Made by a program: the position numbers and the translations under genes. Of a DNA stretch of 64,000 bases, positions 1-64,000 are shown piece by piece (positions within the stretch are counted from its first letter, which is position 1; each line of letters starts with the position of its first letter). The stretch comes from Actinomycetota bacterium (lineage in GTDB: Bacteria; Actinomycetota; Actinomycetes; Propionibacteriales; Nocardioidaceae). Below the pieces are notes generated by a model. It saw only the letters and a list, made by a program, of their open reading frames with translations, was not told the DNA's origin and searched no databases. Location: assembly GCA_046735295.1 (NCBI GenBank), contig JBKPTA010000006.1, forward strand, positions 26,074 through 90,073, read 5' to 3'.

Positions 1-252
1 GTCTGCGCGGAGCTGGCGCCAGCCCTCCTGCAGCTCGGCCGGCTCGCCGGACCTGATCAGCAGCCGCACCGGATGACGGCGGTCGAGCTCGGCCTCGACG
101 TACCCGGTGACCTCGACCTCGTTCACGACCAGGTTGGTCACCAGGCCGTCGATCACGGCGTCCTGCATGACCACGCCGATCAGCCGCGCCCGGCTGAGGT
201 CGCACTCGCGGAACTCGGCACCCTGCATGTCCTCGTCCAGGAAGCGTTGCAT
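1..252 (-). CDS. pentapeptide-repeat-containing protein, N-terminal part (gene runs out of the window)
   Basis: My own minus-strand translation from ATG (complement of 250-252) gives MQRFLDEDMQGAEFRECDLSRARLIGVVMQDAVIDGLVTNLVVNEVEVTGYVEAELDRRHPVRLL..., open to base 1. The A(D/N)LxG-like pentapeptide periodicity is visible. It is absent from the ORF track because it is truncated by the window edge. Confidence 0.5.
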   Translation of the reverse strand, partial: MQRFLDEDMQGAEFRECDLSRARLIGVVMQDAVIDGLVTNLVVNEVEVTGYVEAELDRRHPVRLLIRSGEPAELQEGWRQLRAD

Positions 253-378
253 GCACCGCACGCTATGCCCGTCGACCGACAGACCGTCCGGCGTGCGCGC
301 GAGCCCGCCGTCGCTCGCTGCGGTGGTCCGCCCGGCTTGTCGGTCGGACCGTCCTCGCTCGGATGCCAGGATGGCGAC

Positions 379-1230
379 GTGCGCTTCCTGTCCATCCAGT
401 CGTTCGTCGCCTACGGCCACGTCGGGAGCTCCGCCGCCACGTTCCCCCTGCAGCGGCTCGGGCACGAGGTGTGGGCAGTGCCGACGGTCGTGTTCTCCAA
501 CCACACGGGGTACGGCGCGTGGCGCGGACCATTGCTCCGTGCGGACGACGTACGCGCGGTCGTCACGGGGATCGAGGAACGCGGTGTCCTCCCGACCTGC
601 GACGCCGTGCTGTCGGGCTACCTCGGAGGACCCGACATCTGCGACGTGGTGGTCGACGCCGTCGAGCGGGTGAAGAAGGCCAACCCGGAGGCGACCTACA
701 CCTGCGACCCCGTGATCGGGAACGCGACCCGCGGCTGCTTCGTCGACCCCGCGATCCCGCCCGTCCTCCGCGAGCACGTCGTGCCGCACGCGGACGTCAT
801 CACGCCGAACCAGTTCGAGCTGGGATTCCTCACCGGGACCGCGCCGGACAGTCTCCAGTCGACGCTGGCGTCAGCCGACGCGGCGCTGGCGATGGGGCCG
901 TCCACGGTGCTCGTCACGTCGGTGCTCCGACCCGACCGCCCCGACGACACGGTCGAGATGCTGGCCGTCTCCGGCGACGGCGCCTGGAGCGTGCGGACGC
1001 CGCTGCTGCCGATCGCGGCGAACGGGTCCGGCGACCTGACGTCGGCTCTCTTCACGGCGCACCTGCGCACGACCGGCTCCCCCGCCGAGGCGCTCGCACG
1101 CACGGCGTCCTCGGTGATCGGCGTCCTCCGGGTGACGATCGCCTCGGGCGAGCCAGAGCTCCAGATCGTGAACGGCCAGGACGCCATCGCCTCGCCGACC
1201 GACGAGTTCGCCGTCGAGCAGGTCCGCTGA
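379..1230 (+). CDS. pdxY: pyridoxal kinase
   Basis: In the frame of ORF 73..1230, PdxY-like sequence starts at GTG 379 (VRFLSIQSFVAYGHVGSSAATFPLQRLGHEVWAVPTVVFSNHTGYG...). The upstream part of the ORF overlaps the minus-strand gene at 1-252. Confidence 0.85.
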   Translation: MRFLSIQSFVAYGHVGSSAATFPLQRLGHEVWAVPTVVFSNHTGYGAWRGPLLRADDVRAVVTGIEERGVLPTCDAVLSGYLGGPDICDVVVDAVERVKKANPEATYTCDPVIGNATRGCFVDPAIPPVLREHVVPHADVITPNQFELGFLTGTAPDSLQSTLASADAALAMGPSTVLVTSVLRPDRPDDTVEMLAVSGDGAWSVRTPLLPIAANGSGDLTSALFTAHLRTTGSPAEALARTASSVIGVLRVTIASGEPELQIVNGQDAIASPTDEFAVEQVR

Positions 1231-1243
1231 GAGGTCGAAGCCG

Positions 1244-1316
1244 AGCCGGTGACAGGAATCGAACCCGCGACATCCTCTTTACAAGAGAGGCGCTCTACCG
1301 TCTGAGCTACACCGGC
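1244..1316 (-). tRNA. tRNA-Thr (anticodon UGU)
   Basis: The reverse complement GCCGGTGTAGCTCAGACGGTAGAGCGCCTCTCTTGTAAAGAGGATGTCGCGGGTTCGATTCCTGTCACCGGCT folds as a cloverleaf. It has a 7-bp acceptor stem GCCGGTG/CACCGGC, D-stem GCTC/GAGC, anticodon stem CCTCT/AGAGG with loop CTTGTAA, and T-loop TTCGATT. No CCA is encoded. Confidence 0.9.
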
Positions 1317-1374
1317 GCGCCGCCCGAGTGGGTCCTGCGAGCGGCCGGGTCAGCCTAACGAGACCCGTTCGGGA

Positions 1375-2280
1375 TCACCCAGCCAGGAACGACTCCACCG
1401 AACGCCGGACACCGGCGCCATCGAGGCCGTGTGCGCGCTGGTGCTCGGCCGGGGTGCCGTAGTGACGCAGCTCCGTGCGGCGGGTGCCGAGCGACAGCAG
1501 GCGATGCGGGACGTCGCGGAGGGCGTCGGCGACGACGCGGGCGGACGTACCGGCCAGCCACGGCTCCACCAGCACCACGTCCGGCGTCGTCAGGACCGCT
1601 CGGAGCGTCGTCGCGTCGAAAGGCCGGACGCTGTGGGCGTAGAGCACGGTCACGTCGCGGTCCGAGGTCGCGGCGAGCACCTCGTCCAGGACCGGCCCGA
1701 GCGCGACCACCGTCGCGCCGGCGCCCCGGCGTACGACGTGCAGCCCGGGCCCGGCGAAGGACTCGCTGTTGGTCTGCCCGACGATGCGCACGTAGTGCAG
1801 GCCGTCGTCCGCGACGGCGCGGCGCAGCACCGCGTCCACCTCCGCCGCGGTCCCGGGAGCGTGGATGACGGCCCCGGGCAGCGTGTCCACGAGCGCGACG
1901 TCGCCGGGGACCTGGTGGGTCCGGCCGGAGTCCGCCGCGTCGAACGAGCCGCCGCCTCCGACCAGCACCCCTCCCACGCCCTGGTGCGGGAACCCCAGCT
2001 TGACCTGCTCGAAAGCCCGCTCCACGAGGAACGTGCCGAACGAGTGCACGACCGGACGCAGGCCGGTCAGGGCCATCCCGGCCGCGACGTTCACCATGAG
2101 CTGCTCGCGGATCCCCACGTTGACGACGCGCTCGGGGTGACGCCGCTCGGCTTCGACGAAGAAGCGGGCCGAGATCTCGGCGTACACCAGCGCCGTGGAG
2201 AGGTCCTCATCGAGCAGGTCGGTCACCGTGCGGCCGAACTGGGTGCGCGGGTCACGGACCAGCGCCGTGGTCGCGGTCAT
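1375..2280 (-). CDS. transketolase, C-terminal (pyrimidine-binding) subunit
   Basis: The tail of ORF 1375..2754 from MTATTALVRDPRTQFGRTVTDLL... (...VNVGIREQLMVNVAAGMALTGLRPVVHSFGTFL...) looks like a split-transketolase B subunit. Its ATG overlaps the upstream stop in an ATGA arrangement. Confidence 0.85.
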   Translation of the reverse strand: MTATTALVRDPRTQFGRTVTDLLDEDLSTALVYAEISARFFVEAERRHPERVVNVGIREQLMVNVAAGMALTGLRPVVHSFGTFLVERAFEQVKLGFPHQGVGGVLVGGGGSFDAADSGRTHQVPGDVALVDTLPGAVIHAPGTAAEVDAVLRRAVADDGLHYVRIVGQTNSESFAGPGLHVVRRGAGATVVALGPVLDEVLAATSDRDVTVLYAHSVRPFDATTLRAVLTTPDVVLVEPWLAGTSARVVADALRDVPHRLLSLGTRRTELRHYGTPAEHQRAHGLDGAGVRRSVESFLAG

Positions 2281-2921
2281 GCGGCCGCCTCCTCGTCGAG
2301 CACCGTGGCCACGACGACGTTCGGGACGCCGACCTGCCGCTCGGTCAATGCCTTCTCGAGGGCGTCGTGGTCGCGTCCCTCGACGGTGGCCACGTGCCAT
2401 CCCTCCGTGGCGAACCGTTCTGCGATCCGGCCGGGGACGACGTAGCTGGTGCTGCGGTTGTCCACGACGACCACCGTCAGGGCGTCCAGGCCGAGCGCCG
2501 GAGCCAGCTCGAGGGCTTCGTGGTTCGAGCCCTCGTCGAGCTCTGCGTCTCCCACCAGCACCACGACGCGGGAGTCGATCGCCTGCGCCCGCAGTCCCAA
2601 CGCGACGCCGAGGCCGAGTGGAAGACCGTGGCCGAGCGAGCCGGACGAGATCTCGACCCCGGGCACGAGGTTGCGGTCGGGATGGTGTCCGAGGGGTGAG
2701 TCGAAGGTCGCCCAGGACTCGAGCCAGGACTCCGGGAAGAAGCCGCGGTCGCACAGCACCGCGTAGTACGCCATCGGGCCGTGTCCCTTGGAGAGCAGGA
2801 AACGGTCGCGTCGCAGGTCGTCGACCGTCTCCGGCGAGACGTCGAGCACGTGCTCGTACAGCACGCGGAGCACGTCGAGGGTGGAGTACGACGCGAGGTC
2901 GTGCTTCTCGTCACCCGTCAT
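2277..2921 (-). CDS. transketolase, N-terminal (TPP-binding) subunit
   Basis: ORF 2277..2966 contains ...FLLSKGHGPMAYYAVL...GSLGHGLPLGLGVAL...VVLVGDAELDEGSNHEAL.... The start is placed at MTGDEKHD (2921) because the predicted promoter -10 lies at 2958-2963. Confidence 0.8.
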   Translation of the reverse strand: MTGDEKHDLASYSTLDVLRVLYEHVLDVSPETVDDLRRDRFLLSKGHGPMAYYAVLCDRGFFPESWLESWATFDSPLGHHPDRNLVPGVEISSGSLGHGLPLGLGVALGLRAQAIDSRVVVLVGDAELDEGSNHEALELAPALGLDALTVVVVDNRSTSYVVPGRIAERFATEGWHVATVEGRDHDALEKALTERQVGVPNVVVATVLDEEAAA

Positions 2922-2957
2922 CAGCGACAGCAGCCGTGAGATGTTGTCCACGACCCC

Positions 2958-2988
2958 ATTGCACAAGTTGAAGTGAACTTCAGGTCAA
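2958..2988 (-). promoter_or_regulatory. SoxR-box-type promoter with a 19-bp spacer driving the transketolase operon
   Basis: The minus strand reads TTGACC-tgaagttcacttcaacttg-TGCAAT, i.e. -35 TTGACC, a 19-nt spacer and -10 TGCAAT. The spacer carries the palindrome TGAAGT-tc-ACTTCA, close to the canonical SoxR box CCTCAAGTTAACTTGAGG. It lies directly between the divergent soxR and the transketolase genes. Confidence 0.55.
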
Positions 2989-2991
2989 GGC

Positions 2992-3438
2992 ATGCTCGGA
3001 GACGTGACCGAGCTCACGATCGGCGAGCTGTCCGAGCGCTCCGGTGTCGCTCCCAGCGCGATCCGCTACTACGAGCACCGCGGCCTGGTCTGGTCGAGGC
3101 GTACGACGGGCAACCAGCGGCGCTACGAGCGGCCCATGCTGCGGCGCCTGGCCTTCATCCGCACGGCCCAGCGAGTCGGTCTCTCCCTGGAGGAGATCGA
3201 GGCCGCCCTGGCGACGCTCCCGAGCAACCGGACGCCGACGAAGGCGGACTGGAGCCGGCTGAGCCGCGGCTGGCGGCCGCTCCTGGACACGAGGATCGCC
3301 CAGCTCGAGCGGCTGCGTGACACCCTCGACTCGTGCATCGGCTGCGGCTGCCTGAGCCTGAAGACGTGCCGCCTCAGCAACCCCGATGACCTGGTCGCGC
3401 CGCGCGGGCCGGGGCCGGTGCTCCTCGACGGCCGCTGA
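2992..3438 (+). CDS. soxR: redox-sensitive MerR-family regulator SoxR
   Basis: The N-terminal MerR HTH (LTIGELSERSGVAPSAIRYYEHRGL) and the C-terminal [2Fe-2S] motif CIGCGCLSLKTCRLSNP are both present. Confidence 0.9.
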   Translation: MLGDVTELTIGELSERSGVAPSAIRYYEHRGLVWSRRTTGNQRRYERPMLRRLAFIRTAQRVGLSLEEIEAALATLPSNRTPTKADWSRLSRGWRPLLDTRIAQLERLRDTLDSCIGCGCLSLKTCRLSNPDDLVAPRGPGPVLLDGR

Positions 3439-3463
3439 CCGACCTCTCGCTAGCCTGGCGTCC

Positions 3464-4717
3464 ATGGCGCTGCACATCGTCGCCAGCCGGGCGGACCCCG
3501 CCCTCGTGGGCCTGCCCTGGGACACCCCGCTCGCCGAGTGGTCGGAGGAGTACGTCGTCCCACTCCCCCGCGGCCTGAGCCGGCACATCGTGCGGATCGT
3601 GCGCCTCGGCGACCGGACGTTCGCGATCAAGGAGACCCAGGAGGAGGTCGCCTTCCGCGAGTACCGCCTGCTCCGCGACCTCCAGCGCCTCGGGCTGCCG
3701 GCGGTCAAGCCGGTCGGCGTCGTGACCGGCCGTGAGGACGACCACGACCGGGACCTGCCGTGCGCCCTGCTCACCGAGCACCTCGCGTTCTCGCTCCCCT
3801 ATCGCGCGCTGTTCGCGCACGGGACGTCGGCCGAGAGCCTGCCCAGCCTGGTCGACGCCCTGGTCGTGCTCATGGTGCGCCTGCACCTCGCCGACTTCTT
3901 CTGGGGTGACGTCTCGCTGTCGAACGTCCTGTTCCGCCGCAGCGCCGGCGGCTTCGCGGCGTACCTCGTCGACGCAGAGACCGGCGAGCTGCGGTCGACG
4001 CTGTCGCGGCAGATGCGCGAGTACGACGTCGAGGTCGGCTGCGAGAACGTCTTCGCCGAGCTGCTCGACCTCCAGGCATGGGGACGGATCAGTCCCAACG
4101 TCGAAGGGGACGAGATCGTCGCCATGATCCAGCAGCGCTACGACGACCTCTGGAACGAGCTGACCAAGGAGGAGGAGTTCACCACCGACGAGATGTGGCG
4201 GATCGAGGAGCGCATCGAGCGTCTCAACGAGCTCGGGTTCGACGTCGACGAGCTGGACATCGTCACCGACTTCGACGGTGACCGGGTGCGCATCCAGCCC
4301 AAGGCGGTCGAGGCGGGTCACCACCAGCGCGAGCTCCAGGCACTGACCGGTCTGTCCGTCGAGGACGGCCAGGCCTGCCGTCTCCTCAACGACATGAAGG
4401 CGTTCATCGCCTACTACGACCTCGGTCGGGAGGACCGGGCGATCGCCGCGAACCGGTGGCTCACCGAGGTGTTCGAGCCCGTGACGGCGATGGTGCCGCC
4501 GGAGGCGCGCAGCAAGCTCGAACCGGCCGAGGTCTTCCACGAGATCCTCGTGCACCGGTGGTACCTCTCCGAGCGGGCAGGGCGCGAGATCGGGATCTTC
4601 GAGACCGCCCGTGACTACATCGACCACGTCCTCAGCGGCAAGCCGGACGAGCTGGTGACCGCGGACGCCGACGTACCCGCGCTGCCCGACGAGGACCAGG
4701 ACGCCTCGGTGCTGTAG
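3464..4717 (+). CDS. DUF4032 / lipopolysaccharide-kinase-like domain protein
   Basis: In the frame of ORF 3386..4717, the start is taken at MALHIVASR (ATG 3464). It reads RHIVRIVRLGDRTFAIKETQEEVAFREYRLLRDLQRLGLPAV...FWGDVSLSNVLFRRSAGGFAAYLVDAET, which is kinase-like. The family assignment is from memory. Confidence 0.65.
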   Translation: MALHIVASRADPALVGLPWDTPLAEWSEEYVVPLPRGLSRHIVRIVRLGDRTFAIKETQEEVAFREYRLLRDLQRLGLPAVKPVGVVTGREDDHDRDLPCALLTEHLAFSLPYRALFAHGTSAESLPSLVDALVVLMVRLHLADFFWGDVSLSNVLFRRSAGGFAAYLVDAETGELRSTLSRQMREYDVEVGCENVFAELLDLQAWGRISPNVEGDEIVAMIQQRYDDLWNELTKEEEFTTDEMWRIEERIERLNELGFDVDELDIVTDFDGDRVRIQPKAVEAGHHQRELQALTGLSVEDGQACRLLNDMKAFIAYYDLGREDRAIAANRWLTEVFEPVTAMVPPEARSKLEPAEVFHEILVHRWYLSERAGREIGIFETARDYIDHVLSGKPDELVTADADVPALPDEDQDASVL

Positions 4718-4726
4718 TCGGGGTCG

Positions 4727-5932
4727 TCAGCGGAGGAGGTCGCGGCCGATGACCATCCGCTGGATCTGGTTGGTGCCCTCGAAGATCTGCATCACCTTCG
4801 CGTCCCGGAACAACCGTTCGACCGGGTACTCCCGGGTGTAGCCGTTACCCCCCAGCACCTGGATCGCGTCGGTCGTGACTCGCATCGCGGCGTCGCTCGC
4901 GGTGAGCTTGGCGATGCTCGCCTGCCGGCTGAACGGTCGGCCCGCATCCTTGCGCCGGGCGGCGTCCAGGTACGTCGCTCGGGCGCGCTCGACGTCCGCG
5001 GCCATGTCGGCGAGGAGGAACTGCAGGCCCTGCTGCTCGCCGATCCTCTTCCCGAACTGCTCCCGCTCGCCGGCGTACGCCACGGCGTGGGCGAGCGCAG
5101 CCTGGGCGATGCCCGTGGCGACGGCCGCGATGCCGAGTCGGCCGGCGTCGAGGGCCGCGAGGGCGATCCGCATCCCGGCCCCCTCCTGGCCGACGAGCTG
5201 AGCGGCCGGGATGCGCGCACCGTCGAACACGACCTGCGTGGTGACGTCGCAGGCCAGCCCCATCTTCTTCTCGGGCGCACCGAACGTCATCCCCTCGGTG
5301 TCGCCCGGGACGACCAACGCCGAGAGCCCCCGCTTGGCGTCCTCCGACGTCCGCGCGAACAGGATGTAGTAGTCGGCGCACGAGCCGTTGCTGGTCCATG
5401 CCTTCGTGCCGTGCACGACGTACTCGGCGGCAGGTCCGGAGCCGGTCGCAGGGTCGAGCACGGCACGTGTCCGGATGCCGCTCACGTCGGAACCGGCCTG
5501 CGGCTCGGAGAGGCAGTAGGCACCGAGCCAGTCACCGCTGAGCATCCGCGGGAGCCATTCCTGCTTGAGCTCGTCACTGCCGTTGCTTGCGACGACGTTC
5601 GCGGTCAGGCCGTGGACGCTGACGCCCACCCCGACACTCGGCCACGCGGTCGCGATCTCCTCGACGACCTGGAGGTACACCTGGTAGGGCTGCCCACCGC
5701 CACCGTACTGCTCGGGGAACGGCAGGCTCAGCAGCCCGGACTTGCCGAGCAGGCGGTACGCCGCCTCCGGGAACTCGCCTCGCTCCTCCGCCTCGTGGAC
5801 CTGCGGTGCGAGCTCCCTGCTGGCGATCTCCCGGGTCAGCTCGAGCAACGCCTCCGCGACCCCGTCGTCGTCGCCCGGGAGCAGGCGGTCCACCGTCGTA
5901 CCCACTCGGCCGATGATGCCACCTCGTGACAC
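4727..5932 (-). CDS. acyl-CoA dehydrogenase family protein
   Basis: Typical ACAD motifs are present: ...[21 protein letters not shown]...WTSNG...[19 protein letters not shown]. Confidence 0.85.
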
Positions 5933-6058
5933 CTTCCCCCCATCCGGCGCCGAACCGTCACAGCCCGACCCGAGGTCGCGTCACGCGACAAGGCCCGACC
6001 TGCGGCTGCCGCCGTCCGGCGCCGGTCCGGCGCGATCCTCGCTGACGAGATCCTGAGG

Positions 6059-7009
6059 TCAGCGATGGCGGGAGAGCGCGTAGAGCGTGATGGAGGCGGC
6101 GACGCCGGCGTTGAGGGACTCCAGGGAGGACGACATCGGGATCGCGACGAGACGGTCGCAGGTCTCACCCACCAGGCGGCCCAGACCGTCGCCCTCGGAG
6201 CCGACCACGACGACCAGGGGGCCGGAGGCGAGGTCCGGGTCCTCGAGCAGGTCGGGGAGGGACAGGTCGCCGTCGGCGGCCAGACCGACCACCTGACAGC
6301 CGGCGTCCTGGAAGTCCTTGAGCGTGCGCACGAGGTTCGTGACCCGGGCGACCGGGATGCGCGCAGCCGCGCCAGCCGACGTCTTCCACGCGGCGGCGGT
6401 CATCCGGGCAGCCCGCCGCTCCGGGATGACGACCCCGTGTGCGCCGAAGCCGGCCGCCGAGCGGACGACGGCGCCGAGGTTGCGCGGGTCGGTGACGGAG
6501 TCGAGGGCGACGACGAGGGGTGCCTCGTCGCGATCGGCAGCCGCTGCCAGGAGCTCCTCGGGACGGGCGTACTCGTAGGCCGGGATCCTCGCCGCCAGGC
6601 CCTGGTGCATCGCCCCGTCCGTACGCCGGTCCAGCTCGGCCTTGGTGACCTCGAGCAGCGAGATGCCGTTCTCGGCTGCGATCTTGAACGCCTCGCGCAC
6701 GCGTCCGTCGCGCTCTGCCCCCTCCGCGACGTACAGGCCGCTCACCGGTACGCCGGCCCGCAACGCCTCGACGACGGCGTTCCGCCCCGCGACCCACTCG
6801 TCGTCGCTGCTGGAACGACGCTTGGGTCGGCGGGACGGCTCACGCTCGGCCTTCGCCTTCAGCTTGTGCGCCTTGTGGTGGGGCCGGTCCACCGCCTTCG
6901 GCGTCGGTCCCTTCCCCTCCAGGCCGCGCCGGACCCGCCCGCCGGACCCGGCGGTCGGACGCTTCGACGTCTTCCGGATCGCGCCCCTCCGCTGGCTGTT
7001 GCCCGGCAT
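6059..7009 (-). CDS. rlmB: 23S rRNA (guanosine-2'-O)-methyltransferase RlmB (SpoU/TrmH family)
   Basis: The C-terminal 316 aa of ORF 6059..8182 from MPGNSQRRG has a Lys/Arg-rich N-tail, then ...LDSVTDPRNLGAVVRSAAGFGAHGVVIPERR...VVGSEGDGLGRLV...IPMSSSLESLNAGVAASITLY. Its start overlaps the cysS stop (TGATG). Confidence 0.85.
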   Translation of the reverse strand: MPGNSQRRGAIRKTSKRPTAGSGGRVRRGLEGKGPTPKAVDRPHHKAHKLKAKAEREPSRRPKRRSSSDDEWVAGRNAVVEALRAGVPVSGLYVAEGAERDGRVREAFKIAAENGISLLEVTKAELDRRTDGAMHQGLAARIPAYEYARPEELLAAAADRDEAPLVVALDSVTDPRNLGAVVRSAAGFGAHGVVIPERRAARMTAAAWKTSAGAAARIPVARVTNLVRTLKDFQDAGCQVVGLAADGDLSLPDLLEDPDLASGPLVVVVGSEGDGLGRLVGETCDRLVAIPMSSSLESLNAGVAASITLYALSRHR

Positions 7010-8445
7010 CAGGCCCGGCCCTCCGTCAACGTCCACTTCGGCCCGTCGGGGGTGTCCTCGACGGCGATGCCGGCGGCCGCGATGCGGTCGCGGATCGCGT
7101 CTGCCCGTGCCCAGTCCTTCTCGGCTCGCGCGCTCTCGCGCTCCTCGAGCAGACCGGCCACGAGCGCGTCGACAGCGGCCGACAGCGGGGCGTCGTCCGA
7201 CCGGCCGAGCGACCCCCAGCTCGGATCGTGCGGATCCAGGCCGAGCACGCGCAGCATCGCCAGTGTCGACGCCAGGCTGCCCCGGACGGCCGCCCGGTTT
7301 CCCGCGGTCAGGTGTTTGTTGCCCTCCGTGACGACCTCGTGGATCGCCGCGACGGCCGCCGGCGTCCCCAGGTCGTCGTCCATCGCGCCGACGAAGTCCG
7401 CGCACATCATGCCGTCGTCCGGCACCTCGCCGACGGTCTGCTCCGCCCGCTGGAGGAACGACTCGATCCGCCGGAACGCCGCCGCCGCGTCGTCCAACGC
7501 CTCGAACGAGAACTCCACCGTCGAGCGGTAGTGAGCCGAGACCATGTAGAAGCGGAGCTCGATGCCGCGGACCCGCTCGAGCACGGACGGGACCAGCAGC
7601 GAGTTGCCGAGCGACTTCGACATCTTCTCGCCCGAGGTGGTGATCCACGCGTTGTGGAGCCAGTACGACGCGAACTGCTGCCCGGCCGCCCGCGACTGCG
7701 CCATCTCGTTCTCGTGGTGCGGGAAGCGCAGGTCGACGCCGCCGCCATGGATGTCGAACGCCGTGCCCAGGTACTTCGCCGCCATCGCCGAGCACTCGAT
7801 GTGCCAGCCGGGTCTCCCGGGCCCGTAGGGCGACGGCCATGCCGCCGTCTCGGGCTCCAGAGCCTTCTTCCAGCCCTTCCACAGTGCGAAGTCGCGTGGA
7901 TCGCGCTTCCCGCGCGGATCGGCGTCCTCGGCAGGCTCCATGTCGTCGACCTTCTGCCGGGTCAGCTCGCCGTACGCCGGCCAGGAGCGCACGTCGAAGT
8001 AGACGTCCCCGGAGCCGTCGTCCGCCGAGTAGGCGTGGCCCCGCCCGACCAGCTGCCCGATCAGGTCGAGGATCTCCGGCACGTGACCGGTCGCCGCCGG
8101 CTCGTAGGTCGGCGGCAGCACGTTGATCGCGTCCAGCGCACGGTCGAGCTCGCGACCCATCAAGTACGCGATCTCGAACCACGGCCGCCCCGACGCCTCA
8201 CCCTTCGCCAGGATCTTGTCGTCGATGTCGGTGATGTTGCGGATGAACGTGACGTCGTATCCCGACGCCGCCAGCCACCGCCGGAGCACGTCGAAGTTCA
8301 CCGCGGAGCGGAGGTGCCCGACGTGCGGCTCGCTCTGCACCGTCAGCCCGCAGACGTAGATCCCAGCCCTGCCTGCCTCGAGCGGGACGAAGTCGCGGAC
8401 CTCGCGGGTCGCGGTGTCGTGGAGCCGGAGAGTCACGGGCCCCAT
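7009..8445 (-). CDS. cysS: cysteine--tRNA ligase
   Basis: The HIGH motif ([11 protein letters not shown]) and KMSKS motif ([11 protein letters not shown]) are present, and the protein is full-length CysS-like. Confidence 0.95.
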
Positions 8446-8536
8446 CGTAGGTGCGAGCGGGAACGCGAGGCACGGCGGAGCGGCGGCCCCGAGCGCCGCA
8501 CGGGCTGGCTCGGTGGCGACCCTCTAGGCTCGCCGC

Positions 8537-9499
8537 GTGGCTCGCCGCATCCGGTACGACGCGTGGTCGCCGGGGGACGGGCACACCTGGACGACGCCCT
8601 GGTGCGAGCCCGGCTTCACCTTCACCGAGCTGGTGGCATCGTGGTCGGCCAGCACTCCGCGGCGTACCTGGATCGAGATCGCTGCTCAGGCCCGCGGCAC
8701 ACGCACCTGGCACGTCCTCGGGCGCTGGGCCTCGGGTGCACGGGCACGGCACCGCACCAGCGTGACCGGCGATCCTGAGGTGGACACCGACATCTGGCGA
8801 CCGCACGGCGGTGCGAACGCCTACCGGTTGCGGATCTCGCGGCTCGGCTCGGGCTCCGCTCGGCCGCAGCTGCACACCCTGGGGGCGGTGGTCAGCGCGG
8901 GCGGGGTGCGGACGACGACGTCGTCACCGCTCCGGCGAAGGGAACGGATCCTCGACGTCCCCCGTCTCTCCCAGATGACGTGGAAAGAGGTCGGCGGCGC
9001 CGGGTGGTGCTCGCCCACAGCGGTCTCGATGGTGCTCGCGCAGGCCGGCAGGCTGCCACCGGGCACCGACATCCCGCGTGCCGCGGCCGAGGTCATGGAC
9101 CCCGCGTACGACGACGGCACGGGCAACTGGCCCTTCAACACCGCGTGGGCGGCCACTCTGGCCGGTCACGCCTTCGTCACCCGGCTGCGCGACCTCCGCG
9201 ACGCCGAGCGGTTCGTCGACGCCGGGATCCCGCTGGTCGCGTCCGTCGCCTACGCGCCCGGGGCGTTGGCCGGCGCCCCGACGCTCGGCACGGACGGGCA
9301 CCTGGTCGTGATCCGCGGCTTCACGGCGGACGGTCGCGTCGTCGCCAACGACCCGGCGGCCGCGACCGAGCGCAGCGTGCGACGCACCTACCACCGGGGC
9401 CAGTTCGAGCGCGCCTGGCTCGACGGCTCGGGCGGCCTGGTCTACGTCATCCGGACCGACGACCGACCCCTGCCCTCGGGAAGCCGGGGTGCCTGGTGA
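8537..9499 (+). CDS. peptidase C39-like family protein
   Basis: 320-aa ORF with a GTG start. The C-terminal half (GWCSPTAVSMVLAQAG...GNWPFNTAWAA...LVASVAY...GHLVVIRGF) looks like a C39-like cysteine peptidase fold with candidate Cys and His residues. Confidence 0.6.
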   Translation: MARRIRYDAWSPGDGHTWTTPWCEPGFTFTELVASWSASTPRRTWIEIAAQARGTRTWHVLGRWASGARARHRTSVTGDPEVDTDIWRPHGGANAYRLRISRLGSGSARPQLHTLGAVVSAGGVRTTTSSPLRRRERILDVPRLSQMTWKEVGGAGWCSPTAVSMVLAQAGRLPPGTDIPRAAAEVMDPAYDDGTGNWPFNTAWAATLAGHAFVTRLRDLRDAERFVDAGIPLVASVAYAPGALAGAPTLGTDGHLVVIRGFTADGRVVANDPAAATERSVRRTYHRGQFERAWLDGSGGLVYVIRTDDRPLPSGSRGAW

Positions 9500-9951
9500 G
9501 CCGCCGCGGGGTCGCGGCCGCGGGCTGCGCGGCCGCGCTGCTGACCGGATGCCACCACAGCGTGGCGGGGAGTGGTGCCGCCCGCTCCTCCGACCAGGAG
9601 CGTGGCATCGCCCAGAGGGTCGCCCACGAGCAGCAGGAGAAGGTGACCGGGACGTTCCTGGTCGCCACCTACCGGCCAGACGCCGGAGACATCGCGCAGT
9701 CCAACACCGGTCACCGGTGCACCGCCGGACACACGCTCCTGGTACGCCTGGTGTGGAACAAGGACGCGGGGTTCGACCACGGCGGGGTCGTGGGTGCTCC
9801 CCCGGACGGCCCACGGAAGGCGCTCGAGCTGACGGTCAACGTCCCCTCGGGCCAGGTCTGCCTGATGGGGGCGTCCTACTCCCACGTGAGACCCCGGCCG
9901 GGGGAGATCTACCTCTACGGTCCACGCCGGGACCTGGTCACCCCGCAGTGA
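9496..9951 (+). CDS. putative lipoprotein
   Basis: GTG 9496 overlaps the upstream stop (GTGA). The signal peptide plus lipobox reads VSRRGVAAAGCAAALLTGC. It is in frame with ORF 8980..9951. Confidence 0.5.
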   Translation: MSRRGVAAAGCAAALLTGCHHSVAGSGAARSSDQERGIAQRVAHEQQEKVTGTFLVATYRPDAGDIAQSNTGHRCTAGHTLLVRLVWNKDAGFDHGGVVGAPPDGPRKALELTVNVPSGQVCLMGASYSHVRPRPGEIYLYGPRRDLVTPQ

Positions 9952-11455
9952 ACGAGATCGTGTGCCAGCCGGAGGCGCCGTTCGGCACCACGCCGACCCG
10001 CACAGCCGTCTGGACCTGACCGTCGTCGTTGACCGCGCGTACCGCGAGCTGGTGGTCGCCGGGGCCGGCGTCGACGGTGGCGGCCCACTGGACCCAGGAG
10101 TCGGGGAGGACCTTCCGGGCCAGGGTCGCCTCCTGCCAGCCACTCCCGTCGAGCTGCACCTGGACCGCCGAGATGCCGGTGTTCTGCTGCCAGGCCAGGC
10201 CGCCGACGCGCACCTGCCCCGCCTTCAGGTGCTGGCCGTTGTGAGGCACATCGATGCGCGACGCGAGCTTCACCGGCCCCTCGGCGGACCATCCGCGTTC
10301 GGTCCAGTACGCCGTGAAGGCGTCGAAGCGGGTCACCTCGATGTCGCGCACCCACTTGCAGGCCGACACGTAGCCGTACAGACCGGGCACCAGGGTGCGC
10401 ACCGGGAATCCGTGCTCGATCGGGAGCGGTTCGCCGTTCATCGCGTAGGCGAGCATCGCGCCGCGGTCGTCCAGCAGGGTCGAGAGCGGCGTTCCGCAGG
10501 TCCAGCCGTCGTCCGAGGTCTGCTTGACGGCGTCCGCCCCTTGCCGCACCCCGGCGTCGCGCAGGATGTCCTTCAGCGTCGTGCCGCTCCACCAGGCGTT
10601 GCTGATCAGCGGGCCGCCGACGGGGTTGGAGACACAGTTGAGCGTCATCCACATCTCGCTGCGGGGGCGCCCCAGGAGGTCGTCGTAGGTCAGGGTCAGC
10701 TCGCGGTCGACCAGGCCGTGGATGCGGACGGTCCAGTCGCGGGGTGAGATCGCCGGCGGCACGAGAGAGGTGTCGATCCGGTAGAAGCGACTGTTCGGGG
10801 TCTGCCACGCCGCGATGCCGTCGAGCCCCACCTCGACCCCCGCGGGCGGGCCAGGGTCAGCCACACCGCCGAGGTCGAGGGACTCGCGGGCAGCGTCCAC
10901 GGCCCGTCGATGGCCGCCGACGCGCCACCCCAACAGGCCGACGACGATGCTGCCCGCACCGACCCCCGCGGCGAGCAGCAGGAAGCGCCGCTGCCCGTCG
11001 GCTCCGGCGCGGGCCTCACCGGCGGGCCGGGGACGGAGGTCTGCGGTGAGCACGCCCAGCAGGGCCAGCCAGGTCAGGACGCCGACGAGGCTCGGGACGA
11101 TGCCGGTGGCGGGCGCGTCGTACTGGGACTGGTTGGCGACCAGCGCGAGCACGGCGAGGACGACGAACCCCGTGACGGCCGCGCCGTAGGCGCGCCCGGC
11201 CAGCAGGCCGAAGCCGGCGAACAGCAGCAGCACCACGACCAGGACGCCGGAGACCAGCAGCGGCTTGTCGTGCCGCCCCACGACCTGGATCGCCTGCTCG
11301 GCGACCGGCCCGGGGGTCAGCCGGATCACCAGCTCGGCGACGTCGGTGACCGGGTTGCCGCGGAGCCCGAGCCAGGTCGCGGTCAGGTAGGAGGTGGCGA
11401 GACCTCCGAGGCCGGCGAGGAGGCCGGCCAGCGCCCACCGCGCACGCATCCGCAC
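9938..11455 (-). CDS. membrane-anchored molybdopterin-dependent (sulfite-oxidase-family) oxidoreductase
   Basis: There is an N-terminal multi-TM region, then ...[37 protein letters not shown]...[20 protein letters not shown]...[21 protein letters not shown]. Confidence 0.8.
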
Positions 11456-11486
11456 ACCCCGATTGTCGCTCGGGCATGATCAGCCC

Positions 11487-11972
11487 GTGGCCGGAAGTCC
11501 TGACGATCTGCGAACGGGCGTCGGGGTCGACGTCCACCGCCTCGCCGACGGCGTTCCGCTGCACCTCGCGGGACTGCACTGGCCCGACGAGCCGCAGGGC
11601 CTCCAGGGTCACTCCGACGGCGACGTGTGCGCCCACGCCATCTGCGACGCCCTCCTGTCGGCGGCGGGGCTGGGCGACCTCGGCAGCACCTTCGGCACGG
11701 CGGAGCCGGAGTGGGCCGGGGCATCCGGTGTCGCCCTGCTCACCGAGACCGCCATCCGGGTGCGACGCGCCGGGTACGCGATCGGGCACGTCGCCTGCCA
11801 GGTCATCGGCAACCGTCCCCGCCTCGGCCCCCGCCGTGAGGAGGCGACCGACGTTCTCTCCACGGCGGTGGGCGCCCCGGTGTCGCTCTCCGCGACCACC
11901 ACGGACGGCCTCGGTCTCACCGGACGGGGCGAGGGCGTGGCCGCGGTGGCCACCGTGCTGCTGCGCCGATGA
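11487..11972 (+). CDS. ispF: 2-C-methyl-D-erythritol 2,4-cyclodiphosphate synthase
   Basis: [58 protein letters not shown]... is classic IspF. The start is taken at GTG 11487 and is uncertain by a few codons. Confidence 0.9.
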
Positions 11973-12652
11973 GGACTGCGGTCGTCGTCCTCGCCGCCGG
12001 CGCCGGGACGCGCGTGGGTGGAGACGTGAACAAGGTGCTGCTGCCGGTCGCCGGCGTCCCGGTCGTCGCCCGGTCCGTGCGCACGGCGTGCGCGGTCCAC
12101 GGCGTACTCCGCGTGGTGCTGGTCGTCCGCGCGGGCGACGGCGAAGCCGTCCGAGTGACGGTCGAGCCCCATCTGCCGGGCGACGGGCCCGAGGTGGCGA
12201 TGGTGACAGGTGGTGAGACACGGCATCGGTCGGAGTGGGCCGCGCTCCAGCTGCTCGCGCCCGCGATCGAGGCGGGCGAGATCGACGTCGTCGCGATGCA
12301 CGACGCCGCCCGGCCGCTGGCGAGCGTGGCGCTCTACGAAGCCGTGCTCGCGACTGCAGGGCGGCTCGGAGGTGCGATCCCGGCCGCCCGGCTCGACGAC
12401 CTGGTCTCGGTCGAGGGGGCCGCTGTTCCGGAGATGCTGGTCGGGGTCCAGACGCCGCAGGCGTTCCGTGCCGCGGACCTGCTGGCCGCCCATCGCGCCG
12501 CCGCCGCGGACGGCTTCGAGGCCACCGACACCGCCGGGTGCCTCGCCCGCTACTCGGACCTGGTGATCGGCGCTGTCGCGTCGGGCGCGGGGAACCTCAA
12601 GGTCACCGTGGCCGGCGACCTGCAGGTCGCCGAGCACCTCAGCGTGCGGTGA
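11969..12652 (+). CDS. ispD: 2-C-methyl-D-erythritol 4-phosphate cytidylyltransferase
   Basis: [27 protein letters not shown]... (the AAGxGxR loop), ...[10 protein letters not shown]..., ...VQTPQAF.... Its ATG overlaps the ispF stop (ATGA). Confidence 0.9.
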
Positions 12653-13244
12653 GGACCTCGAGCCTCGCCACGTCGTCGAGGTCGTGCAGCCGCATCGCCG
12701 TCGGCGGTGCGTCCAGCAGCTCGACGGCGTGGTCGGCGCGCAGCGCCCCCAGCGCCTCGACGAAGTCGGTGTGAGGCCAGGTCGGGAGGCCGGTGACGAC
12801 GCCGGCGGGAAGGACGATGGGGGAGCAGAGATGTCTCAGCCCTTCACGATCGACGGTCCGGCCGACGAGCGGCCCGTCCGCACCCTCCAGGAGCTCCTTG
12901 ACGGTGTCGGTCACCGCCCGGGCCGCCGCCACCACGACGTCCCGCTCGGTCGCCCGGCGTACGCAGGCGGCGATGAGGGCCGGCGGCACCCCCGGGCACA
13001 GGGCGTCGTGCCAGACCAGCGGCAGCCCGGCGGCGCGAACCGCCGACCACGGGGTCGTCAGGTCGAGCAGCTGCACGCCGGCCTCACCCAGCGCCCAGGC
13101 CGCGCAGGCGACCAGGGACTCCCCGTGGAGCAGGGCGAACGGGAGGGACCCGCGGTCGCGCTCGACCACCACCCCGAGCGCAGTGGGCTCCTCCTCGTCC
13201 ATGGCCGCGCAGACTAGCCCGGAGATGGCGAAGGCCCCGCCCAC
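12639..13244 (-). CDS. IspD-like protein with a degenerate CTP-binding loop
   Basis: 201-aa ORF directly downstream of carD, the canonical ispD position. It retains [10 protein letters not shown] (compare HDaaRP), AVTDTVKEL (compare DTiK) and [10 protein letters not shown], but the N-terminus reads [10 protein letters not shown] instead of AAGxGxRxG. Confidence 0.6.
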
Positions 13245-13286
13245 CGAGGTGGTGCAGGGCCTTCGTCAATCGGCTCTCAAACCGAA

Positions 13287-13772
13287 TCAGGATGCGAGGA
13301 CCTCGTCGAGGATCGCCTCGGCCTTGTCCTCGTTGGTGTTCTCGGCCAGCGCCAGCTCCGAGACGAGGATCTGGCGCGCCTTGGCCAGCATCCGCTTCTC
13401 GCCGGCCGACAGCCCGCGGTCGCGCTCCCGGCGCCACAGGTCGCGCACGACCTCCGACACCTTCATCACGTCGCCGCTGTGCAGCTTCTCGAGGTTCGCC
13501 TTGTAACGGCGCGACCAGTTGGTCGGCTCCTCGACGTGTGCTGCACGCAGGATGTCGAAGACCCTTTCCAGCCCGTCCTTGTCGACCACGTCGCGAACGC
13601 CGACGAGGTCGAGGTTGCACGCGGGCACGCGCACAACGAGATCCTGCTGGGCCACGATGCGCAGGACGAGGTACTGCTTGTCCTCACCCTTGATCTTGCG
13701 CATTTCGATGTCTTCGATGACAGCGGCCCCGTGATTGGGATACACAACCGTTTCGCCCACGGTGAAAGACAT
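13287..13772 (-). CDS. carD: CarD-family RNA-polymerase-binding transcription regulator
   Basis: [39 protein letters not shown]... is a highly conserved CarD sequence. Confidence 0.95.
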
Positions 13773-13802
13773 GTGCTCAGTACCACCCTTCTACTGGTCA
13801 CC

Positions 13803-13811
13803 ATTCTAACA
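13803..13811 (-). promoter_or_regulatory. candidate extended -10 (TGtTAGAAT) of the carD promoter
   Basis: The minus strand reads ...cgcacgTGTTAGAATggtgaccagtagaagggtggtactgagcacATG. The hexamer lies about 30 nt upstream of the carD ATG, with an SD-like GAAGGGTGG between them. It is a local AT-rich island. Confidence 0.35.
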
Positions 13812-13999
13812 CGTGCGCGCGACTGCCCCTCGAGCGTCTCCGCAGGTCAGACGCGGTTTCGGGGCTTGACAGATCGCTTGCCGATGTGCCTTGTCCAAAG
13901 ACGGTTCGCCGATGGCCGGACGCGCGCGCCGCGACGGAGGCACGCTGCGCCCCACTCGACCTCACTCGGCCGCTGCGCGCATGCCGGATACTGCTGGCC

Positions 14000-14767
14000 A
14001 TGGCCGGCCCGGAGACCAGCGCCGAGACCGGCGACGCGCGGCGTTCGCGGGGGGCGTCCGGCATCGTTCGTCTCACGCCGGTCCAGCTCGCCCGGGCCGC
14101 CCGTCCTCGGCAGGCCCTGCTCACCGCGCTGGGGCTCGCGCTGGCGGCCGCGCTGTCCGGCCGCCCGGCACGGGAGGTCGGTCTGGTGGCGGTGACGGTG
14201 CTCGTGGGCCAGGCCCTGCTGGGCTGGGACAACGACCTGGTCGACGAGAGGGCCGACCACGACGACGGACGCACGACCAAGCCACTGGTCGGTGGCGGCC
14301 TCGACCGAGGGACGCTCGGGTTCGCTCTGGCCTGTGCGGTGCTCCTCGTGGTGCCCCTGGCGTTGTCGAGCGGCGTGGAGGCCGGGCTCTCCTATCTCCT
14401 CTCACTCGGTGCCGGGGTGCTCGGCAACCGCGTGCTGCGTACCGGGTGGCTGTCGTGGCTGCCCTGGGCGGTCGCGTTCGCGCTGTACCCGGCGTACCTC
14501 TCCTACGGCGGATGGGGCGGCGGGACGCAGGGAGAGCCGCCGACGATCGCGATGACGGTGGCGGCCGCCTTCCTCGGGGTCGGCGTGCACGCCATGGCCG
14601 CACTCGGGGGGCTGGTGGAGGACAACCGGGCAGGCCGCCGACACGTCCCGCTGCGGCTCGCGCTGCGGTGGGGCGCTCCGCGCCTGCTGGTCCTCGCCTG
14701 CGTCTACTGCGCTCTCGTCGTGGCGGTCATCGTGATGGTCGGGGGGACCGTCGGACTGTCGCAGTAG
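14000..14767 (+). CDS. UbiA-family prenyltransferase (membrane)
   Basis: In the frame of ORF 13886..14767 from MAGPETS, the protein is polytopic and hydrophobic with the Asp-rich motif GWDNDLVDERADHDDGRTTKPLV. Confidence 0.7.
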   Translation: MAGPETSAETGDARRSRGASGIVRLTPVQLARAARPRQALLTALGLALAAALSGRPAREVGLVAVTVLVGQALLGWDNDLVDERADHDDGRTTKPLVGGGLDRGTLGFALACAVLLVVPLALSSGVEAGLSYLLSLGAGVLGNRVLRTGWLSWLPWAVAFALYPAYLSYGGWGGGTQGEPPTIAMTVAAAFLGVGVHAMAALGGLVEDNRAGRRHVPLRLALRWGAPRLLVLACVYCALVVAVIVMVGGTVGLSQ

Positions 14768-14800
14768 GACCCCGCGGGAGGCCCGAGACAGCCCGCTAGT

Positions 14801-15379
14801 GTGTCGCCCGTGAACCCGGGACGGATCCGCTGGCTCGGCGGTCGACGCGCCCTGGCGCTCGCAGGGGCCGGTCTCGTCGCGTCCGCCACGCTCGCCGCGT
14901 GCGGTTTCGACTACCCGACCGACCGGATCAACAACCTCACCGCGGGGGTCGACTACCGTGACGGAACCGTCGAGATCCTGAACGCGGTCGTGGTCGCCGA
15001 CCAGGCGAACAGTGGGACGTTCGTCGCCACCTTCGTCAACGACAGCACGAACCGCTCGGTCAGCCTCCAGTCCGTCTCCGGTGACAACACCGCGATCGCC
15101 AACGCCGATGCGTCGCCGTTCACGCTGCAGCCGGGCTCCCTCCGCAACCTCGCCGCGGACGGCGGGATCCCGGTCAGCGGCACGTTCGCCTCCGGACAGT
15201 TCGTCAACCTGTCCTTCCAGTTCGACGACGGCGAGACTGCGGATCTCACGGTGCCCGTGGTCCAGGCCAGCGGGCAGTGGGCGGGACTCGACACCGCCAC
15301 GCCGTCGGCCAGTCCGGGCAGCGCGTCCAGCGAGGCGTCCGCCACGGCGACGGCAACCCCGACCGACGCGGCGAGCTGA
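14801..15379 (+). CDS. putative secreted lipoprotein
   Basis: The signal/lipobox reads ...[18 protein letters not shown], and the C-terminus is a Ser/Ala/Thr-rich tail. No family was recognised. Confidence 0.6.
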
Positions 15380-15380
15380 C

Positions 15381-16124
15381 GTGGCCCACACCCTCGTCCT
15401 GCTCCGACACGGCGAGAGCGTCTGGAACGCCGAGAACCTCTTCACCGGCTGGGTCGACGTGGACCTCTCCGATCTCGGCCGGACCGAGGCAAGGCGCGGC
15501 GGTGAGCAGCTGCGCGACGCCGGGATCCTGCCGGACGTCGTCCACACCTCACTGCTCCGGCGGGCGATCAACACCGCGGTGATCGCGCTCGACGTCGCGG
15601 ACCGGCACTGGATCCCCGTGCGCCGCAGCTGGCGCCTCAACGAGCGGCACTACGGTGCCCTCCAGGGCAAGAACAAGAAGCAGACCCTCGAGCAGTACGG
15701 CGAGGAGCAGTTCATGCTGTGGCGCCGCTCGTACGACGTACCACCGCCTCCCCTGGACGACGACGACGAGTTCTCGCAGGCTCACGACGTGCAGTACGCC
15801 GACCTCGGCGACGAGCTGCCCCGTAGCGAGTGCCTCAAGGACGTGATCGGCCGACTCCTGCCCTACTGGGACGGACCGCTCGCCGAAGACGTGCACGCGG
15901 GGTCCACGGTGCTGGTGGCTGCGCACGGCAACAGCCTCCGCGCCATCGTCAAGCACCTCGACGACATCAGCGACGACGACATCGCCGGGCTCAACATCCC
16001 GACCGGGATGCCCCTGGTCTACGAGCTCGACGACGATCTCCGGCCCACCGTGCGTGGTGGGCGCTACCTCGACCCCGAGGCCGCCGCCGAGGCCGCCGCG
16101 GCGGTGGCCCGGCAGGGCCGGTAG
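15381..16124 (+). CDS. gpmA: 2,3-bisphosphoglycerate-dependent phosphoglycerate mutase
   Basis: From GTG 15381 it reads [30 protein letters not shown]...[18 protein letters not shown]...[11 protein letters not shown]. Confidence 0.95.
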
Positions 16125-16136
16125 GCACACGCCGCC

Positions 16137-16196
16137 CTCGGTCGAGCGAGACGCGTCGGCCGAGCGAGCTGCGTCGGTCGAGCCCGTCGAGACCAC
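16137..16196. repeat. 18-bp tandem repeat with GTCGGTCGAG core (locus A, about 3 units, ends GTCGAGACCAC)
   Basis: The sequence reads ctcggtcgagcgagacgc / gtcggccgagcgagctgc / gtcggtcgagcccgtcgagaccac. It sits between the convergent gpmA and phoU. Confidence 0.7.
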
Positions 16197-16269
16197 CGCC
16201 GGGCTGCGCCCGGCAGGCGGCCCGAGCCCCGGCTCCGAGCTCGAACTACCGGCTCTCGGGCACGAAGCG

Positions 16270-16938
16270 CTATCCCTGCTCGAGCATCTCAGCTCGGACC
16301 GGGAACTGCCCGGTGACGACGAAGATCACCCGGTTGGCGACCGACACGGCGTGGTCGGCGATCCGCTCGTAGTACCGCCCGAGCAGGGCGATGTCGACTG
16401 CCGACTCGACACCGTGCTGCCAGTCGTCGGACAGCAGCTGGGTGAAGCTGCTCCGGCGCAACTGGTCCATCTCCTCGTCGTCACGACCGAGCTCGATCGC
16501 CGCCTCGACGTCCTTGTCGATGATCACCGACGACACGCGGCGCACCATGTCCTCGGCCACCTCGGCCATCCGCGCGATCGTCGGTCGCGCCTCCTGGGGG
16601 ACCGCGACGTCGGGCACGCGCAGCCGGGCGATCTTGGCGACGTGCACCGACAGGTCACCCATCCGTTCCAGCTCACTGACCATCCGCAGCGCCGACACCA
16701 CGACCCGGAGGTCTCCGGCCACGGGCTGCTGCAGCGACAGCAGCGAGAACGCCGTGTCCTCCACCCGTTCCCGGGCCGTGTCGATCTTGCCGTCGGCCTC
16801 GATGACGCGCTCGGCCACCTCGGCGTCGCCGTTCAGGAGCGCCCGCGTGGCGTGCCGGACAGAGGTCTCGACCTCGTGGCAGATCTCGGCGAGGTCGGAG
16901 TACATCGAGTCCAGCTGCTCGTGGAACGCTTCGCGCAT
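16270..16938 (-). CDS. phoU: phosphate signalling complex protein PhoU
   Basis: The tail of ORF 16270..18240 from MREAFHEQLDSMYSDLAEI... contains two PhoU repeats (...ELERMGDLSVHVAK... and ...RYYERIADHAVSVANRV). Confidence 0.9.
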   Translation of the reverse strand: MREAFHEQLDSMYSDLAEICHEVETSVRHATRALLNGDAEVAERVIEADGKIDTARERVEDTAFSLLSLQQPVAGDLRVVVSALRMVSELERMGDLSVHVAKIARLRVPDVAVPQEARPTIARMAEVAEDMVRRVSSVIIDKDVEAAIELGRDDEEMDQLRRSSFTQLLSDDWQHGVESAVDIALLGRYYERIADHAVSVANRVIFVVTGQFPVRAEMLEQG

Positions 16939-16980
16939 GTGCCCACGGTAGGCGCAGAAGGTGTCTGGACGGGGCCGAGC

Positions 16981-17013
16981 GGTGAACGGGCCGTGAACAG
17001 TCCGTGAGCACGC
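16981..17013. promoter_or_regulatory. PHO-box-like array: three 11-bp direct repeat units (GGTGAAC / CGTGAAC / CGTGAGC)
   Basis: ggtgaacgggc cgtgaacagtc cgtgagcacgc has an exact 11-nt period. On the phoU strand the cores read GTTCACC/GTTCACG/GCTCACG, matching the Streptomyces PhoP direct-repeat core GTTCACC. It lies in the phoU-senX3 divergent intergenic region. Confidence 0.5.
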
Positions 17014-17058
17014 TGTCCGCGGGCGAACGGTGGATGTCCGGATGCGTACGCTCTGGGT

Positions 17059-18195
17059 GTGAGCCCCACGACGCAGGCGTTCCTCGCCGCGCTCATCGGG
17101 GCAGTCGTCGCGGGGGGCGCCGTCCTCGCCTGGCACGTGAGTGATCGCCAGCAGCAGGCCGTCGCGCGGCCGGAGGAGCCGGCCCTGCCCGCGGGCGTCG
17201 CCGCCGTCCTCTCGGTACTGCGCAGCAGTGCGGTCGTCGTCGACGACGCGGACGAGGTGGTCAAGACGTCCGCCCCTGCGTTGGCCTTCGGGCTGGTCCG
17301 CGGACAGCGGCTGATGTCTGCGGAGCTGGCCGACCTGGTGCGGCAGGTACGCCGTGACGGCCAGATCCGGGAGACCGAGCTGACGATGCCGCGCCCCAGT
17401 GGCCCACCCCGCATGGTCACGGCCCGGGTCGCGCCGTTGAGCTCCCGTTTCGTCCTGGCGCTGGTGGAGGACCGCACCCGGGAGCGCCGGGTCGAAGCTG
17501 TGCGCCGCGACTTCGTCGCGAACGTGTCGCACGAGCTCAAGACACCGGTCGGGGCCATCAAGCTCTTGGCCGAGGCGGTGGCCGACGCCTCGGGTGACCC
17601 GGAGGCGGTCGAGCGCTTCGCCACCAGGATGCTGATCGAGAGCGACCGGCTCTCGCGGCTGGTGCAGCAGGTGATCGAGCTCTCGCGGTTGCAGGGCGAC
17701 GAGCCGCTCGAGGCGCCGGCAGTGGTGGACGTCGACGACGTGATCAAGCGCGCGGTCGACATCACGGTCATGGACGCCTCGAGCCGCAACATCTCGGTCG
17801 TCACGGGAGGCACGCAGGGGCTGACCATCTTCGGCAACGGGGAGCAGGTGTCCGCAGCCGTCACCAACCTCATCGCCAACGCCGTCGCCTACTCGGGCGA
17901 CGACTCGACCGTGCTGGTGTCGACCAGGCCCAACGGTGACATGGTGGAGATCTCGGTCGTGGACCAGGGGATCGGCATCCCCCACGACGAGCTGGATCGG
18001 ATCTTCGAGCGGTTCTACCGCGTCGATCCGGCTCGGCACCGATCCACCGGCGGGACCGGGCTGGGGCTCTCGATCGTCAAGCACGTCGCCGCCACGCATG
18101 GCGGCGACGTTCGTGTGTGGTCCATGGAGGGACAGGGCTCGACCTTCACCCTCTCCCTCCCCCGTTCGCAGCAGGAGGAGGAGTTCAGTCCATGA
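17059..18195 (+). CDS. senX3: phosphate-responsive sensor histidine kinase (SenX3/PhoR-like)
   Basis: The H-box RRDFVANVSHELKTPVGAI, the N-box NLIANAVAYS and the G-boxes DQGIGIP...GGTGLGLSIVKH are present. It has a single N-terminal TM helix. Confidence 0.85.
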   Translation: MSPTTQAFLAALIGAVVAGGAVLAWHVSDRQQQAVARPEEPALPAGVAAVLSVLRSSAVVVDDADEVVKTSAPALAFGLVRGQRLMSAELADLVRQVRRDGQIRETELTMPRPSGPPRMVTARVAPLSSRFVLALVEDRTRERRVEAVRRDFVANVSHELKTPVGAIKLLAEAVADASGDPEAVERFATRMLIESDRLSRLVQQVIELSRLQGDEPLEAPAVVDVDDVIKRAVDITVMDASSRNISVVTGGTQGLTIFGNGEQVSAAVTNLIANAVAYSGDDSTVLVSTRPNGDMVEISVVDQGIGIPHDELDRIFERFYRVDPARHRSTGGTGLGLSIVKHVAATHGGDVRVWSMEGQGSTFTLSLPRSQQEEEFSP

Positions 18196-18869
18196 CCCGA
18201 GTCCTGGTCGTCGACGACGAGGAGAGCTACGCCGACGCACTGTCGTACATGCTCCGCAAGGAGGGGTACGACGTGTCGCTGGCCGCCACCGGTCCCGATG
18301 CTCTCGCCGAGTTCGACCGGAACGGAGCCGACATCGTCCTGCTCGACCTCATGCTGCCCGGTCTTCCGGGCACCGAGGTCTGCCGCCAGATCCGCGCGGT
18401 CTCCAACGTCCCCGTGATCATGGTCAGCGCGAAGGACGACGAGGTCGACAAGATCGTGGGTCTGGAGCTCGGCGCCGACGACTACGTCACCAAGCCGTAC
18501 TCACCCCGCGAGCTCGTCGCCCGCATCCGCGCCGTGCTCCGCCGCGGCATCGAGCCGGACCTCTCCCCGATGACGCTCGAGGCGGGCCCGGTCCGGATGG
18601 ACGTCGAGCGGCACGTGGTCACCGTCGACGGCGAGCCGCAGAGACTGCCGCTGAAGGAGTTCGAGCTGCTCGAGCTCTTCCTGCGAAACCCCGGCAGAGT
18701 GCTCACCCGCAGCCAGCTGATCGACCGGGTCTGGGGCTCCGACTACGTCGGCGACACCAAGACCCTCGACGTCCACGTCAAGCGCCTCCGGGCCAAGCTC
18801 GAGCGCGATCCCTCCCAGCCGACGATGCTGGTGACGGTCCGGGGCCTGGGCTACAAGCTGGAGCTCTGA
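18192..18869 (+). CDS. regX3: OmpR-family response regulator (RegX3/PhoP-like)
   Basis: MTRVLVVDDEESYADALSYMLRKEGYDV...DLMLPGLPG... is followed by a winged-helix C-terminus ...TVRGLGYKLE. Its ATG overlaps the senX3 stop. Confidence 0.9.
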   Translation: MTRVLVVDDEESYADALSYMLRKEGYDVSLAATGPDALAEFDRNGADIVLLDLMLPGLPGTEVCRQIRAVSNVPVIMVSAKDDEVDKIVGLELGADDYVTKPYSPRELVARIRAVLRRGIEPDLSPMTLEAGPVRMDVERHVVTVDGEPQRLPLKEFELLELFLRNPGRVLTRSQLIDRVWGSDYVGDTKTLDVHVKRLRAKLERDPSQPTMLVTVRGLGYKLEL

Positions 18870-18887
18870 CATGTCGGGACACCCGCG

Positions 18888-20033
18888 GTGAGGATCCTGT
18901 TCGCCTCGTGGCCGGGCTACGGCCATCTCCTGCCGATGGTGCCGTTGATCCGGGCCTCTCAACACGGCGGCCATGAGGTCGTCGTGTCCTCCGGGAAGGA
19001 CCTGGCCCGGGTGGCCGAAGGGCTCGACGTGCCGTTCCAGCCCTCCGGGAGGACCGCGGCGGAGGGCTACGCCGGGCTTCCCGACTCGGCCACGATCGGC
19101 CGGCTCCCACCATCCGAGCAGAGCGCCTTCGCCGGTCGCCACCTGTTCGGGGCGGGTGCCGTGGCCAGGGCACGCGACCTGCTCGACCTCACGTCGTACT
19201 GGCGTCCCGACGTCGTCGTGCACGACACCCTCGAGCTCGGGTCGGCCGTGGCCGCTGAGGCCCTCGGCGTCCCGCACGTCACCCATGGCTACGGTCCGAT
19301 GCTCGCCGAGAACGACGAGCTGATCTCGCACATCGGAGAGGCGGTCGCGTCGTCCGGGCTGGCCGACCCCGCGAGCGCAGTGAGGTCCGCGCCGTACCTC
19401 GACGTCTGCCCCCCGGCTCTCCACCCGAGCGGGACGACGCGCTGGGCCGACGTCCGGCCCCTGCGTCCCTCGGCCGGAGAGGCCGGGCCCGGCGACATCA
19501 CCGCGGAAGTCGCGGACCTGGCGTACTCGACCAGCGTGTACCTCACGCTCGGCACCGTGATGAACCAGGCTCCGCAGGTCTTCGCCGCTGTGCTCGAGGC
19601 CTGTACCCGGCTGCAGCTGAACGCGATCGTCACCACCGGGCCCGACGTCGACGTCTCCCGGCTCGACGTCACGGGCGCCAGTGTGCTGAGCCGCCCCTTC
19701 CTGCCACAGGCCGCGGTGCTCCCGCACTGCCGCGCCGTGGTGTCCCACGCCGGAGCCGGCACGATCCTGGGCGCGCTCTGCCATGGGCTCCCGCAGCTGT
19801 GTCTGCCGCAGGGCACCGACCAGCCGCGCAACGCCGCTCTCCTGGTGACCACCGGCGCAGCGCTCGCCCTGAGGCCCGACGAGATCGACGTCGAGACGGT
19901 GACCGAGGCCCTGGACGGACTCTTGAGCGAGCCGGGCTTCACCCGGGCGGCTGAGGCCGTGCGCGACCAGATCGACCGCATGCCGGACGCGGCGACCGTG
20001 CTCGAGGGCGTCCTCGAGGTGGTGCGGTCGTGA
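18888..20033 (+). CDS. GT1-family (MGT/UDP-glycosyltransferase-like) glycosyltransferase
   Basis: VRILFASWPGYGHLLPMVPLIRA... together with the C-terminal nucleotide-sugar motif ...SHAGAGTILGALCHGLPQLCLPQGTDQPRNA. It starts 18 nt after the regX3 stop. Confidence 0.8.
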   Translation: MRILFASWPGYGHLLPMVPLIRASQHGGHEVVVSSGKDLARVAEGLDVPFQPSGRTAAEGYAGLPDSATIGRLPPSEQSAFAGRHLFGAGAVARARDLLDLTSYWRPDVVVHDTLELGSAVAAEALGVPHVTHGYGPMLAENDELISHIGEAVASSGLADPASAVRSAPYLDVCPPALHPSGTTRWADVRPLRPSAGEAGPGDITAEVADLAYSTSVYLTLGTVMNQAPQVFAAVLEACTRLQLNAIVTTGPDVDVSRLDVTGASVLSRPFLPQAAVLPHCRAVVSHAGAGTILGALCHGLPQLCLPQGTDQPRNAALLVTTGAALALRPDEIDVETVTEALDGLLSEPGFTRAAEAVRDQIDRMPDAATVLEGVLEVVRS

Positions 20034-20159
20034 CCGGTCCCAGCGGGCCCCAGCAGACGAGGGTCCCCGATGTCCTCCCGAGGAGCGGGCTGCCATCGCA
20101 ACGTCGGACGTGCGGGTTCGCTAGCCTGCCAACCTCTCGACAGCGGTCAGGGGGCATCC

Positions 20160-22295
20160 ATGCGGCAGTGGGGTGAACTGGTGCTGCGGCACCGCAGGAT
20201 CGTGATGGTGGTCTGGGCGCTCGTGGCCATCGCCGGGATCTCGGTCACCAGCACGGTCAACAACCGGCTCACGGTCGACTTCTCGCTCCCTGGGCAGCCG
20301 GGCGACGAGGCGGCCGGCAAGATCATCCGGGCCTTCCACAACGGCGGGAACACCTCCCCCCTCGTCGCCACGATCACGCTGCCGGCCGGGCAGACGATCA
20401 CGGGCAACGAGGACGTGGTCGGAAAGGCCTTCGCGGCGATCGGTTCGGCCGACCCCGGGCATCCGCTGCGCGTCGTCGACGAGGCGAACACCGGCGACGA
20501 GGCGTTCCGCACCTCCGACGACCGGACGGCCTACGCGCTGGTGTTCTACCCGTTCCCACAGAGCTTCAACGAAAAGGTCCCCACCGACCCTGTGAAGCAC
20601 GCGGTCTCGGATGCCGGTCCGCCGGGGGCGTTGGTGGGCGTCACCGGCATGGACGCCCTCGCCGTGGGTGACGACTCGGGTGGCAACGGTGTCCTCACCG
20701 AGACGCTTCTGGGCGCGGTCGGGGCCCTCGCGGTGCTGCTCTTCGTCTTCGCCTCGGCGCTGGCGTTCATGCCGCTCCTGATCGCGGCGGTGTCGATCCT
20801 GACGACGTTCCTGTTGCTGCTGCCACTCACCTACCTGACCGATGTGTCGTTCATCGTCGAGTTCCTGGTCGCGCTGGTGGGGCTCGGTGTGGCCATCGAC
20901 TACTCCCTGCTGTTCGTGACGCGGTGGCGGGAGGAGCGCGACCACGGCAAGGACAACCACGCTGCTGTCGTGGACGCCATGGAGACGGCGGGGCACGCAG
21001 TGCTCTTCAGCGGGCTCACGGTGGCCATCGGGCTGCTCGCGCTGGTGGTGCTGCCAGTGCCGTTCATGCGAAGCATCGGCTACGGCGGCGCCCTGATCCC
21101 GCTGGCCAGCGTGCTGGTCACCCTGACCCTCACCCCGGCGATCCTCGGGGGCATCGGCCCTCGGGTCGACTGGCCCAAGATCCGCCACGAGAACACGCCG
21201 AGCCGCGGCTGGACGGCGTGGGCCCGGCTGATCGTCCGCCACCGGTGGATCGCCGCGCTCAGTGCGCTGGCGGCGATCGGCGTTCTGTTCGTGTCGTTCC
21301 TGGGGATCAAGATCGGCGCCACGGACTCCGCGTCGCTCGCACACACCGGTGCGGCCTACGACACGCTCCAGGTGCTGGAGAAGGGCGGCGTGACCACCGG
21401 CACGCTGACTCCGATGGAGGTGCTGACCGACACCGGCCGGGCCGAGGCGGTCGCCGGCCGGCTCCGCGCCGTCGACGGCGTCACCCACGTCGCCGTCCCC
21501 ACCGGCCCCGGCAGCTCCGTCGACGGTCAGACCGTGATCGTCGTCGTGCCGGACGAGGAGACGGTCAACAACACCAGCGTCGACGTCGTCCGTCGGGTCA
21601 CCGACGCCGCTGACGGCATGGACGGTGTGGTCGGCGTGACGGGGCTCGGCAACGCCCAGGTCGACTTCCTGCACGCGGTCTACGGCAACTTCCCGCTCAT
21701 GCTGCTCCTGATCGCCCTGCTCACCTACGTGCTCCTCGTGCGCGCGTTCCGCTCGTTGCTGCTGCCCCTGAAGGCGGTCCTGCTCAACCTGGTCTCGCTG
21801 AGCGCGGTGTACGGGCTGATGGTGCTGTTCTGGCAGAAGGGCTACGGGTCGGAGGCCGTCTTCGGCATCGCGAAGACCGGTGCGGTGACGTTCTGGATCC
21901 CGCTGATGGTGTTCGCGTTCCTGTTCGGGCTCTCGATGGACTACGAGGTCTTCATCCTGAGCCGCATCCGGGAGGAGTACGACGGAGGGCTGCCCACCGA
22001 CGAGGCGGTGATCACCGGCATCGGACGGACCGGCAGGCTGGTCACCAGCGCGGCCCTGATCCTCTTCCTGGCGTTCGCCGCGCTCGCCTCCGGCCCGGGC
22101 ACCGACCTCAAGGTGATGGCGACCGGCCTCGGGTTCGGGATCCTGCTCGACGCCACCATCGTCCGCTCGCTCCTCGTGCCGTCGCTGGTGTCGCTCTTCG
22201 GCGCGTGGAACTGGAAGCTGCCCGACTCCGTCGCCCGACTGGTGCGGGTCGATGTCTCGCATCCACACGCAGAGCCGGAGCCGGTCGGCGACTGA
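20160..22295 (+). CDS. MMPL-family (RND-type) transporter
   Basis: From MRQWGELVLRHRRIVMVVWALVAIAG, two 6-TM bundles carry the typical ...AIDYSLLFVTRWREE... and ...SMDYEVFILSRIREE... motifs. Confidence 0.85.
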   Translation: MRQWGELVLRHRRIVMVVWALVAIAGISVTSTVNNRLTVDFSLPGQPGDEAAGKIIRAFHNGGNTSPLVATITLPAGQTITGNEDVVGKAFAAIGSADPGHPLRVVDEANTGDEAFRTSDDRTAYALVFYPFPQSFNEKVPTDPVKHAVSDAGPPGALVGVTGMDALAVGDDSGGNGVLTETLLGAVGALAVLLFVFASALAFMPLLIAAVSILTTFLLLLPLTYLTDVSFIVEFLVALVGLGVAIDYSLLFVTRWREERDHGKDNHAAVVDAMETAGHAVLFSGLTVAIGLLALVVLPVPFMRSIGYGGALIPLASVLVTLTLTPAILGGIGPRVDWPKIRHENTPSRGWTAWARLIVRHRWIAALSALAAIGVLFVSFLGIKIGATDSASLAHTGAAYDTLQVLEKGGVTTGTLTPMEVLTDTGRAEAVAGRLRAVDGVTHVAVPTGPGSSVDGQTVIVVVPDEETVNNTSVDVVRRVTDAADGMDGVVGVTGLGNAQVDFLHAVYGNFPLMLLLIALLTYVLLVRAFRSLLLPLKAVLLNLVSLSAVYGLMVLFWQKGYGSEAVFGIAKTGAVTFWIPLMVFAFLFGLSMDYEVFILSRIREEYDGGLPTDEAVITGIGRTGRLVTSAALILFLAFAALASGPGTDLKVMATGLGFGILLDATIVRSLLVPSLVSLFGAWNWKLPDSVARLVRVDVSHPHAEPEPVGD

Positions 22296-22361
22296 CGAGC
22301 CAGCCGGCGCCCGCGTGTCAAAGGGCGGGGGATCGTCGCGACGAGACCCCCGACGACCCGC

Positions 22362-22952
22362 TCAGCCGACCACGATGACGTGGAGGTTCCGAGGCCCGTG
22401 CACGCCTTCCACCCGGTCGAGCTCGATGTCGCTGGTGGCGCTGGGGCCGCTGATCCAGGTGAGCGGCCGCGACGCATCCAAGGTGGCGACGGCCTCCGGC
22501 ACGTCGGCGACGACCTGGTCCGCCGTCACGACGCACACATGGTGGTCGGGTACCAGCGTGATCGCGCGGCGTCCCTGGCCGGGGCCGTGGTCGAGGACGA
22601 TCGTTCCGGTCTCGGCGATGCCGAGCCGGGCCCGGGTGACGACCGCGCCCACCGCGTCCAGGTCCGCTGCGGCGAGGCCGTCGTCGACGACGGCGCCGGG
22701 CACGTCCAGGTCGAGATCGGGAGGTACGACGACCCGGGCACCGTCGGGGAGGGCGAGCCGCACACGGTCGGTGACCTCGGTCATCGAGCACCGCTCCACC
22801 TCGGCGCGGTAGTCCGCGACCCGCTCACAGAAGAGCGAGACGACGTCGAGCCCCTGACCCGGCGTACGCCGCGGCACCGAGGCCGCCGGAGGGCGCGGCG
22901 CGCCGCTCAACGCCGACCTCACCCGGCCCAGGATCTCCTCGCGGGCGCTCAC
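22362..22952 (-). CDS. lutC: lactate utilization protein C (LutC/YkgG family)
   Basis: ...ARLGIAETGTIVLDHGPGQGRRAITLVPDHHVCVV...SGPSATSDIE.... The start is set at GTG 22952 (GTGA overlap with the lutB stop). The ORF track extends to 22970. Confidence 0.8.
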   Translation of the reverse strand: MSAREEILGRVRSALSGAPRPPAASVPRRTPGQGLDVVSLFCERVADYRAEVERCSMTEVTDRVRLALPDGARVVVPPDLDLDVPGAVVDDGLAAADLDAVGAVVTRARLGIAETGTIVLDHGPGQGRRAITLVPDHHVCVVTADQVVADVPEAVATLDASRPLTWISGPSATSDIELDRVEGVHGPRNLHVIVVG

Positions 22953-24382
22953 GGGTGGGTTCGCCTCCACCAGGCCCGGAACGACTCACGAGGTGGCACC
23001 GGCAGGTCGCGGGCTCCGGTCCACCGGCGCCCCGGTCCCGGCAGACCGGCGAGCCGCACCCACCAGCGACCGGCCCACCCGGCGAGGCGCTCGACGCGGG
23101 CCAGCCGCCGGGGGTCCGAGAGGATCCCCGCCGCGGACCTCATGACCAGTGCCTCTGCCGTCGGCCGACCGCTGCGGTGCGCGTCCACCACCTGCGACCG
23201 GAGGTGGACCAGCACCGTCGGGATGTCGATCTTGACCGGGCAGACCTGGTAGCAGGCGCCACACAGGCTCGAGGCGTACGGCAGCGAGTCGACCTGCGGA
23301 TCCTCACCGACGCCCCGCAGGAGGGGGTTGAGGATCGCCCCGATCGGGCCGGGGTACACCGAGCCGTAGGCGTGTCCCCCGACGCGCTCGTAGACGGGGC
23401 AGACGTTGAGGCACGCCGAGCACCGGATGCACCGCAGGGCCTGGCGACCGACCGGGTCGGCCAGGGCCCGGGTACGCCCGTTGTCCAGCAGCACGACGTG
23501 CACCTCCTGGGGCCCGTCACCGGGGGACACGCCGTGCCACATCGACGTGTAGGGGTTCATCCGCTCGCCCGTCGAGGAGCGCGGCAGCAGCCGCAGGAAG
23601 ACGTCGAGGTCCGACCAGCGCGGGACCACCTTCTCGATGCCGACGACCGACACCAGCACCTCGGGCAGGGTGAGGCACATCCGGCCGTTGCCCTCGGACT
23701 CGACCACGACGAGCGTCCCGGTCTCGGCGACCGCGAAGTTCGCCCCGGAGACGCCGACCTTCGCGCGCAGGAACTTCTCACGCAGATGCAGCCGCGCGGC
23801 GTTCGCGAGCTCGCCGGGGTCGTCGGTGAGGTCGTCCGGGGCCGGTCGGCCGGAGACTGCCATCCGCTGCCGGAAGATCTCCCGGATCTCGGCGCGGTTG
23901 CGGTGGATCGCCGGCACCAGGATGTGTGAGGGACGGTCGTCGCCGAGCTGGACGATGAGCTCCGCGAGATCGGTCTCCCACGCTGCGATGCCGTCGGCGG
24001 CGAGTGCCTCGTTGAGACCGATCTCCTGAGTGGCCATCGACTTGACCTTGACGACCTCGTCCACGCCATGGGCCAGGGCGACGTCGGCCACCACCCGGCA
24101 GGCCTCCGCGGCGTCCCTCGCCCAGTGGACGACCGCACCACGCGCGACGAGCGACTCCTCCAGCCGCTCGAGATGACGGTGCAGGTCGGACAACGCCGCG
24201 TCCTTGATGTCGGCGCCCGCCTGACGCAGCGGCTCCCAGTCGGCCACCTCGGCGACCACCCGCGCCCGCTTGTCGCGGATCGTCCGCGTCGCGTGCGCCA
24301 GGTTGTGCCGGAGCTGGGTGTCGGCCAGGGCCTCCCGAGCCGCCACGGGGAACGCGGGCATGCCGACGAAGGTGCCGGTCAT
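22949..24382 (-). CDS. lutB: lactate utilization protein B (iron-sulfur, LutB/YkgF family)
   Basis: Two 4Fe-4S ferredoxin motifs (CIRCSACLNVCP and CGACYQVCP) are present, together with the LUD domain. Confidence 0.9.
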   Translation of the reverse strand: MTGTFVGMPAFPVAAREALADTQLRHNLAHATRTIRDKRARVVAEVADWEPLRQAGADIKDAALSDLHRHLERLEESLVARGAVVHWARDAAEACRVVADVALAHGVDEVVKVKSMATQEIGLNEALAADGIAAWETDLAELIVQLGDDRPSHILVPAIHRNRAEIREIFRQRMAVSGRPAPDDLTDDPGELANAARLHLREKFLRAKVGVSGANFAVAETGTLVVVESEGNGRMCLTLPEVLVSVVGIEKVVPRWSDLDVFLRLLPRSSTGERMNPYTSMWHGVSPGDGPQEVHVVLLDNGRTRALADPVGRQALRCIRCSACLNVCPVYERVGGHAYGSVYPGPIGAILNPLLRGVGEDPQVDSLPYASSLCGACYQVCPVKIDIPTVLVHLRSQVVDAHRSGRPTAEALVMRSAAGILSDPRRLARVERLAGWAGRWWVRLAGLPGPGRRWTGARDLPVPPRESFRAWWRRTHP

Positions 24383-25152
24383 GGGCGGCGCACCGTGGTC
24401 TCCCAGGGTCGTGCTGACGCGCCGTCCTCGGTTGCGGCCAGGATCTCGGCGAGGTGCATCGCGCGCATCCCGGACCGCTGTCGGGACAGCAGGCCGCCGA
24501 TGTGCATGAGGCAGGAGCTGTCCCCGGCGACCAGCACCTCAGCTCCCGTCTCGCGCGCGTGCCGCGCCTTGTCGCCGCCCATCGCAACCGACACGTCAGC
24601 GTTCTTCACCGCGAACGTCCCGCCGAAACCACAGCACTCCTCGGCCCCCGGCAGGTCAGCCAGGACCAGACCTCGCACCGACTCGAGCAGCCGGCGTGGC
24701 CGGTCGCCCACGCCCAGCAGTCGCAGCGAGTGACAGGTCGGGTGGTAGGTGACGCGGTGGGGGAAGTACGCCCCGACATCCGTCACTCCGAGCACGTCGA
24801 CCAGGAACTCGCTCAGCTCGTACACCTTCGGTGCCAGCTCGGTGACTGCCTTCGCCAGAGCCGCGTCCCCCGCGCGCTCGGCGACGATCCGGTGCTGGTG
24901 ACGCACCGATCCCGCACACGAGCCGGACGGCGCGACCACCGCGTCGTACCCCGCGAAGGCCTGGACGAAGGTGCGCACGACCGGCAGCGCCTCGTCCAGG
25001 TAGCCGGTGTTCACCATGGGCTGGCCGCAGCAGGTCTGGGCCTCGGGGAACTCGACCTCGACCCCGAGCCGCGAGAGGAGCTCGACCACGGCACGGCCGA
25101 CTGCTGGGAACATCGCGTCGTTCACACACGTGACCAGCAGCGCGACGCGCAT
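24379..25152 (-). CDS. lutA: lactate utilization protein A ((Fe-S)-binding CCG-domain oxidoreductase)
   Basis: From MRVALLVTCVNDAMFPAVG..., the CCG motifs TCCGQP and ECCGFGG are present. Confidence 0.9.
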   Translation of the reverse strand: MRVALLVTCVNDAMFPAVGRAVVELLSRLGVEVEFPEAQTCCGQPMVNTGYLDEALPVVRTFVQAFAGYDAVVAPSGSCAGSVRHQHRIVAERAGDAALAKAVTELAPKVYELSEFLVDVLGVTDVGAYFPHRVTYHPTCHSLRLLGVGDRPRRLLESVRGLVLADLPGAEECCGFGGTFAVKNADVSVAMGGDKARHARETGAEVLVAGDSSCLMHIGGLLSRQRSGMRAMHLAEILAATEDGASARPWETTVRRP

Positions 25153-25238
25153 GCGCCCATCCTGCAGCATGGCATCGAGCAGATGCCATGTCCGATCACC
25201 GCGTGAGAGCAGTCGCTGGTCGACCCTAGGTTGGAGTC

Positions 25239-26165
25239 GTGCCGCTGACCGACCGCTCCTGGCTTCCGCTCGCGGCAGTCGCCACCACCCTCCTGCTCTG
25301 GGCGTCCGCGTTCGTCGCGATCCGGCACCTCGGCGGTGCCTACTCCGCGGGCGCCCTGTCATTGGGCCGGCTGGTCGTCGGCTCGATCGCCCTCGGTGCG
25401 GTGGCCGTCCCTCGCGGCCTCCTGCGGCCGAGCAGGCGTGACTGGCCGGCGCTGGTCGCGATCGGAGTGCTGTGGTTCGGCGTCTACAACCTCGCGCTGA
25501 ACGAGGGCGAGCACCACGTCGACGCCGGCACCTCGGCCATGCTGGTCCAGATCTCCCCGGTGCTGATCGCGGTGCTGGCGTCCGTGTTCCTGGGCGAGCG
25601 GTTCACGCCCTGGCTCGCGATCGGGCTGACGCTGGCGCTCGCGGGGGTCGTGCTGATCGGGGCCTCGCAACCGGGCGGCCACAGCGACGTCGTCGGGGTG
25701 CTGCTCTGCCTGCTCGCCGCCCTGGTCTACTCGGTCGCGCTCGTGGTGCAGAAGCCGCTGGTCTCACGGCTCTCGGCCCTGCACGTCACCTGGCTGGCCT
25801 GCACGGTCGGGGCGGTGGCATGCCTCCCGTTCGCCGGGCAGCTCGTCGACGGCACCCGCGAGGCGACAGGCTCGGACATCTGGTGGGTGGTCTACCTGGG
25901 CCTGTTCCCGACCGCCGTCGCCTTCACGACGTACGCGTTCGCGCTGCGACACATGACGGCCGGCAGCCTCGGGATCACGACGTACCTCGTTCCGCCGCTG
26001 ACGATCGTCATGGGCTGGCTGTTCCTGGGCGAGACACCTCCTGCGATGGCCTACCTCGGGGGCTCACTCGCCCTGGTCGGTGTGGCAGTGGCGCGCCGGA
26101 GCACGCGCGAGCGCGCCGCCGATCTGCAGCCGGCCGAGGCCACCCAGCCGTCGCCGAGCGCCTGA
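25239..26165 (+). CDS. EamA/DMT-family transporter
   Basis: The hydrophobicity pattern suggests ten TM helices in two EamA repeats. Confidence 0.85.
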   Translation: MPLTDRSWLPLAAVATTLLLWASAFVAIRHLGGAYSAGALSLGRLVVGSIALGAVAVPRGLLRPSRRDWPALVAIGVLWFGVYNLALNEGEHHVDAGTSAMLVQISPVLIAVLASVFLGERFTPWLAIGLTLALAGVVLIGASQPGGHSDVVGVLLCLLAALVYSVALVVQKPLVSRLSALHVTWLACTVGAVACLPFAGQLVDGTREATGSDIWWVVYLGLFPTAVAFTTYAFALRHMTAGSLGITTYLVPPLTIVMGWLFLGETPPAMAYLGGSLALVGVAVARRSTRERAADLQPAEATQPSPSA

Positions 26166-26214
26166 GATGCCGCCTCCGTGAACGTCGCGGCCCCCGGGCT
26201 GGTCGGCCTGACTC

Positions 26215-26853
26215 TCAGCTGAGCTCGGGCGTGATCCCGAACCATGGCAGGCACGGCTCGGCACCCGACACCTCGGCGGTCCGGCCGCTCGCGCGCCACG
26301 CCTCGCGCGTGAGCCGCACGTGCTGGAGCTCGGAGGCGCCGCTGGGGGTGTTGGTACGACTCAGACCGTTGTCGACGTAGCCCAGGCGGTAGGAGACCGC
26401 GAGTGACGGCGCGTTGTCGGTGCGGGCCGAGGAGACCGCGACCTCGGCGCCGAGGTGGTCGAACGCGAGCGCGAGGACACCTGTGCGCATCAGGCTCGCC
26501 AGCCCGCGCCCCCGCATCTCGGACGACAGCCACGAGAAGGAGTCGACCGTCCTGAGCAGCGGGAACTGCTCGCCCTCGAGCGCCTGGACGCCGCACACCC
26601 GGCCGTCGACCTCGACGGCGAGGTCGAGGCACCAGGAGCCCGGCGACCACGTCCCGCGGTGCTTCCAGACGTCGGCCGCGAGCTGGCGCCGCCTGTCGAC
26701 GTCGGGCGGCAGCGTCGGGAACGTCTCGTTCGCCGGGTTCATCTCCAGGTCGTCAGGGAGCACCGACTCCAGGACCTCGAGGTCGGCGTCCGTGAGACCG
26801 CGCAGGAGCACCTCACCACACCGGATACGCAGGTCGAAGAACGGCCAGGTCAC
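26215..26853 (-). CDS. GNAT-family N-acetyltransferase
   Basis: From GTG 26853 it reads VTWPFFDLRIRCGEVLLRGLTDADL...SWLSSEMRGRGLASLMRTGVLALAFDHLGAEVAVSSARTDNAPSLAVSYRLGY. Confidence 0.7.
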   Translation of the reverse strand: MTWPFFDLRIRCGEVLLRGLTDADLEVLESVLPDDLEMNPANETFPTLPPDVDRRRQLAADVWKHRGTWSPGSWCLDLAVEVDGRVCGVQALEGEQFPLLRTVDSFSWLSSEMRGRGLASLMRTGVLALAFDHLGAEVAVSSARTDNAPSLAVSYRLGYVDNGLSRTNTPSGASELQHVRLTREAWRASGRTAEVSGAEPCLPWFGITPELS

Positions 26854-26863
26854 GGACGAAAGG

Positions 26864-27370
26864 CTAAGGGGCGTCCGGGTCCGGGGTCGTCCCGGTCTCG
26901 AGCCAGCCGCGGAACGCCTCGAGGTTGCGCGTCGACTCGCCGCGCAGGTTGCGCCACTCCCACTCCTTGCGGATCGACGAGGCGAAGCCGAGCTCGAGGA
27001 TGGTGTTGAACGGGCCGTCGGCGTGCGCCAGCACGGAGCCGAGCAGCCGATCGAGCTCCTCCGGCGTGACCAACGAGAGGGGGAGCCGGGCGTCGAGGTA
27101 GATGTCGCCGAGACGGTCGATGGCGTACGCGACGCCGTACGTCTTGAGGTTGCGCTCCAGCAGCCAGCGGTACACCCGCTCGTGGTTCTCGTCCGGGTTG
27201 CGGCAGACGAACGCATGGACGGCGAGGGCGTGCGTCCCCACGTCGATCCGTACCGGGGTCTGCAGCTTCCGCTCCCCCGGTAGGGCGAAGCTGAACGAGC
27301 CGTCGTGCTCGTCGTAGTCGAGCTCGTTGTCGGTCAGGTAGTCGCGCAGCACCTGGGCCGGGTCACTCAT
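26864..27370 (-). CDS. YbjN-domain protein (Rv0487-like neighbour of mshA)
   Basis: MSDPAQVLRDYLTDNELDYDEHDGSFSFALPGERKLQTPVRIDVG...AYAIDRLGDIYL. It sits immediately downstream of mshA, as in mycobacteria. Confidence 0.75.
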   Translation of the reverse strand: MSDPAQVLRDYLTDNELDYDEHDGSFSFALPGERKLQTPVRIDVGTHALAVHAFVCRNPDENHERVYRWLLERNLKTYGVAYAIDRLGDIYLDARLPLSLVTPEELDRLLGSVLAHADGPFNTILELGFASSIRKEWEWRNLRGESTRNLEAFRGWLETGTTPDPDAP

Positions 27371-27420
27371 GGGTCCGACCCTGCCACGTCTGTCCAGGGT
27401 CGGGTGTCCCGACGCTTGCG

Positions 27421-28692
27421 TCAGACCGGCTGCCGGAGCGCCGCCCGGGCACGCTCGTAGACGTCGAGGGTGTGCTCGGCGGTGTCCTCCCAGGAGAAGG
27501 CGCCGGCGCGCGTCCGCGCACCGGCCGCGAGCCGTGCCCTGAGCTGGTCGTCCAGGAGGACGCGACCGAGGGCGTGAGCCCACTGGTCCGGCTCGTGGGT
27601 GTCGAGCAGGAGTCCGCTCTCACCGTCAGCCACCACCGTGCTGAGCCCGCCGACGGCGGCAGCCACCACCGGCGTTCCGGCCGCCTGTGCTTCGACGGCG
27701 ACCAAGCCGAACGACTCGTTGTACGAAGGGACCGCCACGACCGAGGCGGCGGAGTCCCAGACCGCGAGCTCGGTGGGCGGCACCGGGGGTACGAACCGGA
27801 CGACGTCGGCGATCCGGAGCTCGTCGGCGAGCTCGGCGAGCGCCTCGGGGTGCTCGAGACCGGTGCCGGACGGGCCGCCGACGATCGGGACGACGAGGTG
27901 GTCCCGGAGATCCGGCCTGTGCGCCAGCAGGCAGGCGATCGCCCGGAGCAGCACGTCGGGCGCCTTCAGCGGCTGGAGACGTCCCGCGAAGAGCACCACG
28001 TGGGAGTCCTGGGGCAGGCCCAGCTGCTTTCGCGCGGCATGGGCGTCACGTGGCCGGAACACCGACAGGTCGACACCTGGATGCACGACCTCGACCCGGC
28101 CGGGATCGGCGCCGTAGAGGTCGACCAGCTGCGTGGCCTCGAGCTCGGTGCTGGCGACCAGCATGTCGGCGGCCTCGACCACCTGCTCCTCGCCGATGAT
28201 CCGGGCCGGAGGCTCGGGCAGGTCACCCACGGCGAGGGCGTCGTTCTTGACCTTGGCCATCGTGTGCATGGTGTGGACCAGGGGCACGCCCCAGCGGTCC
28301 CGAGCCAGGGCACCGACCTGGCCGGAGAGCCAGTAGTGGGAGTGCACGACGTCGTAGTGACCGAGGGGGAGCCCGGCTTCGGTGCGCAGGATCTCCCGGG
28401 CGAACACGCACAGCTGACCGGGGAGCTCGCCCTTGGTCAGGCCCTCGAACGGGCCGGCATGGATGTTGCGCACGGTGATGCCTGCACCCATGGGGACGAC
28501 GGGATCGACCCGGGACGACGTGGCCCTGGTGAAGATGTCGACCTCGATGCCGGCCGCCGCCAGGCGACGGGACAGCTCGACGACGTAGACGTTCATCCCA
28601 CCGGCGTCACCGGTGCCCGGCTGGTCGAGCGGCGACGTGTGGACGCTGATCATCGCCACGCGGCGAACGGCGTCGGCCTCGGTGAGCCCCAC
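27421..28692 (-). CDS. mshA: D-inositol-3-phosphate glycosyltransferase (mycothiol biosynthesis)
   Basis: [36 protein letters not shown]... is the signature MshA N-terminus. The C-terminus is GT4-type: ...[24 protein letters not shown]. Confidence 0.9.
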
Positions 28693-28825
28693 GGCGTACC
28701 CCTTCCCGGCCGCACGACGGCCCCAGCGGCGTCAACCGGCGCGATCCGGCGCGAATTCCCGAACCACCCGTCGGCCGGCGGACCGATCTGCGCGGCTCGA
28801 GGCGGCTACCGGCACAATCGGGCGT

Positions 28826-29566
28826 GTGACCCGTCGTACCGCCGTCGTGACCGGAGCCAGCAGCGGGATCGGGGCCGCGACCGCTCGCGCTCTCGCCGCC
28901 GAGGGGTACGCCGTGTGGTGCGCTGCGCGACGCAGCGACCGGATCCGAGCGCTCGCCGAGGAGATCTCCGGCACGGCGGTCACCTGCGACGTGACCTCGC
29001 CCGAGTCCGTCGCGGAGCTCGCCGGCGCGGTGGGAGACACCCTGGACGTGCTCGTCAACAACGCCGGCGGCGCGTTCGGCTTCTCACCGGTCGCCGAGGC
29101 CGATCCCGAGGACTGGCGGCGGATGTACGACGTGAACGTCCTCGGCCTCCTCCACGTGACCCAGGCCCTCCTGCCCGCGCTGCGGGCGAGCGGGGACGGC
29201 CTGATCGTGAACGTCGGCTCGACGGCCGGACGGATCGCCTACGAGGGGGGCGCCGGCTACACCGCAGCCAAGCACGGCACCCAGGTCGTCACCGAGACCC
29301 TCCGGCTCGAGCTGGTCGGGGAGCCGATCCGCATCAGCGAGATCGCGCCGGGCCTGGTCCGCACCGAGGAGTTCGCCCTGGTGCGCTTCGCGGGTGACCG
29401 GAGCAAGGCGGACGCCGTCTACGCCGGAGTGGCCGAACCGCTGGTCGCCGAGGACGTGGCGGACGCGATCGCCTGGATCGCCACCCGCCCCTCACACGTC
29501 AACATCGACGAGCTGGTGATCAAGCCCCGCGCGCAGGCCGCCCAGCACAAGGTGCATCGCGAGTGA
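28826..29566 (+). CDS. SDR-family oxidoreductase
   Basis: From GTG 28826 it reads VTRRTAVVTGASSGIGAATA... (TGxxxGIG), then NNAG and YTAAK. Confidence 0.85.
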   Translation: MTRRTAVVTGASSGIGAATARALAAEGYAVWCAARRSDRIRALAEEISGTAVTCDVTSPESVAELAGAVGDTLDVLVNNAGGAFGFSPVAEADPEDWRRMYDVNVLGLLHVTQALLPALRASGDGLIVNVGSTAGRIAYEGGAGYTAAKHGTQVVTETLRLELVGEPIRISEIAPGLVRTEEFALVRFAGDRSKADAVYAGVAEPLVAEDVADAIAWIATRPSHVNIDELVIKPRAQAAQHKVHRE

Positions 29567-29628
29567 CGCGAGTCTGACCCGTGGGACCCGGGTGTCGTCG
29601 TGCACGAGAGGCGGCAAGACTGCCGTGC

Positions 29629-30321
29629 ATGCAGACGATCGGCCTGGTCGGCGGAATGAGCTGGGAGAGCACCGCGGTCTACTACCGCGACCTCAACGTC
29701 GGGATGCGAGACCGGCTCGGCGGTCTGTCGTCGCCGAAGCTGGTGCTGAGCTGCGTCGACTTCGCCGAGCTCACCGCTCTCGAGGACGCCGAGCGCTGGC
29801 CGCAGATCGGGGAGCTTCTCACCGACGCGGCACGCGGCGTCGAGCGCGGCGGTGCCGACTTCCTCCTGCTGTGCACCACGACGTTCCACAAGGTCGCCGA
29901 CCAGATCGAGGCGGCGGTGGAGATCCCGCTGCTCCACCTCGGCGACGTCGTGGCCGCGGAGGTCGTGGCGCAGGGCGTCTCGCGGGTCGGGTTCATCGGG
30001 ACCACGGTCGCGATGTCGGACGGCTTCTTCGCCGAGCGCCTGGCCCGGCACGGACTGGAGACCGTCATGCCCGCACCCGAGCACCACGACCTGCTCAACC
30101 GCGCGATCTACGACGAGCTCGTGCACGGTCGGGTCGTCGACGCGACCCGACGCCGGGTGCTCGGCGTGCTCGAAGAGCTGTGGGACGCCGGCGTCGGCGG
30201 CGTCCTGCTCGGATGCACCGAGCTCGAGCTCCTGATCAAGCAGGCTGACGCCGACCTGCCGGTCTACCCGTGCACGACCCTGCACGTGAACGCCGCCCTC
30301 GACCGGGCCCTGGCGTCCTGA
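29629..30321 (+). CDS. aspartate/glutamate racemase family protein
   Basis: MQTIGLVGGMSWESTAVYY...LLCTTTFH...LLGCTELELL shows the two catalytic Cys/Thr motifs. Confidence 0.85.
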   Translation: MQTIGLVGGMSWESTAVYYRDLNVGMRDRLGGLSSPKLVLSCVDFAELTALEDAERWPQIGELLTDAARGVERGGADFLLLCTTTFHKVADQIEAAVEIPLLHLGDVVAAEVVAQGVSRVGFIGTTVAMSDGFFAERLARHGLETVMPAPEHHDLLNRAIYDELVHGRVVDATRRRVLGVLEELWDAGVGGVLLGCTELELLIKQADADLPVYPCTTLHVNAALDRALAS

Positions 30322-30395
30322 CGCTCGGCCGTCACGCGTTCCGACGCGGCCGCGGCCAGGGCGTCGCACCACCGTGGCCCAGGAACGCCAGGACA

Positions 30396-30665
30396 GGGGT
30401 GGAAGACCACGTCCTCGCGGCTCACCACCCAGTGGGTCCAGGCCATGGTCGACGGTGCTGGTCGACGGTGCTGGTCGACGGTGCTGGAGCTGAGCGGGAG
30501 GTGCTCGACCCCGACAGCGGGTCGGTCACCCTCGACGGCGACGACCTGCGTACTGGTCGGACGCGCAGCCGGCTCGGCTCCGTACCCGAGGAGGACATCC
30601 CGTCCCCCACCGGCACGATCTGCGACAACGCCGGAGAGCGCTGCGGCGCCACCTCCGGATGGTAA
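30396..30665 (+). pseudogene. relic of an ABC-exporter ATP-binding domain (Walker A to Q-loop region), frame-scrambled
   Basis: The frames together read ...STVLELSG / VLDPDSGSVTLDGDDLRTGRTRSRLGSVPEEDIPSPTGTICDN..., which is the ABC NBD pattern (GKST..L...dP.sG.v.lDG.dl....R..ig.V.Q...lF.gTi.dN). There is no TMD upstream and no signature or Walker B motif downstream. Confidence 0.45.
30448..30486. repeat. perfect 3 x 13-bp tandem repeat (GTCGACGGTGCTG)
   Basis: It is directly visible in the sequence and lies inside the ABC relic at the former Walker A region. A 13-nt unit is not a multiple of 3. Confidence 0.9.
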
Positions 30666-30873
30666 AACCCTGTCGCTCGACGCGTACGGATCCGCGCGCC
30701 CACGGCCCCACGACGTACGCATTCCGAAGGCGACCGAGCCTCGTACGCCGCGATCCGGACGCGGAGCGGCCCGTCGCCGGCTGCCCGCGATCCACGCCCG
30801 GCAGACTTTGCCGAGAGCCACGTCACCTCCGCGCGACTTGACCGTTTCTTAGGACAAAAGGAGGCAAGACCCG

Positions 30874-31062
30874 ATGAGCACCACATCCCCCCAAGGTGCC
30901 CATGGTTGTCCGTGTGAGGACTGCCTGGGAGACCGGATCAGCCGATCGGCTGAGCTGGCGAACCGCGACCGTGCCCTCATCCCCCTGTGGGCACGCCAGC
31001 GCAGGTTCCGAGTCCGACTGGCGACGGTCGAGATGCTCCGGAGCGCACCCCTCACGGCGTGA
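30874..31062 (+). CDS. hypothetical small protein (62 aa, CPCEDC motif)
   Basis: The ATG is preceded by the strongest SD in the region (aaaGGAGGcaagacccgATG). GC3 is high. It is followed by an 8-bp GC hairpin. No family was recognised. Confidence 0.4.
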   Translation: MSTTSPQGAHGCPCEDCLGDRISRSAELANRDRALIPLWARQRRFRVRLATVEMLRSAPLTA

Positions 31063-31209
31063 GCCTTCTTCCCGACACGGGCCCGGTCGCGGCGGCCGGG
31101 CCCTCGTCGTGTCCAGACCTCGGGCCGCGCCTCCGGATGCGGCTGCGGAGCCCGCTCGCCGATACGATCGATCGCCCGCCTCACCGGCCGAAAGCGACGT
31201 CGTACCGCC

Positions 31210-33114
31210 ATGCCTGCCACCCGTTCGGACCTCCGCAACGTCGCGATCGTCGCGCACGTCGACCACGGCAAGACCACGCTCGTCGACGCGATGCTCCACC
31301 AGGCCGGAGCGTTCACCGCCCACCAGGAGGAGGCGGGTGTCGCTGAGCGTGTCCTCGACTCCGGCGACCTGGAGCGCGAGAAGGGGATCACGATCCTCGC
31401 CAAGAACACCGCCATCCACTACACCGGCAAGGCCGCAGCCGATCTCGGTCTCGCCGGCGGGATGACGATCAACATCGTCGACACTCCCGGCCACGCGGAC
31501 TTCGGGGGCGAGGTCGAGCGCGGGCTGTCGATGGTCGACGGGATCGTCCTGCTGGTCGACGCGTCGGAGGGCCCACTGCCGCAGACGCGGTTCGTGCTCC
31601 GCAAGGCGCTCAACGCCGACCTCCCCGTCGTCCTGGTCGTGAACAAGGTCGACCGCGCCGACGCCCGCATCTCCGAGGTCGTCGACGAGACCTACGAGCT
31701 CTTCCTCGACCTGCTCGACGAGCACCACAGCCAGGACGCGCTGGACTTCCCCGTGGTCTATGCGTCGGCCCGGGCCGGCCGGGCGTCCATGCTGGCTCCG
31801 GCGAACGGCACGCTGCCCGACTCCCCCGACCTCGAGCCGCTCTTCCGGACCATCCTCGAGACCATCCCCGCCCCGACGTACGACGAGGACTCGCCGCTGC
31901 AGGCACACGTGACCAACCTGGACGCCTCGCCGTTCCTCGGCCGGCTCGCGCTGGTCAGGATCCACCAGGGGACGCTGCGCAAGGGGCAGAACGTCGCGTG
32001 GCTGCGGCGCGACGGCACCGCCCGCTCGGTCAAGGTCACCGAGCTGCTGATGACCGACGCCCTCGAGCGCGTGCCGGCCGAGTCGGCCGGGCCGGGTGAC
32101 ATCGCGGCGATCGCGGGAATCCCGGAGATCATGATCGGCGAGACCCTGGCAGACCCCGACGATCCGCGCCCGCTGCCGCTGATCACCGTCGACGAGCCAG
32201 CGATCTCGATGACGATCGGCACGAACACGTCCCCACTGGTCGGCAAGGTCAAGGGCTCGAAGGTGACGGCGCGACTGGTCAAGGACCGCCTCGACCGAGA
32301 GCTCGTGGGCAACGTGTCGCTGCGGGTGCTGCCCACCGAGCGTCCCGACACCTGGGAGGTGCAGGGCCGCGGGGAGCTGGCGCTGGCGATCCTGGTCGAG
32401 CAGATGCGGCGCGAGGGCTATGAGCTGACGGTCGGCAAGCCGCAGGTGGTCACCCGCGAGATCGACGGGCGCGTCCACGAGCCGGTCGAACGCCTCACGA
32501 TCGACGCGCCGGAGGAGTACCTCGGAACCATCACTGAGCTGATGGCCGCGCGCAAGGGCCGGTTGGAGCAGATGACCAACCACGGCACGGGATGGGTCAG
32601 GATGGAGTTCCTCGTACCCGCCCGGGGGTTGATCGGGTTCCGCACCGAGTTCCTCACCGAGACCCGTGGCACCGGGATCGCCCACCACGTGTTCGAGAGG
32701 TACGAGCCCTGGGCGGGGGAGATCCGGTCGCGCGCCACCGGCTCGCTGGTCGCCGACCGGGTCGGTGCCGCCACGTCGTACGCCATGACGAACCTGCAGG
32801 AGCGCGGAGTCCTGTTCGTGGAGCCGTCCACAGAGGTCTACGAGGGGATGATCGTCGGCGAGAACTCCCGCGCCGACGACATGGACGTCAACATCACCAA
32901 GGAGAAGCAGCAGACCAACGTGCGCTCCTCGACGGCCGACAACTTCGAGAAGCTCGTGCCGCCTCGCCGGCTGTCGCTGGAGCAGTGCCTGGAGTTCTGC
33001 CGGGAGGACGAGTGCGTCGAGGTCACACCCCAGACGGTGCGCATCCGCAAGGTCGTCCTCGACCAGAACGAGCGGGCCAAGCTGGCGGCCCGCAGCCGGA
33101 AGGGCACGCGGTAG
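31210..33114 (+). CDS. typA: translational GTPase TypA/BipA
   Basis: [21 protein letters not shown]..., [14 protein letters not shown] and NKVDR are present, and the length of 634 aa fits. Confidence 0.95.
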
Positions 33115-33289
33115 CCCTTGGGTCGGTGCAGGTCCTGATGCCCGGGGCGACAACCGCAGCCCAGTCGCGGGCCCCATCCCGCGCGATCCCGCCGATCCGC
33201 GCCCGGCACGTGCGGGTGGGCACGAGGACCCGGGCCGCCCCAGACGGACGGAGCCATGGACGGCCCGACCCCGAGGACGTGCCGGCTCA

Positions 33290-33637
33290 TCACCGATGCA
33301 GGTGACTCGTCCAGTCGTCCGGTACGGCGCCGGCAGGCCCCGGCGTGGGCTGGTCGGACGGGTGGGACCGGGGCTCGGCCAGCTCCGGGCCCTCGTAGGC
33401 CTGCTCGTCGCGGAAGTCCCAGAACCAGTCCTCGCCCGGCTCGAAGCTGGTCATGTACGGATGCCTGCTCTCGCGCCAGTGGGCCGAGGCGTGCTGCCCG
33501 GGTGAGGTGTCGCAGCACCCGATGTGCCCGCACTGCGCACAGCGCCGGAGGTGGAACCACCACCCACCCGCCTGCAGGCATTCCACACACCCCGTGCCCG
33601 ACGGGGGCACGGTCGGGTCGATCCCCTCGATGCTCAC
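33290..33637 (-). CDS. UBP-type zinc-finger domain protein
   Basis: CVECLQAGGWWFHLRRCAQCGHIGCCDTSPGQHASAHW. Confidence 0.8.
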   Translation of the reverse strand: MSIEGIDPTVPPSGTGCVECLQAGGWWFHLRRCAQCGHIGCCDTSPGQHASAHWRESRHPYMTSFEPGEDWFWDFRDEQAYEGPELAEPRSHPSDQPTPGPAGAVPDDWTSHLHR

Positions 33638-33657
33638 CCGTGCCAGCCTGCCACTGC

Positions 33658-34317
33658 TCAGTGCTCGACGAACCAGCGGGCCAGCAGGGTGTCGTCCTGC
33701 TCGATGAGGGTGTCGAGGCGCAGCGGTACGTCGACGGGTGGGCCGTCGGTGATCCGCCGGTGGCCGCCCCCCACCATGCGGGGGACGATGGTTGCGTCCA
33801 GCTCGTCGGCGACCCCCTGGTCGAGCAGGTCACGCAGGAGGTGGGGGCCGCCCTCGGAGAGCAGGTGGCGGAAACCGCGCAGCACCAGCTCGTCCTTCAT
33901 CCGTGCCAGATCGACGCGGTGCGAGCCGAGCACGAGGACGTTCTCGTCGCCGAGGATCTGCCGCGCACCCCCGAGGTAGGGCGCGGTGGACACCGTCGCC
34001 ATCAGCACCTTCCCGCGCTCGGCCGCGCGTTGCGTCGGCGGCACCGCGCCGGTACGCGACACCACGACCAGCGGCTTGCGCCCCACGGCGTACCCCTCGA
34101 CCCGCACGGTGCCGGCCCCGACGACGACTGCGTCGGACAGGTCTCGCAGGAGGTCGAAGACGACCTTGTCAGCCCGGTTGTTGATGGAGCGGGTGGTGCC
34201 GTCCTCGCCGGTGGCCGCACCGTCGACGGTGGCGACCATGTTGACTCGCAGCCACGGCCGGTCGGGCGCCGCGTACAGCTCCGTCAGCTCCTCGCCGTTG
34301 CCGAGCAGGACTCGCAT
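33658..34317 (-). CDS. RibD C-terminal-domain / dihydrofolate-reductase-like pyrimidine reductase family protein
   Basis: From MRVLLGNGEE... it reads ...RVNMVATVDGAATGEDGTTRSINNRADKVVFDLLRDLSDAVVVGAGTVR...LLSEGGPHL. The ORF track start at 34371 is also possible. Confidence 0.75.
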   Translation of the reverse strand: MRVLLGNGEELTELYAAPDRPWLRVNMVATVDGAATGEDGTTRSINNRADKVVFDLLRDLSDAVVVGAGTVRVEGYAVGRKPLVVVSRTGAVPPTQRAAERGKVLMATVSTAPYLGGARQILGDENVLVLGSHRVDLARMKDELVLRGFRHLLSEGGPHLLRDLLDQGVADELDATIVPRMVGGGHRRITDGPPVDVPLRLDTLIEQDDTLLARWFVEH

Positions 34318-34427
34318 CGGTGGTCTCCCAGCTGTCGATGTGGTCTCGGGGTCGGTCGTTCCCATCGTCACACGAGGGCTCCGGTCGAGGTCCTGGGGGG
34401 TGCGGACCCGGTGTCTACACTGCCGGG

Positions 34428-35348
34428 ATGATCTCGCTGTCGGCCCTGGCAGCGTTGCACAGCGAGTACGCCGACGACCTCGCCCGTCCGGTCGAGCCGG
34501 TGGGCGTCGCGGGTGTGACCATCGGTGGCCCGCACCCCGTGGTCATGGGCACGGTCAACCTGTCGCGCGACTCGACGTACCGGGAGAGCATCGCCGTCTC
34601 CACCGACTCGGCCGTCCGCAAGGCTCGCACCCAGGTGGCCCTCGGGGCCGAGGTCGTCGACCTGGGCGCCGAGTCCAGCAACGCCGGGACCGCCCGGGTG
34701 GACGCCTCGGACCAGCGGGCCGCGCTCCTCCCGGTCGTCCGGGATCTCGCCGACCAGTGCGTGGTGTCGGTCGAGACGTACGCACCCGAGGTCGTCGACG
34801 CGTGCCTCGCGGCCGGCGCCAGCATCGTGAACCTCACCGGCCGCGACCGCGAAGATGAGATGCTCGTCAGTGTCGCGTCGTACGGCGCGGCGGTGATCCT
34901 GTGCTACTGCGAGCCGGGTGACGTGCGGACGCCGACGGACGCGCCCGTCCGGTCCGACCCCTTCCCCCACCTGCTCGACCACTTCGGCCCGCGCGTCGAG
35001 AGAGCGCGGTCGCTCGGGGTCGAGCGGGTCGTCATCGATCCCGGGCTCGGGTTCTACTACGCCAACCTCGTCGAGCCGACCGTGCGCGCGCGGCACCAGG
35101 CGGCCGTCCTGTCCCAGAGCTTCCGGCTGCGCGAGCTCGGCGTCCCGATCTGCAACGCCCTCCCCCACGCCTTCGACCTGTTCGAGGACCAGTTCCGCAA
35201 GGCCGAGGGGTTCTTCGCGGTGCTGGCCCGGCTCGGCGGCACCGACCTCCTCCGCACCCACGAGGTCGGACATGTCCGTGCCGTCCTCGCGGCGATGGAC
35301 GCCTTGGACGTCGTGCGGCCCGACGCGACCTCGGAGCCCGCCTCCTAA
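34428..35348 (+). CDS. dihydropteroate-synthase-like (pterin-binding domain) protein
   Basis: VVMGTVNLSRDSTYRES... (compare MGILNVTPDSFSDGG), ...GAEVVDLGAESSN..., ...ERVVIDPGLGF..., ...LLRTHEV. It is a divergent member of the family. Confidence 0.7.
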   Translation: MISLSALAALHSEYADDLARPVEPVGVAGVTIGGPHPVVMGTVNLSRDSTYRESIAVSTDSAVRKARTQVALGAEVVDLGAESSNAGTARVDASDQRAALLPVVRDLADQCVVSVETYAPEVVDACLAAGASIVNLTGRDREDEMLVSVASYGAAVILCYCEPGDVRTPTDAPVRSDPFPHLLDHFGPRVERARSLGVERVVIDPGLGFYYANLVEPTVRARHQAAVLSQSFRLRELGVPICNALPHAFDLFEDQFRKAEGFFAVLARLGGTDLLRTHEVGHVRAVLAAMDALDVVRPDATSEPAS

Positions 35349-36514
35349 CCCAGATGCCCCCGCACCGAGACGCGCCCGGACAGCAGGTTACGGGCGATGG
35401 TGCGCCGCTGGATCTCGTCGGTGCCCTCGTAGATGCGTAGCAGCCGGAGCTCGCGGTACCACCGCTCGATCGGCAGCTCACGCGTGTAGCCCATACCACC
35501 GTGGATCTGCAGCACCCGGTCGACGATCAGGTTCGCCTGGACGCCGCCGTACAGCTTGGCCATCGACTGCGCCTGCCGGGAGTCCCGGCCGTGGTCGACC
35601 TGCCAGGCCGCGGACAGCACCAGCCACCGCAACGCCTCGATCTCCACCGCGGAGTCGGCGATCATCCACTGGATCGCCTGCCGGTTGGCGATCGGCTCGC
35701 CGAACGTCACCCGGTTCCGGGCGTGCTCCATCGCGAGCTCGACGAGGCGCTCGCACGCCCCGAGCGCCCGCGCCGGCAACAGGTAGCGGCCCCTGCCGAT
35801 CCAGCGCATCGCGAGCTCGAAACCACGCCCCTCCTCGCCGAGGATGGCCGCGTGCGGCACCCGGACGCCCTGGAAGGAGAGGGAAGCCGGGCCCCACTCG
35901 CCCATGGTCGGGATCGTCGCCGACGTCCAACCCGCGTCGCGGTCGACGAGGAAGCAGGTGACCCCTCCGTCGGCGCCCTTCTCCTTGTCGGTCACCGCGA
36001 AGACCATCGTGAAGTCTGCGACGTCACCGCCGGTGATGAACGTCTTCTCGCCGTTGATCACCCACTCGTCCCCGTCGCGGACGGCGGTCGTGCGGAGGTT
36101 GCGTGCATCCGACCCGGCGCCCGGCTCGGTGATCGCGAAACAGCTGCGCCGGGTGCCCTCGATCGTGGGTCGCAGGTAGGCGTCCTGCTGCCCCTCGTCG
36201 GCCTCGAACAGGATGTTGTCGGCGTCCCCGGCGAACTTGAACGGTACGAACGTCCGGCCCAGCTCGGCCTCGACCAGCGCGTGCATGACCGCGCCCAGTC
36301 CCATGCCGCCGTACTCCTCGGGCGTCTGGATGCCGAAGAAGCCCGACTGCCGCGCCTTGTCCTGCAGGACCTTCAGCTCGTCGAGGCCGATGCCCCGGTC
36401 CCCGTTGCGCTCCCGCTCGAGCACCTGGGGCTCGAGCGGCAGCAGCTCCTTGGCGACGAACGTCCGCACCCAGTCGCGGATCTCGCGTTCCTCGTCGGTG
36501 AGCGTCAGATCCAT
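35345..36514 (-). CDS. acyl-CoA dehydrogenase family protein
   Basis: From MDLTLTDEEREIRDWVRTF... it reads ...CFAITEPGAGSDARN...IYEGTDEIQRRTIARNLL. Confidence 0.9.
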   Translation of the reverse strand: MDLTLTDEEREIRDWVRTFVAKELLPLEPQVLERERNGDRGIGLDELKVLQDKARQSGFFGIQTPEEYGGMGLGAVMHALVEAELGRTFVPFKFAGDADNILFEADEGQQDAYLRPTIEGTRRSCFAITEPGAGSDARNLRTTAVRDGDEWVINGEKTFITGGDVADFTMVFAVTDKEKGADGGVTCFLVDRDAGWTSATIPTMGEWGPASLSFQGVRVPHAAILGEEGRGFELAMRWIGRGRYLLPARALGACERLVELAMEHARNRVTFGEPIANRQAIQWMIADSAVEIEALRWLVLSAAWQVDHGRDSRQAQSMAKLYGGVQANLIVDRVLQIHGGMGYTRELPIERWYRELRLLRIYEGTDEIQRRTIARNLLSGRVSVRGHLG

Positions 36515-36888
36515 GCTTGTGACACTACCCAGCGAACGACCGGAGGGACGTCGGCGCCGGACCCGTCCCAGCTGGCGGCACCGATCGCGACGGGAGGGCG
36601 GCCGGGCAGACCAACCGCGTCGGCGACACCGCTGACGACCAGGAGGTCGCGGCACCCGAAGGCAGCCCCCAGCGGGCCGAACGCGAGCTGGCTGAGCGGC
36701 ACATCCGGACGCGCGCCGTCCCCGTGACCACCCGGCTGCGGTCGCGCGCCCCGTTCAGGCCCGGGGACCAGCGCGACCCTGGTCACGACGGTCGGGGGAG
36801 GCCGCTCCGCGATGCAGGGTGCCGGCGATCCAGTGGCGGCGGCCGTTCGGGCGCCGCAGCGCCCCGAGACCCTGGGCGGCGCGAGCCG

Positions 36889-37701
36889 TCAGCCGAGGAA
36901 CCGGCGTACGGCGAGCGCGAGCCCGCGCGCGTACGTCGCCCGGCCCGCCCTCGACGTCATCCGGCGGGCGTCACGCCGATCCCGCATGTTGCCGAGCTCG
37001 ACCATGACGGTCGGGATGTCCGAGAGGTTCAGGGTCGCCAGGTCCGACCGGAAGTCCAGCCCGTCGCCCCCGGCGATGTAGTTGGCCACCCGCAGCCCGA
37101 CGACCCGCAGTGCGGCACGGGTCGTCACGGCGAGGCGGCGCGAGGAGCGGTAGATGTCGTGGGTCCACGGGCGACGGTCCGTCGGGGCGATCACGTGGAA
37201 GCCACGCGCGCCCGGCGCATAGGACCCGTCGCCATGGATGCTGATCTTGAGGTCCGCCGGCAGGCGGTTGCCGTCGCGCCCGCGTACGTCGACGCACGGG
37301 CCCCATCGGTCCTGCCGGTTGGAGTGCCGGGTCATCCGCACGCTCGCACCGAGCCGCTCCAGGCGCTGTCGCAGCAGCCGGGCGACCTGCCAGGTGAACG
37401 TCGCCTCCGGGTAGCCGCCGTTCGTCGCCGTGCCGGTCGTGTTGCACGGCTTCTCGAACCCGCCCGCCGGCACCAGCTGGTCGATCTTGCCCAGGAAGTT
37501 GTGGTTGCCCAGCTGGTGACCGGGGTCGATCACGACCGTGCGCCCGGCCAGCGGCATGCTCGTGCCGCCCTCGTCCTGGCCCGAGGTGAGCCGGAAGTCG
37601 CGGGTGGCGTCCGCCGGCACGGCGAGACCGAGCACCATCGCCGCAGGCACGATTGCGGCCGCGACCAGCCCGGCATACCGGTGTCTGCACAGCTGGGTCA
37701 T
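36889..37701 (-). CDS. N-acetylmuramoyl-L-alanine amidase (Amidase_3)
   Basis: After a signal peptide it reads ...VVIDPGHQLGN...ISIHGDG...MVELGNMRD. Confidence 0.85.
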   Translation of the reverse strand: MTQLCRHRYAGLVAAAIVPAAMVLGLAVPADATRDFRLTSGQDEGGTSMPLAGRTVVIDPGHQLGNHNFLGKIDQLVPAGGFEKPCNTTGTATNGGYPEATFTWQVARLLRQRLERLGASVRMTRHSNRQDRWGPCVDVRGRDGNRLPADLKISIHGDGSYAPGARGFHVIAPTDRRPWTHDIYRSSRRLAVTTRAALRVVGLRVANYIAGGDGLDFRSDLATLNLSDIPTVMVELGNMRDRRDARRMTSRAGRATYARGLALAVRRFLG

Positions 37702-38702
37702 TCGTACCCCAGCACCTCGAACCGCTTCTCGGCCCAGGCCAGGGCCGAGGCGATGGCCTCGTCGAGCGACAGCTCCGTCTCCCAGCGCAGGAGATCGCGT
37801 GCGCGGTCGACGTTCGCATACGCGCCGACGGCATCCCCCGGCCGCGGCGGAGCCTCCGAGACGGGTAGCGGTCGCCCGATCACCCGCTCGAAGGCCGCCA
37901 CCAGCTCGCGCACCGTGACCCCGTCACCGCGACCGACGTTGACCACGACACTGGGCGCACCGACGGTCGCGAGCACCTCGTCGAAGCTCTCCACGGCGCG
38001 CACGTGCGCCACGGCGAGGTCCCAGACGTGGAGGTAGTCGCGCACCCCCGTTCCGTCTCGGGTGGGCAGGTCGGTGCCCGTGATGGTGAACCCGTCCCGC
38101 TGGCCGCGTGCCGCCATCACCAGCTGGCCGAGGACGTGGGACGGCTCCTTGGCGTAGACGCCGCTCTCGAGGTCGGGGTCGGAACCGATGGGGTTGAAGT
38201 ACCGCAGCATGATCGCCCGGAGATCGGTGGCCGCCGCCATGTCCTCGAGGACCTGCTCGATCATCCACTTCGTGCGGGCGTACGGCGAGGTCGGCTCGAG
38301 CGGGTCGTCCTCGGAGACCTCGAAGCTGTCCTTCACGGCGTACACGGAGGCCGATGACGAGAACACGATCCGCGGCTTTCCGAGCTGCTCGAGCTGGTCG
38401 AAGAGCTCCAGCGACTTCGCCACGTTGTCCCGGTAGTACTCGTACGGCTTCTCGACCGACTCGGGGACGACGATCCGTGCAGCCATGTGGATGGTGGCGT
38501 CGAGGTCGGGGTGGTCCTCGACGACACGACGCACGAGCTCGCGGTCACCGATGTCTCCCTCGTAGAAGATCCGGTCGCGGACGAACGCCTGAGGGCCGGT
38601 CAGCAACGAGTCGAGCACGATCGGCACGTGGCCGGCGGACTCGAGGGCCTTGGCCGTCGTGGAGCCGATGTAGCCGGCCCCGCCGGTGACCAGGATCTTC
38701 AT
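37698..38702 (-). CDS. galE: UDP-glucose 4-epimerase
   Basis: MKILVTGGAGYIGSTTAKAL..., ...SSSASVY..., ...YARTK.... Its stop overlaps the amidase start. Confidence 0.9.
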   Translation of the reverse strand: MKILVTGGAGYIGSTTAKALESAGHVPIVLDSLLTGPQAFVRDRIFYEGDIGDRELVRRVVEDHPDLDATIHMAARIVVPESVEKPYEYYRDNVAKSLELFDQLEQLGKPRIVFSSSASVYAVKDSFEVSEDDPLEPTSPYARTKWMIEQVLEDMAAATDLRAIMLRYFNPIGSDPDLESGVYAKEPSHVLGQLVMAARGQRDGFTITGTDLPTRDGTGVRDYLHVWDLAVAHVRAVESFDEVLATVGAPSVVVNVGRGDGVTVRELVAAFERVIGRPLPVSEAPPRPGDAVGAYANVDRARDLLRWETELSLDEAIASALAWAEKRFEVLGYE

Positions 38703-38875
38703 GCCCGCCAGGGTAACCAAGGTCGTCGGCACGCCCGGCACCTCCGGCGCCCGCTCGGCAGGAAGGCGTGCAAAGCATCCGGCGAACGCTTCCCGCTGTC
38801 CGGTCCGGCCCCTAGACTCTCACCTAGCTCGGGGGAGGAGCGCTGAGGCGCTCTTGGGCTGCGCTGGGGGATTCC

Positions 38876-40369
38876 ATGGGCATCGCGCCTGAACTCACGT
38901 TCGTGCGCTCGATTGCGTCTCAGCGCGCCCCGAGCCGTGCGCTCCGGGCGCTGCCGCTGACCGCCCTGCTCCTGGACCTCCTGCTCGTCACGTCCACGGT
39001 GCTGCTCGCGGCGTTCGGTCGGAGCCGGATCGTGCACTTCGGGTCGGGGAGCCCGGCGCTCTCTCAGTCGGTGTCGGGTCCCAGCCTGTCCCAGGGGGTC
39101 GCGCTGGTCGCCGTCCCTCTCGTGATCGGCTGGATCGGGCTGATCGCCCTCCGCGGCGGTTACGACCGGGGCATCTTCGGCGCCGGCGCCGACGAGTACA
39201 AGGCCGTCGTGAACGCCAGCCTGCTGACGGCGGCGCTGCTCGGGATCGGGTGCTACCTGCTCAAGCTGCCTCTCTCCCGTGGGTTCTTCGTCTTCGCCTT
39301 CCTGATCGGCCCCGTCCTGCTGGCGGCCGGCCGCCACCTGCTGCGGCGCTCCCTGCACCGCGCGCGTCGCCACGGCGCCCTGGGCCAGCGCACCATCGTC
39401 GTGGGCGGCGAGGACCACGTCGACGCCGTCGCGGGCGTCCTCGCCCGCGAGACGTGGCTGGGGTACGACGTCCTGGGCGCCCTGGTCCCCGCCGGAAGCA
39501 CAGTGGAGACCGAGGGCGGGATCCAGGTACTCGGTGGCGTCGACGAGGCCGCGGCGGTGGTCCGTGCCTACGAGGCCGACGTCGTGTTCGTCGTGGGGGG
39601 TGCCTTCGACGCTCCCCTCGCGATGCGCAACCTGGTCTGGGACCTGGAGTCCGACAACGTCCAGGTCATCATGGCTCCTGGTGTCACCGACGTCTCGAGC
39701 GAGCGCATCCGCGTCCGTCCCGTGGCCGGGCTCCCGTTGCTCCATCTCGACCGGCCGCGCTCACAGGACGCCCTCCGCTGGGCCAAGCGCACGTTCGACG
39801 TCCTCGGGTCGGCCACCCTGCTCGCGTTCGCCTCTCCGCTGATCGTGTGGACCGCGTGGCAGATCAAGCGCCATGACGGGGGCCCGGTGCTCTTCCGCCA
39901 GACGCGCGTGGGGCGTGACGGCAGCTTCTTCACCTGTCTGAAGTTCCGCAGCATGGTTCTCGACGCCGAGAACTCGCTGACCGAGCTCCACAGCGAGGTG
40001 GGCTACGACGGCGGCCTGTTCAAGATGCAGCGCGACCCGCGCATCACCGGGCCGGGTCATTGGATCCGCCGGTACTCGATCGACGAGCTGCCCCAGCTGC
40101 TCAACGTGCTCCGAGGCGACATGAGCCTGGTCGGGCCACGGCCGCCGCTGCCGCTGGAGGTCGACCGCTACACGTTGATGCAGTCGCGCAGGCTCCGTGT
40201 GCGTCCCGGCCTGACCGGCCTCTGGCAGGTGTCCGGCCGCTCCGACCTGTCGTGGACCGAGTCGATCCGGCTCGACCTCTACTACGTCGACAACTGGTCG
40301 ATGATCCAGGACCTGGTGATCCTGGCCCGCACGGTGGTTGCTGTCCTGGGCTCCCGTGGCGCCTACTGA
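38876..40369 (+). CDS. polyprenyl-phosphate glycosyl-1-phosphate transferase (WbaP/EpsB-type priming sugar transferase)
   Basis: N-terminal TM helices and a linker are followed by the C-terminal bacterial sugar-transferase domain (...KFRSM...DPRIT..G.WIRRYSIDELPQLLNVLRGDMSLVGPRP...). Confidence 0.85.
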   Translation: MGIAPELTFVRSIASQRAPSRALRALPLTALLLDLLLVTSTVLLAAFGRSRIVHFGSGSPALSQSVSGPSLSQGVALVAVPLVIGWIGLIALRGGYDRGIFGAGADEYKAVVNASLLTAALLGIGCYLLKLPLSRGFFVFAFLIGPVLLAAGRHLLRRSLHRARRHGALGQRTIVVGGEDHVDAVAGVLARETWLGYDVLGALVPAGSTVETEGGIQVLGGVDEAAAVVRAYEADVVFVVGGAFDAPLAMRNLVWDLESDNVQVIMAPGVTDVSSERIRVRPVAGLPLLHLDRPRSQDALRWAKRTFDVLGSATLLAFASPLIVWTAWQIKRHDGGPVLFRQTRVGRDGSFFTCLKFRSMVLDAENSLTELHSEVGYDGGLFKMQRDPRITGPGHWIRRYSIDELPQLLNVLRGDMSLVGPRPPLPLEVDRYTLMQSRRLRVRPGLTGLWQVSGRSDLSWTESIRLDLYYVDNWSMIQDLVILARTVVAVLGSRGAY

Positions 40370-40510
40370 GACCGAGCAGGAGCGTGCGAGTAACGAGCAC
40401 GGTCCGTGGGCGAGGGAAGGTTGAGCGAGCCCACGGCTGAGCCTGCGAAGCCGTGCCGGGCGAGTCGGAACCGCGTGCCGGCGCCTGGCGCATCGACAGC
40501 CTGCTCCCGA

Positions 40511-40590
40511 CAGGCTCGACCGACACTGTCGCTCGACCGACACTGTGGTCTCGACGAGCTCGACCGACGCCGACGCTCGACCGACGATCT
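40511..40590. repeat. 17-18-bp tandem repeat with GTCGGTCGAG core (locus B, inverted orientation, 4 cores)
   Basis: CTCGACCGAC occurs at 40515, 40532, 40559 and 40576, and GTGGTCTCGAC (the reverse complement of GTCGAGACCAC) at 40545-40555. It sits between the convergent sugar transferase and rmlA. Confidence 0.7.
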
Positions 40591-40599
40591 GGTGGCGCG

Positions 40600-42518
<1,919 letters not shown>

Positions 42519-42525
42519 CAGGGCT

Positions 42526-43923
42526 GTGAGCTCCCCCGACATCGAGACGACCCCGATTCCGGGTCTGCTCGTCCTCAGGCTCGACCTGCGGCGCGACGAG
42601 CGCGGCTGGTTCGAGGAGATGTGGCAGCGCGAGCGGATGATCGCCCTCGGCCTCCCGGACTTCGGACCCGTGCAGGCGAACGTCGCCTGGAACGACGCGC
42701 GCGGAACCACCCGGGGGATGCACGCCGAGCCGTGGGACAAGCTGGTCACGGTCACCGCTGGCCGCGCGTACGGCGCCTGGGTCGACCTGCGCGCCGGCGA
42801 CGGGTTCGGCACGACGTTCGGCATCGACCTCGAGCCGGGGGTTGCCGTCTTCGTGCCGCGCGGTGTCGGCAACGGGTACCAGACGACGGCCGACGCGACG
42901 GCGTACTCCTACTTGGTCAACGACCACTGGCGCCCGGACACCGGCTACGCCGCCGTCGACCATGCCGACCCGGACCTGGCGATCGGCTGGCCAGTGCCGT
43001 CCGCGGAACGCGTGTTGTCAGACCGCGACCGCTCGGCTCGCCCGTTGTCCGACGTCGAGCCGATCCCGGTCCGGACGCCGTTGGTCATCGGCGCGCAGGG
43101 CCAGGTCGGGCGGGCTCTGCTGACGGCGTTCCCGGGCGCCCGCGGGGTCACCCGGACAGAGCTCGACCTGAGCGACCTCGACCAGCTGGAGCGGTGGCCC
43201 TGGCGCGAGCACGACGTCGTGCTCAACGCAGCGGCGTACACGGCCGTCGACGGCGCGGAGACGGCCGAGGGCCGTCGTACGGCGTGGGCGGTGAACGCGG
43301 CCGGACCGGCCGCGCTGGCAGGACTCGCCGTGCGGCACGGCTTCACGCTCGTCCACCTGTCCTCCGACTACGTCTACGACGGCACCGTCGCCGAGCACGT
43401 GGAGGACGAGCCGCCCGCGCCGCTCGGCGTGTACGGGCAGAGCAAGGCCGCCGGGGACCTCGCGGTCACCGCTGTTCCGCGCCACTACGTGGTGCGGACG
43501 GCGTGGGTGGTCGGCGACGGTGGGAACTTCGTCCGCACGATGGCCCGGCTCGCGGACGAGGGTGGGTCGCCGTCGGTCGTCACCGACCAGGTGGGCCGGT
43601 TGGCCTTCGCCGACGAGATCGCCCGCGCCACCCGTCACCTGGTGGCGGCTTCGGCGCCGTACGGCACCTACCACGTCAGCAACAGCGGGCCGCCGACCTC
43701 GTGGGCCGACGTGGCGCGCGAGATCTTCTCCCTGCGGGGACGTGACCCCGCCGACGTCACGCCGGTGACGAGCGCTGAGTACGCCGCGGGTCGAGCCGTC
43801 GCGCCACGGCCGGCCAGCAGCGTGCTGTCGCTGGACAAGCTGGTCTCGACGGGCTTCGAGCCCCTCGACGCCGGCGAGGCGTTGCGTGCCTACGTGGCGA
43901 CGCTGCCAGCGTCACGCCCGTAG
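42526..43923 (+). CDS. fused dTDP-4-dehydrorhamnose 3,5-epimerase / dTDP-4-dehydrorhamnose reductase
   Basis: The N-terminal half is RmlC-like (IPGLLVLRLDLRRDERGWFEEMW...TTRGMHAEPWDKLVTV...FVPRGVGNGY). The C-terminal half is RmlD-like (LVIGAQGQVGRAL...NAAAYTAVDGAE...SSDYVYDG...YGQSKAAGD). Confidence 0.85.
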   Translation: MSSPDIETTPIPGLLVLRLDLRRDERGWFEEMWQRERMIALGLPDFGPVQANVAWNDARGTTRGMHAEPWDKLVTVTAGRAYGAWVDLRAGDGFGTTFGIDLEPGVAVFVPRGVGNGYQTTADATAYSYLVNDHWRPDTGYAAVDHADPDLAIGWPVPSAERVLSDRDRSARPLSDVEPIPVRTPLVIGAQGQVGRALLTAFPGARGVTRTELDLSDLDQLERWPWREHDVVLNAAAYTAVDGAETAEGRRTAWAVNAAGPAALAGLAVRHGFTLVHLSSDYVYDGTVAEHVEDEPPAPLGVYGQSKAAGDLAVTAVPRHYVVRTAWVVGDGGNFVRTMARLADEGGSPSVVTDQVGRLAFADEIARATRHLVAASAPYGTYHVSNSGPPTSWADVAREIFSLRGRDPADVTPVTSAEYAAGRAVAPRPASSVLSLDKLVSTGFEPLDAGEALRAYVATLPASRP

Positions 43924-44249
43924 TCGTCGTCGAGCCGGACGATGTCGTCCTCGCCGGTGTAGTCGCCGCGTTGCACCTCGATCATCACCAGATCCTCGGC
44001 GTGCAGGTTGGCGATGCGGTGCGGCGTGCCGACACCCACCTCGACGGATCCGCCGGTCTTGAGCTCGACCGTCTCGCCGTCGAGGGTGCAGGTCGCGGTG
44101 CCCCGGACGACGGTCCAGTGCTCCGACCGCTGCTCGTGGAACTGGTAGGACAGACGGTGGCCCGGGCGCACCTCGATCCGCTTGACCTTGTAGCCCGCCC
44201 CTTGGTCGAGCACGTGCCACGCACCCCAGGGCCGCTGCTCGGACTCCAT
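43890..44249 (-). CDS. cupin-domain protein (mannose-6-phosphate isomerase type II C-terminal cupin-like)
   Basis: RPWGAWHVLDQGAGYKVKRIEVRPGHRLSYQFHEQRSEHWTVVRGTA...VGVGTPHRIAN. Its 3' end overlaps the rmlCD 3' end by 34 nt (convergent). Confidence 0.7.
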   Translation of the reverse strand: MESEQRPWGAWHVLDQGAGYKVKRIEVRPGHRLSYQFHEQRSEHWTVVRGTATCTLDGETVELKTGGSVEVGVGTPHRIANLHAEDLVMIEVQRGDYTGEDDIVRLDDDYGRDAGSVAT

Positions 44250-44446
44250 TGCTCAAGAGTCTCACGCCGCCGCCCGCCTGGGATCGCAACGTGGCGGTCG
44301 GCAACCTGGCGGCAGGCACCCGGCGGCAGGCCGCACGCCGCCAGCCGCAGAAGACGCGGACGGTCACTGCGACACGCCCCGAGGCGGGCGAAGAGTTCCG
44401 CGTCCTCCTTCTCGGCACTCTCGCAGAAGGGCAGACGGACGAGGAC

Positions 44447-44477
44447 CGGCCCGGAAGGCTGGTGCCTCCCGGGCCGG
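44447..44477 (-). terminator. GC-rich hairpin downstream of the hbhA-like gene
   Basis: CCGGCCCGG(aagg)ctggtg(cctc)CCGGGCCGG has a 9-bp perfect stem plus extension. It lies about 40 nt after the hbhA-like stop. There is no clear U-tract. Confidence 0.4.
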
Positions 44478-44515
44478 CGGCCATCGGGCTGAGTGTCACG
44501 CGCCCGCCCGTGGTG

Positions 44516-45157
44516 TCACTGGTGGGAGTCGCCGACCTTGGACCCCGCGGCCGTGGTGGCCCGCGCCGCGCTGCCGGCGGTCTTCTTGGCGGAGGTCGCA
44601 GTCGCCTTGGCACTGCTCTTGGCCGGGCTCTTGCGCGCGGTCCTCTTGGCCGCCGTGGTCGTCTTCTTCGCCGTCTTCGTCGCCTGCGTGCGCGTGGTCT
44701 TCGCCTTCACAGCCGTCGTGGACGCCGATGCGGCGGCCTGCTTCGTGGCCGGCTGGCGACGGATGCGACCGACCAGTGTCTCGCCGCGGCGGACCAGCTC
44801 GTCGTAGGTCGAGCCGGCGTTGGCCACCTGCTCGTCGACCAGCTTCTGGAGCCGGGCCGGCAGGTGACGCGCCTCGGACTGCAGCGCGATGCGGCGGGCC
44901 TGGGCGTCCTTGCCGAGGGTCTCGACCCGGGCGGTGACCGCGTGGGCCGCCTGCTCGCGCAGGGCCTGCGGCTGGTAGTCGAGCCCGGTGACCGTCTTCT
45001 GGACGTCCTGCTGGACGGACTGGGCGCGCTTCTGCACGTCCGCGACGGCACCGCGTACGACCGCGACGACGCGGTCGGTGGCGCCAACGCCGGCGTAGAT
45101 CGGACGCGAGACGGCGACCGGCAGCTGGGTGGGAATGTCGAACCTGGCCTTGGCCAT
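44516..45157 (-). CDS. hbhA: heparin-binding-hemagglutinin-like (HbhA family) protein
   Basis: A coiled-coil N-domain with ...STYDELVRRGETLVGRIRRQ (compare Mtb HbhA YNELVERGEAALQRLR) is followed by a Lys/Ala/Thr-rich C-terminal tail. An XRE regulator lies upstream, as with Rv0474-Rv0475. Confidence 0.7.
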   Translation of the reverse strand: MAKARFDIPTQLPVAVSRPIYAGVGATDRVVAVVRGAVADVQKRAQSVQQDVQKTVTGLDYQPQALREQAAHAVTARVETLGKDAQARRIALQSEARHLPARLQKLVDEQVANAGSTYDELVRRGETLVGRIRRQPATKQAAASASTTAVKAKTTRTQATKTAKKTTTAAKRTARKSPAKSSAKATATSAKKTAGSAARATTAAGSKVGDSHQ

Positions 45158-45219
45158 GGTGTTTCTCCTTAGGTGGGGGTCTTCTGGTGAGGTGGTGGTC
45201 CCCGGCGGGGCCGGGTCGG

Positions 45220-45600
45220 TCAGTGGGCGTCGCTCCCGGTGTTGAGAGCGAGGAACGACGCGTACACGTCGAGCAGGGTCTGCTTCTGGCGCTCGGTCAG
45301 CACCCGGTCACCGAGGACGGCGAGCTCGACCGAGCCGCCCACGCCGTCGTCCGGACTGACGATCCCGGCCCGGATGTAGAGCTGCTCCGCGGAGATGCGC
45401 AACGCCTTGGCCAGCTGTTGCAGCACCTCGGCGGACGGCCGGCGCAGTCCGTGCTCGATCTGGCTCAGGTAGGGGTTGGAGACGCCGGCCTGCTCGGCGA
45501 GCTGGCGCAGGGACAGCTGTGCCGAGACCCGCTGCTCCCGCAGGTAGTCGCCGAGACCCTCGACGGTCTTCCCCATCTTGCTCCTGGCCACGTCCCCCAT
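45220..45600 (-). CDS. XRE-family helix-turn-helix transcriptional regulator (Rv0474-like)
   Basis: LSLRQLAEQAGVSNPYLSQIEHGLRRPSAEVLQQLAKAL. The start is taken at MGDVARSKMGKT; the second Met is also possible. Confidence 0.8.
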   Translation of the reverse strand: MGDVARSKMGKTVEGLGDYLREQRVSAQLSLRQLAEQAGVSNPYLSQIEHGLRRPSAEVLQQLAKALRISAEQLYIRAGIVSPDDGVGGSVELAVLGDRVLTERQKQTLLDVYASFLALNTGSDAH

Positions 45601-45744
45601 AGTGCTAGCCCCTGCTAGCAAACGCAAACCGACGGCGCGGTGAGAGGCGTCACAGGATCCACGAACCGCCTGATCTCTCAGGGTTCTCACGGGTCGCACC
45701 ACGTGCTTGCTGCATCTAGCACCACGGTCCCGAGCCCGCGACGG

Positions 45745-46722
45745 TCAGCCCAGGACGGCGCGGATCTCCCCGACCGGTCGCCCTCCGCCGAGCAGCTGCA
45801 CGACCCCGGTTCGCCGGACGGCCTCGGCATCGACGCCGGGCTCGTCGAGCACGCCGGACAGCCGCAGTGCCTCGGCCATCAGCACCGGCCGGACCCGCGC
45901 TGCCCCGTCGTCGGTCTTGAGGGCGAAGGCGCGTCCGTCCGGGAGCGCCACGGCGTAACAGCCCTCCGCGCCGGCCTTCCCGATCGCCCCCGGAACGGCG
46001 GCGAGCAGAGCGCACTCGTCTCGGCCGCTCCCCGAGACGTACGCCGGGTGGGCACGGATGGCGCCGGCGACGCGTGCCGCGTCGGGGTCCGCGGCACCCG
46101 AGGGGTCAACACCCAGGGCGAGACGGCGGAACGCCGTGGCGAGGCCGACCAGCGACGCGGAGAGGAGCGGGGCCCCGCAGCCGTCGACGGCGATGACCGC
46201 GATCGGCTCGCCGGTGAGCTCGGAGAAGGAGGCCGCGATCGCACGCTGCAGCGGGTGCTCCGGGTCGAGGTAGGTGTCGGTCGGCCACCCGTTCGCCACG
46301 CACGTCGCGAGCATGGCCGCGTGCTTGCCGGAGCAGTTCATCAGCACGGGAGCTCGCTCCCCACCCTCGCGAATGACCGTCTCTCGCGCGGCATCGTCGA
46401 GCGGATAGTCCGGCGGGGTCTGCAGGTCGGCCTCGGACAGCCCCGCGGAGGCCAGGATGCGGCGTACCCCCTCCACGTGGAACGGCTCCCCGGAGTGGGA
46501 GGCGCACGCCAGGGCGAGTAGCTCGGGCGGGAGGTCCAGCCCGACCCGGACCATGGCCAGCGCCTGTACGGGCTTGTTGCACGAGCGGGGCAGCACCGGC
46601 CCCTCGGCGTCGCCCACGGACCAGGCCACCGACCCGTCGGCGGCCAACGCCACCACGGAGCCGTAGTGATGACCCTCGACGAAGCCGCTACGGACGATCT
46701 CCGCCACCGGGACGGCGTTCAC
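45745..46722 (-). CDS. asparaginase (L-asparaginase II family)
   Basis: RSGFVEGHHYGSVVAL...RSCNKPVQALAMV...MNCSGKHAAMLA...VDGCGAP. Confidence 0.8.
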   Translation of the reverse strand: MNAVPVAEIVRSGFVEGHHYGSVVALAADGSVAWSVGDAEGPVLPRSCNKPVQALAMVRVGLDLPPELLALACASHSGEPFHVEGVRRILASAGLSEADLQTPPDYPLDDAARETVIREGGERAPVLMNCSGKHAAMLATCVANGWPTDTYLDPEHPLQRAIAASFSELTGEPIAVIAVDGCGAPLLSASLVGLATAFRRLALGVDPSGAADPDAARVAGAIRAHPAYVSGSGRDECALLAAVPGAIGKAGAEGCYAVALPDGRAFALKTDDGAARVRPVLMAEALRLSGVLDEPGVDAEAVRRTGVVQLLGGGRPVGEIRAVLG

Positions 46723-46795
46723 CGGCCCGCCGGGAACGCGGCTCGAGACGACGGTGCGGGCACCCCGCCACGGTAGCGACGCGGCGTCGGGCCGG

Positions 46796-48151
46796 TCATA
46801 CGAGCTCCTCCATCAGCTCGCCGAACGCCGCGAGGTAGGCGTCGACATCCTCGTCGGTCGCAGCGACCGAGCACGTAGGACCTGCGCCGACGATGGCGTC
46901 CCAGACGCCTCGGTTGGCGAGGTAGACGCGCATGAGGCGCCGGAGCGGCACGTCGAATGTCCCCATCGCGACTGCGGCCGTGCGCGGCATCTCGCCGCTG
47001 AACGACAGACCGCTGCGCGGCCAGAACCGGTGCGTCGTCCACCCCATGCCGGAGGCGGCCACGGCCTGTGACAGCCCGTCGGCCAGCCGCGCCCCGAGCC
47101 GTTGGCTGTGCGCATACGCCTCGTCGGTCAGCACCTCGCTCATCGTCGCACGCGCGGCGGCCATCGAGACCGGGTTGCCGAACAACGTCCCGCCCACGGC
47201 GACCTGGGGCTTGTCCTCGTCCCGCCCGCCCGGGCGTTGGAGGACCTCGGCGACGTCCGCGGTCATCCCGTACGCGCCCAGCGGGATCCCGGCGGCGATG
47301 GACTTGCCCACCGTGACGAGGTCGGGCTCCAGCACCCACCGCCGGGTCAGTCCTCCCGGTCCGACCACCTGCGTGTGCGTCTCGTCGTAGGCCAACAACG
47401 TGCCGGTACGCCGGGTCAGCGCCCGCAGCCCCTCGTGGAATCCCTGATCGGGCAGGAGCAGGCCGACGTTGTTGGTGAGTGCAGGCTCGGTGACGACGAC
47501 CGCCACGTCGCGCTTCTCGAGCGCCCGCTCAACGGCCTCCAGGTCGTTGAACGGCACGACGGCCGCCCGCGCGGTGACATCGTGCGGCAGCCCGGCCTCC
47601 TCCGGCACGAGCCCGCCCGCCGTGAGCTCGACCAGGACGTCGTCGAAGTGGCCGTGGTACTTGCCGTCGAAGAACAGCACACGCTCTCTCCCGGTCAGCG
47701 ACCGGGCGACGCGGATGACCTCGGTGTTGGCGCTGGTCGCCGCCAGGGTGAACTGCCACAGAGGCAGGCCGTAGCGTCGCGCCAGCTCGCCGGCGACCCA
47801 GACGGAGTCCTCGGTCGGAAGGAGGTACTGCGATCCGATGCCGACCTGACGAGCGACCGCCTCGACGACGGGGGCGGGCCCGTAGCCGGTGAACATCGAC
47901 ATGTCGGCGATGTTGAAGTCGGCGTACTCGTGACCATCGACGTCGCGCAGCCGTGAACCAGCGGCCGACTCGATGAAGAGCGGCGGATGGTCGTACGACG
48001 TGCGCAGCCAGCTCATCGGGACGCCGTTCGGCATCACGGCCTGCCCGCTGGACCACATCGCCGCGCTGCGTGGGCGCGCGGCCACGAACGCGGCGTCCTC
48101 GCGCTCCTTGAGCGCAGCCACCCGATCCGGGTGCACGCCCGATCCCGTCAC
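46796..48151 (-). CDS. class-III (PLP) aminotransferase, glutamate-1-semialdehyde aminomutase-like
   Basis: ...TLAATSANTEVIRVAR...YDETHT...TVGKSIAAGIPLGAYG (PLP lysine). Confidence 0.85.
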   Translation of the reverse strand: MTGSGVHPDRVAALKEREDAAFVAARPRSAAMWSSGQAVMPNGVPMSWLRTSYDHPPLFIESAAGSRLRDVDGHEYADFNIADMSMFTGYGPAPVVEAVARQVGIGSQYLLPTEDSVWVAGELARRYGLPLWQFTLAATSANTEVIRVARSLTGRERVLFFDGKYHGHFDDVLVELTAGGLVPEEAGLPHDVTARAAVVPFNDLEAVERALEKRDVAVVVTEPALTNNVGLLLPDQGFHEGLRALTRRTGTLLAYDETHTQVVGPGGLTRRWVLEPDLVTVGKSIAAGIPLGAYGMTADVAEVLQRPGGRDEDKPQVAVGGTLFGNPVSMAAARATMSEVLTDEAYAHSQRLGARLADGLSQAVAASGMGWTTHRFWPRSGLSFSGEMPRTAAVAMGTFDVPLRRLMRVYLANRGVWDAIVGAGPTCSVAATDEDVDAYLAAFGELMEELV

Positions 48152-48221
48152 GGCCGGAAGCGTAGACCTGACCGTCGGTCGGGTCCGGCTCCGATGCCGC
48201 GATCACGCCCCCTGGCGGCGG

Positions 48222-50015
48222 ATGCCCGGCTGGCAGGATGGGCTCGTGCCGACGCCCCAACACTGCCCGTCGCCGCGGGAGCTGGCCGACCTCGAGCTCC
48301 TCACTGGCGGAGCCCTGGCGCCGCTCTCCGGCTTCAACGAGCCGGGTTCCCCGGTGACCCTGGACCTGCCTGAGGAGCTGGCGGGCCAGGAGGTCGAGCT
48401 GGTCGACCCGGAGGGGCTGCCCCTGGCCACACTGAGGCCCGACGGGTCCGTCGTGGCGTTGACCCACGCCCAGCACGGGCCCTTCCGCCGGCTCCACCTC
48501 ACCCCGGCCCAGACCCGCGAGCGTCACGCGGGCGCGACGTTCGTGCCGGTGGTGGACGCGCTGACGGAGGCGGAGCTCGAGCGCTTGCGATCGGTCGGCG
48601 GGCCGTTGGTCCTTCTGGCGCTCACCGGACCCGGCACCCCCGACCTCTCGCCGGTGGCACTGCTCCGGGCCTCGCTCGCCGCGGCGCGGCACCTCCCCGA
48701 CGCGTCCGTGGTCGCCGTACCGCTGGCCGCGCACGGCGATCCCGAGACCGACCACGAGCTCGGGCTGCGCGTCGTCGCGGCGTACGCCGGGCCCGACAGG
48801 GTGCTCGCCCTGGGGGACGCCGAGGGCGACTATCCCGACGACGTCGCGGCGATCGTCGACGCCGACCAGCCGACACCGGAACGTCGTGGGCTGGTGCTGT
48901 TCTTCACCGGTCTCTCCGGCAGTGGCAAGTCCACCGTCGCCCAGGCTGTGATCGACGCCCTCCTCGAGGCCGGGGAGCGCTCGGTGACCAGCCTGGACGG
49001 CGATGTCGTGCGCCGGCACCTGTCGGCGGGGCTCGGCTTCAGCCGCGAGGACCGCGAGACCAACATCCGCCGCATCGGCTGGGTCGCCGCCGAGATCTCC
49101 CGGCACGGCGGGGTCGCGGTCTGCAGCCCGATCGCACCGTTCGACACCACCCGGCAGGACGTCCGCGCGATGACGGAGACCGCAGGCGGTGCGTTCTTCC
49201 TCGTGCACGTCGCCACCCCGCTCGAGGAGTGCGAGCGGCGCGACCGCAAGGGCCTCTACGCGAAGGCCAGGCGCGGGGAGATCCCCGACTTCACCGGCAT
49301 CTCCTCGCCGTATGAGGAGCCGGCGGACGCCGACGTCCGGATGGACACGACGGGGCGCTCGGTCGAGGACTGTCGGGACGAGGTCCTCGCCGCGTTGGGC
49401 AAGGCCGGCTTCATCTCCGCCGGCGAGCCCCCGACCGGAGCCGCGGACGAGGACCCCATCCGGGTGCTGTTCGTATGCACGGCCAACATCTGCCGGTCGC
49501 CGTACCTGGAGCTCCGAGCGCGGCAGCTCCTGGGCGATGACGCCGGGGTGGAGGTCAGCAGCGCCGGGACGCGCGGGTTCGACGCTGAGCCGGTCAGCGA
49601 CACCATGGACCTCGAGTTCGCCCGGTTCGGCACCGACACGGCTGCCTTCCGCAGCCGACTGGTGACCGGCGCCCTGATCGACGAGGCCGACCTGGTGCTC
49701 ACCGCCGAGGCGTCGCACCGAGCCCGTCTGCTCGAGGAGCGCCCCACGGCCTTCCGCAAGACCTTCACGCTCGGGCAGTTCGTGGCGAGCGCCCAGGCGG
49801 TCGACCCGTCGCTCCGGGGGCGGGACCTGATCACGGCACTGAAGAGCCGGCGGGTGCCGGCCTCCCCCGACCACGACATCGCCGATCCCTATCGGCGCGG
49901 CCCCGAGGAGGCCCGGCGTGCCGCGGTCACCATGGAGGCCATGCTGGAGGTCCTGGTGGAGCGACTGCGCCGGATCCCCCAGGTCGGGGATTCCCCTGAC
50001 CCCGTGACACAGTAG
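48222..50015 (+). CDS. cysC: three-domain fusion: degenerate ATP-sulfurylase-like domain / adenylyl-sulfate (APS) kinase / low-molecular-weight protein-tyrosine phosphatase
   Basis: The N-terminus has ELADLELLTGGALAPLSGF (PUA-like sulfurylase N-domain) but lacks the QTRNPxHRxH and GRDHAG motifs. The middle is LVLFFTGLSGSGKSTVAQAV...LDGDVVR...FSREDRETNIRRIGWVAAE (CysC). The C-terminus is IRVLFVCTANICRSPYLE...DIADPYRRG (CX5R(S/T) P-loop plus DPY). The start is ATG 48222 or GTG 48246. Confidence 0.8.
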   Translation: MPGWQDGLVPTPQHCPSPRELADLELLTGGALAPLSGFNEPGSPVTLDLPEELAGQEVELVDPEGLPLATLRPDGSVVALTHAQHGPFRRLHLTPAQTRERHAGATFVPVVDALTEAELERLRSVGGPLVLLALTGPGTPDLSPVALLRASLAAARHLPDASVVAVPLAAHGDPETDHELGLRVVAAYAGPDRVLALGDAEGDYPDDVAAIVDADQPTPERRGLVLFFTGLSGSGKSTVAQAVIDALLEAGERSVTSLDGDVVRRHLSAGLGFSREDRETNIRRIGWVAAEISRHGGVAVCSPIAPFDTTRQDVRAMTETAGGAFFLVHVATPLEECERRDRKGLYAKARRGEIPDFTGISSPYEEPADADVRMDTTGRSVEDCRDEVLAALGKAGFISAGEPPTGAADEDPIRVLFVCTANICRSPYLELRARQLLGDDAGVEVSSAGTRGFDAEPVSDTMDLEFARFGTDTAAFRSRLVTGALIDEADLVLTAEASHRARLLEERPTAFRKTFTLGQFVASAQAVDPSLRGRDLITALKSRRVPASPDHDIADPYRRGPEEARRAAVTMEAMLEVLVERLRRIPQVGDSPDPVTQ

Positions 50016-50021
50016 ATCTCT

Positions 50022-50053
50022 CTTGCCCGACCTTCTCTGGAAGGACCGCGCCC
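50022..50053 (+). promoter_or_regulatory. conserved 32-nt leader, copy 1 (hairpin CCTTC-tctg-GAAGG overlapping the SD)
   Basis: cttgcccgaccttctCtggaaggaccgcgccc lies immediately 5' of the tauE-1 ATG. It matches copy 2 at 31 of 32 positions, and the single difference is in the loop. Confidence 0.4.
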
Positions 50054-51094
50054 ATGGGCAGCTGGCTCACGGCTGACGCCGCGTCGATCGTCGTCGCCGG
50101 CTTCCTCGTGGGCATCGTGGTCGGACTGACCGGGATGGGCGGCGGTGCGCTGATGACGCCCGCGCTGATCTTCCTCGGCGTGGGGGACGCGTCGGCGGTG
50201 GTCACCGCCGACCTCACCGCGGCCGCCATCTCGCGGACCGCGGGCGCCGCCACCCACGCGCGACACGGCTCGCCCAACATGGTGCTCGCCAAGTGGCTGA
50301 TCGTGGGGTCGGTGCCGGCCGCCCTGATCGGGCCCTGGCTCATCCACGGGATCGCGGGAGGCGACCACGACGCCGTCGACCGGCTCCTCATGGAGTGCAT
50401 CGGGTTCGCTCTGCTCTTCGCGGCCACAACGTACGCACTGCGGATCTATCTCAACCTGCGGCGTAGCAACGACGAGAGCGCACACGCCGACCCCGATCCG
50501 CCGATCCGCCCGCTGCTCACGCTGACCGTCGGGGCCCTCGGTGGTCTGCTCGTCGGCATCACCAGCGTCGGCGCGGGGTCGGTGATCATGGTCGCGCTGC
50601 TGACGCTCTACCCCGGGCTCTCCCCGGTGAAGCTGGTCGGCACCGATCTGGTGCAGGCGGTTCCTCTCGTCCTGGCTGCGGCCACGTCGAACATCGTGAT
50701 CCACGGGCTGGACTGGCACATCCTGCTCCCGCTCGTCCTGGGGTCCACGCCGGGCACCGTGCTCGGCTCTCGGCTCGCGCCGAAGGTCCCGCAGTCCTTC
50801 ATCCGGCGCGGCATCGTCGTGGTGCTGACGATGTCGGGCGTCGCGCTCCTGGACAAGTCCGGATGGGCTCCACTCGGCTCCGGCAAGGACGACACCCATC
50901 CGCTGCTGGTAGGCGTGGTCGGCCTTGCCATGGTCGTGCTCGTCCCGCTGGTCTGGGGCCTGATCCGGCGTACCGAGGGCCTCCCGATGTTCGGCGCCCC
51001 GACGGTGGCCCAGCTCGAGGGCGACAACTCGGGGCGTCATGCGCCGACACCCGCTTTCGAAGACCCCTCACGCGACGAGTCCCAGGTCACCTGA
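50054..51094 (+). CDS. TauE/SafE-family (DUF81) anion exporter, paralog 1
   Basis: VVGLTGMGGGALMTPALIFLG and the second-half repeat LLVGITSVGAGSVIMVALL are present. The protein is 346 aa with an extra C-terminal TM helix and tail. Confidence 0.85.
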   Translation: MGSWLTADAASIVVAGFLVGIVVGLTGMGGGALMTPALIFLGVGDASAVVTADLTAAAISRTAGAATHARHGSPNMVLAKWLIVGSVPAALIGPWLIHGIAGGDHDAVDRLLMECIGFALLFAATTYALRIYLNLRRSNDESAHADPDPPIRPLLTLTVGALGGLLVGITSVGAGSVIMVALLTLYPGLSPVKLVGTDLVQAVPLVLAAATSNIVIHGLDWHILLPLVLGSTPGTVLGSRLAPKVPQSFIRRGIVVVLTMSGVALLDKSGWAPLGSGKDDTHPLLVGVVGLAMVVLVPLVWGLIRRTEGLPMFGAPTVAQLEGDNSGRHAPTPAFEDPSRDESQVT

Positions 51095-51135
51095 CGCCGC
51101 CCCTCCCCAGGATGGGGGGTCCTCGGCGCGTCATC

Positions 51136-51163
51136 TCGACAAACTCGTTTCATTCAGTAGAAT
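51136..51163 (+). promoter_or_regulatory. candidate sigma-A-type promoter for tauE paralog 2
   Basis: TCGACA, a 16-nt spacer and TAGAAT lie in a conspicuously AT-rich 40-nt island (caaactcgtttcattcagtagaattaagtg). This places a TSS near the start of the conserved leader. Confidence 0.35.
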
Positions 51164-51170
51164 TAAGTGT

Positions 51171-51202
51171 CTTGCCCGACCTTCTGTGGAAGGACCGCGC
51201 CC
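51171..51202 (+). promoter_or_regulatory. conserved 32-nt leader, copy 2
   Basis: cttgcccgaccttctGtggaaggaccgcgccc lies immediately 5' of the tauE-2 ATG. Confidence 0.4.
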
Positions 51203-52243
51203 ATGGGTGACTGGCTCACTGCTGACTTCTACTCGATCATCGTCGCTGCGTTCTGTGTCGGCACGGTCGTCGGACTGACCGGGATGGGGGGAGGCGCCCT
51301 GATGACGCCGGCCCTGATCTTCCTGGGCGTCGGCGACGCCTCCACGGTGGTGACCGCCGACCTCACCGCCTCCGCGATCTACAAGACCGGTGGGGCAGTG
51401 ACCCACGCCCGCGAGGGCAAGCCCAACTGGGAGCTGGCCCGGTGGCTGGTCCTCGGCTCGGTTCCGTTCGCTCTTGCCGGACCCTGGGTGATCCATCGGA
51501 TCGCCGGGTCGGGCGACGACCTCGACACGCTCCTGAAGCTGTGCATCGGGTTCGCGCTGCTGTTCGCAGCGTCGACGTACGCCCTCCGCCTGGTGATCAA
51601 CCTGCACCGCTCGCGGCGCGGCGGCGCGACGCCGGACCCCGACCCCAGGATCCGGCCCCTCGTCACGGTCGCCGTCGGCGCGCTCGGTGGCCTGCTGGTC
51701 GGCATCACCAGCGTCGGGTCCGGGTCGGTGATCATGATCGCGCTGGTCATGCTCTACCCCGGCCTCTCGCCCCTGCGGCTGGTCGGCACGGACCTGGTCC
51801 AGGCCGTTCCGCTCGTGGCAGCAGCGGCGATCTCGAACATCGCCCTGAACGGGCTCGACTGGCACCTCCTGGTGCCGCTGCTGCTCGGCTCCGTGCCGGG
51901 CTCGATCCTCGGGAGCCACATCGCCCCCCGGGTTCGGCAGTCCTACATCCGTCGTGGGATCGTGATCGTGCTCACCATGTCTGGCCTCGCCCTGCTCGAC
52001 AAGGCGGGCTGGGCGCCGTTGGGCGCGGGCGACGACCAGACCCACCCGGAGCTCGTCGCCCTGGTCGGGCTCGTGATGGTGGCCGTGCTGCCGTTCATCT
52101 GGGGGCTGATCCGCAGGGCGGAGGGCCTGCCCATGTTCGGGTCGCCGACGGTGGCCGAGCTCGAGGGTGAGCCGCTGCCGGAGCCGGCGCCGGCGCCGAC
52201 CGAGTCACCCGTCGTCAGTCACGATCAGGCCCAGGTCCCGTAG
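51203..52243 (+). CDS. TauE/SafE-family (DUF81) anion exporter, paralog 2
   Basis: It has the same length (346 aa) and architecture as paralog 1 and is clearly homologous along its full length, with many synonymous and non-synonymous differences. Confidence 0.85.
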   Translation: MGDWLTADFYSIIVAAFCVGTVVGLTGMGGGALMTPALIFLGVGDASTVVTADLTASAIYKTGGAVTHAREGKPNWELARWLVLGSVPFALAGPWVIHRIAGSGDDLDTLLKLCIGFALLFAASTYALRLVINLHRSRRGGATPDPDPRIRPLVTVAVGALGGLLVGITSVGSGSVIMIALVMLYPGLSPLRLVGTDLVQAVPLVAAAAISNIALNGLDWHLLVPLLLGSVPGSILGSHIAPRVRQSYIRRGIVIVLTMSGLALLDKAGWAPLGAGDDQTHPELVALVGLVMVAVLPFIWGLIRRAEGLPMFGSPTVAELEGEPLPEPAPAPTESPVVSHDQAQVP

Positions 52244-52455
52244 GCGGGCGGTGAGCTGACGGACATCGGCGGCGACCACGTCGACGGAGACCTCGAAGGC
52301 CTCGGCGAGATCGGCGACGATCTCGGACTCGGTTCGATCGCCGTCGACGCAGGCTCCGACCTGGGCCCTGGGCCCTCGACGACGTACGGCGGCCGCTCGG
52401 GGTGGTCGAGATCGAGAACCACCGCACGCTCCGGGGGAGGCGACGTAGGCTGCAC
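52205..52455 (-). pseudogene. PqqD-family (RRE-type peptide chaperone)-like gene, reading frame broken once
   Basis: The C-terminal frame reads ...CVDGDRTESEIVADLAEAFEVSVDVVAADVRQLTARLRDLGLIVTDDG, a PqqD-like three-helix region. A different upstream frame reads VQPTSPPPERAVVLDLDHPERPPYVVEG, PqqD-like beta-strands. The frames meet at the duplicated heptamer 52361-52374. Confidence 0.5.
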
Positions 52456-52598
52456 ACGGAGTCCGGCGCCAGACCGTCGATCCGGCGCCCGGTCCGGCAC
52501 CCCGGCTCGCGGTCTCGGCCACGCGCCGAGTTTAGGCGGGGGCGCATCCGCCGTTAGCATGTTCGCTGCTGTTCCCACCGAGAGGCACCCACACCCAG

Positions 52599-53522
52599 AT
52601 GACGTCCGCTCCAGCGACCCATGCCGACTACCAGCTGAGCCAGCTCGACCAGCTCGAGGCGGAGTCGGTCCACATCTTCCGTGAGGCCGCGGCCGAGTTC
52701 GAGAAGCCGGCCCTGATGTTCTCCGGCGGCAAGGACTCCATCGTCATGCTGCGCCTGGCCGAGAAGGCTTTCTTCCCCGCGAAGATCCCCTTCCCCCTGG
52801 TGCAGATCGACACCGGCCTGGACTTCCCCGAGGTCATCGAGAACCGCGACCACTGGGTGAACCGGCTGGGCGTCCGGCTCGTGATCGCGAGCATCGACGA
52901 GGCCATCCAGAACGGCGTGGTCGTCGACGACGGCAAGACCAGCCGCAACCGGCTGCAGACCGGCACGCTCCTGAACTGCATCGAGGAGAACGGCTTCACC
53001 GCGATGTTCGGCGGCGGTCGTCGCGACGAGGAGAAGGCCCGCGCCAAGGAACGCGTCTACTCCCACCGCGACGACTTCGGCCAGTGGGACCCCAAGAACC
53101 AGCGTCCCGAGCTGTGGAACCTCTACAACGGCAAGCTCCACGGCGGCGAGCACATGCGGGTCTTCCCCCTGTCGAACTGGACCGAGCTCGACATCTGGCA
53201 CTACCTCCGGCAGGAGGGTGTGGACCTGCCGTCGATCTACTTCGCCCACCAGCGACGCGTGTTCAAGCGTGACGGCATGTGGATGACGGAGAGCCCCCTG
53301 AACCCGCGCAAGCAGGGTGAGGAGGTCGTCGAGAGGACCGTGCGCTACCGCACCGTCGGCGACCTGACCCTGACCGGCGCGGTGGAGTCCGACGCGGACA
53401 CCATCGAGAAGATCATCGACGAGATCGCCATCGCCCGCGTCACCGAGCGCGGAGCGACCCGTGGCGACGACCGGTTCTCCGAGGCCGCCATGGAGGACCG
53501 GAAGAAGGAAGGCTACTTCTGA
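52599..53522 (+). CDS. cysD: sulfate adenylyltransferase subunit 2
   Basis: LMFSGGKDSIVMLRLA (PP-loop) ...RVFPLSNWTELDIWHY... Confidence 0.95.
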   Translation: MTSAPATHADYQLSQLDQLEAESVHIFREAAAEFEKPALMFSGGKDSIVMLRLAEKAFFPAKIPFPLVQIDTGLDFPEVIENRDHWVNRLGVRLVIASIDEAIQNGVVVDDGKTSRNRLQTGTLLNCIEENGFTAMFGGGRRDEEKARAKERVYSHRDDFGQWDPKNQRPELWNLYNGKLHGGEHMRVFPLSNWTELDIWHYLRQEGVDLPSIYFAHQRRVFKRDGMWMTESPLNPRKQGEEVVERTVRYRTVGDLTLTGAVESDADTIEKIIDEIAIARVTERGATRGDDRFSEAAMEDRKKEGYF

Positions 53523-54820
53523 TGCCCGAGCTGTCCTCCGTGATGGAGAAGCACCCCGGACGACCGCCGATGGACCTACTGCGGTTCGCGACCGCGGGGT
53601 CGGTCGACGACGGCAAGTCCACGCTGATCGGGCGCCTGCTGCTCGACTCCAAGTCGATCTTCGAGGACCAGCTGGAGGCCGTCGAGGCCACCAGCCACTC
53701 CCGCGGCTACGACTACACGGACCTGGCCCTGCTCACCGACGGCCTGCGCTCGGAGCGCGAGCAGGGCATCACCATCGACGTGGCCTACCGCTACTTCGCG
53801 ACGCCGACCCGCAAGTTCATCATCGCCGACACCCCCGGGCACATCCAGTACACCCGGAACATGGTGACCGGCGCCTCCACCGCCGACCTCGGCCTGGTGC
53901 TCGTCGACGCCCGGCACGGCCTGACCGAGCAGAGCCGTCGTCACGCCGTGCTGCTGTCGCTCCTCCGGGTGCCCCACCTGGTGCTGGCCATCAACAAGAT
54001 GGACCTCGTCGACTGGTCGGAGGAGACCTACGAGCGGATCCACGCGGAGTTCACCCAGTTCGCGACGAAGCTGTCGATCCCGGACCTCGAGGTCATCCCG
54101 ATCTCCGCACTCAAGGGTGACAACGTCGTGACCAGGTCAGAGAACACACCCTGGTACCACGGCCCGACCCTGATGCATCACCTGGAGCACGTCCACGTCG
54201 CCTCCGACCGCGACCTGGTCGACACCCGCTTCCCGGTGCAGTACGTCGTACGCCCGAAGAGCGACGAGTTCCACGACTACCGCGGGTACGCCGGACAGGT
54301 CGCCGGCGGCGTCCTCAAGAAGGGCGACGAGGTGATCGTCCTGCCCAGCGGGATGACCTCGACGATCGAGGGCATCGACCTGTTCGACCAGGAGATCAAC
54401 GAGGCGTTCCCGCCGATGTCGGTCACCGTGCGGCTCGCCGACGACGTCGACGTGAGCCGCGGCGACCTGATCGCCCGGGTCAAGAACGCCCCGAAGCCGA
54501 GCCAGGACATCGACGCGATGCTCTGCTGGATGACCACCGAGCCACTCCGTCCGCGCCAGAAGCTCGCGATCAAGCACACGACCCGGATGGGTCGCGCCCT
54601 GGTCAAGGACATCCAGTACCGCCTCGACGTGAACTCGCTGCACCGTGACCAGGACACCAAGGAGCTGGGCCTCAACGAGATCGGCCGCGTACAGCTGCGC
54701 ACCACCGTGCCGCTGCTGTGCGACCCCTACTCGAAGAACCGCACCACGGGCTCCTTCATCCTCATCGACGAGGCCACCGGGGTCACCGTCGGCGCGGGCA
54801 TGATCAACTCCGGCGCCTGA
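53522..54820 (+). CDS. cysN: sulfate adenylyltransferase subunit 1 (GTPase), without a fused APS-kinase domain
   Basis: LLRFATAGSVDDGKSTLIGRLL, DTPGHIQYTRNM and NKMD are present. At 432 aa it ends after the EF-Tu-like domains. Confidence 0.95.
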   Translation: MPELSSVMEKHPGRPPMDLLRFATAGSVDDGKSTLIGRLLLDSKSIFEDQLEAVEATSHSRGYDYTDLALLTDGLRSEREQGITIDVAYRYFATPTRKFIIADTPGHIQYTRNMVTGASTADLGLVLVDARHGLTEQSRRHAVLLSLLRVPHLVLAINKMDLVDWSEETYERIHAEFTQFATKLSIPDLEVIPISALKGDNVVTRSENTPWYHGPTLMHHLEHVHVASDRDLVDTRFPVQYVVRPKSDEFHDYRGYAGQVAGGVLKKGDEVIVLPSGMTSTIEGIDLFDQEINEAFPPMSVTVRLADDVDVSRGDLIARVKNAPKPSQDIDAMLCWMTTEPLRPRQKLAIKHTTRMGRALVKDIQYRLDVNSLHRDQDTKELGLNEIGRVQLRTTVPLLCDPYSKNRTTGSFILIDEATGVTVGAGMINSGA

Positions 54821-54824
54821 CCCC

Positions 54825-54934
54825 GTTGAGTTGGCCCTCCGGGCGCGTTGAGTTGGCCCTCCCGGCCCGTTGAGTTGGCCTTCCGGGCGCGTTGAGTTGG
54901 CCCTCCCGGCCCGTTGAGTTGGCCTTCCGGGCCC
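54825..54934. repeat. 5 x 22-bp head-to-tail tandem repeat (GTTGAGTTGGCC[C/T]TCC[G/C]GGC[G/C]C)
   Basis: Units start at 54825, 54847, 54869, 54891 and 54913, an exact 22-nt period. Units 2 and 4 are identical. The array begins 4 nt after the cysN stop. Confidence 0.95.
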
Positions 54935-54965
54935 AGGTCCACACCGCAAGAGCCAAGTGAACGAG

Positions 54966-54984
54966 CCCGGAGGGCCAACTCAAC
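54966..54984. repeat. single inverted copy of the 22-bp unit (CCCGGAGGGCCAACTCAAC)
   Basis: It is the perfect reverse complement of the first 19 nt of unit 1. It can pair with any of the five direct units. Confidence 0.9.
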
Positions 54985-55098
54985 AGGTCAGCCGAGCTTC
55001 CAGAGCTTCCAGACGGACGCGCGGCGGATCACCTACTCTGGAACATCGCACCCCGGGGGGTCCAGGAACCCGCGAGACCGCTCGGGGAGGAGCCGTTC

Positions 55099-56652
55099 AT
55101 GGAACTCAAGGACTACGTCCGCATGGTGCTGTCGCACTGGGCGGGCGTCGTGCTCCTCGCCGTGCTCGGGGTGGTCGCCGGCGTCGGCTTCAACGCCGCG
55201 CAGCCGGAGGTCTACCAGGCCAGCGCCCACCGGTCTGGTCACGGTCGGCAAGACCACCAGCACCTCCGACGCGACCGTCGGTGACGCCCTCGCCAAGAAC
55301 CGCGTGACGTCGTACGTCTCGCTCGCCACGACCACCGAGGTGGCCGACCTCGTGATCGCCGGCGGCGACCTGCAGGGCACCGACCTCCCGACCTCGGCGG
55401 GGGCTCTGGTCGGTCACGTCAGCGTGGAGCAGCCGCTCGACACCGTGTTGATCACCATCAACGCGCGGGCCTCGGACCCGGCGTACGCCGCCACCCTCGC
55501 CAACGCCTGGGTCAAGGCGCTGGCCGAGATGGTCAAGCAGATCGACGGCCCGAAGAAGGCTGCCGGCGGGGCCGGCACCGACTCGACCGCCGAACCCCCG
55601 CAGGGCTCCACATGGTGCCGCTGACCCAGGCTGCCCCGGCCTCGCTGGTCCTCCCCCGCAAGAACCTCAACCTCGTGATCGGTCTGCTGCTCGGAGTTCT
55701 GCTCGGCTTCGGGTACGCGCTGGTGCGCCACCAGTTCGACCGCCGCCTGCGCTCGTCGGGCGCCGTGGAGAGGGAGTTCGGGATCCCGGTGATCGGAATG
55801 ATCCCCCGGTCGTCGCACGTGCGGCACTCCGATGGCCGGGAGCTCGCCCTGGCCGTCACCGGATCGCCCTCGGCGAGCACCGCCAGCACCGCCGAGGGCT
55901 TCCGCAAGCTGCGTACCAACCTCGCGTACGTGGACGTCGACCAGCCGCCCCGGGTGATCGTCGTGACGAGCCCGAAGCCGTCCGACGGCAAGTCGACCGT
56001 CGCAGCCAACCTCGCGGCGGCGATCGCGATCGGTGGCCAGGCGGTGACGTTGATCGACTGCGACCTGCGACGTCCGACGGTGGCCGACTCGCTCGCGATC
56101 GTCGACGGCGCCGGTCTGACCGACGTCCTCGTCGGCCGGGTGACGCCGGCCGAGGTCATGCAGGACCACCCCGACGTACCCGGCCTCCGGGTCCTGGCGT
56201 CCGGCGCGATCCCGCCCAACCCGAGCGAGCTCCTCGGCTCGAAGGCGATGCACTCGCTGATCACCGACCTGGCGCGCGCCGCCATGGTGATCATCGACGC
56301 GCCGCCGCTGCTCCCGGTCACCGACGCCGCCGTCCTCACCCGTTCTGCAGACGGCGCCATCCTCGTCATCACCCACGCCGGCACGCTCGACAGCGAGCTC
56401 GCCGCCTCGCTGAGCCACATCGCCGCCCTGCACAGGCGCACGCTCGGCACCATGTTCAACCGGATGCGCCGCGGCGCGTCGAGCGGGTTCTACGGCGGCG
56501 ACCACCACCGCTACGAGTACGCGCCGGACACCCGCCGCCGGGGGAAGCGGAAGCCGGGTCGGCAGCGATCACGCGGCGCCGACGAGGGCAGGGCGCCGAA
56601 GCCGGCGAACCAGGGCGGCCACGAGCCAGAGCCGAGCACCGCCGCGCACTGA
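55099..56652 (+). pseudogene. Wzz-domain polysaccharide co-polymerase / BY-type protein-tyrosine autokinase, frame interrupted twice
   Basis: Frame 1 (55099-) reads MELKDYVRMVLSHWAGVVLLAVLGVVAGVGFNAAQPEVYQAS. Frame 2 (about 55229-55599) reads TGLVTVGKTTSTSD...VTSYVSLATT...VLITINARASDPAYAATLANAW. Frame 1 resumes (55612-) with VPLTQAAP...PRKNLNLVIGLLLG...VVTSPKPSDGKST (Walker A), LIDCDLRRP (A'), VIIDAPPLLPVTDA (B) and the tail [11 protein letters not shown]. Confidence 0.75.
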
Positions 56653-56662
56653 GGGCGCTCGC

Positions 56663-57490
56663 TCAGTGGCGTACGCCGACCAGCTCGCGGGCCTCGACCG
56701 GCGTCATCGGGTGGCGCTGCGCCAGGGCACCGATCGCGACTGCTCGCTCCACCAGCTGGGCGTTGGACTCCACCGGCACACCCTTGCTGATCGTGAGCAC
56801 GTCCTCCATGCCCACCCGGAGATGGCCACCCTTGGACAGGCTGGCCAGGATCACGCTCAACGTCGAGCGGCCGATGCCGGTGGCCGACCAGCTCGTCGTC
56901 TCTGGCGGCAGGTCCCGGACGGCGGCCACCAGCGCGTCCGTCGTGCCGTTCATGCCCCCCGGCACTCCCATCACGAGGTCGACGTGGACCTTCTCCCCGG
57001 CGGGGAGGCCGTAGGTGTCGAGCAGCCGCCGCATCGCGTGTACCTGACCGAGGTCGAACAGCTCGAACTCCGGCGCGACCCCGCGCTCCTGGGTGAGCTG
57101 GTACAGCTCGCAGACGAACGGCCAGGGGTTGGAGAACACGTCGTTGCCGAAGTTCGTCGTCCCCATGGTCAGGCTGCAGGCGTCCGGCTCGGCGTCGAGA
57201 ACCTCGAGCCGCCGGTCGAGCGGGTCGTGGACGCTGCCGCCCGTCGAGAGCTGGACGACGAGGTCCGTGCTCTCACGCACTGCCGCGACCCACTCCCGGA
57301 GCAGCGCGAGGTCCAGCGTGGGCCGGTGCTCCCGGTCACGCACGTGGATGTGGATCATCGCAGCGCCCGCGCGCTCGCAGTCCTTGGCGGTCTGCGCCAG
57401 CTCCTCGGGCGTGGTCGGCAGACGGGGGCAGTCTTCCTTCGCCGTCTCGGCACCGGTCGGGGCCACGGTGATCAGCAGCGGGTCGCTCAT
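56663..57490 (-). CDS. 3-keto-5-aminohexanoate cleavage enzyme family (BKACE/DUF849)
   Basis: [12 protein letters not shown]...[10 protein letters not shown]...VQLSTGG...HLRVGMED. Confidence 0.8.
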
Positions 57491-57547
57491 GGGCTCATCG
57501 TGTCAGAGGCGGATCCCAGCCGGATCCGAGCGTGTCAGAGTGCCGCC

Positions 57548-57973
57548 ATGCGTGCCGTCGTCCAGACCGTCTCGTCCGCCTCCGTCCGCGTCGACGGCCG
57601 GGACGTCGGACGGCTCGACGAGCCGGGACTGCTCGTCTACCTCGGCGTCACGCACTCCGACGGGCCTGCGGAGGTCGCCTGGATGGCGCGCAAGATCTGG
57701 ACCCTCCGGCTCTTCGCCGACGAACGGGCCGCATCCGATCTCGGCGCCCCGGTGCTGGTCGTGTCGCAGTTCACGCTCTACGGCGACGCGCGGAAGGGCC
57801 GCCGCCCCACGTGGGACGCGGCCGCACCCCGGCCGGTCTCCGAGCCTGTGTACGACGCGGTCTGCGCCGCTCTGGGAACCCTCGGTGCCCGGGTCGAGCG
57901 CGGCGTCTTCGGCGCCCACATGCAGGTCTCCTCGGTCAACGAGGGCCCCCGCACCGTTCTCCTCGAGCGCTGA
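57548..57973 (+). CDS. dtd: D-aminoacyl-tRNA deacylase
   Basis: [17 protein letters not shown]...[18 protein letters not shown]...[18 protein letters not shown]. Confidence 0.9.
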
Positions 57974-57992
57974 CGGGTCGTCGCCGGATCGG

Positions 57993-58289
57993 TCAGATCG
58001 CGATCGTGACCTCGGAGACCGAGCCCACCGCAGCACGGATCTTCCGGTCGACGGTCTCGGACCGGGGAGCGAGCGTGCGGAGGGTCCAGTCGCCGTCGGC
58101 GGCGAAGAACCGGAAGTGGCCGGTCGCCGAGGTCGGCACCTCTGCAGTGAACTCACCACTCCGGTCGAGCAGCCGTACGTAGGCGTTCGGCACCGGCTCG
58201 CCGTCACGCACGACCTGGCCCTGGACCACCGCCTCCTTCGCGACGTCGATCCCGTCGAGGGAGAGTCCCCCTGCCTTTGCTCCGCACAT
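57993..58289 (-). CDS. DUF1416-domain protein (SseC-like partner of rhodanese)
   Basis: From MCGAKAGGLSLDGIDVAKEAVVQGQVVRDGEPVPNAYVRLLDRSGEFTAEVPTSATGHFRFFA. It lies immediately downstream of the rhodanese gene. Confidence 0.8.
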   Translation of the reverse strand: MCGAKAGGLSLDGIDVAKEAVVQGQVVRDGEPVPNAYVRLLDRSGEFTAEVPTSATGHFRFFAADGDWTLRTLAPRSETVDRKIRAAVGSVSEVTIAI

Positions 58290-59143
58290 CAGGCATCCGC
58301 CTCGCCGCGCTCGTCGCCGAGCACCACGGGTACGCCGACCAGCGAGCCGTACTCGGTCCAGGAGCCGTCGTAGTTCTTCACGTTCTGCTGGTCCAGCAGC
58401 TCGTGGAAGACGAACCACGTGTGCGAGGAACGCTCGCCGATGCGGCAGTACGCGATCGTGTCCTTGTCCCAGTCGACGCCGGCCTCGGTGTAGAGCTCCT
58501 TCAGGTCGTCGTCCGACTTGAACGTCCCGTCGTCGTTGGCCGCCTTGCTCCACGGCACGTTGGCGGCGGTCGGGATGTGCCCGGCCCGCTGTGCCTGCTC
58601 CTGCGGGAGGTGCGCGGGAGCCATCAGCCGGCCGGCGTACTCGTCGGGCGAGCGCACGTCCACGAGGTTCTTGACCCCGATCGCCTCCACGACCTCGTCG
58701 CGGAAGGCGCGGATGGACGTGTCCTGCTCACCCGCGGAGTACGACGTGGCCTGGCGCTGGGGCACGTCGGCCGTCAGCTCGCGACTGTCGAGCTCCCACT
58801 TCTTCCGGCCGCCGTCGAGCAGCTTGACGTCCTGGTGACCGTAGAGCTTGAAGTACCAGTACGCGTAGGCGGCGAACCAGTTGTTGTTGCCCCCGTAGAG
58901 CACGACCGTGTCGTCGTCGGCAACGCCCCGCGATGAGAGCAGGGCCTCGAACTGGGACTTGTTCACGAAGTCGCGGCGCACCTGGTCCTGCAGATCCGTG
59001 GTCCAGTCGAGCTTGATCGCCCCCTTGATGTGCCCCTTGTCGTAGGCGGCGGTGTCCTCGTCGACCTCGACGAGGACGACCTTCGGGTCGTCGAGATGGT
59101 CCTCCACCCACTGGGCGGAGACGAGTGCGGTGTCGCGGCTCAT
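58289..59143 (-). CDS. sseA: thiosulfate sulfurtransferase (tandem rhodanese)
   Basis: Two rhodanese domains are present, with the active-site loop YCRIGERSSHTWF. Confidence 0.9.
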   Translation of the reverse strand: MSRDTALVSAQWVEDHLDDPKVVLVEVDEDTAAYDKGHIKGAIKLDWTTDLQDQVRRDFVNKSQFEALLSSRGVADDDTVVLYGGNNNWFAAYAYWYFKLYGHQDVKLLDGGRKKWELDSRELTADVPQRQATSYSAGEQDTSIRAFRDEVVEAIGVKNLVDVRSPDEYAGRLMAPAHLPQEQAQRAGHIPTAANVPWSKAANDDGTFKSDDDLKELYTEAGVDWDKDTIAYCRIGERSSHTWFVFHELLDQQNVKNYDGSWTEYGSLVGVPVVLGDERGEADA

Positions 59144-59148
59144 GCTGT

Positions 59149-59649
59149 CTACCTTTCTGTACGCCGGGTCACGGCGTGGGTTCGTAGGGTCGGACGGTCA
59201 GGGGCGGTGGCCCGCTGGAGGATCAGGTACATCTCGCAACCCAGGCAGAGCCCCACGGTCGCGTTGAGCAGGGCGGCCACCAGCGCAAGACCGGTGGCGA
59301 CGAGACCGACGACGGACGAGCCGGCCAGGAAGCCCGCCAGGCCGGCCACGGCGAACACCAGGCCCACGGTCTGGGCGAAGCGCGGCGGATCGGGATCCTC
59401 CAGCTCGTCGGGTGGCCCGAGCACGGGACGCACCACGCGCCGGAACGCCACGGCGTACGGCGTGTGCTGCACGCCCCGTACCGCGCCGACCGCGAACACA
59501 GCGGCCTGCGCCGCGAGCAGGACCACCGCCACCCGGGTGGGTGTCAGCAGCACCAGCGCCAGCACGGCCGACGTGAGGGTCGCGGCGACGCGCGGACCAC
59601 GGGGGTCGATCCCAGGGACGGTGCCTGGCGTGGTGGTGACGGTGGACAT
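59149..59649 (-). CDS. DUF4395-domain membrane protein
   Basis: From MSTVTTTPGTVPGIDPRGPRVAA... it is hydrophobic with a C-terminal ...LNATVGLCLGCEMY. The start is preceded by the SD AGGAG. Confidence 0.7.
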   Translation of the reverse strand: MSTVTTTPGTVPGIDPRGPRVAATLTSAVLALVLLTPTRVAVVLLAAQAAVFAVGAVRGVQHTPYAVAFRRVVRPVLGPPDELEDPDPPRFAQTVGLVFAVAGLAGFLAGSSVVGLVATGLALVAALLNATVGLCLGCEMYLILQRATAPDRPTLRTHAVTRRTER

Positions 59650-59722
59650 GGGTCTCCTGACGGCGACGAACGGGAAGAGGGTCCGCCGAGGCAACCGCGC
59701 AAAGGCGGGACGACGGACGTCG

Positions 59723-59800
59723 TCAGGACATCCGACAGAGGGCCGAGCGCACGCGGCAGTGGTCGACGGTGCGTCGCCGCGTCAGGAGCGTGGTGGCCAT
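59723..59800 (-). CDS. candidate 25-aa leader peptide (MATTLLTRRRTVDHCRVRSALCRMS)
   Basis: The short ORF lies 73 nt upstream of the DUF4395-rhodanese-DUF1416 operon on the same strand. It is Arg-rich with two Cys codons. A TACAGT -10-like hexamer lies 7 nt before the ATG, which suggests a leaderless transcript. The peptide pattern resembles actinobacterial 'putative leader peptide' annotations as I recall them. Confidence 0.35.
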   Translation of the reverse strand: MATTLLTRRRTVDHCRVRSALCRMS

Positions 59801-59844
59801 GACCGGAACTGTAGGCAACCGGCCGTCCGGCGAACCACCAAGTC

Positions 59845-59879
59845 GTCCGTCATGCGAGACGCCTATCCGGATGACGGAC
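59845..59879 (-). terminator. 9-bp perfect inverted repeat (GTCCGTCAT ... ATGACGGAC) just after the thioredoxin-like gene stop
   Basis: The arms are at 59845-59853 and 59871-59879 with a 17-nt loop. It could be a terminator or an operator for the downstream leader and operon. Confidence 0.35.
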
Positions 59880-59880
59880 A

Positions 59881-60411
59881 TCACGGCGCCCGCCGGTCCA
59901 GGGCGGCCAGGACCTGGGCGGGTCGCGGCGCCCCGGTGGCACGAGTGACCTCGTGCCCGCCGGCGTCGAGGACGAGCGTCGTCGGTGTCCGGACCACCCC
60001 CAAGGCGCGAACCAGGTCGAGGTGGTGCTCGGCGTCGATCTCGACGTGAGCGACCCCCGGCACGCTGCGCGCGACGTCCGCCAGGACCCTCCGGGTCGCT
60101 CGACACGGGGTGCAGAACGCGGACGAGAACTGCAGCAGCGTCGCTCGCTGTCCCCGCCGTGCGTCGTACGCCGTCCCGGCCAGCACGCCCCCGTCGGTCG
60201 AGAGCCTTCGGTCGGTCGAGGCCCCTCCGTCGGTCGAGGCCTCTTCGTCGGTCGAGGCCCCTCCGTCGGCCGAGCCTGTCGAGACCACGGCCGCGTGGGC
60301 TCCCCGCACCCGCCTGCTCCCCCGGAACACCCCGTTGGTGAGCGTCCACCCCACCGCGACGACCGACGTCACGATGAGGGCGCATACCAGCACCCAGGCT
60401 CCGAGTGTCAT
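59881..60411 (-). CDS. membrane-anchored thioredoxin-family protein with a repeat-encoded linker
   Basis: An N-terminal TM helix (GAWVLVCALIVTSVVAVGW) is followed by the linker STGSADGGASTDEEASTDGGASTDRRLSTDGG and then a Trx fold with a CTPC active site (LLQFSSAFCTPCR). Confidence 0.75.
   Translation of the reverse strand: MTLGAWVLVCALIVTSVVAVGWTLTNGVFRGSRRVRGAHAAVVSTGSADGGASTDEEASTDGGASTDRRLSTDGGVLAGTAYDARRGQRATLLQFSSAFCTPCRATRRVLADVARSVPGVAHVEIDAEHHLDLVRALGVVRTPTTLVLDAGGHEVTRATGAPRPAQVLAALDRRAP
60193..60288. repeat. 18-bp tandem repeat with GTCGGTCGAG core (locus C, 5 units, ends GTCGAGACCAC), in frame inside a CDS
   Basis: Cores start at 60193, 60211, 60229, 60247 and 60265 (the last reads GTCGGCCGAG), an exact 18-nt period. 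The array ends cctGTCGAGACCAC, like locus A. Confidence 0.9.
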
Positions 60412-60463
60412 GCCGAGACAACCTGGCGAGGCATCCGGGCATTCCGGTTCCTAGGCTGGCCGG

Positions 60464-61435
60464 GTGCGCGTGGTGGTGCTGGGAGCCGGCGGGATCGGCG
60501 GCAGCATCGGCGCCCGCCTGCACCAGTCCGGTCACGAGGTCGCGCTGATCGCCCGCGGAGCGCACGGCGACGCGATTCGTGACCGAGGTCTGATGTTCGA
60601 GACGCCGGAGGAGCGGGTCACCGTGCCGATCCCGACGTTCGCCCATCCGCGTGAGGTCGCCTGGAGCAACGCCGACCTGGTGGTGCTGGCCGTGAAGAGC
60701 CAGGACACGGAGGCGGCGGCGCGAGAGCTGTACACCGCCGGTGGCGACGTACCCGTCTTCTCGGCGCAGAACGGCGTGGCCAACGAGCGCACGCTGGCGC
60801 GCTGGTTCCGCCAGGTCCACGGGATGTGCGTGATGATGCCGACCGCTCACCTCGTGCCGGGGGTGGTGCAAGCGCACTCCGTCGGGGCGACAGGCATCCT
60901 CGACCTCGGGTGCTTTCCCGACGGGACCGACGACGTCGACGAGGCACTCGCAACAGCCCTGCGCTCCTCGCGGTTCGAGTGCGTCCCTCGACCGGACATC
61001 ATGCGATGGAAGTACCGCAAGCTGGCCAACAACCTCGGCAACGCCGTGCAGGCGCTCTGCGGCCGTGGTCTCGACTCGCCGGACGCACGCGCTGCGCTCG
61101 ACCTCCTCGCGGCGGAGGCCGATGCCGTGTTCGCGACCGCGGGTATCGACCCGGTGACCGAGCACGAGGACGACGTACGCCGGGCAGACCACCTCAGGAT
61201 CCGCCCGATCGGGGACGAGCCGCGGCCCGGGGGGTCCACGTGGCAGAGCCTCACCCGCGGGTCGGGGATCGAGACCGACTTCCTCAACGGCGAGATCGCC
61301 CTGCTCGGTCGGCTTCACGGCGTCCCCACTCCGGCCAACGCCCGCATCCAGGGCCTGATGGCCGAGGCGGCCGCACGAGGACGGGCACCGGGCTCGATGT
61401 CGGCGACCGAGCTGCTGGCGCAGCTCAGCCGCTAG
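60464..61435 (+). CDS. ketopantoate-reductase-family (PanE/ApbA) oxidoreductase
   Basis: VRVVVLGAGGIGGSIGARLHQSGHEVALIAR..., ...LAVKSQD..., ...STWQSLTRG. Confidence 0.8.
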   Translation: MRVVVLGAGGIGGSIGARLHQSGHEVALIARGAHGDAIRDRGLMFETPEERVTVPIPTFAHPREVAWSNADLVVLAVKSQDTEAAARELYTAGGDVPVFSAQNGVANERTLARWFRQVHGMCVMMPTAHLVPGVVQAHSVGATGILDLGCFPDGTDDVDEALATALRSSRFECVPRPDIMRWKYRKLANNLGNAVQALCGRGLDSPDARAALDLLAAEADAVFATAGIDPVTEHEDDVRRADHLRIRPIGDEPRPGGSTWQSLTRGSGIETDFLNGEIALLGRLHGVPTPANARIQGLMAEAAARGRAPGSMSATELLAQLSR

Positions 61436-62793
61436 GTCGTCGCCTGCGGGACCGTGACCCATGCCTCGGTCGCGCCGCCGACGCGCCGTACGCCGGACGT
61501 GCGGCCGTGCGCGTGTGCGATCGCCGCGACGATGGACAGACCCAGCCCCGCCCCAGCGGACCTCGGTCCCCGCACGAAGCGGTCGGACGCCCGCATGAGG
61601 AGGTCGGGGTCCATGCCCGCGCCGGTGTCGGAGACGACGACCTCGACGTCACCCGAGAGATCACGCGCCTCGAGGCAGACGGTCCCCTCGCCGTGCTCGA
61701 GCGCGTTGGCCACGAGGTTCGTCAGCCCCTGCTGCAGCAGCCGGCGGTCGGCGCGCACCAGGGTGCCGGACGGCGCCACCTCGACCCGGCGCCCGCTCTC
61801 CTCGAGCGAGGCCGTGAACCGGGCGACGACGGAGTCGAAGAGGTCGGCGACGGCAACGGTCTCCAGGTGCACCGGAAGCCCCTGCTCGCCGGACTGCGCG
61901 AGCACGAGCAGGTCCTCCGCCAGCCGCTCGAGGCGGTCGACCTCCGTCGCCGCCGACCCGATCGCCGTCCGGAGCTCGGCGGCGTCGCGCGGCCGCCGTA
62001 GCGCCAGCTCGAGCTCGGTCCGTAGCAGTGCCAACGGGGTCCGGAGCTCGTGGCTCGCGTGGGCGACGAAGGCGCGCTCGCGCTCGAGAGTGTCCTCCAC
62101 CCGGGCGAGCAGCTGGTTGAGGGTGGTGCCCAGCCGGGAGACCTCGTCGTCGCCGTCGGGGATCGGCAGTCGCAGCGCGGGGTCCTCCCCCGTCAGGTCT
62201 GCGGCCCGCCTCCGCATCAGCTCCACCGGCCGCAGCGCCGCGCCGGCGACGACGTAGGCCCCCACGAACGTCAGGACCGTGAGCAGCGGGATCGCGACCA
62301 GGAGCTGGTCCCGGACCCGGCGCAGGGCCTCCAGCCCGTTCTCCCGGGTGATCCCGACGACGAGCACGAGCGGCCTGCCGTTCCTGGTGAACGGCGTGGC
62401 GAGGAGCCGCGCCGGCTCGTCGAGCCCGGGCGCGTTCGGCCGATCCACGGTCACCGTGTCGCTCGACCCCTCAGCGGCCTGCCGCGGCGTGAGGAGGGCC
62501 TGTCCGCTCAGGGTCGGGGTGGCGTCCAGCACGTGACCGGTAGGGGTCACGATCTCGGCGAAGCTCTCCCCGCGCTCGATGAAGCCCGATCCCGACAGCT
62601 CGCGGAGCTTGGCGCCGGGTCGGCTCACCGGGCCCACGAGGTCCTGCGCACGCTGCCGGAGCTCGAGGTCGACGTCCGCGGAGAACCCGGCCGTCAGCCG
62701 CACGTAGCCGAACGCGCCGACCGCCGTCAGCAGGATCGCCGCAACGCCGGCGAAGGCCAGGGCCAGCCGCAGCCGGATGGGAAGCCGTCTCAC
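61432..62793 (-). CDS. two-component sensor histidine kinase (2 TM, HAMP, HisKA, HATPase)
   Basis: The H-box FVAHASHELRTPLALL, the N-box LTNLVANALEHG and the G-box DTGAGM...GAGLGLSIVAAIA are present. Confidence 0.85.
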   Translation of the reverse strand: MRRLPIRLRLALAFAGVAAILLTAVGAFGYVRLTAGFSADVDLELRQRAQDLVGPVSRPGAKLRELSGSGFIERGESFAEIVTPTGHVLDATPTLSGQALLTPRQAAEGSSDTVTVDRPNAPGLDEPARLLATPFTRNGRPLVLVVGITRENGLEALRRVRDQLLVAIPLLTVLTFVGAYVVAGAALRPVELMRRRAADLTGEDPALRLPIPDGDDEVSRLGTTLNQLLARVEDTLERERAFVAHASHELRTPLALLRTELELALRRPRDAAELRTAIGSAATEVDRLERLAEDLLVLAQSGEQGLPVHLETVAVADLFDSVVARFTASLEESGRRVEVAPSGTLVRADRRLLQQGLTNLVANALEHGEGTVCLEARDLSGDVEVVVSDTGAGMDPDLLMRASDRFVRGPRSAGAGLGLSIVAAIAHAHGRTSGVRRVGGATEAWVTVPQATT

Positions 62794-63467
62794 GGAGGGT
62801 CCTCGGTGAGCCGGTAGCCGATGCCGCGGACCGTCTGGAGGGAGGACCGACCGAACGGCCGGTCGATCCGGTCCCGCAGGCCCTTCACGCAGGCGTCCAC
62901 GACGTTCGACCGCGCCTCGTAGGCGATGTCCCAGGCGAGGTGCACCAGCTGCTCGCGGGTCAGCACCTCACCCGGACGGCGAGCCATCGCCTCGAGCAGC
63001 GAGAACTCCTGCGTGGACAGGTCGATCCCGGCACCCGACCTCGACACGCGGCGCGTCCGGAGATCCAGGACCAGGTCCCCCACGCGCAGCTCGTCCCCGG
63101 GTACGACGTTCCCGCGGCGGGCGAGAGCCCTGAGACGCGCCAGCAGCTCGTCGAACGCGAACGGCTTGACGAGGTAGTCGTCGGCACCGGCCTCCAGCCC
63201 GGCGACGCGGTCGGGAACCGAGCCGATGGCTGTCAGCATCAGCACCGGGGTGCGCGCGTCGACGGCGCGGATCCGGCGACACACCTCCAGGCCGTCGAGG
63301 TCCGGCAGCATCAGGTCGAGCACCACGACGTCGTACGGGTGCTCGGTGGCCCGCCACAGGCCGTCGGCGCCGGTGCCGACGACGTCGGCGACGATCCCTT
63401 CCTCGCGCAGGCCGCGCTGCAGCAGGGCGGCAAGCTTGGCCTCGTCCTCGACGAGCAGGATGCGCAC
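62790..63467 (-). CDS. OmpR-family response regulator
   Basis: MRILLVEDEAKLAALLQRGL...VVLDLMLPDLDG...ADDYLVKPF...TVRGIGYRL. Its stop overlaps the kinase start. Confidence 0.9.
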   Translation of the reverse strand: MRILLVEDEAKLAALLQRGLREEGIVADVVGTGADGLWRATEHPYDVVVLDLMLPDLDGLEVCRRIRAVDARTPVLMLTAIGSVPDRVAGLEAGADDYLVKPFAFDELLARLRALARRGNVVPGDELRVGDLVLDLRTRRVSRSGAGIDLSTQEFSLLEAMARRPGEVLTREQLVHLAWDIAYEARSNVVDACVKGLRDRIDRPFGRSSLQTVRGIGYRLTEDPP

Positions 63468-63566
63468 GGCACCAGTGTCCTCGCCCTGATGAGCCGCGGA
63501 TGAGCCTTCACCTGCGGCTCATCTCCGGCGCCTAGCGTGCAGTGGCACCACCACCAAGGAGGAGAC

Positions 63567-64000
63567 ATGGCAGTTCCGAAGGCTCTGAGCCCGACGCGCA
63601 CCGCAGCGACGGTGGCCGCCGCCGCCCTGCTCGCCACCGTCGGAGCCGTGGCCACGCCGTCCCAGGCAGGGGTGGCGTCCCGAGCCGCGACCCACCACCA
63701 TCACCCGGCACCGTCCCGGTTCACCCAGGGCCGGGTGGACAACCCATGGTTCCCGCTCAAGCCCGGCACGAGGTGGGGCTATCACGGGTCGGAGGACGGC
63801 GACCGGACGCGCGACGTGATGATCGCGACGTACCGCACACGCGTCATCGACGGCGTCGTGTGCCGCGTGGTCTTCGATCGCGTGTGGACCAACGGTCGTC
63901 TCAGCGAGCGCACCCGCGACTTCTACGCCCAGACCAAGCACGGCACCGTGTGGTACTTCGGCGAGCGCACGGCCACCCTGGACCGCCACGGGCACGTCAC
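63567..64000 (+). CDS. secreted hypothetical protein, N-terminal part (continues beyond the window)
   Basis: The ATG is preceded by AAGGAGG. The signal peptide reads MAVPKALSPTRTAATVAAAALLATVGAVATPSQA, followed by a HHHH stretch. The frame is open to the window end. It is absent from the ORF track because it is truncated. Confidence 0.55.
   Translation, partial: MAVPKALSPTRTAATVAAAALLATVGAVATPSQAGVASRAATHHHHPAPSRFTQGRVDNPWFPLKPGTRWGYHGSEDGDRTRDVMIATYRTRVIDGVVCRVVFDRVWTNGRLSERTRDFYAQTKHGTVWYFGERTATLDRHGHV

Follow-up and report, generated by a model that had tools for sequence, protein, structure and literature searches.

Introduction

Sulfate activation in Mycobacterium tuberculosis relies on CysD and a CysN-CysC fusion, with APS as the branch point between CysH, an APS-type reductase, and PAPS, which serves sulfation only, through the Stf sulfotransferases. 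The Nocardioides locus described here shares CysDN, a CysH of the APS-reductase type and the use of PAPS for sulfation only, but its CysC is separate from CysN and belongs to another gene, which also carries sulfurylase-like (Sat-like) and phosphatase (PTP) domains, and the sulfotransferases of the genome are of a polysaccharide-cluster rather than a sulfolipid type. Another relative of the fusion protein is the hexameric APS kinase of Thiobacillus denitrificans (3CR8), which likewise consists of a sulfurylase-like N-domain without the sulfurylase motifs followed by an active APS kinase. This protein is the best PDB sequence match of the fusion (E 8.5e-65) and a top fold match over ~500 columns. 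The N-domain of the Nocardioides protein, at ~215 aa, is far shorter, an extra LMW-PTP is present at the C-terminus behind a variable linker, and only 3CR8 is known to be hexameric.

In polysaccharide assembly, phosphatases of the LMW-PTP class are paired with BY-kinases, as in Wzb-Wzc of Escherichia coli and in ywqCDEF of Bacillus subtilis, which includes the UGDH YwqF. The PTP domain of the Nocardioides fusion shares with these pairs the C-X5-R-S loop, the DP acid and structure matches to Wzb, AmsI and YwlE. In Nocardioides, by contrast, the phosphatase belongs to the same polypeptide as a PAPS-forming enzyme, the kinase gene is frameshifted and dephosphorylation is predicted.

The fpr2-cysIXHDNYZ cluster of Corynebacterium glutamicum (PMC1266029) also places a TSUP/TauE-family membrane protein next to cysDN. 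Growth on sulfate or sulfite requires this protein, CysZ (PMC1266029), which is the likely sulfate permease (PMC1266029, PMC5840216). The C. glutamicum cluster has no cysC, whereas the Nocardioides genome has two TauE paralogs, each extended at the C-terminus, and an ABC-type sulfate-binding protein. The co-occurrence of PAPS genes and sulfotransferases with Wzx/Wzy or export genes has been called a hallmark of the production of sulfated polysaccharides, such as the CPS of Vibrio sp. KMM 8419 (PMC11641403), and this combination within one organism is common to the Vibrio CPS, the synechan xss system (PMC8205485) and the genome studied here. The Vibrio cluster contains second cysDNC copies beside its sulfotransferases, in contrast with the single housekeeping cysDN and the sulfotransferases on other contigs in Nocardioides. 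Among bacteria, sulfated exopolysaccharides have been described as made 'uniquely' by cyanobacteria (PMC8205485). They are considered rare in bacteria and are sought as glycosaminoglycan-like materials.

The reading that we favor, with moderate confidence, is a two-purpose sulfate-activation locus that supplies both assimilation and the PAPS for a sulfated glycan, with PTP-linked control. CysDN would form APS, which would pass either to CysH on another contig for cysteine or to the APS kinase of the locus for PAPS; the roughly nine sulfotransferases of the genome would then most likely use PAPS to build a sulfated extracellular or cell-wall glycan. Read in this way, the locus and the sulfotransferase-rich Wzx/Wzy clusters predict sulfated envelope glycans in common soil Nocardioides.

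Organization of the locus

Six elements are contiguous at 48222-56652 of the window, the whole 64-kb stretch of DNA that was analysed: the fusion gene, the pair of TauE paralogs, a PqqD-like ORF, cysD, a short cysN and a Wzz/BY-kinase gene (Table 1). The initial annotation had described the same six elements and all lie where it had placed them, but two are damaged, namely the Wzz/BY-kinase gene, which is spread over three frames, and the PqqD-like gene, the middle of which is scrambled. The priming sugar transferase, galE and dTDP-rhamnose genes that it had reported nearby are all present at 37698-43923.

Table 1. Features of the sulfate-activation locus and nearby glycan genes
Feature	Position	Strand	Evidence or remark
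galE-like epimerase	37698-38819	-	nearby glycan gene
Priming Bac_transf	38828-40369		nearby glycan gene
rmlA, rmlB, rmlC-rmlD fusion	ending 43923		nearby glycan genes
Sat-like/APS-kinase/LMW-PTP fusion	48222-50015	+	597 aa
ATP-sulfurylase-like N-domain, residues 1-215	48222..48866	+	PUA-like plus partial Rossmann; fold match only
APS kinase (CysC), residues 216-400	48867..49421	+	PF01583 193 bits (cut-off 21); TIGR00455 189 bits (cut-off 139)
LMW-PTP domain	49449..50015	+	PF01451 (LMWPc) 55 bits (cut-off 23)
33-nt leader of tauE1	50021..50053	+	CCTTC-N4-GAAGG hairpin containing ribosome-binding site; direct sequence reading
tauE1, TSUP/TauE-SafE family anion permease	50054-51094	+	PF01925 141 bits (cut-off 33)
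Second 33-nt leader copy, before tauE2	51170..51202	+	differs from 50021..50053 by one loop base
tauE2, tandem paralog of tauE1	51203-52243	+	PF01925 153 bits (cut-off 33)
PqqD/RRE-like small gene	52205-52522	-	weak NCBIfam PqqD matches, below every curated cut-off
cysD, small subunit of sulfate adenylyltransferase	52599-53522	+	TIGR02039 421 bits (cut-off 397)
cysN, GTPase subunit	53522-54820	+	432 aa; TIGR02034 558 bits (cut-off 336)
Tandem repeats, five of 22 bp plus one inverted copy	54821..54990	.	cysN/BY-kinase interval; direct sequence reading
Wzz/BY-kinase gene	55099-56652	+	homology through three frames (three-frame translation)
BY-kinase TM1	55099-55281	+	starting frame
BY-kinase external domain	about 55229-55600	+	+1 frame
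BY-kinase TM2 plus kinase domain	55612-56652	+	

Sulfurylase-like and APS kinase domains

The N-terminal ~215 aa of the fusion are sulfurylase-like by fold only, with Foldseek matches to 1I2D, 3CR8 and 2GKS (490-546 columns, E ~1e-23) for a structure model that is a monomer and has a pLDDT of about 90 in this domain. The sulfurylase family PF01747 has no match anywhere in the genome, the fusion N-domain included (E <= 0.1). The catalytic motifs of sulfurylases are built around RNP and GRD, and neither QxRNPxHxxH nor GRDHAG is seen in residues 1-215 in an alignment of 30 orthologs, all of which keep the domain start RELxDLELLxxGALxP. The region is thus predicted to be a shortened, catalytically dead ATP-sulfurylase-like domain.

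The CysC domain passes the curated cut-offs of both APS kinase models. All 30 aligned orthologs keep the P-loop GLSGSGKST, LDGD and KGLYAKAR...FTGIS.PYE (KGLYAKARRGEI) without variation. The APS kinase structures 4BZP, 5CB8 and 2PEY match the domain with target-normalised TM-scores of 0.8-0.9, which indicates an APS kinase fold, and structural alignment with M. tuberculosis CysC (4BZP) gives 48% identity. The domain is the sole strong APS kinase match in the genome. As CysC is found in 92/99 good Nocardioidaceae genomes, it is a housekeeping-like gene and no marker of a special module.

Sulfate activation, assimilation and transport

The stop of cysD overlaps the start of cysN at 53522, and both genes are single-copy. 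The match of CysN to the CysNC model, which has 632 positions, is confined to positions 21-432, and CysN therefore has no CysC extension, as had been noted before. With no Sat-type sulfurylase in the genome by the PF01747 search, CysDN is its only sulfate-activating enzyme; deletion of the locus should therefore also give auxotrophy on sulfate. CysH is encoded on contig C22, adjoining sirA and sirB, and carries the APS-reductase motifs CC (DLCCALRKV), CxxC (SIGCAPCTR) and ECGIH, so assimilation does not need PAPS. The claim of the initial annotation that APS is reduced directly and PAPS is left for sulfation holds in this genome. Its claim of a dedicated sulfation module does not, since a block with the sole sulfate-activating enzyme serves assimilation as well as sulfation.

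These observations also bear on whether the block is simply an ordinary assimilatory operon in which CysDN, a sulfate permease pair and an accessory CysC supply cysteine and methionine, with the glycan and BY-kinase genes as chance neighbors in a variable region. Such an operon would account for the sole cysDN copy, for the family-wide conservation of the locus, for the housekeeping genes that border it (asparaginase, aminotransferase, BKACE and dtd) and for a BY-kinase that is broken and whose adjacency is not conserved. We nevertheless consider it unlikely. An APS-reductase-type CysH leaves CysC without an assimilatory role, the Wzb-type PTP accompanies CysC, as a fusion or as a neighbor, in many species, the operon frame holds glycan genes in 24 of 66 loci, and sulfotransferases occur in 23 of 24 genus genomes.

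The two TauE proteins are 71% identical, and both exceed the PF01925 cut-off. The ATG of tauE2 at 51203 corresponds to the tauE1 start, with a longer GTG ORF from 51167, and a promoter-like TCGACA-16-TAGAAT is present upstream at 51136-51163. In nearly all related loci, a tauE gene lies 3' of cysC, and the duplicate is confined to the closest clade. The pair had been taken for anion exporters; sulfate import is at least equally likely given C. glutamicum CysZ (PMC1266029, PMC5840216), and by this analogy the permeases would most likely serve the pathway as transmembrane carriers of sulfate or sulfite. They are not needed for sulfate uptake, since contig C9 encodes the sulfate-binding protein of an ABC importer.

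The phosphatase domain and the BY-kinase

The PTP domain contains C419 TANIC R425 S426 (CTANICRS, C-X5-R-S) and D555-P556 (DPY), which are invariant in 30 orthologs, and its PDB matches are YwlE, Wzb, AmsI and PtpA. About 35 of 80 species representatives have it covalently joined to CysC, and cultured species with this fusion include Pimelobacter simplex, N. ferulae and N. oceani; in L039, L052, L053 and G023, the PTP is a separate gene directly 3' of cysC. Of 13 free-standing homologs of the domain, 10 have a BY-kinase within 8 kb. Among genus genomes with a PTP-linked CysC, 10 of 11 have a BY-kinase, 8 of those on the same contig at a distance of 3-34 kb, and in the three complete genomes that lack a BY-kinase, CysC is PTP-less; related genomes are non-independent samples, and these co-occurrence counts are descriptive only. 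From its motifs and relatives, the fused domain is predicted to descend from Wzb-type phosphatases that pair with BY-kinases and to have phosphatase activity. It is not the sole candidate phosphatase, as the genome has two further LMWPc genes.

A BY-kinase gene lies 5 kb downstream of the PTP domain and is frame-broken. Frameshifts near 55226 and 55597, with a stop of the starting frame at 55282-55284, leave no continuous frame for TM1, the external domain, TM2 and the kinase. The kinase domain itself, with Walker A, A' and B, still passes the TIGR01007 cut-off (130 bits, cut-off 108 for 55612-56652). Both breaks are reproduced by independent metagenome contigs; one from X1 covers 54978-56136 without a single difference, and contigs from X2 cover 55427-55768. 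A genome-wide search found no second BY-kinase. Intact forms are present in L033 and G021, the closest relatives (L021-L032 and L039) have no BY-kinase after cysN, and the orthologous kinase of G012 lies away from the cys genes. Adjacency of the cys genes and the BY-kinase is thus not conserved, and the export arm under Wzz/BY-kinase control proposed earlier is not borne out for this locus. With two frameshifts in the gene, the control arm would be either degraded or left as a fragment of TM2 plus kinase.

The persistence of the fusion despite a broken sole BY-kinase, the covalent tie to CysC in so many species, and the presence of the fusion in G017, where a BY-kinase was not found in a genome that is 85% complete, would fit a PTP domain that acts in sulfur-nucleotide metabolism and not on a BY-kinase, for example by controlling CysC through the phosphorylation state of CysC, or by CysQ-like hydrolysis of the PAP/PAPS 3'-phosphate. 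The genome already has four IMPase/CysQ-family genes, however, the free-standing proteins most closely related to the domain adjoin BY-kinases, and CTANICRS with DPY is of the standard phosphotyrosine type, with the arsenate-reductase-type cysteines missing. A sulfur-nucleotide role is therefore distinctly improbable.

In the favored two-purpose locus, the CysC-PTP fusion probably ties the supply of PAPS to the control of polymer assembly by tyrosine phosphorylation, through co-expression and perhaps physical recruitment. By joining a PAPS-forming kinase to a Wzb-type phosphatase, the conserved fusion provides a concrete connection, open to testing, between the supply of the donor and the regulation of polymer assembly by tyrosine kinases. 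A stronger form, in which the fusion is a physical coupler that docks on the BY-kinase/co-polymerase complex, with PAPS made at the polysaccharide assembly site in response to tyrosine phosphorylation, seems doubtful to us. If true, elongation of the polymer would keep step with its sulfation in soil actinobacteria, for which, to our knowledge, no sulfated exopolysaccharides are known.

Sulfotransferases and synteny across Nocardioides

The initial annotation recognised no sulfotransferase in the window, which is confirmed for the full 64 kb, and let its proposal depend on the rest of the genome. About nine sulfotransferase genes (PF13469 and PF00685 matches) are present there: five on contig C94 and further genes on C60, C19, C7 and C8. 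Contig C94 combines the five with Wzy, Wzx, GT2, a priming transferase and a deacetylase, and the end of C60 holds Wzz, Wzx and one sulfotransferase. The PAPS genes (contig C6) and the sulfotransferases are on different contigs of a MAG of 95 contigs. Together, the PAPS operon, the PTP-fused kinase and the five-sulfotransferase polysaccharide cluster make a sulfated surface polymer likely on genomic grounds; the literature searched documents no sulfated polymer for Nocardioides.

The order xre, asparaginase, cysC, tauE ... cysDN is kept across Nocardioides, and glycan genes are found inside the cysC..cysN span in 24/66 loci and within 6 kb in 57/66. The genes inside or beside this frame encode UGDH, GMD, GT4, an intact BY-kinase and a sulfotransferase. 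UGDH, which is classically phosphorylated by BY-kinases, is often found close to the cys locus in relatives. L033 has an intact Wzz-BY-kinase among the glycan genes of its cys locus and L088 a sulfotransferase; PAPS genes and a sulfotransferase share a cluster in L088, L044 and L048, and BY-kinases adjoin sulfotransferases in G005, G010 and G019. Comparison across genomes thus supports the earlier proposal in that glycan genes and sulfotransferases are interleaved with cys genes and sulfotransferases occur in BY-kinase clusters, but not in the position of the BY-kinase. The sulfated envelope glycan that the initial annotation had derived from CysC and PAPS is likewise upheld in part: the APS-type CysH, the sulfotransferases and the glycan synteny favor it, but the locus is not dedicated and its BY-kinase is broken.

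PAPS might also be made mainly for sulfated lipids, peptides or small metabolites, which we consider very unlikely. The C7, C19 and C8 sulfotransferases lie outside obvious polysaccharide clusters, with neighbors that include a C39-like peptidase and a GDSL lipase, and a PqqD/RRE-like gene is present inside the locus. On the other hand, 6 of the about 9 sulfotransferases are in Wzx/Wzy-type clusters, the inserts in relatives are sugar-nucleotide and glycosyltransferase genes and not lipid or peptide genes, and the PqqD-like gene is scrambled here. Its best match reaches 23.8 bits against a cut-off of 46 (E 3e-5), and its central ~25 codons (ERAVVLDLDHPERPPYVVEG) are in another frame compared with the orthologs, which are intact in 9 close relatives. 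The gene is a decaying bystander, in line with its first description as a remnant.

In the interval between cysN and the BY-kinase gene, contig depth in the metagenome runs is very high at 54834-54900, which suggests a dispersed repeat.

Gene content and reading of the locus

The locus forms a dual-use operon that activates sulfate and makes PAPS, and it lies in an envelope-glycan region found throughout the genus. The ORF listing and profile scans match the six-element block described in the initial annotation, which was therefore correct in content and coordinates. Upstream of the block lie genes for a class-III aminotransferase, asparaginase II, an XRE regulator, a cupin, an rmlC-rmlD fusion (a single ORF with dTDP_sugar_isom and RmlD_sub_bind domains), rmlB, rmlA, a priming Bac_transf transferase and a galE-like epimerase; downstream are BKACE, dtd, rhodanese, DUF4395 and thioredoxin genes.

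Features of the locus and its surroundings (window positions)
Feature	Position	Strand	Remark
rmlC-rmlD fusion	42292-43923
Sat-like/CysC/LMW-PTP fusion	48222-50015		597 aa
tauE1 leader	50021-50053		33 nt
tauE1	50054-51094
Sigma-70-like site	51136-51163		TCGACA-16-TAGAAT
tauE2 leader	51170-51202		33 nt
tauE2	51203-52243
PqqD-like ORF	52205-52522	minus
cysD	52599-53522
cysN	53522-54820
22-bp tandem repeats	54821-54990		five copies and one inverted copy
Wzz/BY-kinase	55099-56652

The initial annotation had proposed a dedicated module for a sulfated envelope glycan or glycolipid, linked to tyrosine-kinase-controlled polysaccharide export. The sulfated glycan is supported at the level of the genome and of the genus. 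The other two attributes need correction for this genome. The module is not dedicated: assimilation cannot do without the block, since the genome has no other cysDN. As for tyrosine-kinase control, the BY-kinase is frame-broken, and none was seen directly 3' of cysN among the closest relatives. The genome itself (3.62 Mb, 95 contigs, 95.5% complete), in which the window occupies positions 26074-90073 of contig C6, is a Nocardioides by its relatives. It is probably a soil MAG, since the sequencing runs containing the stretch are soil metagenomes; runs X4 and X5, which cover just parts of it, at 90-95% likeness, are excluded from habitat and strain claims.

Sulfate activation and the use of PAPS

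The APS kinase is also present in one copy, and a genome profile search for a Sat-type sulfurylase found none, with zero PF01747 matches across the whole genome. Elsewhere in the genome, sirA-cysH-sirB is located on contig C22. CysH carries the CC pair, CxxC and ECGIH motifs, which are the mark of Fe-S APS reductases. Assimilation accordingly proceeds via APS without requiring CysC, and here the initial annotation is borne out. Contig C9 encodes a sulfate-binding protein scoring above the TIGR00971 cut-off, and the genome holds four IMPase/CysQ-family genes and two LMWPc genes beyond the fusion.

The absence of a sulfotransferase from the window had been the weak point of the sulfation proposal, and it is removed by a PF13469 and PF00685 search of the whole genome, which returned about nine sulfotransferase genes. 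A Wzx/Wzy cluster occupies contig C94 (29.6 kb) and encodes a polysaccharide deacetylase, Wzy, Wzx, five sulfotransferases (one weak), a GT2 and a priming transferase. The end of contig C60 (24600-29000; L106:6614-11021 in the fetched stretch) carries a second polysaccharide locus with Wzz, a Wzx flippase and a sulfotransferase, and may be contiguous with C94 in the chromosome itself. The remaining sulfotransferases are on C7, C19 and C8. Given this repertoire, including the C94 and C60 clusters, gene content points to a sulfated glycan as the most likely use of PAPS. Near the cys locus in relatives, no C94 genes turned up other than priming-transferase paralogs, and a literature search on sulfated Nocardioides polymers returned nothing relevant.

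The sulfotransferase-rich C94 (fetched stretches L101 and L102) also encodes PEP mutase (phosphonate chemistry), an HprK-like kinase and an APH-like kinase; its polymer may bear phosphonate and sulfate groups together. The C60 co-polymerase is Wzz-only, 571 aa long and without a kinase domain.

The fusion protein

The CysC-Wzb fusion is the most distinctive element of the locus; a literature search on CysC-LMW-PTP fusions returned nothing relevant. A canonical APS kinase occupies residues 216-400 (PF01583, 193 bits; TIGR00455, 189 bits), and the LMW-PTP residues 410-597 (PF01451, 55 bits). Residues 1-215 had no sulfurylase profile match in the profile scan, and neither of the sulfurylase family motifs QxRNPxHxxH and GRDHAG was seen in this N-domain. 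An AlphaFold model based on 30 orthologs (mean pLDDT 84) aligned over ∼500 columns (E ∼1e-23) with P. chrysogenum ATP sulfurylase (1I2D), T. denitrificans APS kinase (3CR8) and Aquifex Sat/APSK (2GKS); 3CR8 is also the top sequence match. In the alignment of the 30 orthologs, the kinase motifs are invariant, as are CTANICRS and DPY of the phosphatase domain, and the linker is hypervariable, rich in Pro, Ala and Glu, and 10 to ∼200 residues long. Assignment of the LMWPc domain as an arsenate reductase was rejected, as the P-loop pair are its sole cysteines and the DP acid is kept.

Conservation across Nocardioides

Mapping of 80 species-representative loci with the window's proteins revealed that the order xre, asparaginase, cysC, tauE ... 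cysD, cysN is kept across Nocardioides, usually with rml genes upstream. CysC has three domains in ∼35 of these loci and two in ∼40. The phosphatase is encoded by its own gene directly 3' of cysC in L039, L052, L053 and G023, which is the hallmark of a gene fusion. The interval between tauE and cysD, or the position just 3' of cysN, is variable in content and harbors genes for a GDP-mannose dehydratase (L034), UDP-glucose dehydrogenase (L038 and many others), GT4 glycosyltransferases (L045, L021), an intact 486-aa Wzz-BY-kinase (L033), DUF4012 (L083) or a sulfotransferase (L088). By tblastn, in which the GMD query also catches RmlB, 24 of 66 loci have such genes between cysC and cysN, and 57 of 66 have them no more than 6 kb away. 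Of 99 good-quality Nocardioidaceae genomes, 92 encode an APS kinase, a tally that includes eight unpublished genomes (G062, G068, G074, G079, G081, G091, G117, G189) on which no other claim rests. A UDP-glucose/GDP-mannose dehydrogenase recurs between tauE and cysD, or just 5' of cysD, in many Nocardioides among L034-L054 and L056-L078; the window has none at that position.

A survey of 24 same-genus genomes, whose counts are descriptive only because the genomes are related to one another, found a PTP fused or adjacent to CysC in 11. A BY-kinase is present in ten of these 11, in eight of them on the same contig and 3-34 kb away. The three complete genomes that have no BY-kinase (G009, G014, G018) carry a PTP-less CysC. 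Of 13 free-standing PTP-domain homologs, 10 have a BY-kinase within 8 kb (G003, G007, G016, G021, G025, G027, G029, G031, G035, G037). Sulfotransferases occur in 23 of the 24 genomes and adjoin BY-kinases in G005, G010 and G019.

Damage to the BY-kinase and PqqD-like genes

The genome has no BY-kinase besides the one in the block. Its homology begins in the frame of the ATG at 55099, shifts to +1 at about 55226 and reverts at about 55597; the starting frame runs into a stop at 55282-55284, and the ORF at 55612-56652 retains TM2 and the kinase domain, scoring above the TIGR01007 cut-off. Assembly artefacts were rejected as the main reading of these shifts. About 20 genes around the BY-kinase align end to end with those of relatives, so the assembly is not generally error-prone, and contigs from two samples are free of indels. 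A 1159-nt Logan contig from metagenome run X1 (54978-56136) and contigs from the second sample, X2 (55427-55768), have zero differences from the window, and the comparison lists no insertions or deletions; coverage of the first shift site comes from X1 only, and X1 may be the sample that yielded the MAG. The frame breaks thus appear to be real in the DNA.

The nearest BY-kinase ortholog, 72% identical and encoded in related genome G012, adjoins BKACE and dtd, and the 16 kb upstream of it contain no cys genes; in L039, cysN is followed directly by BKACE. An ancestral frameshift shared with G012 is unsupported, as the G012 shift lies a few codons off and BKACE, too, is broken in that assembly.

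Nine close relatives have an intact, well-conserved PqqD-like ORF. In the window it is open for 105 codons, with its central segment ERAVVLDLDHPERPPYVVEG in another frame relative to the nine orthologs, and is the second gene within this 5-kb stretch to carry paired compensating frameshifts.

The TauE pair, leaders and repeats

In C. glutamicum, growth on low sulfate and on sulfite requires CysZ, a TSUP-family protein of the cysIXHDNYZ cluster that has been proposed to be the sulfate permease (PMC1266029, PMC5840216). The TauE pair may, by analogy, be sulfate importers. The same leader, but for a single mismatch in the loop, stands before each of the tauE paralogs; its CCTTC-N4-GAAGG hairpin overlaps the GGAAGGA ribosome-binding site and may act as a translational control element. 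A promoter and terminator scan gave one sigma-70-like match in 9 kb, just 5' of the tauE2 leader, and nothing else useful; tauE2 may therefore have a promoter of its own. An Rfam scan of 44-60 kb (E ≤ 0.1) found no riboswitch; its only match, a miRNA-like hairpin within the tandem repeats, is spurious. These repeats, of exact period apart from the inverted copy, directly follow cysN; contig depth at 54834-54900 is ∼60x that of the flanks in the X1 metagenome, which suggests a dispersed repeat family.
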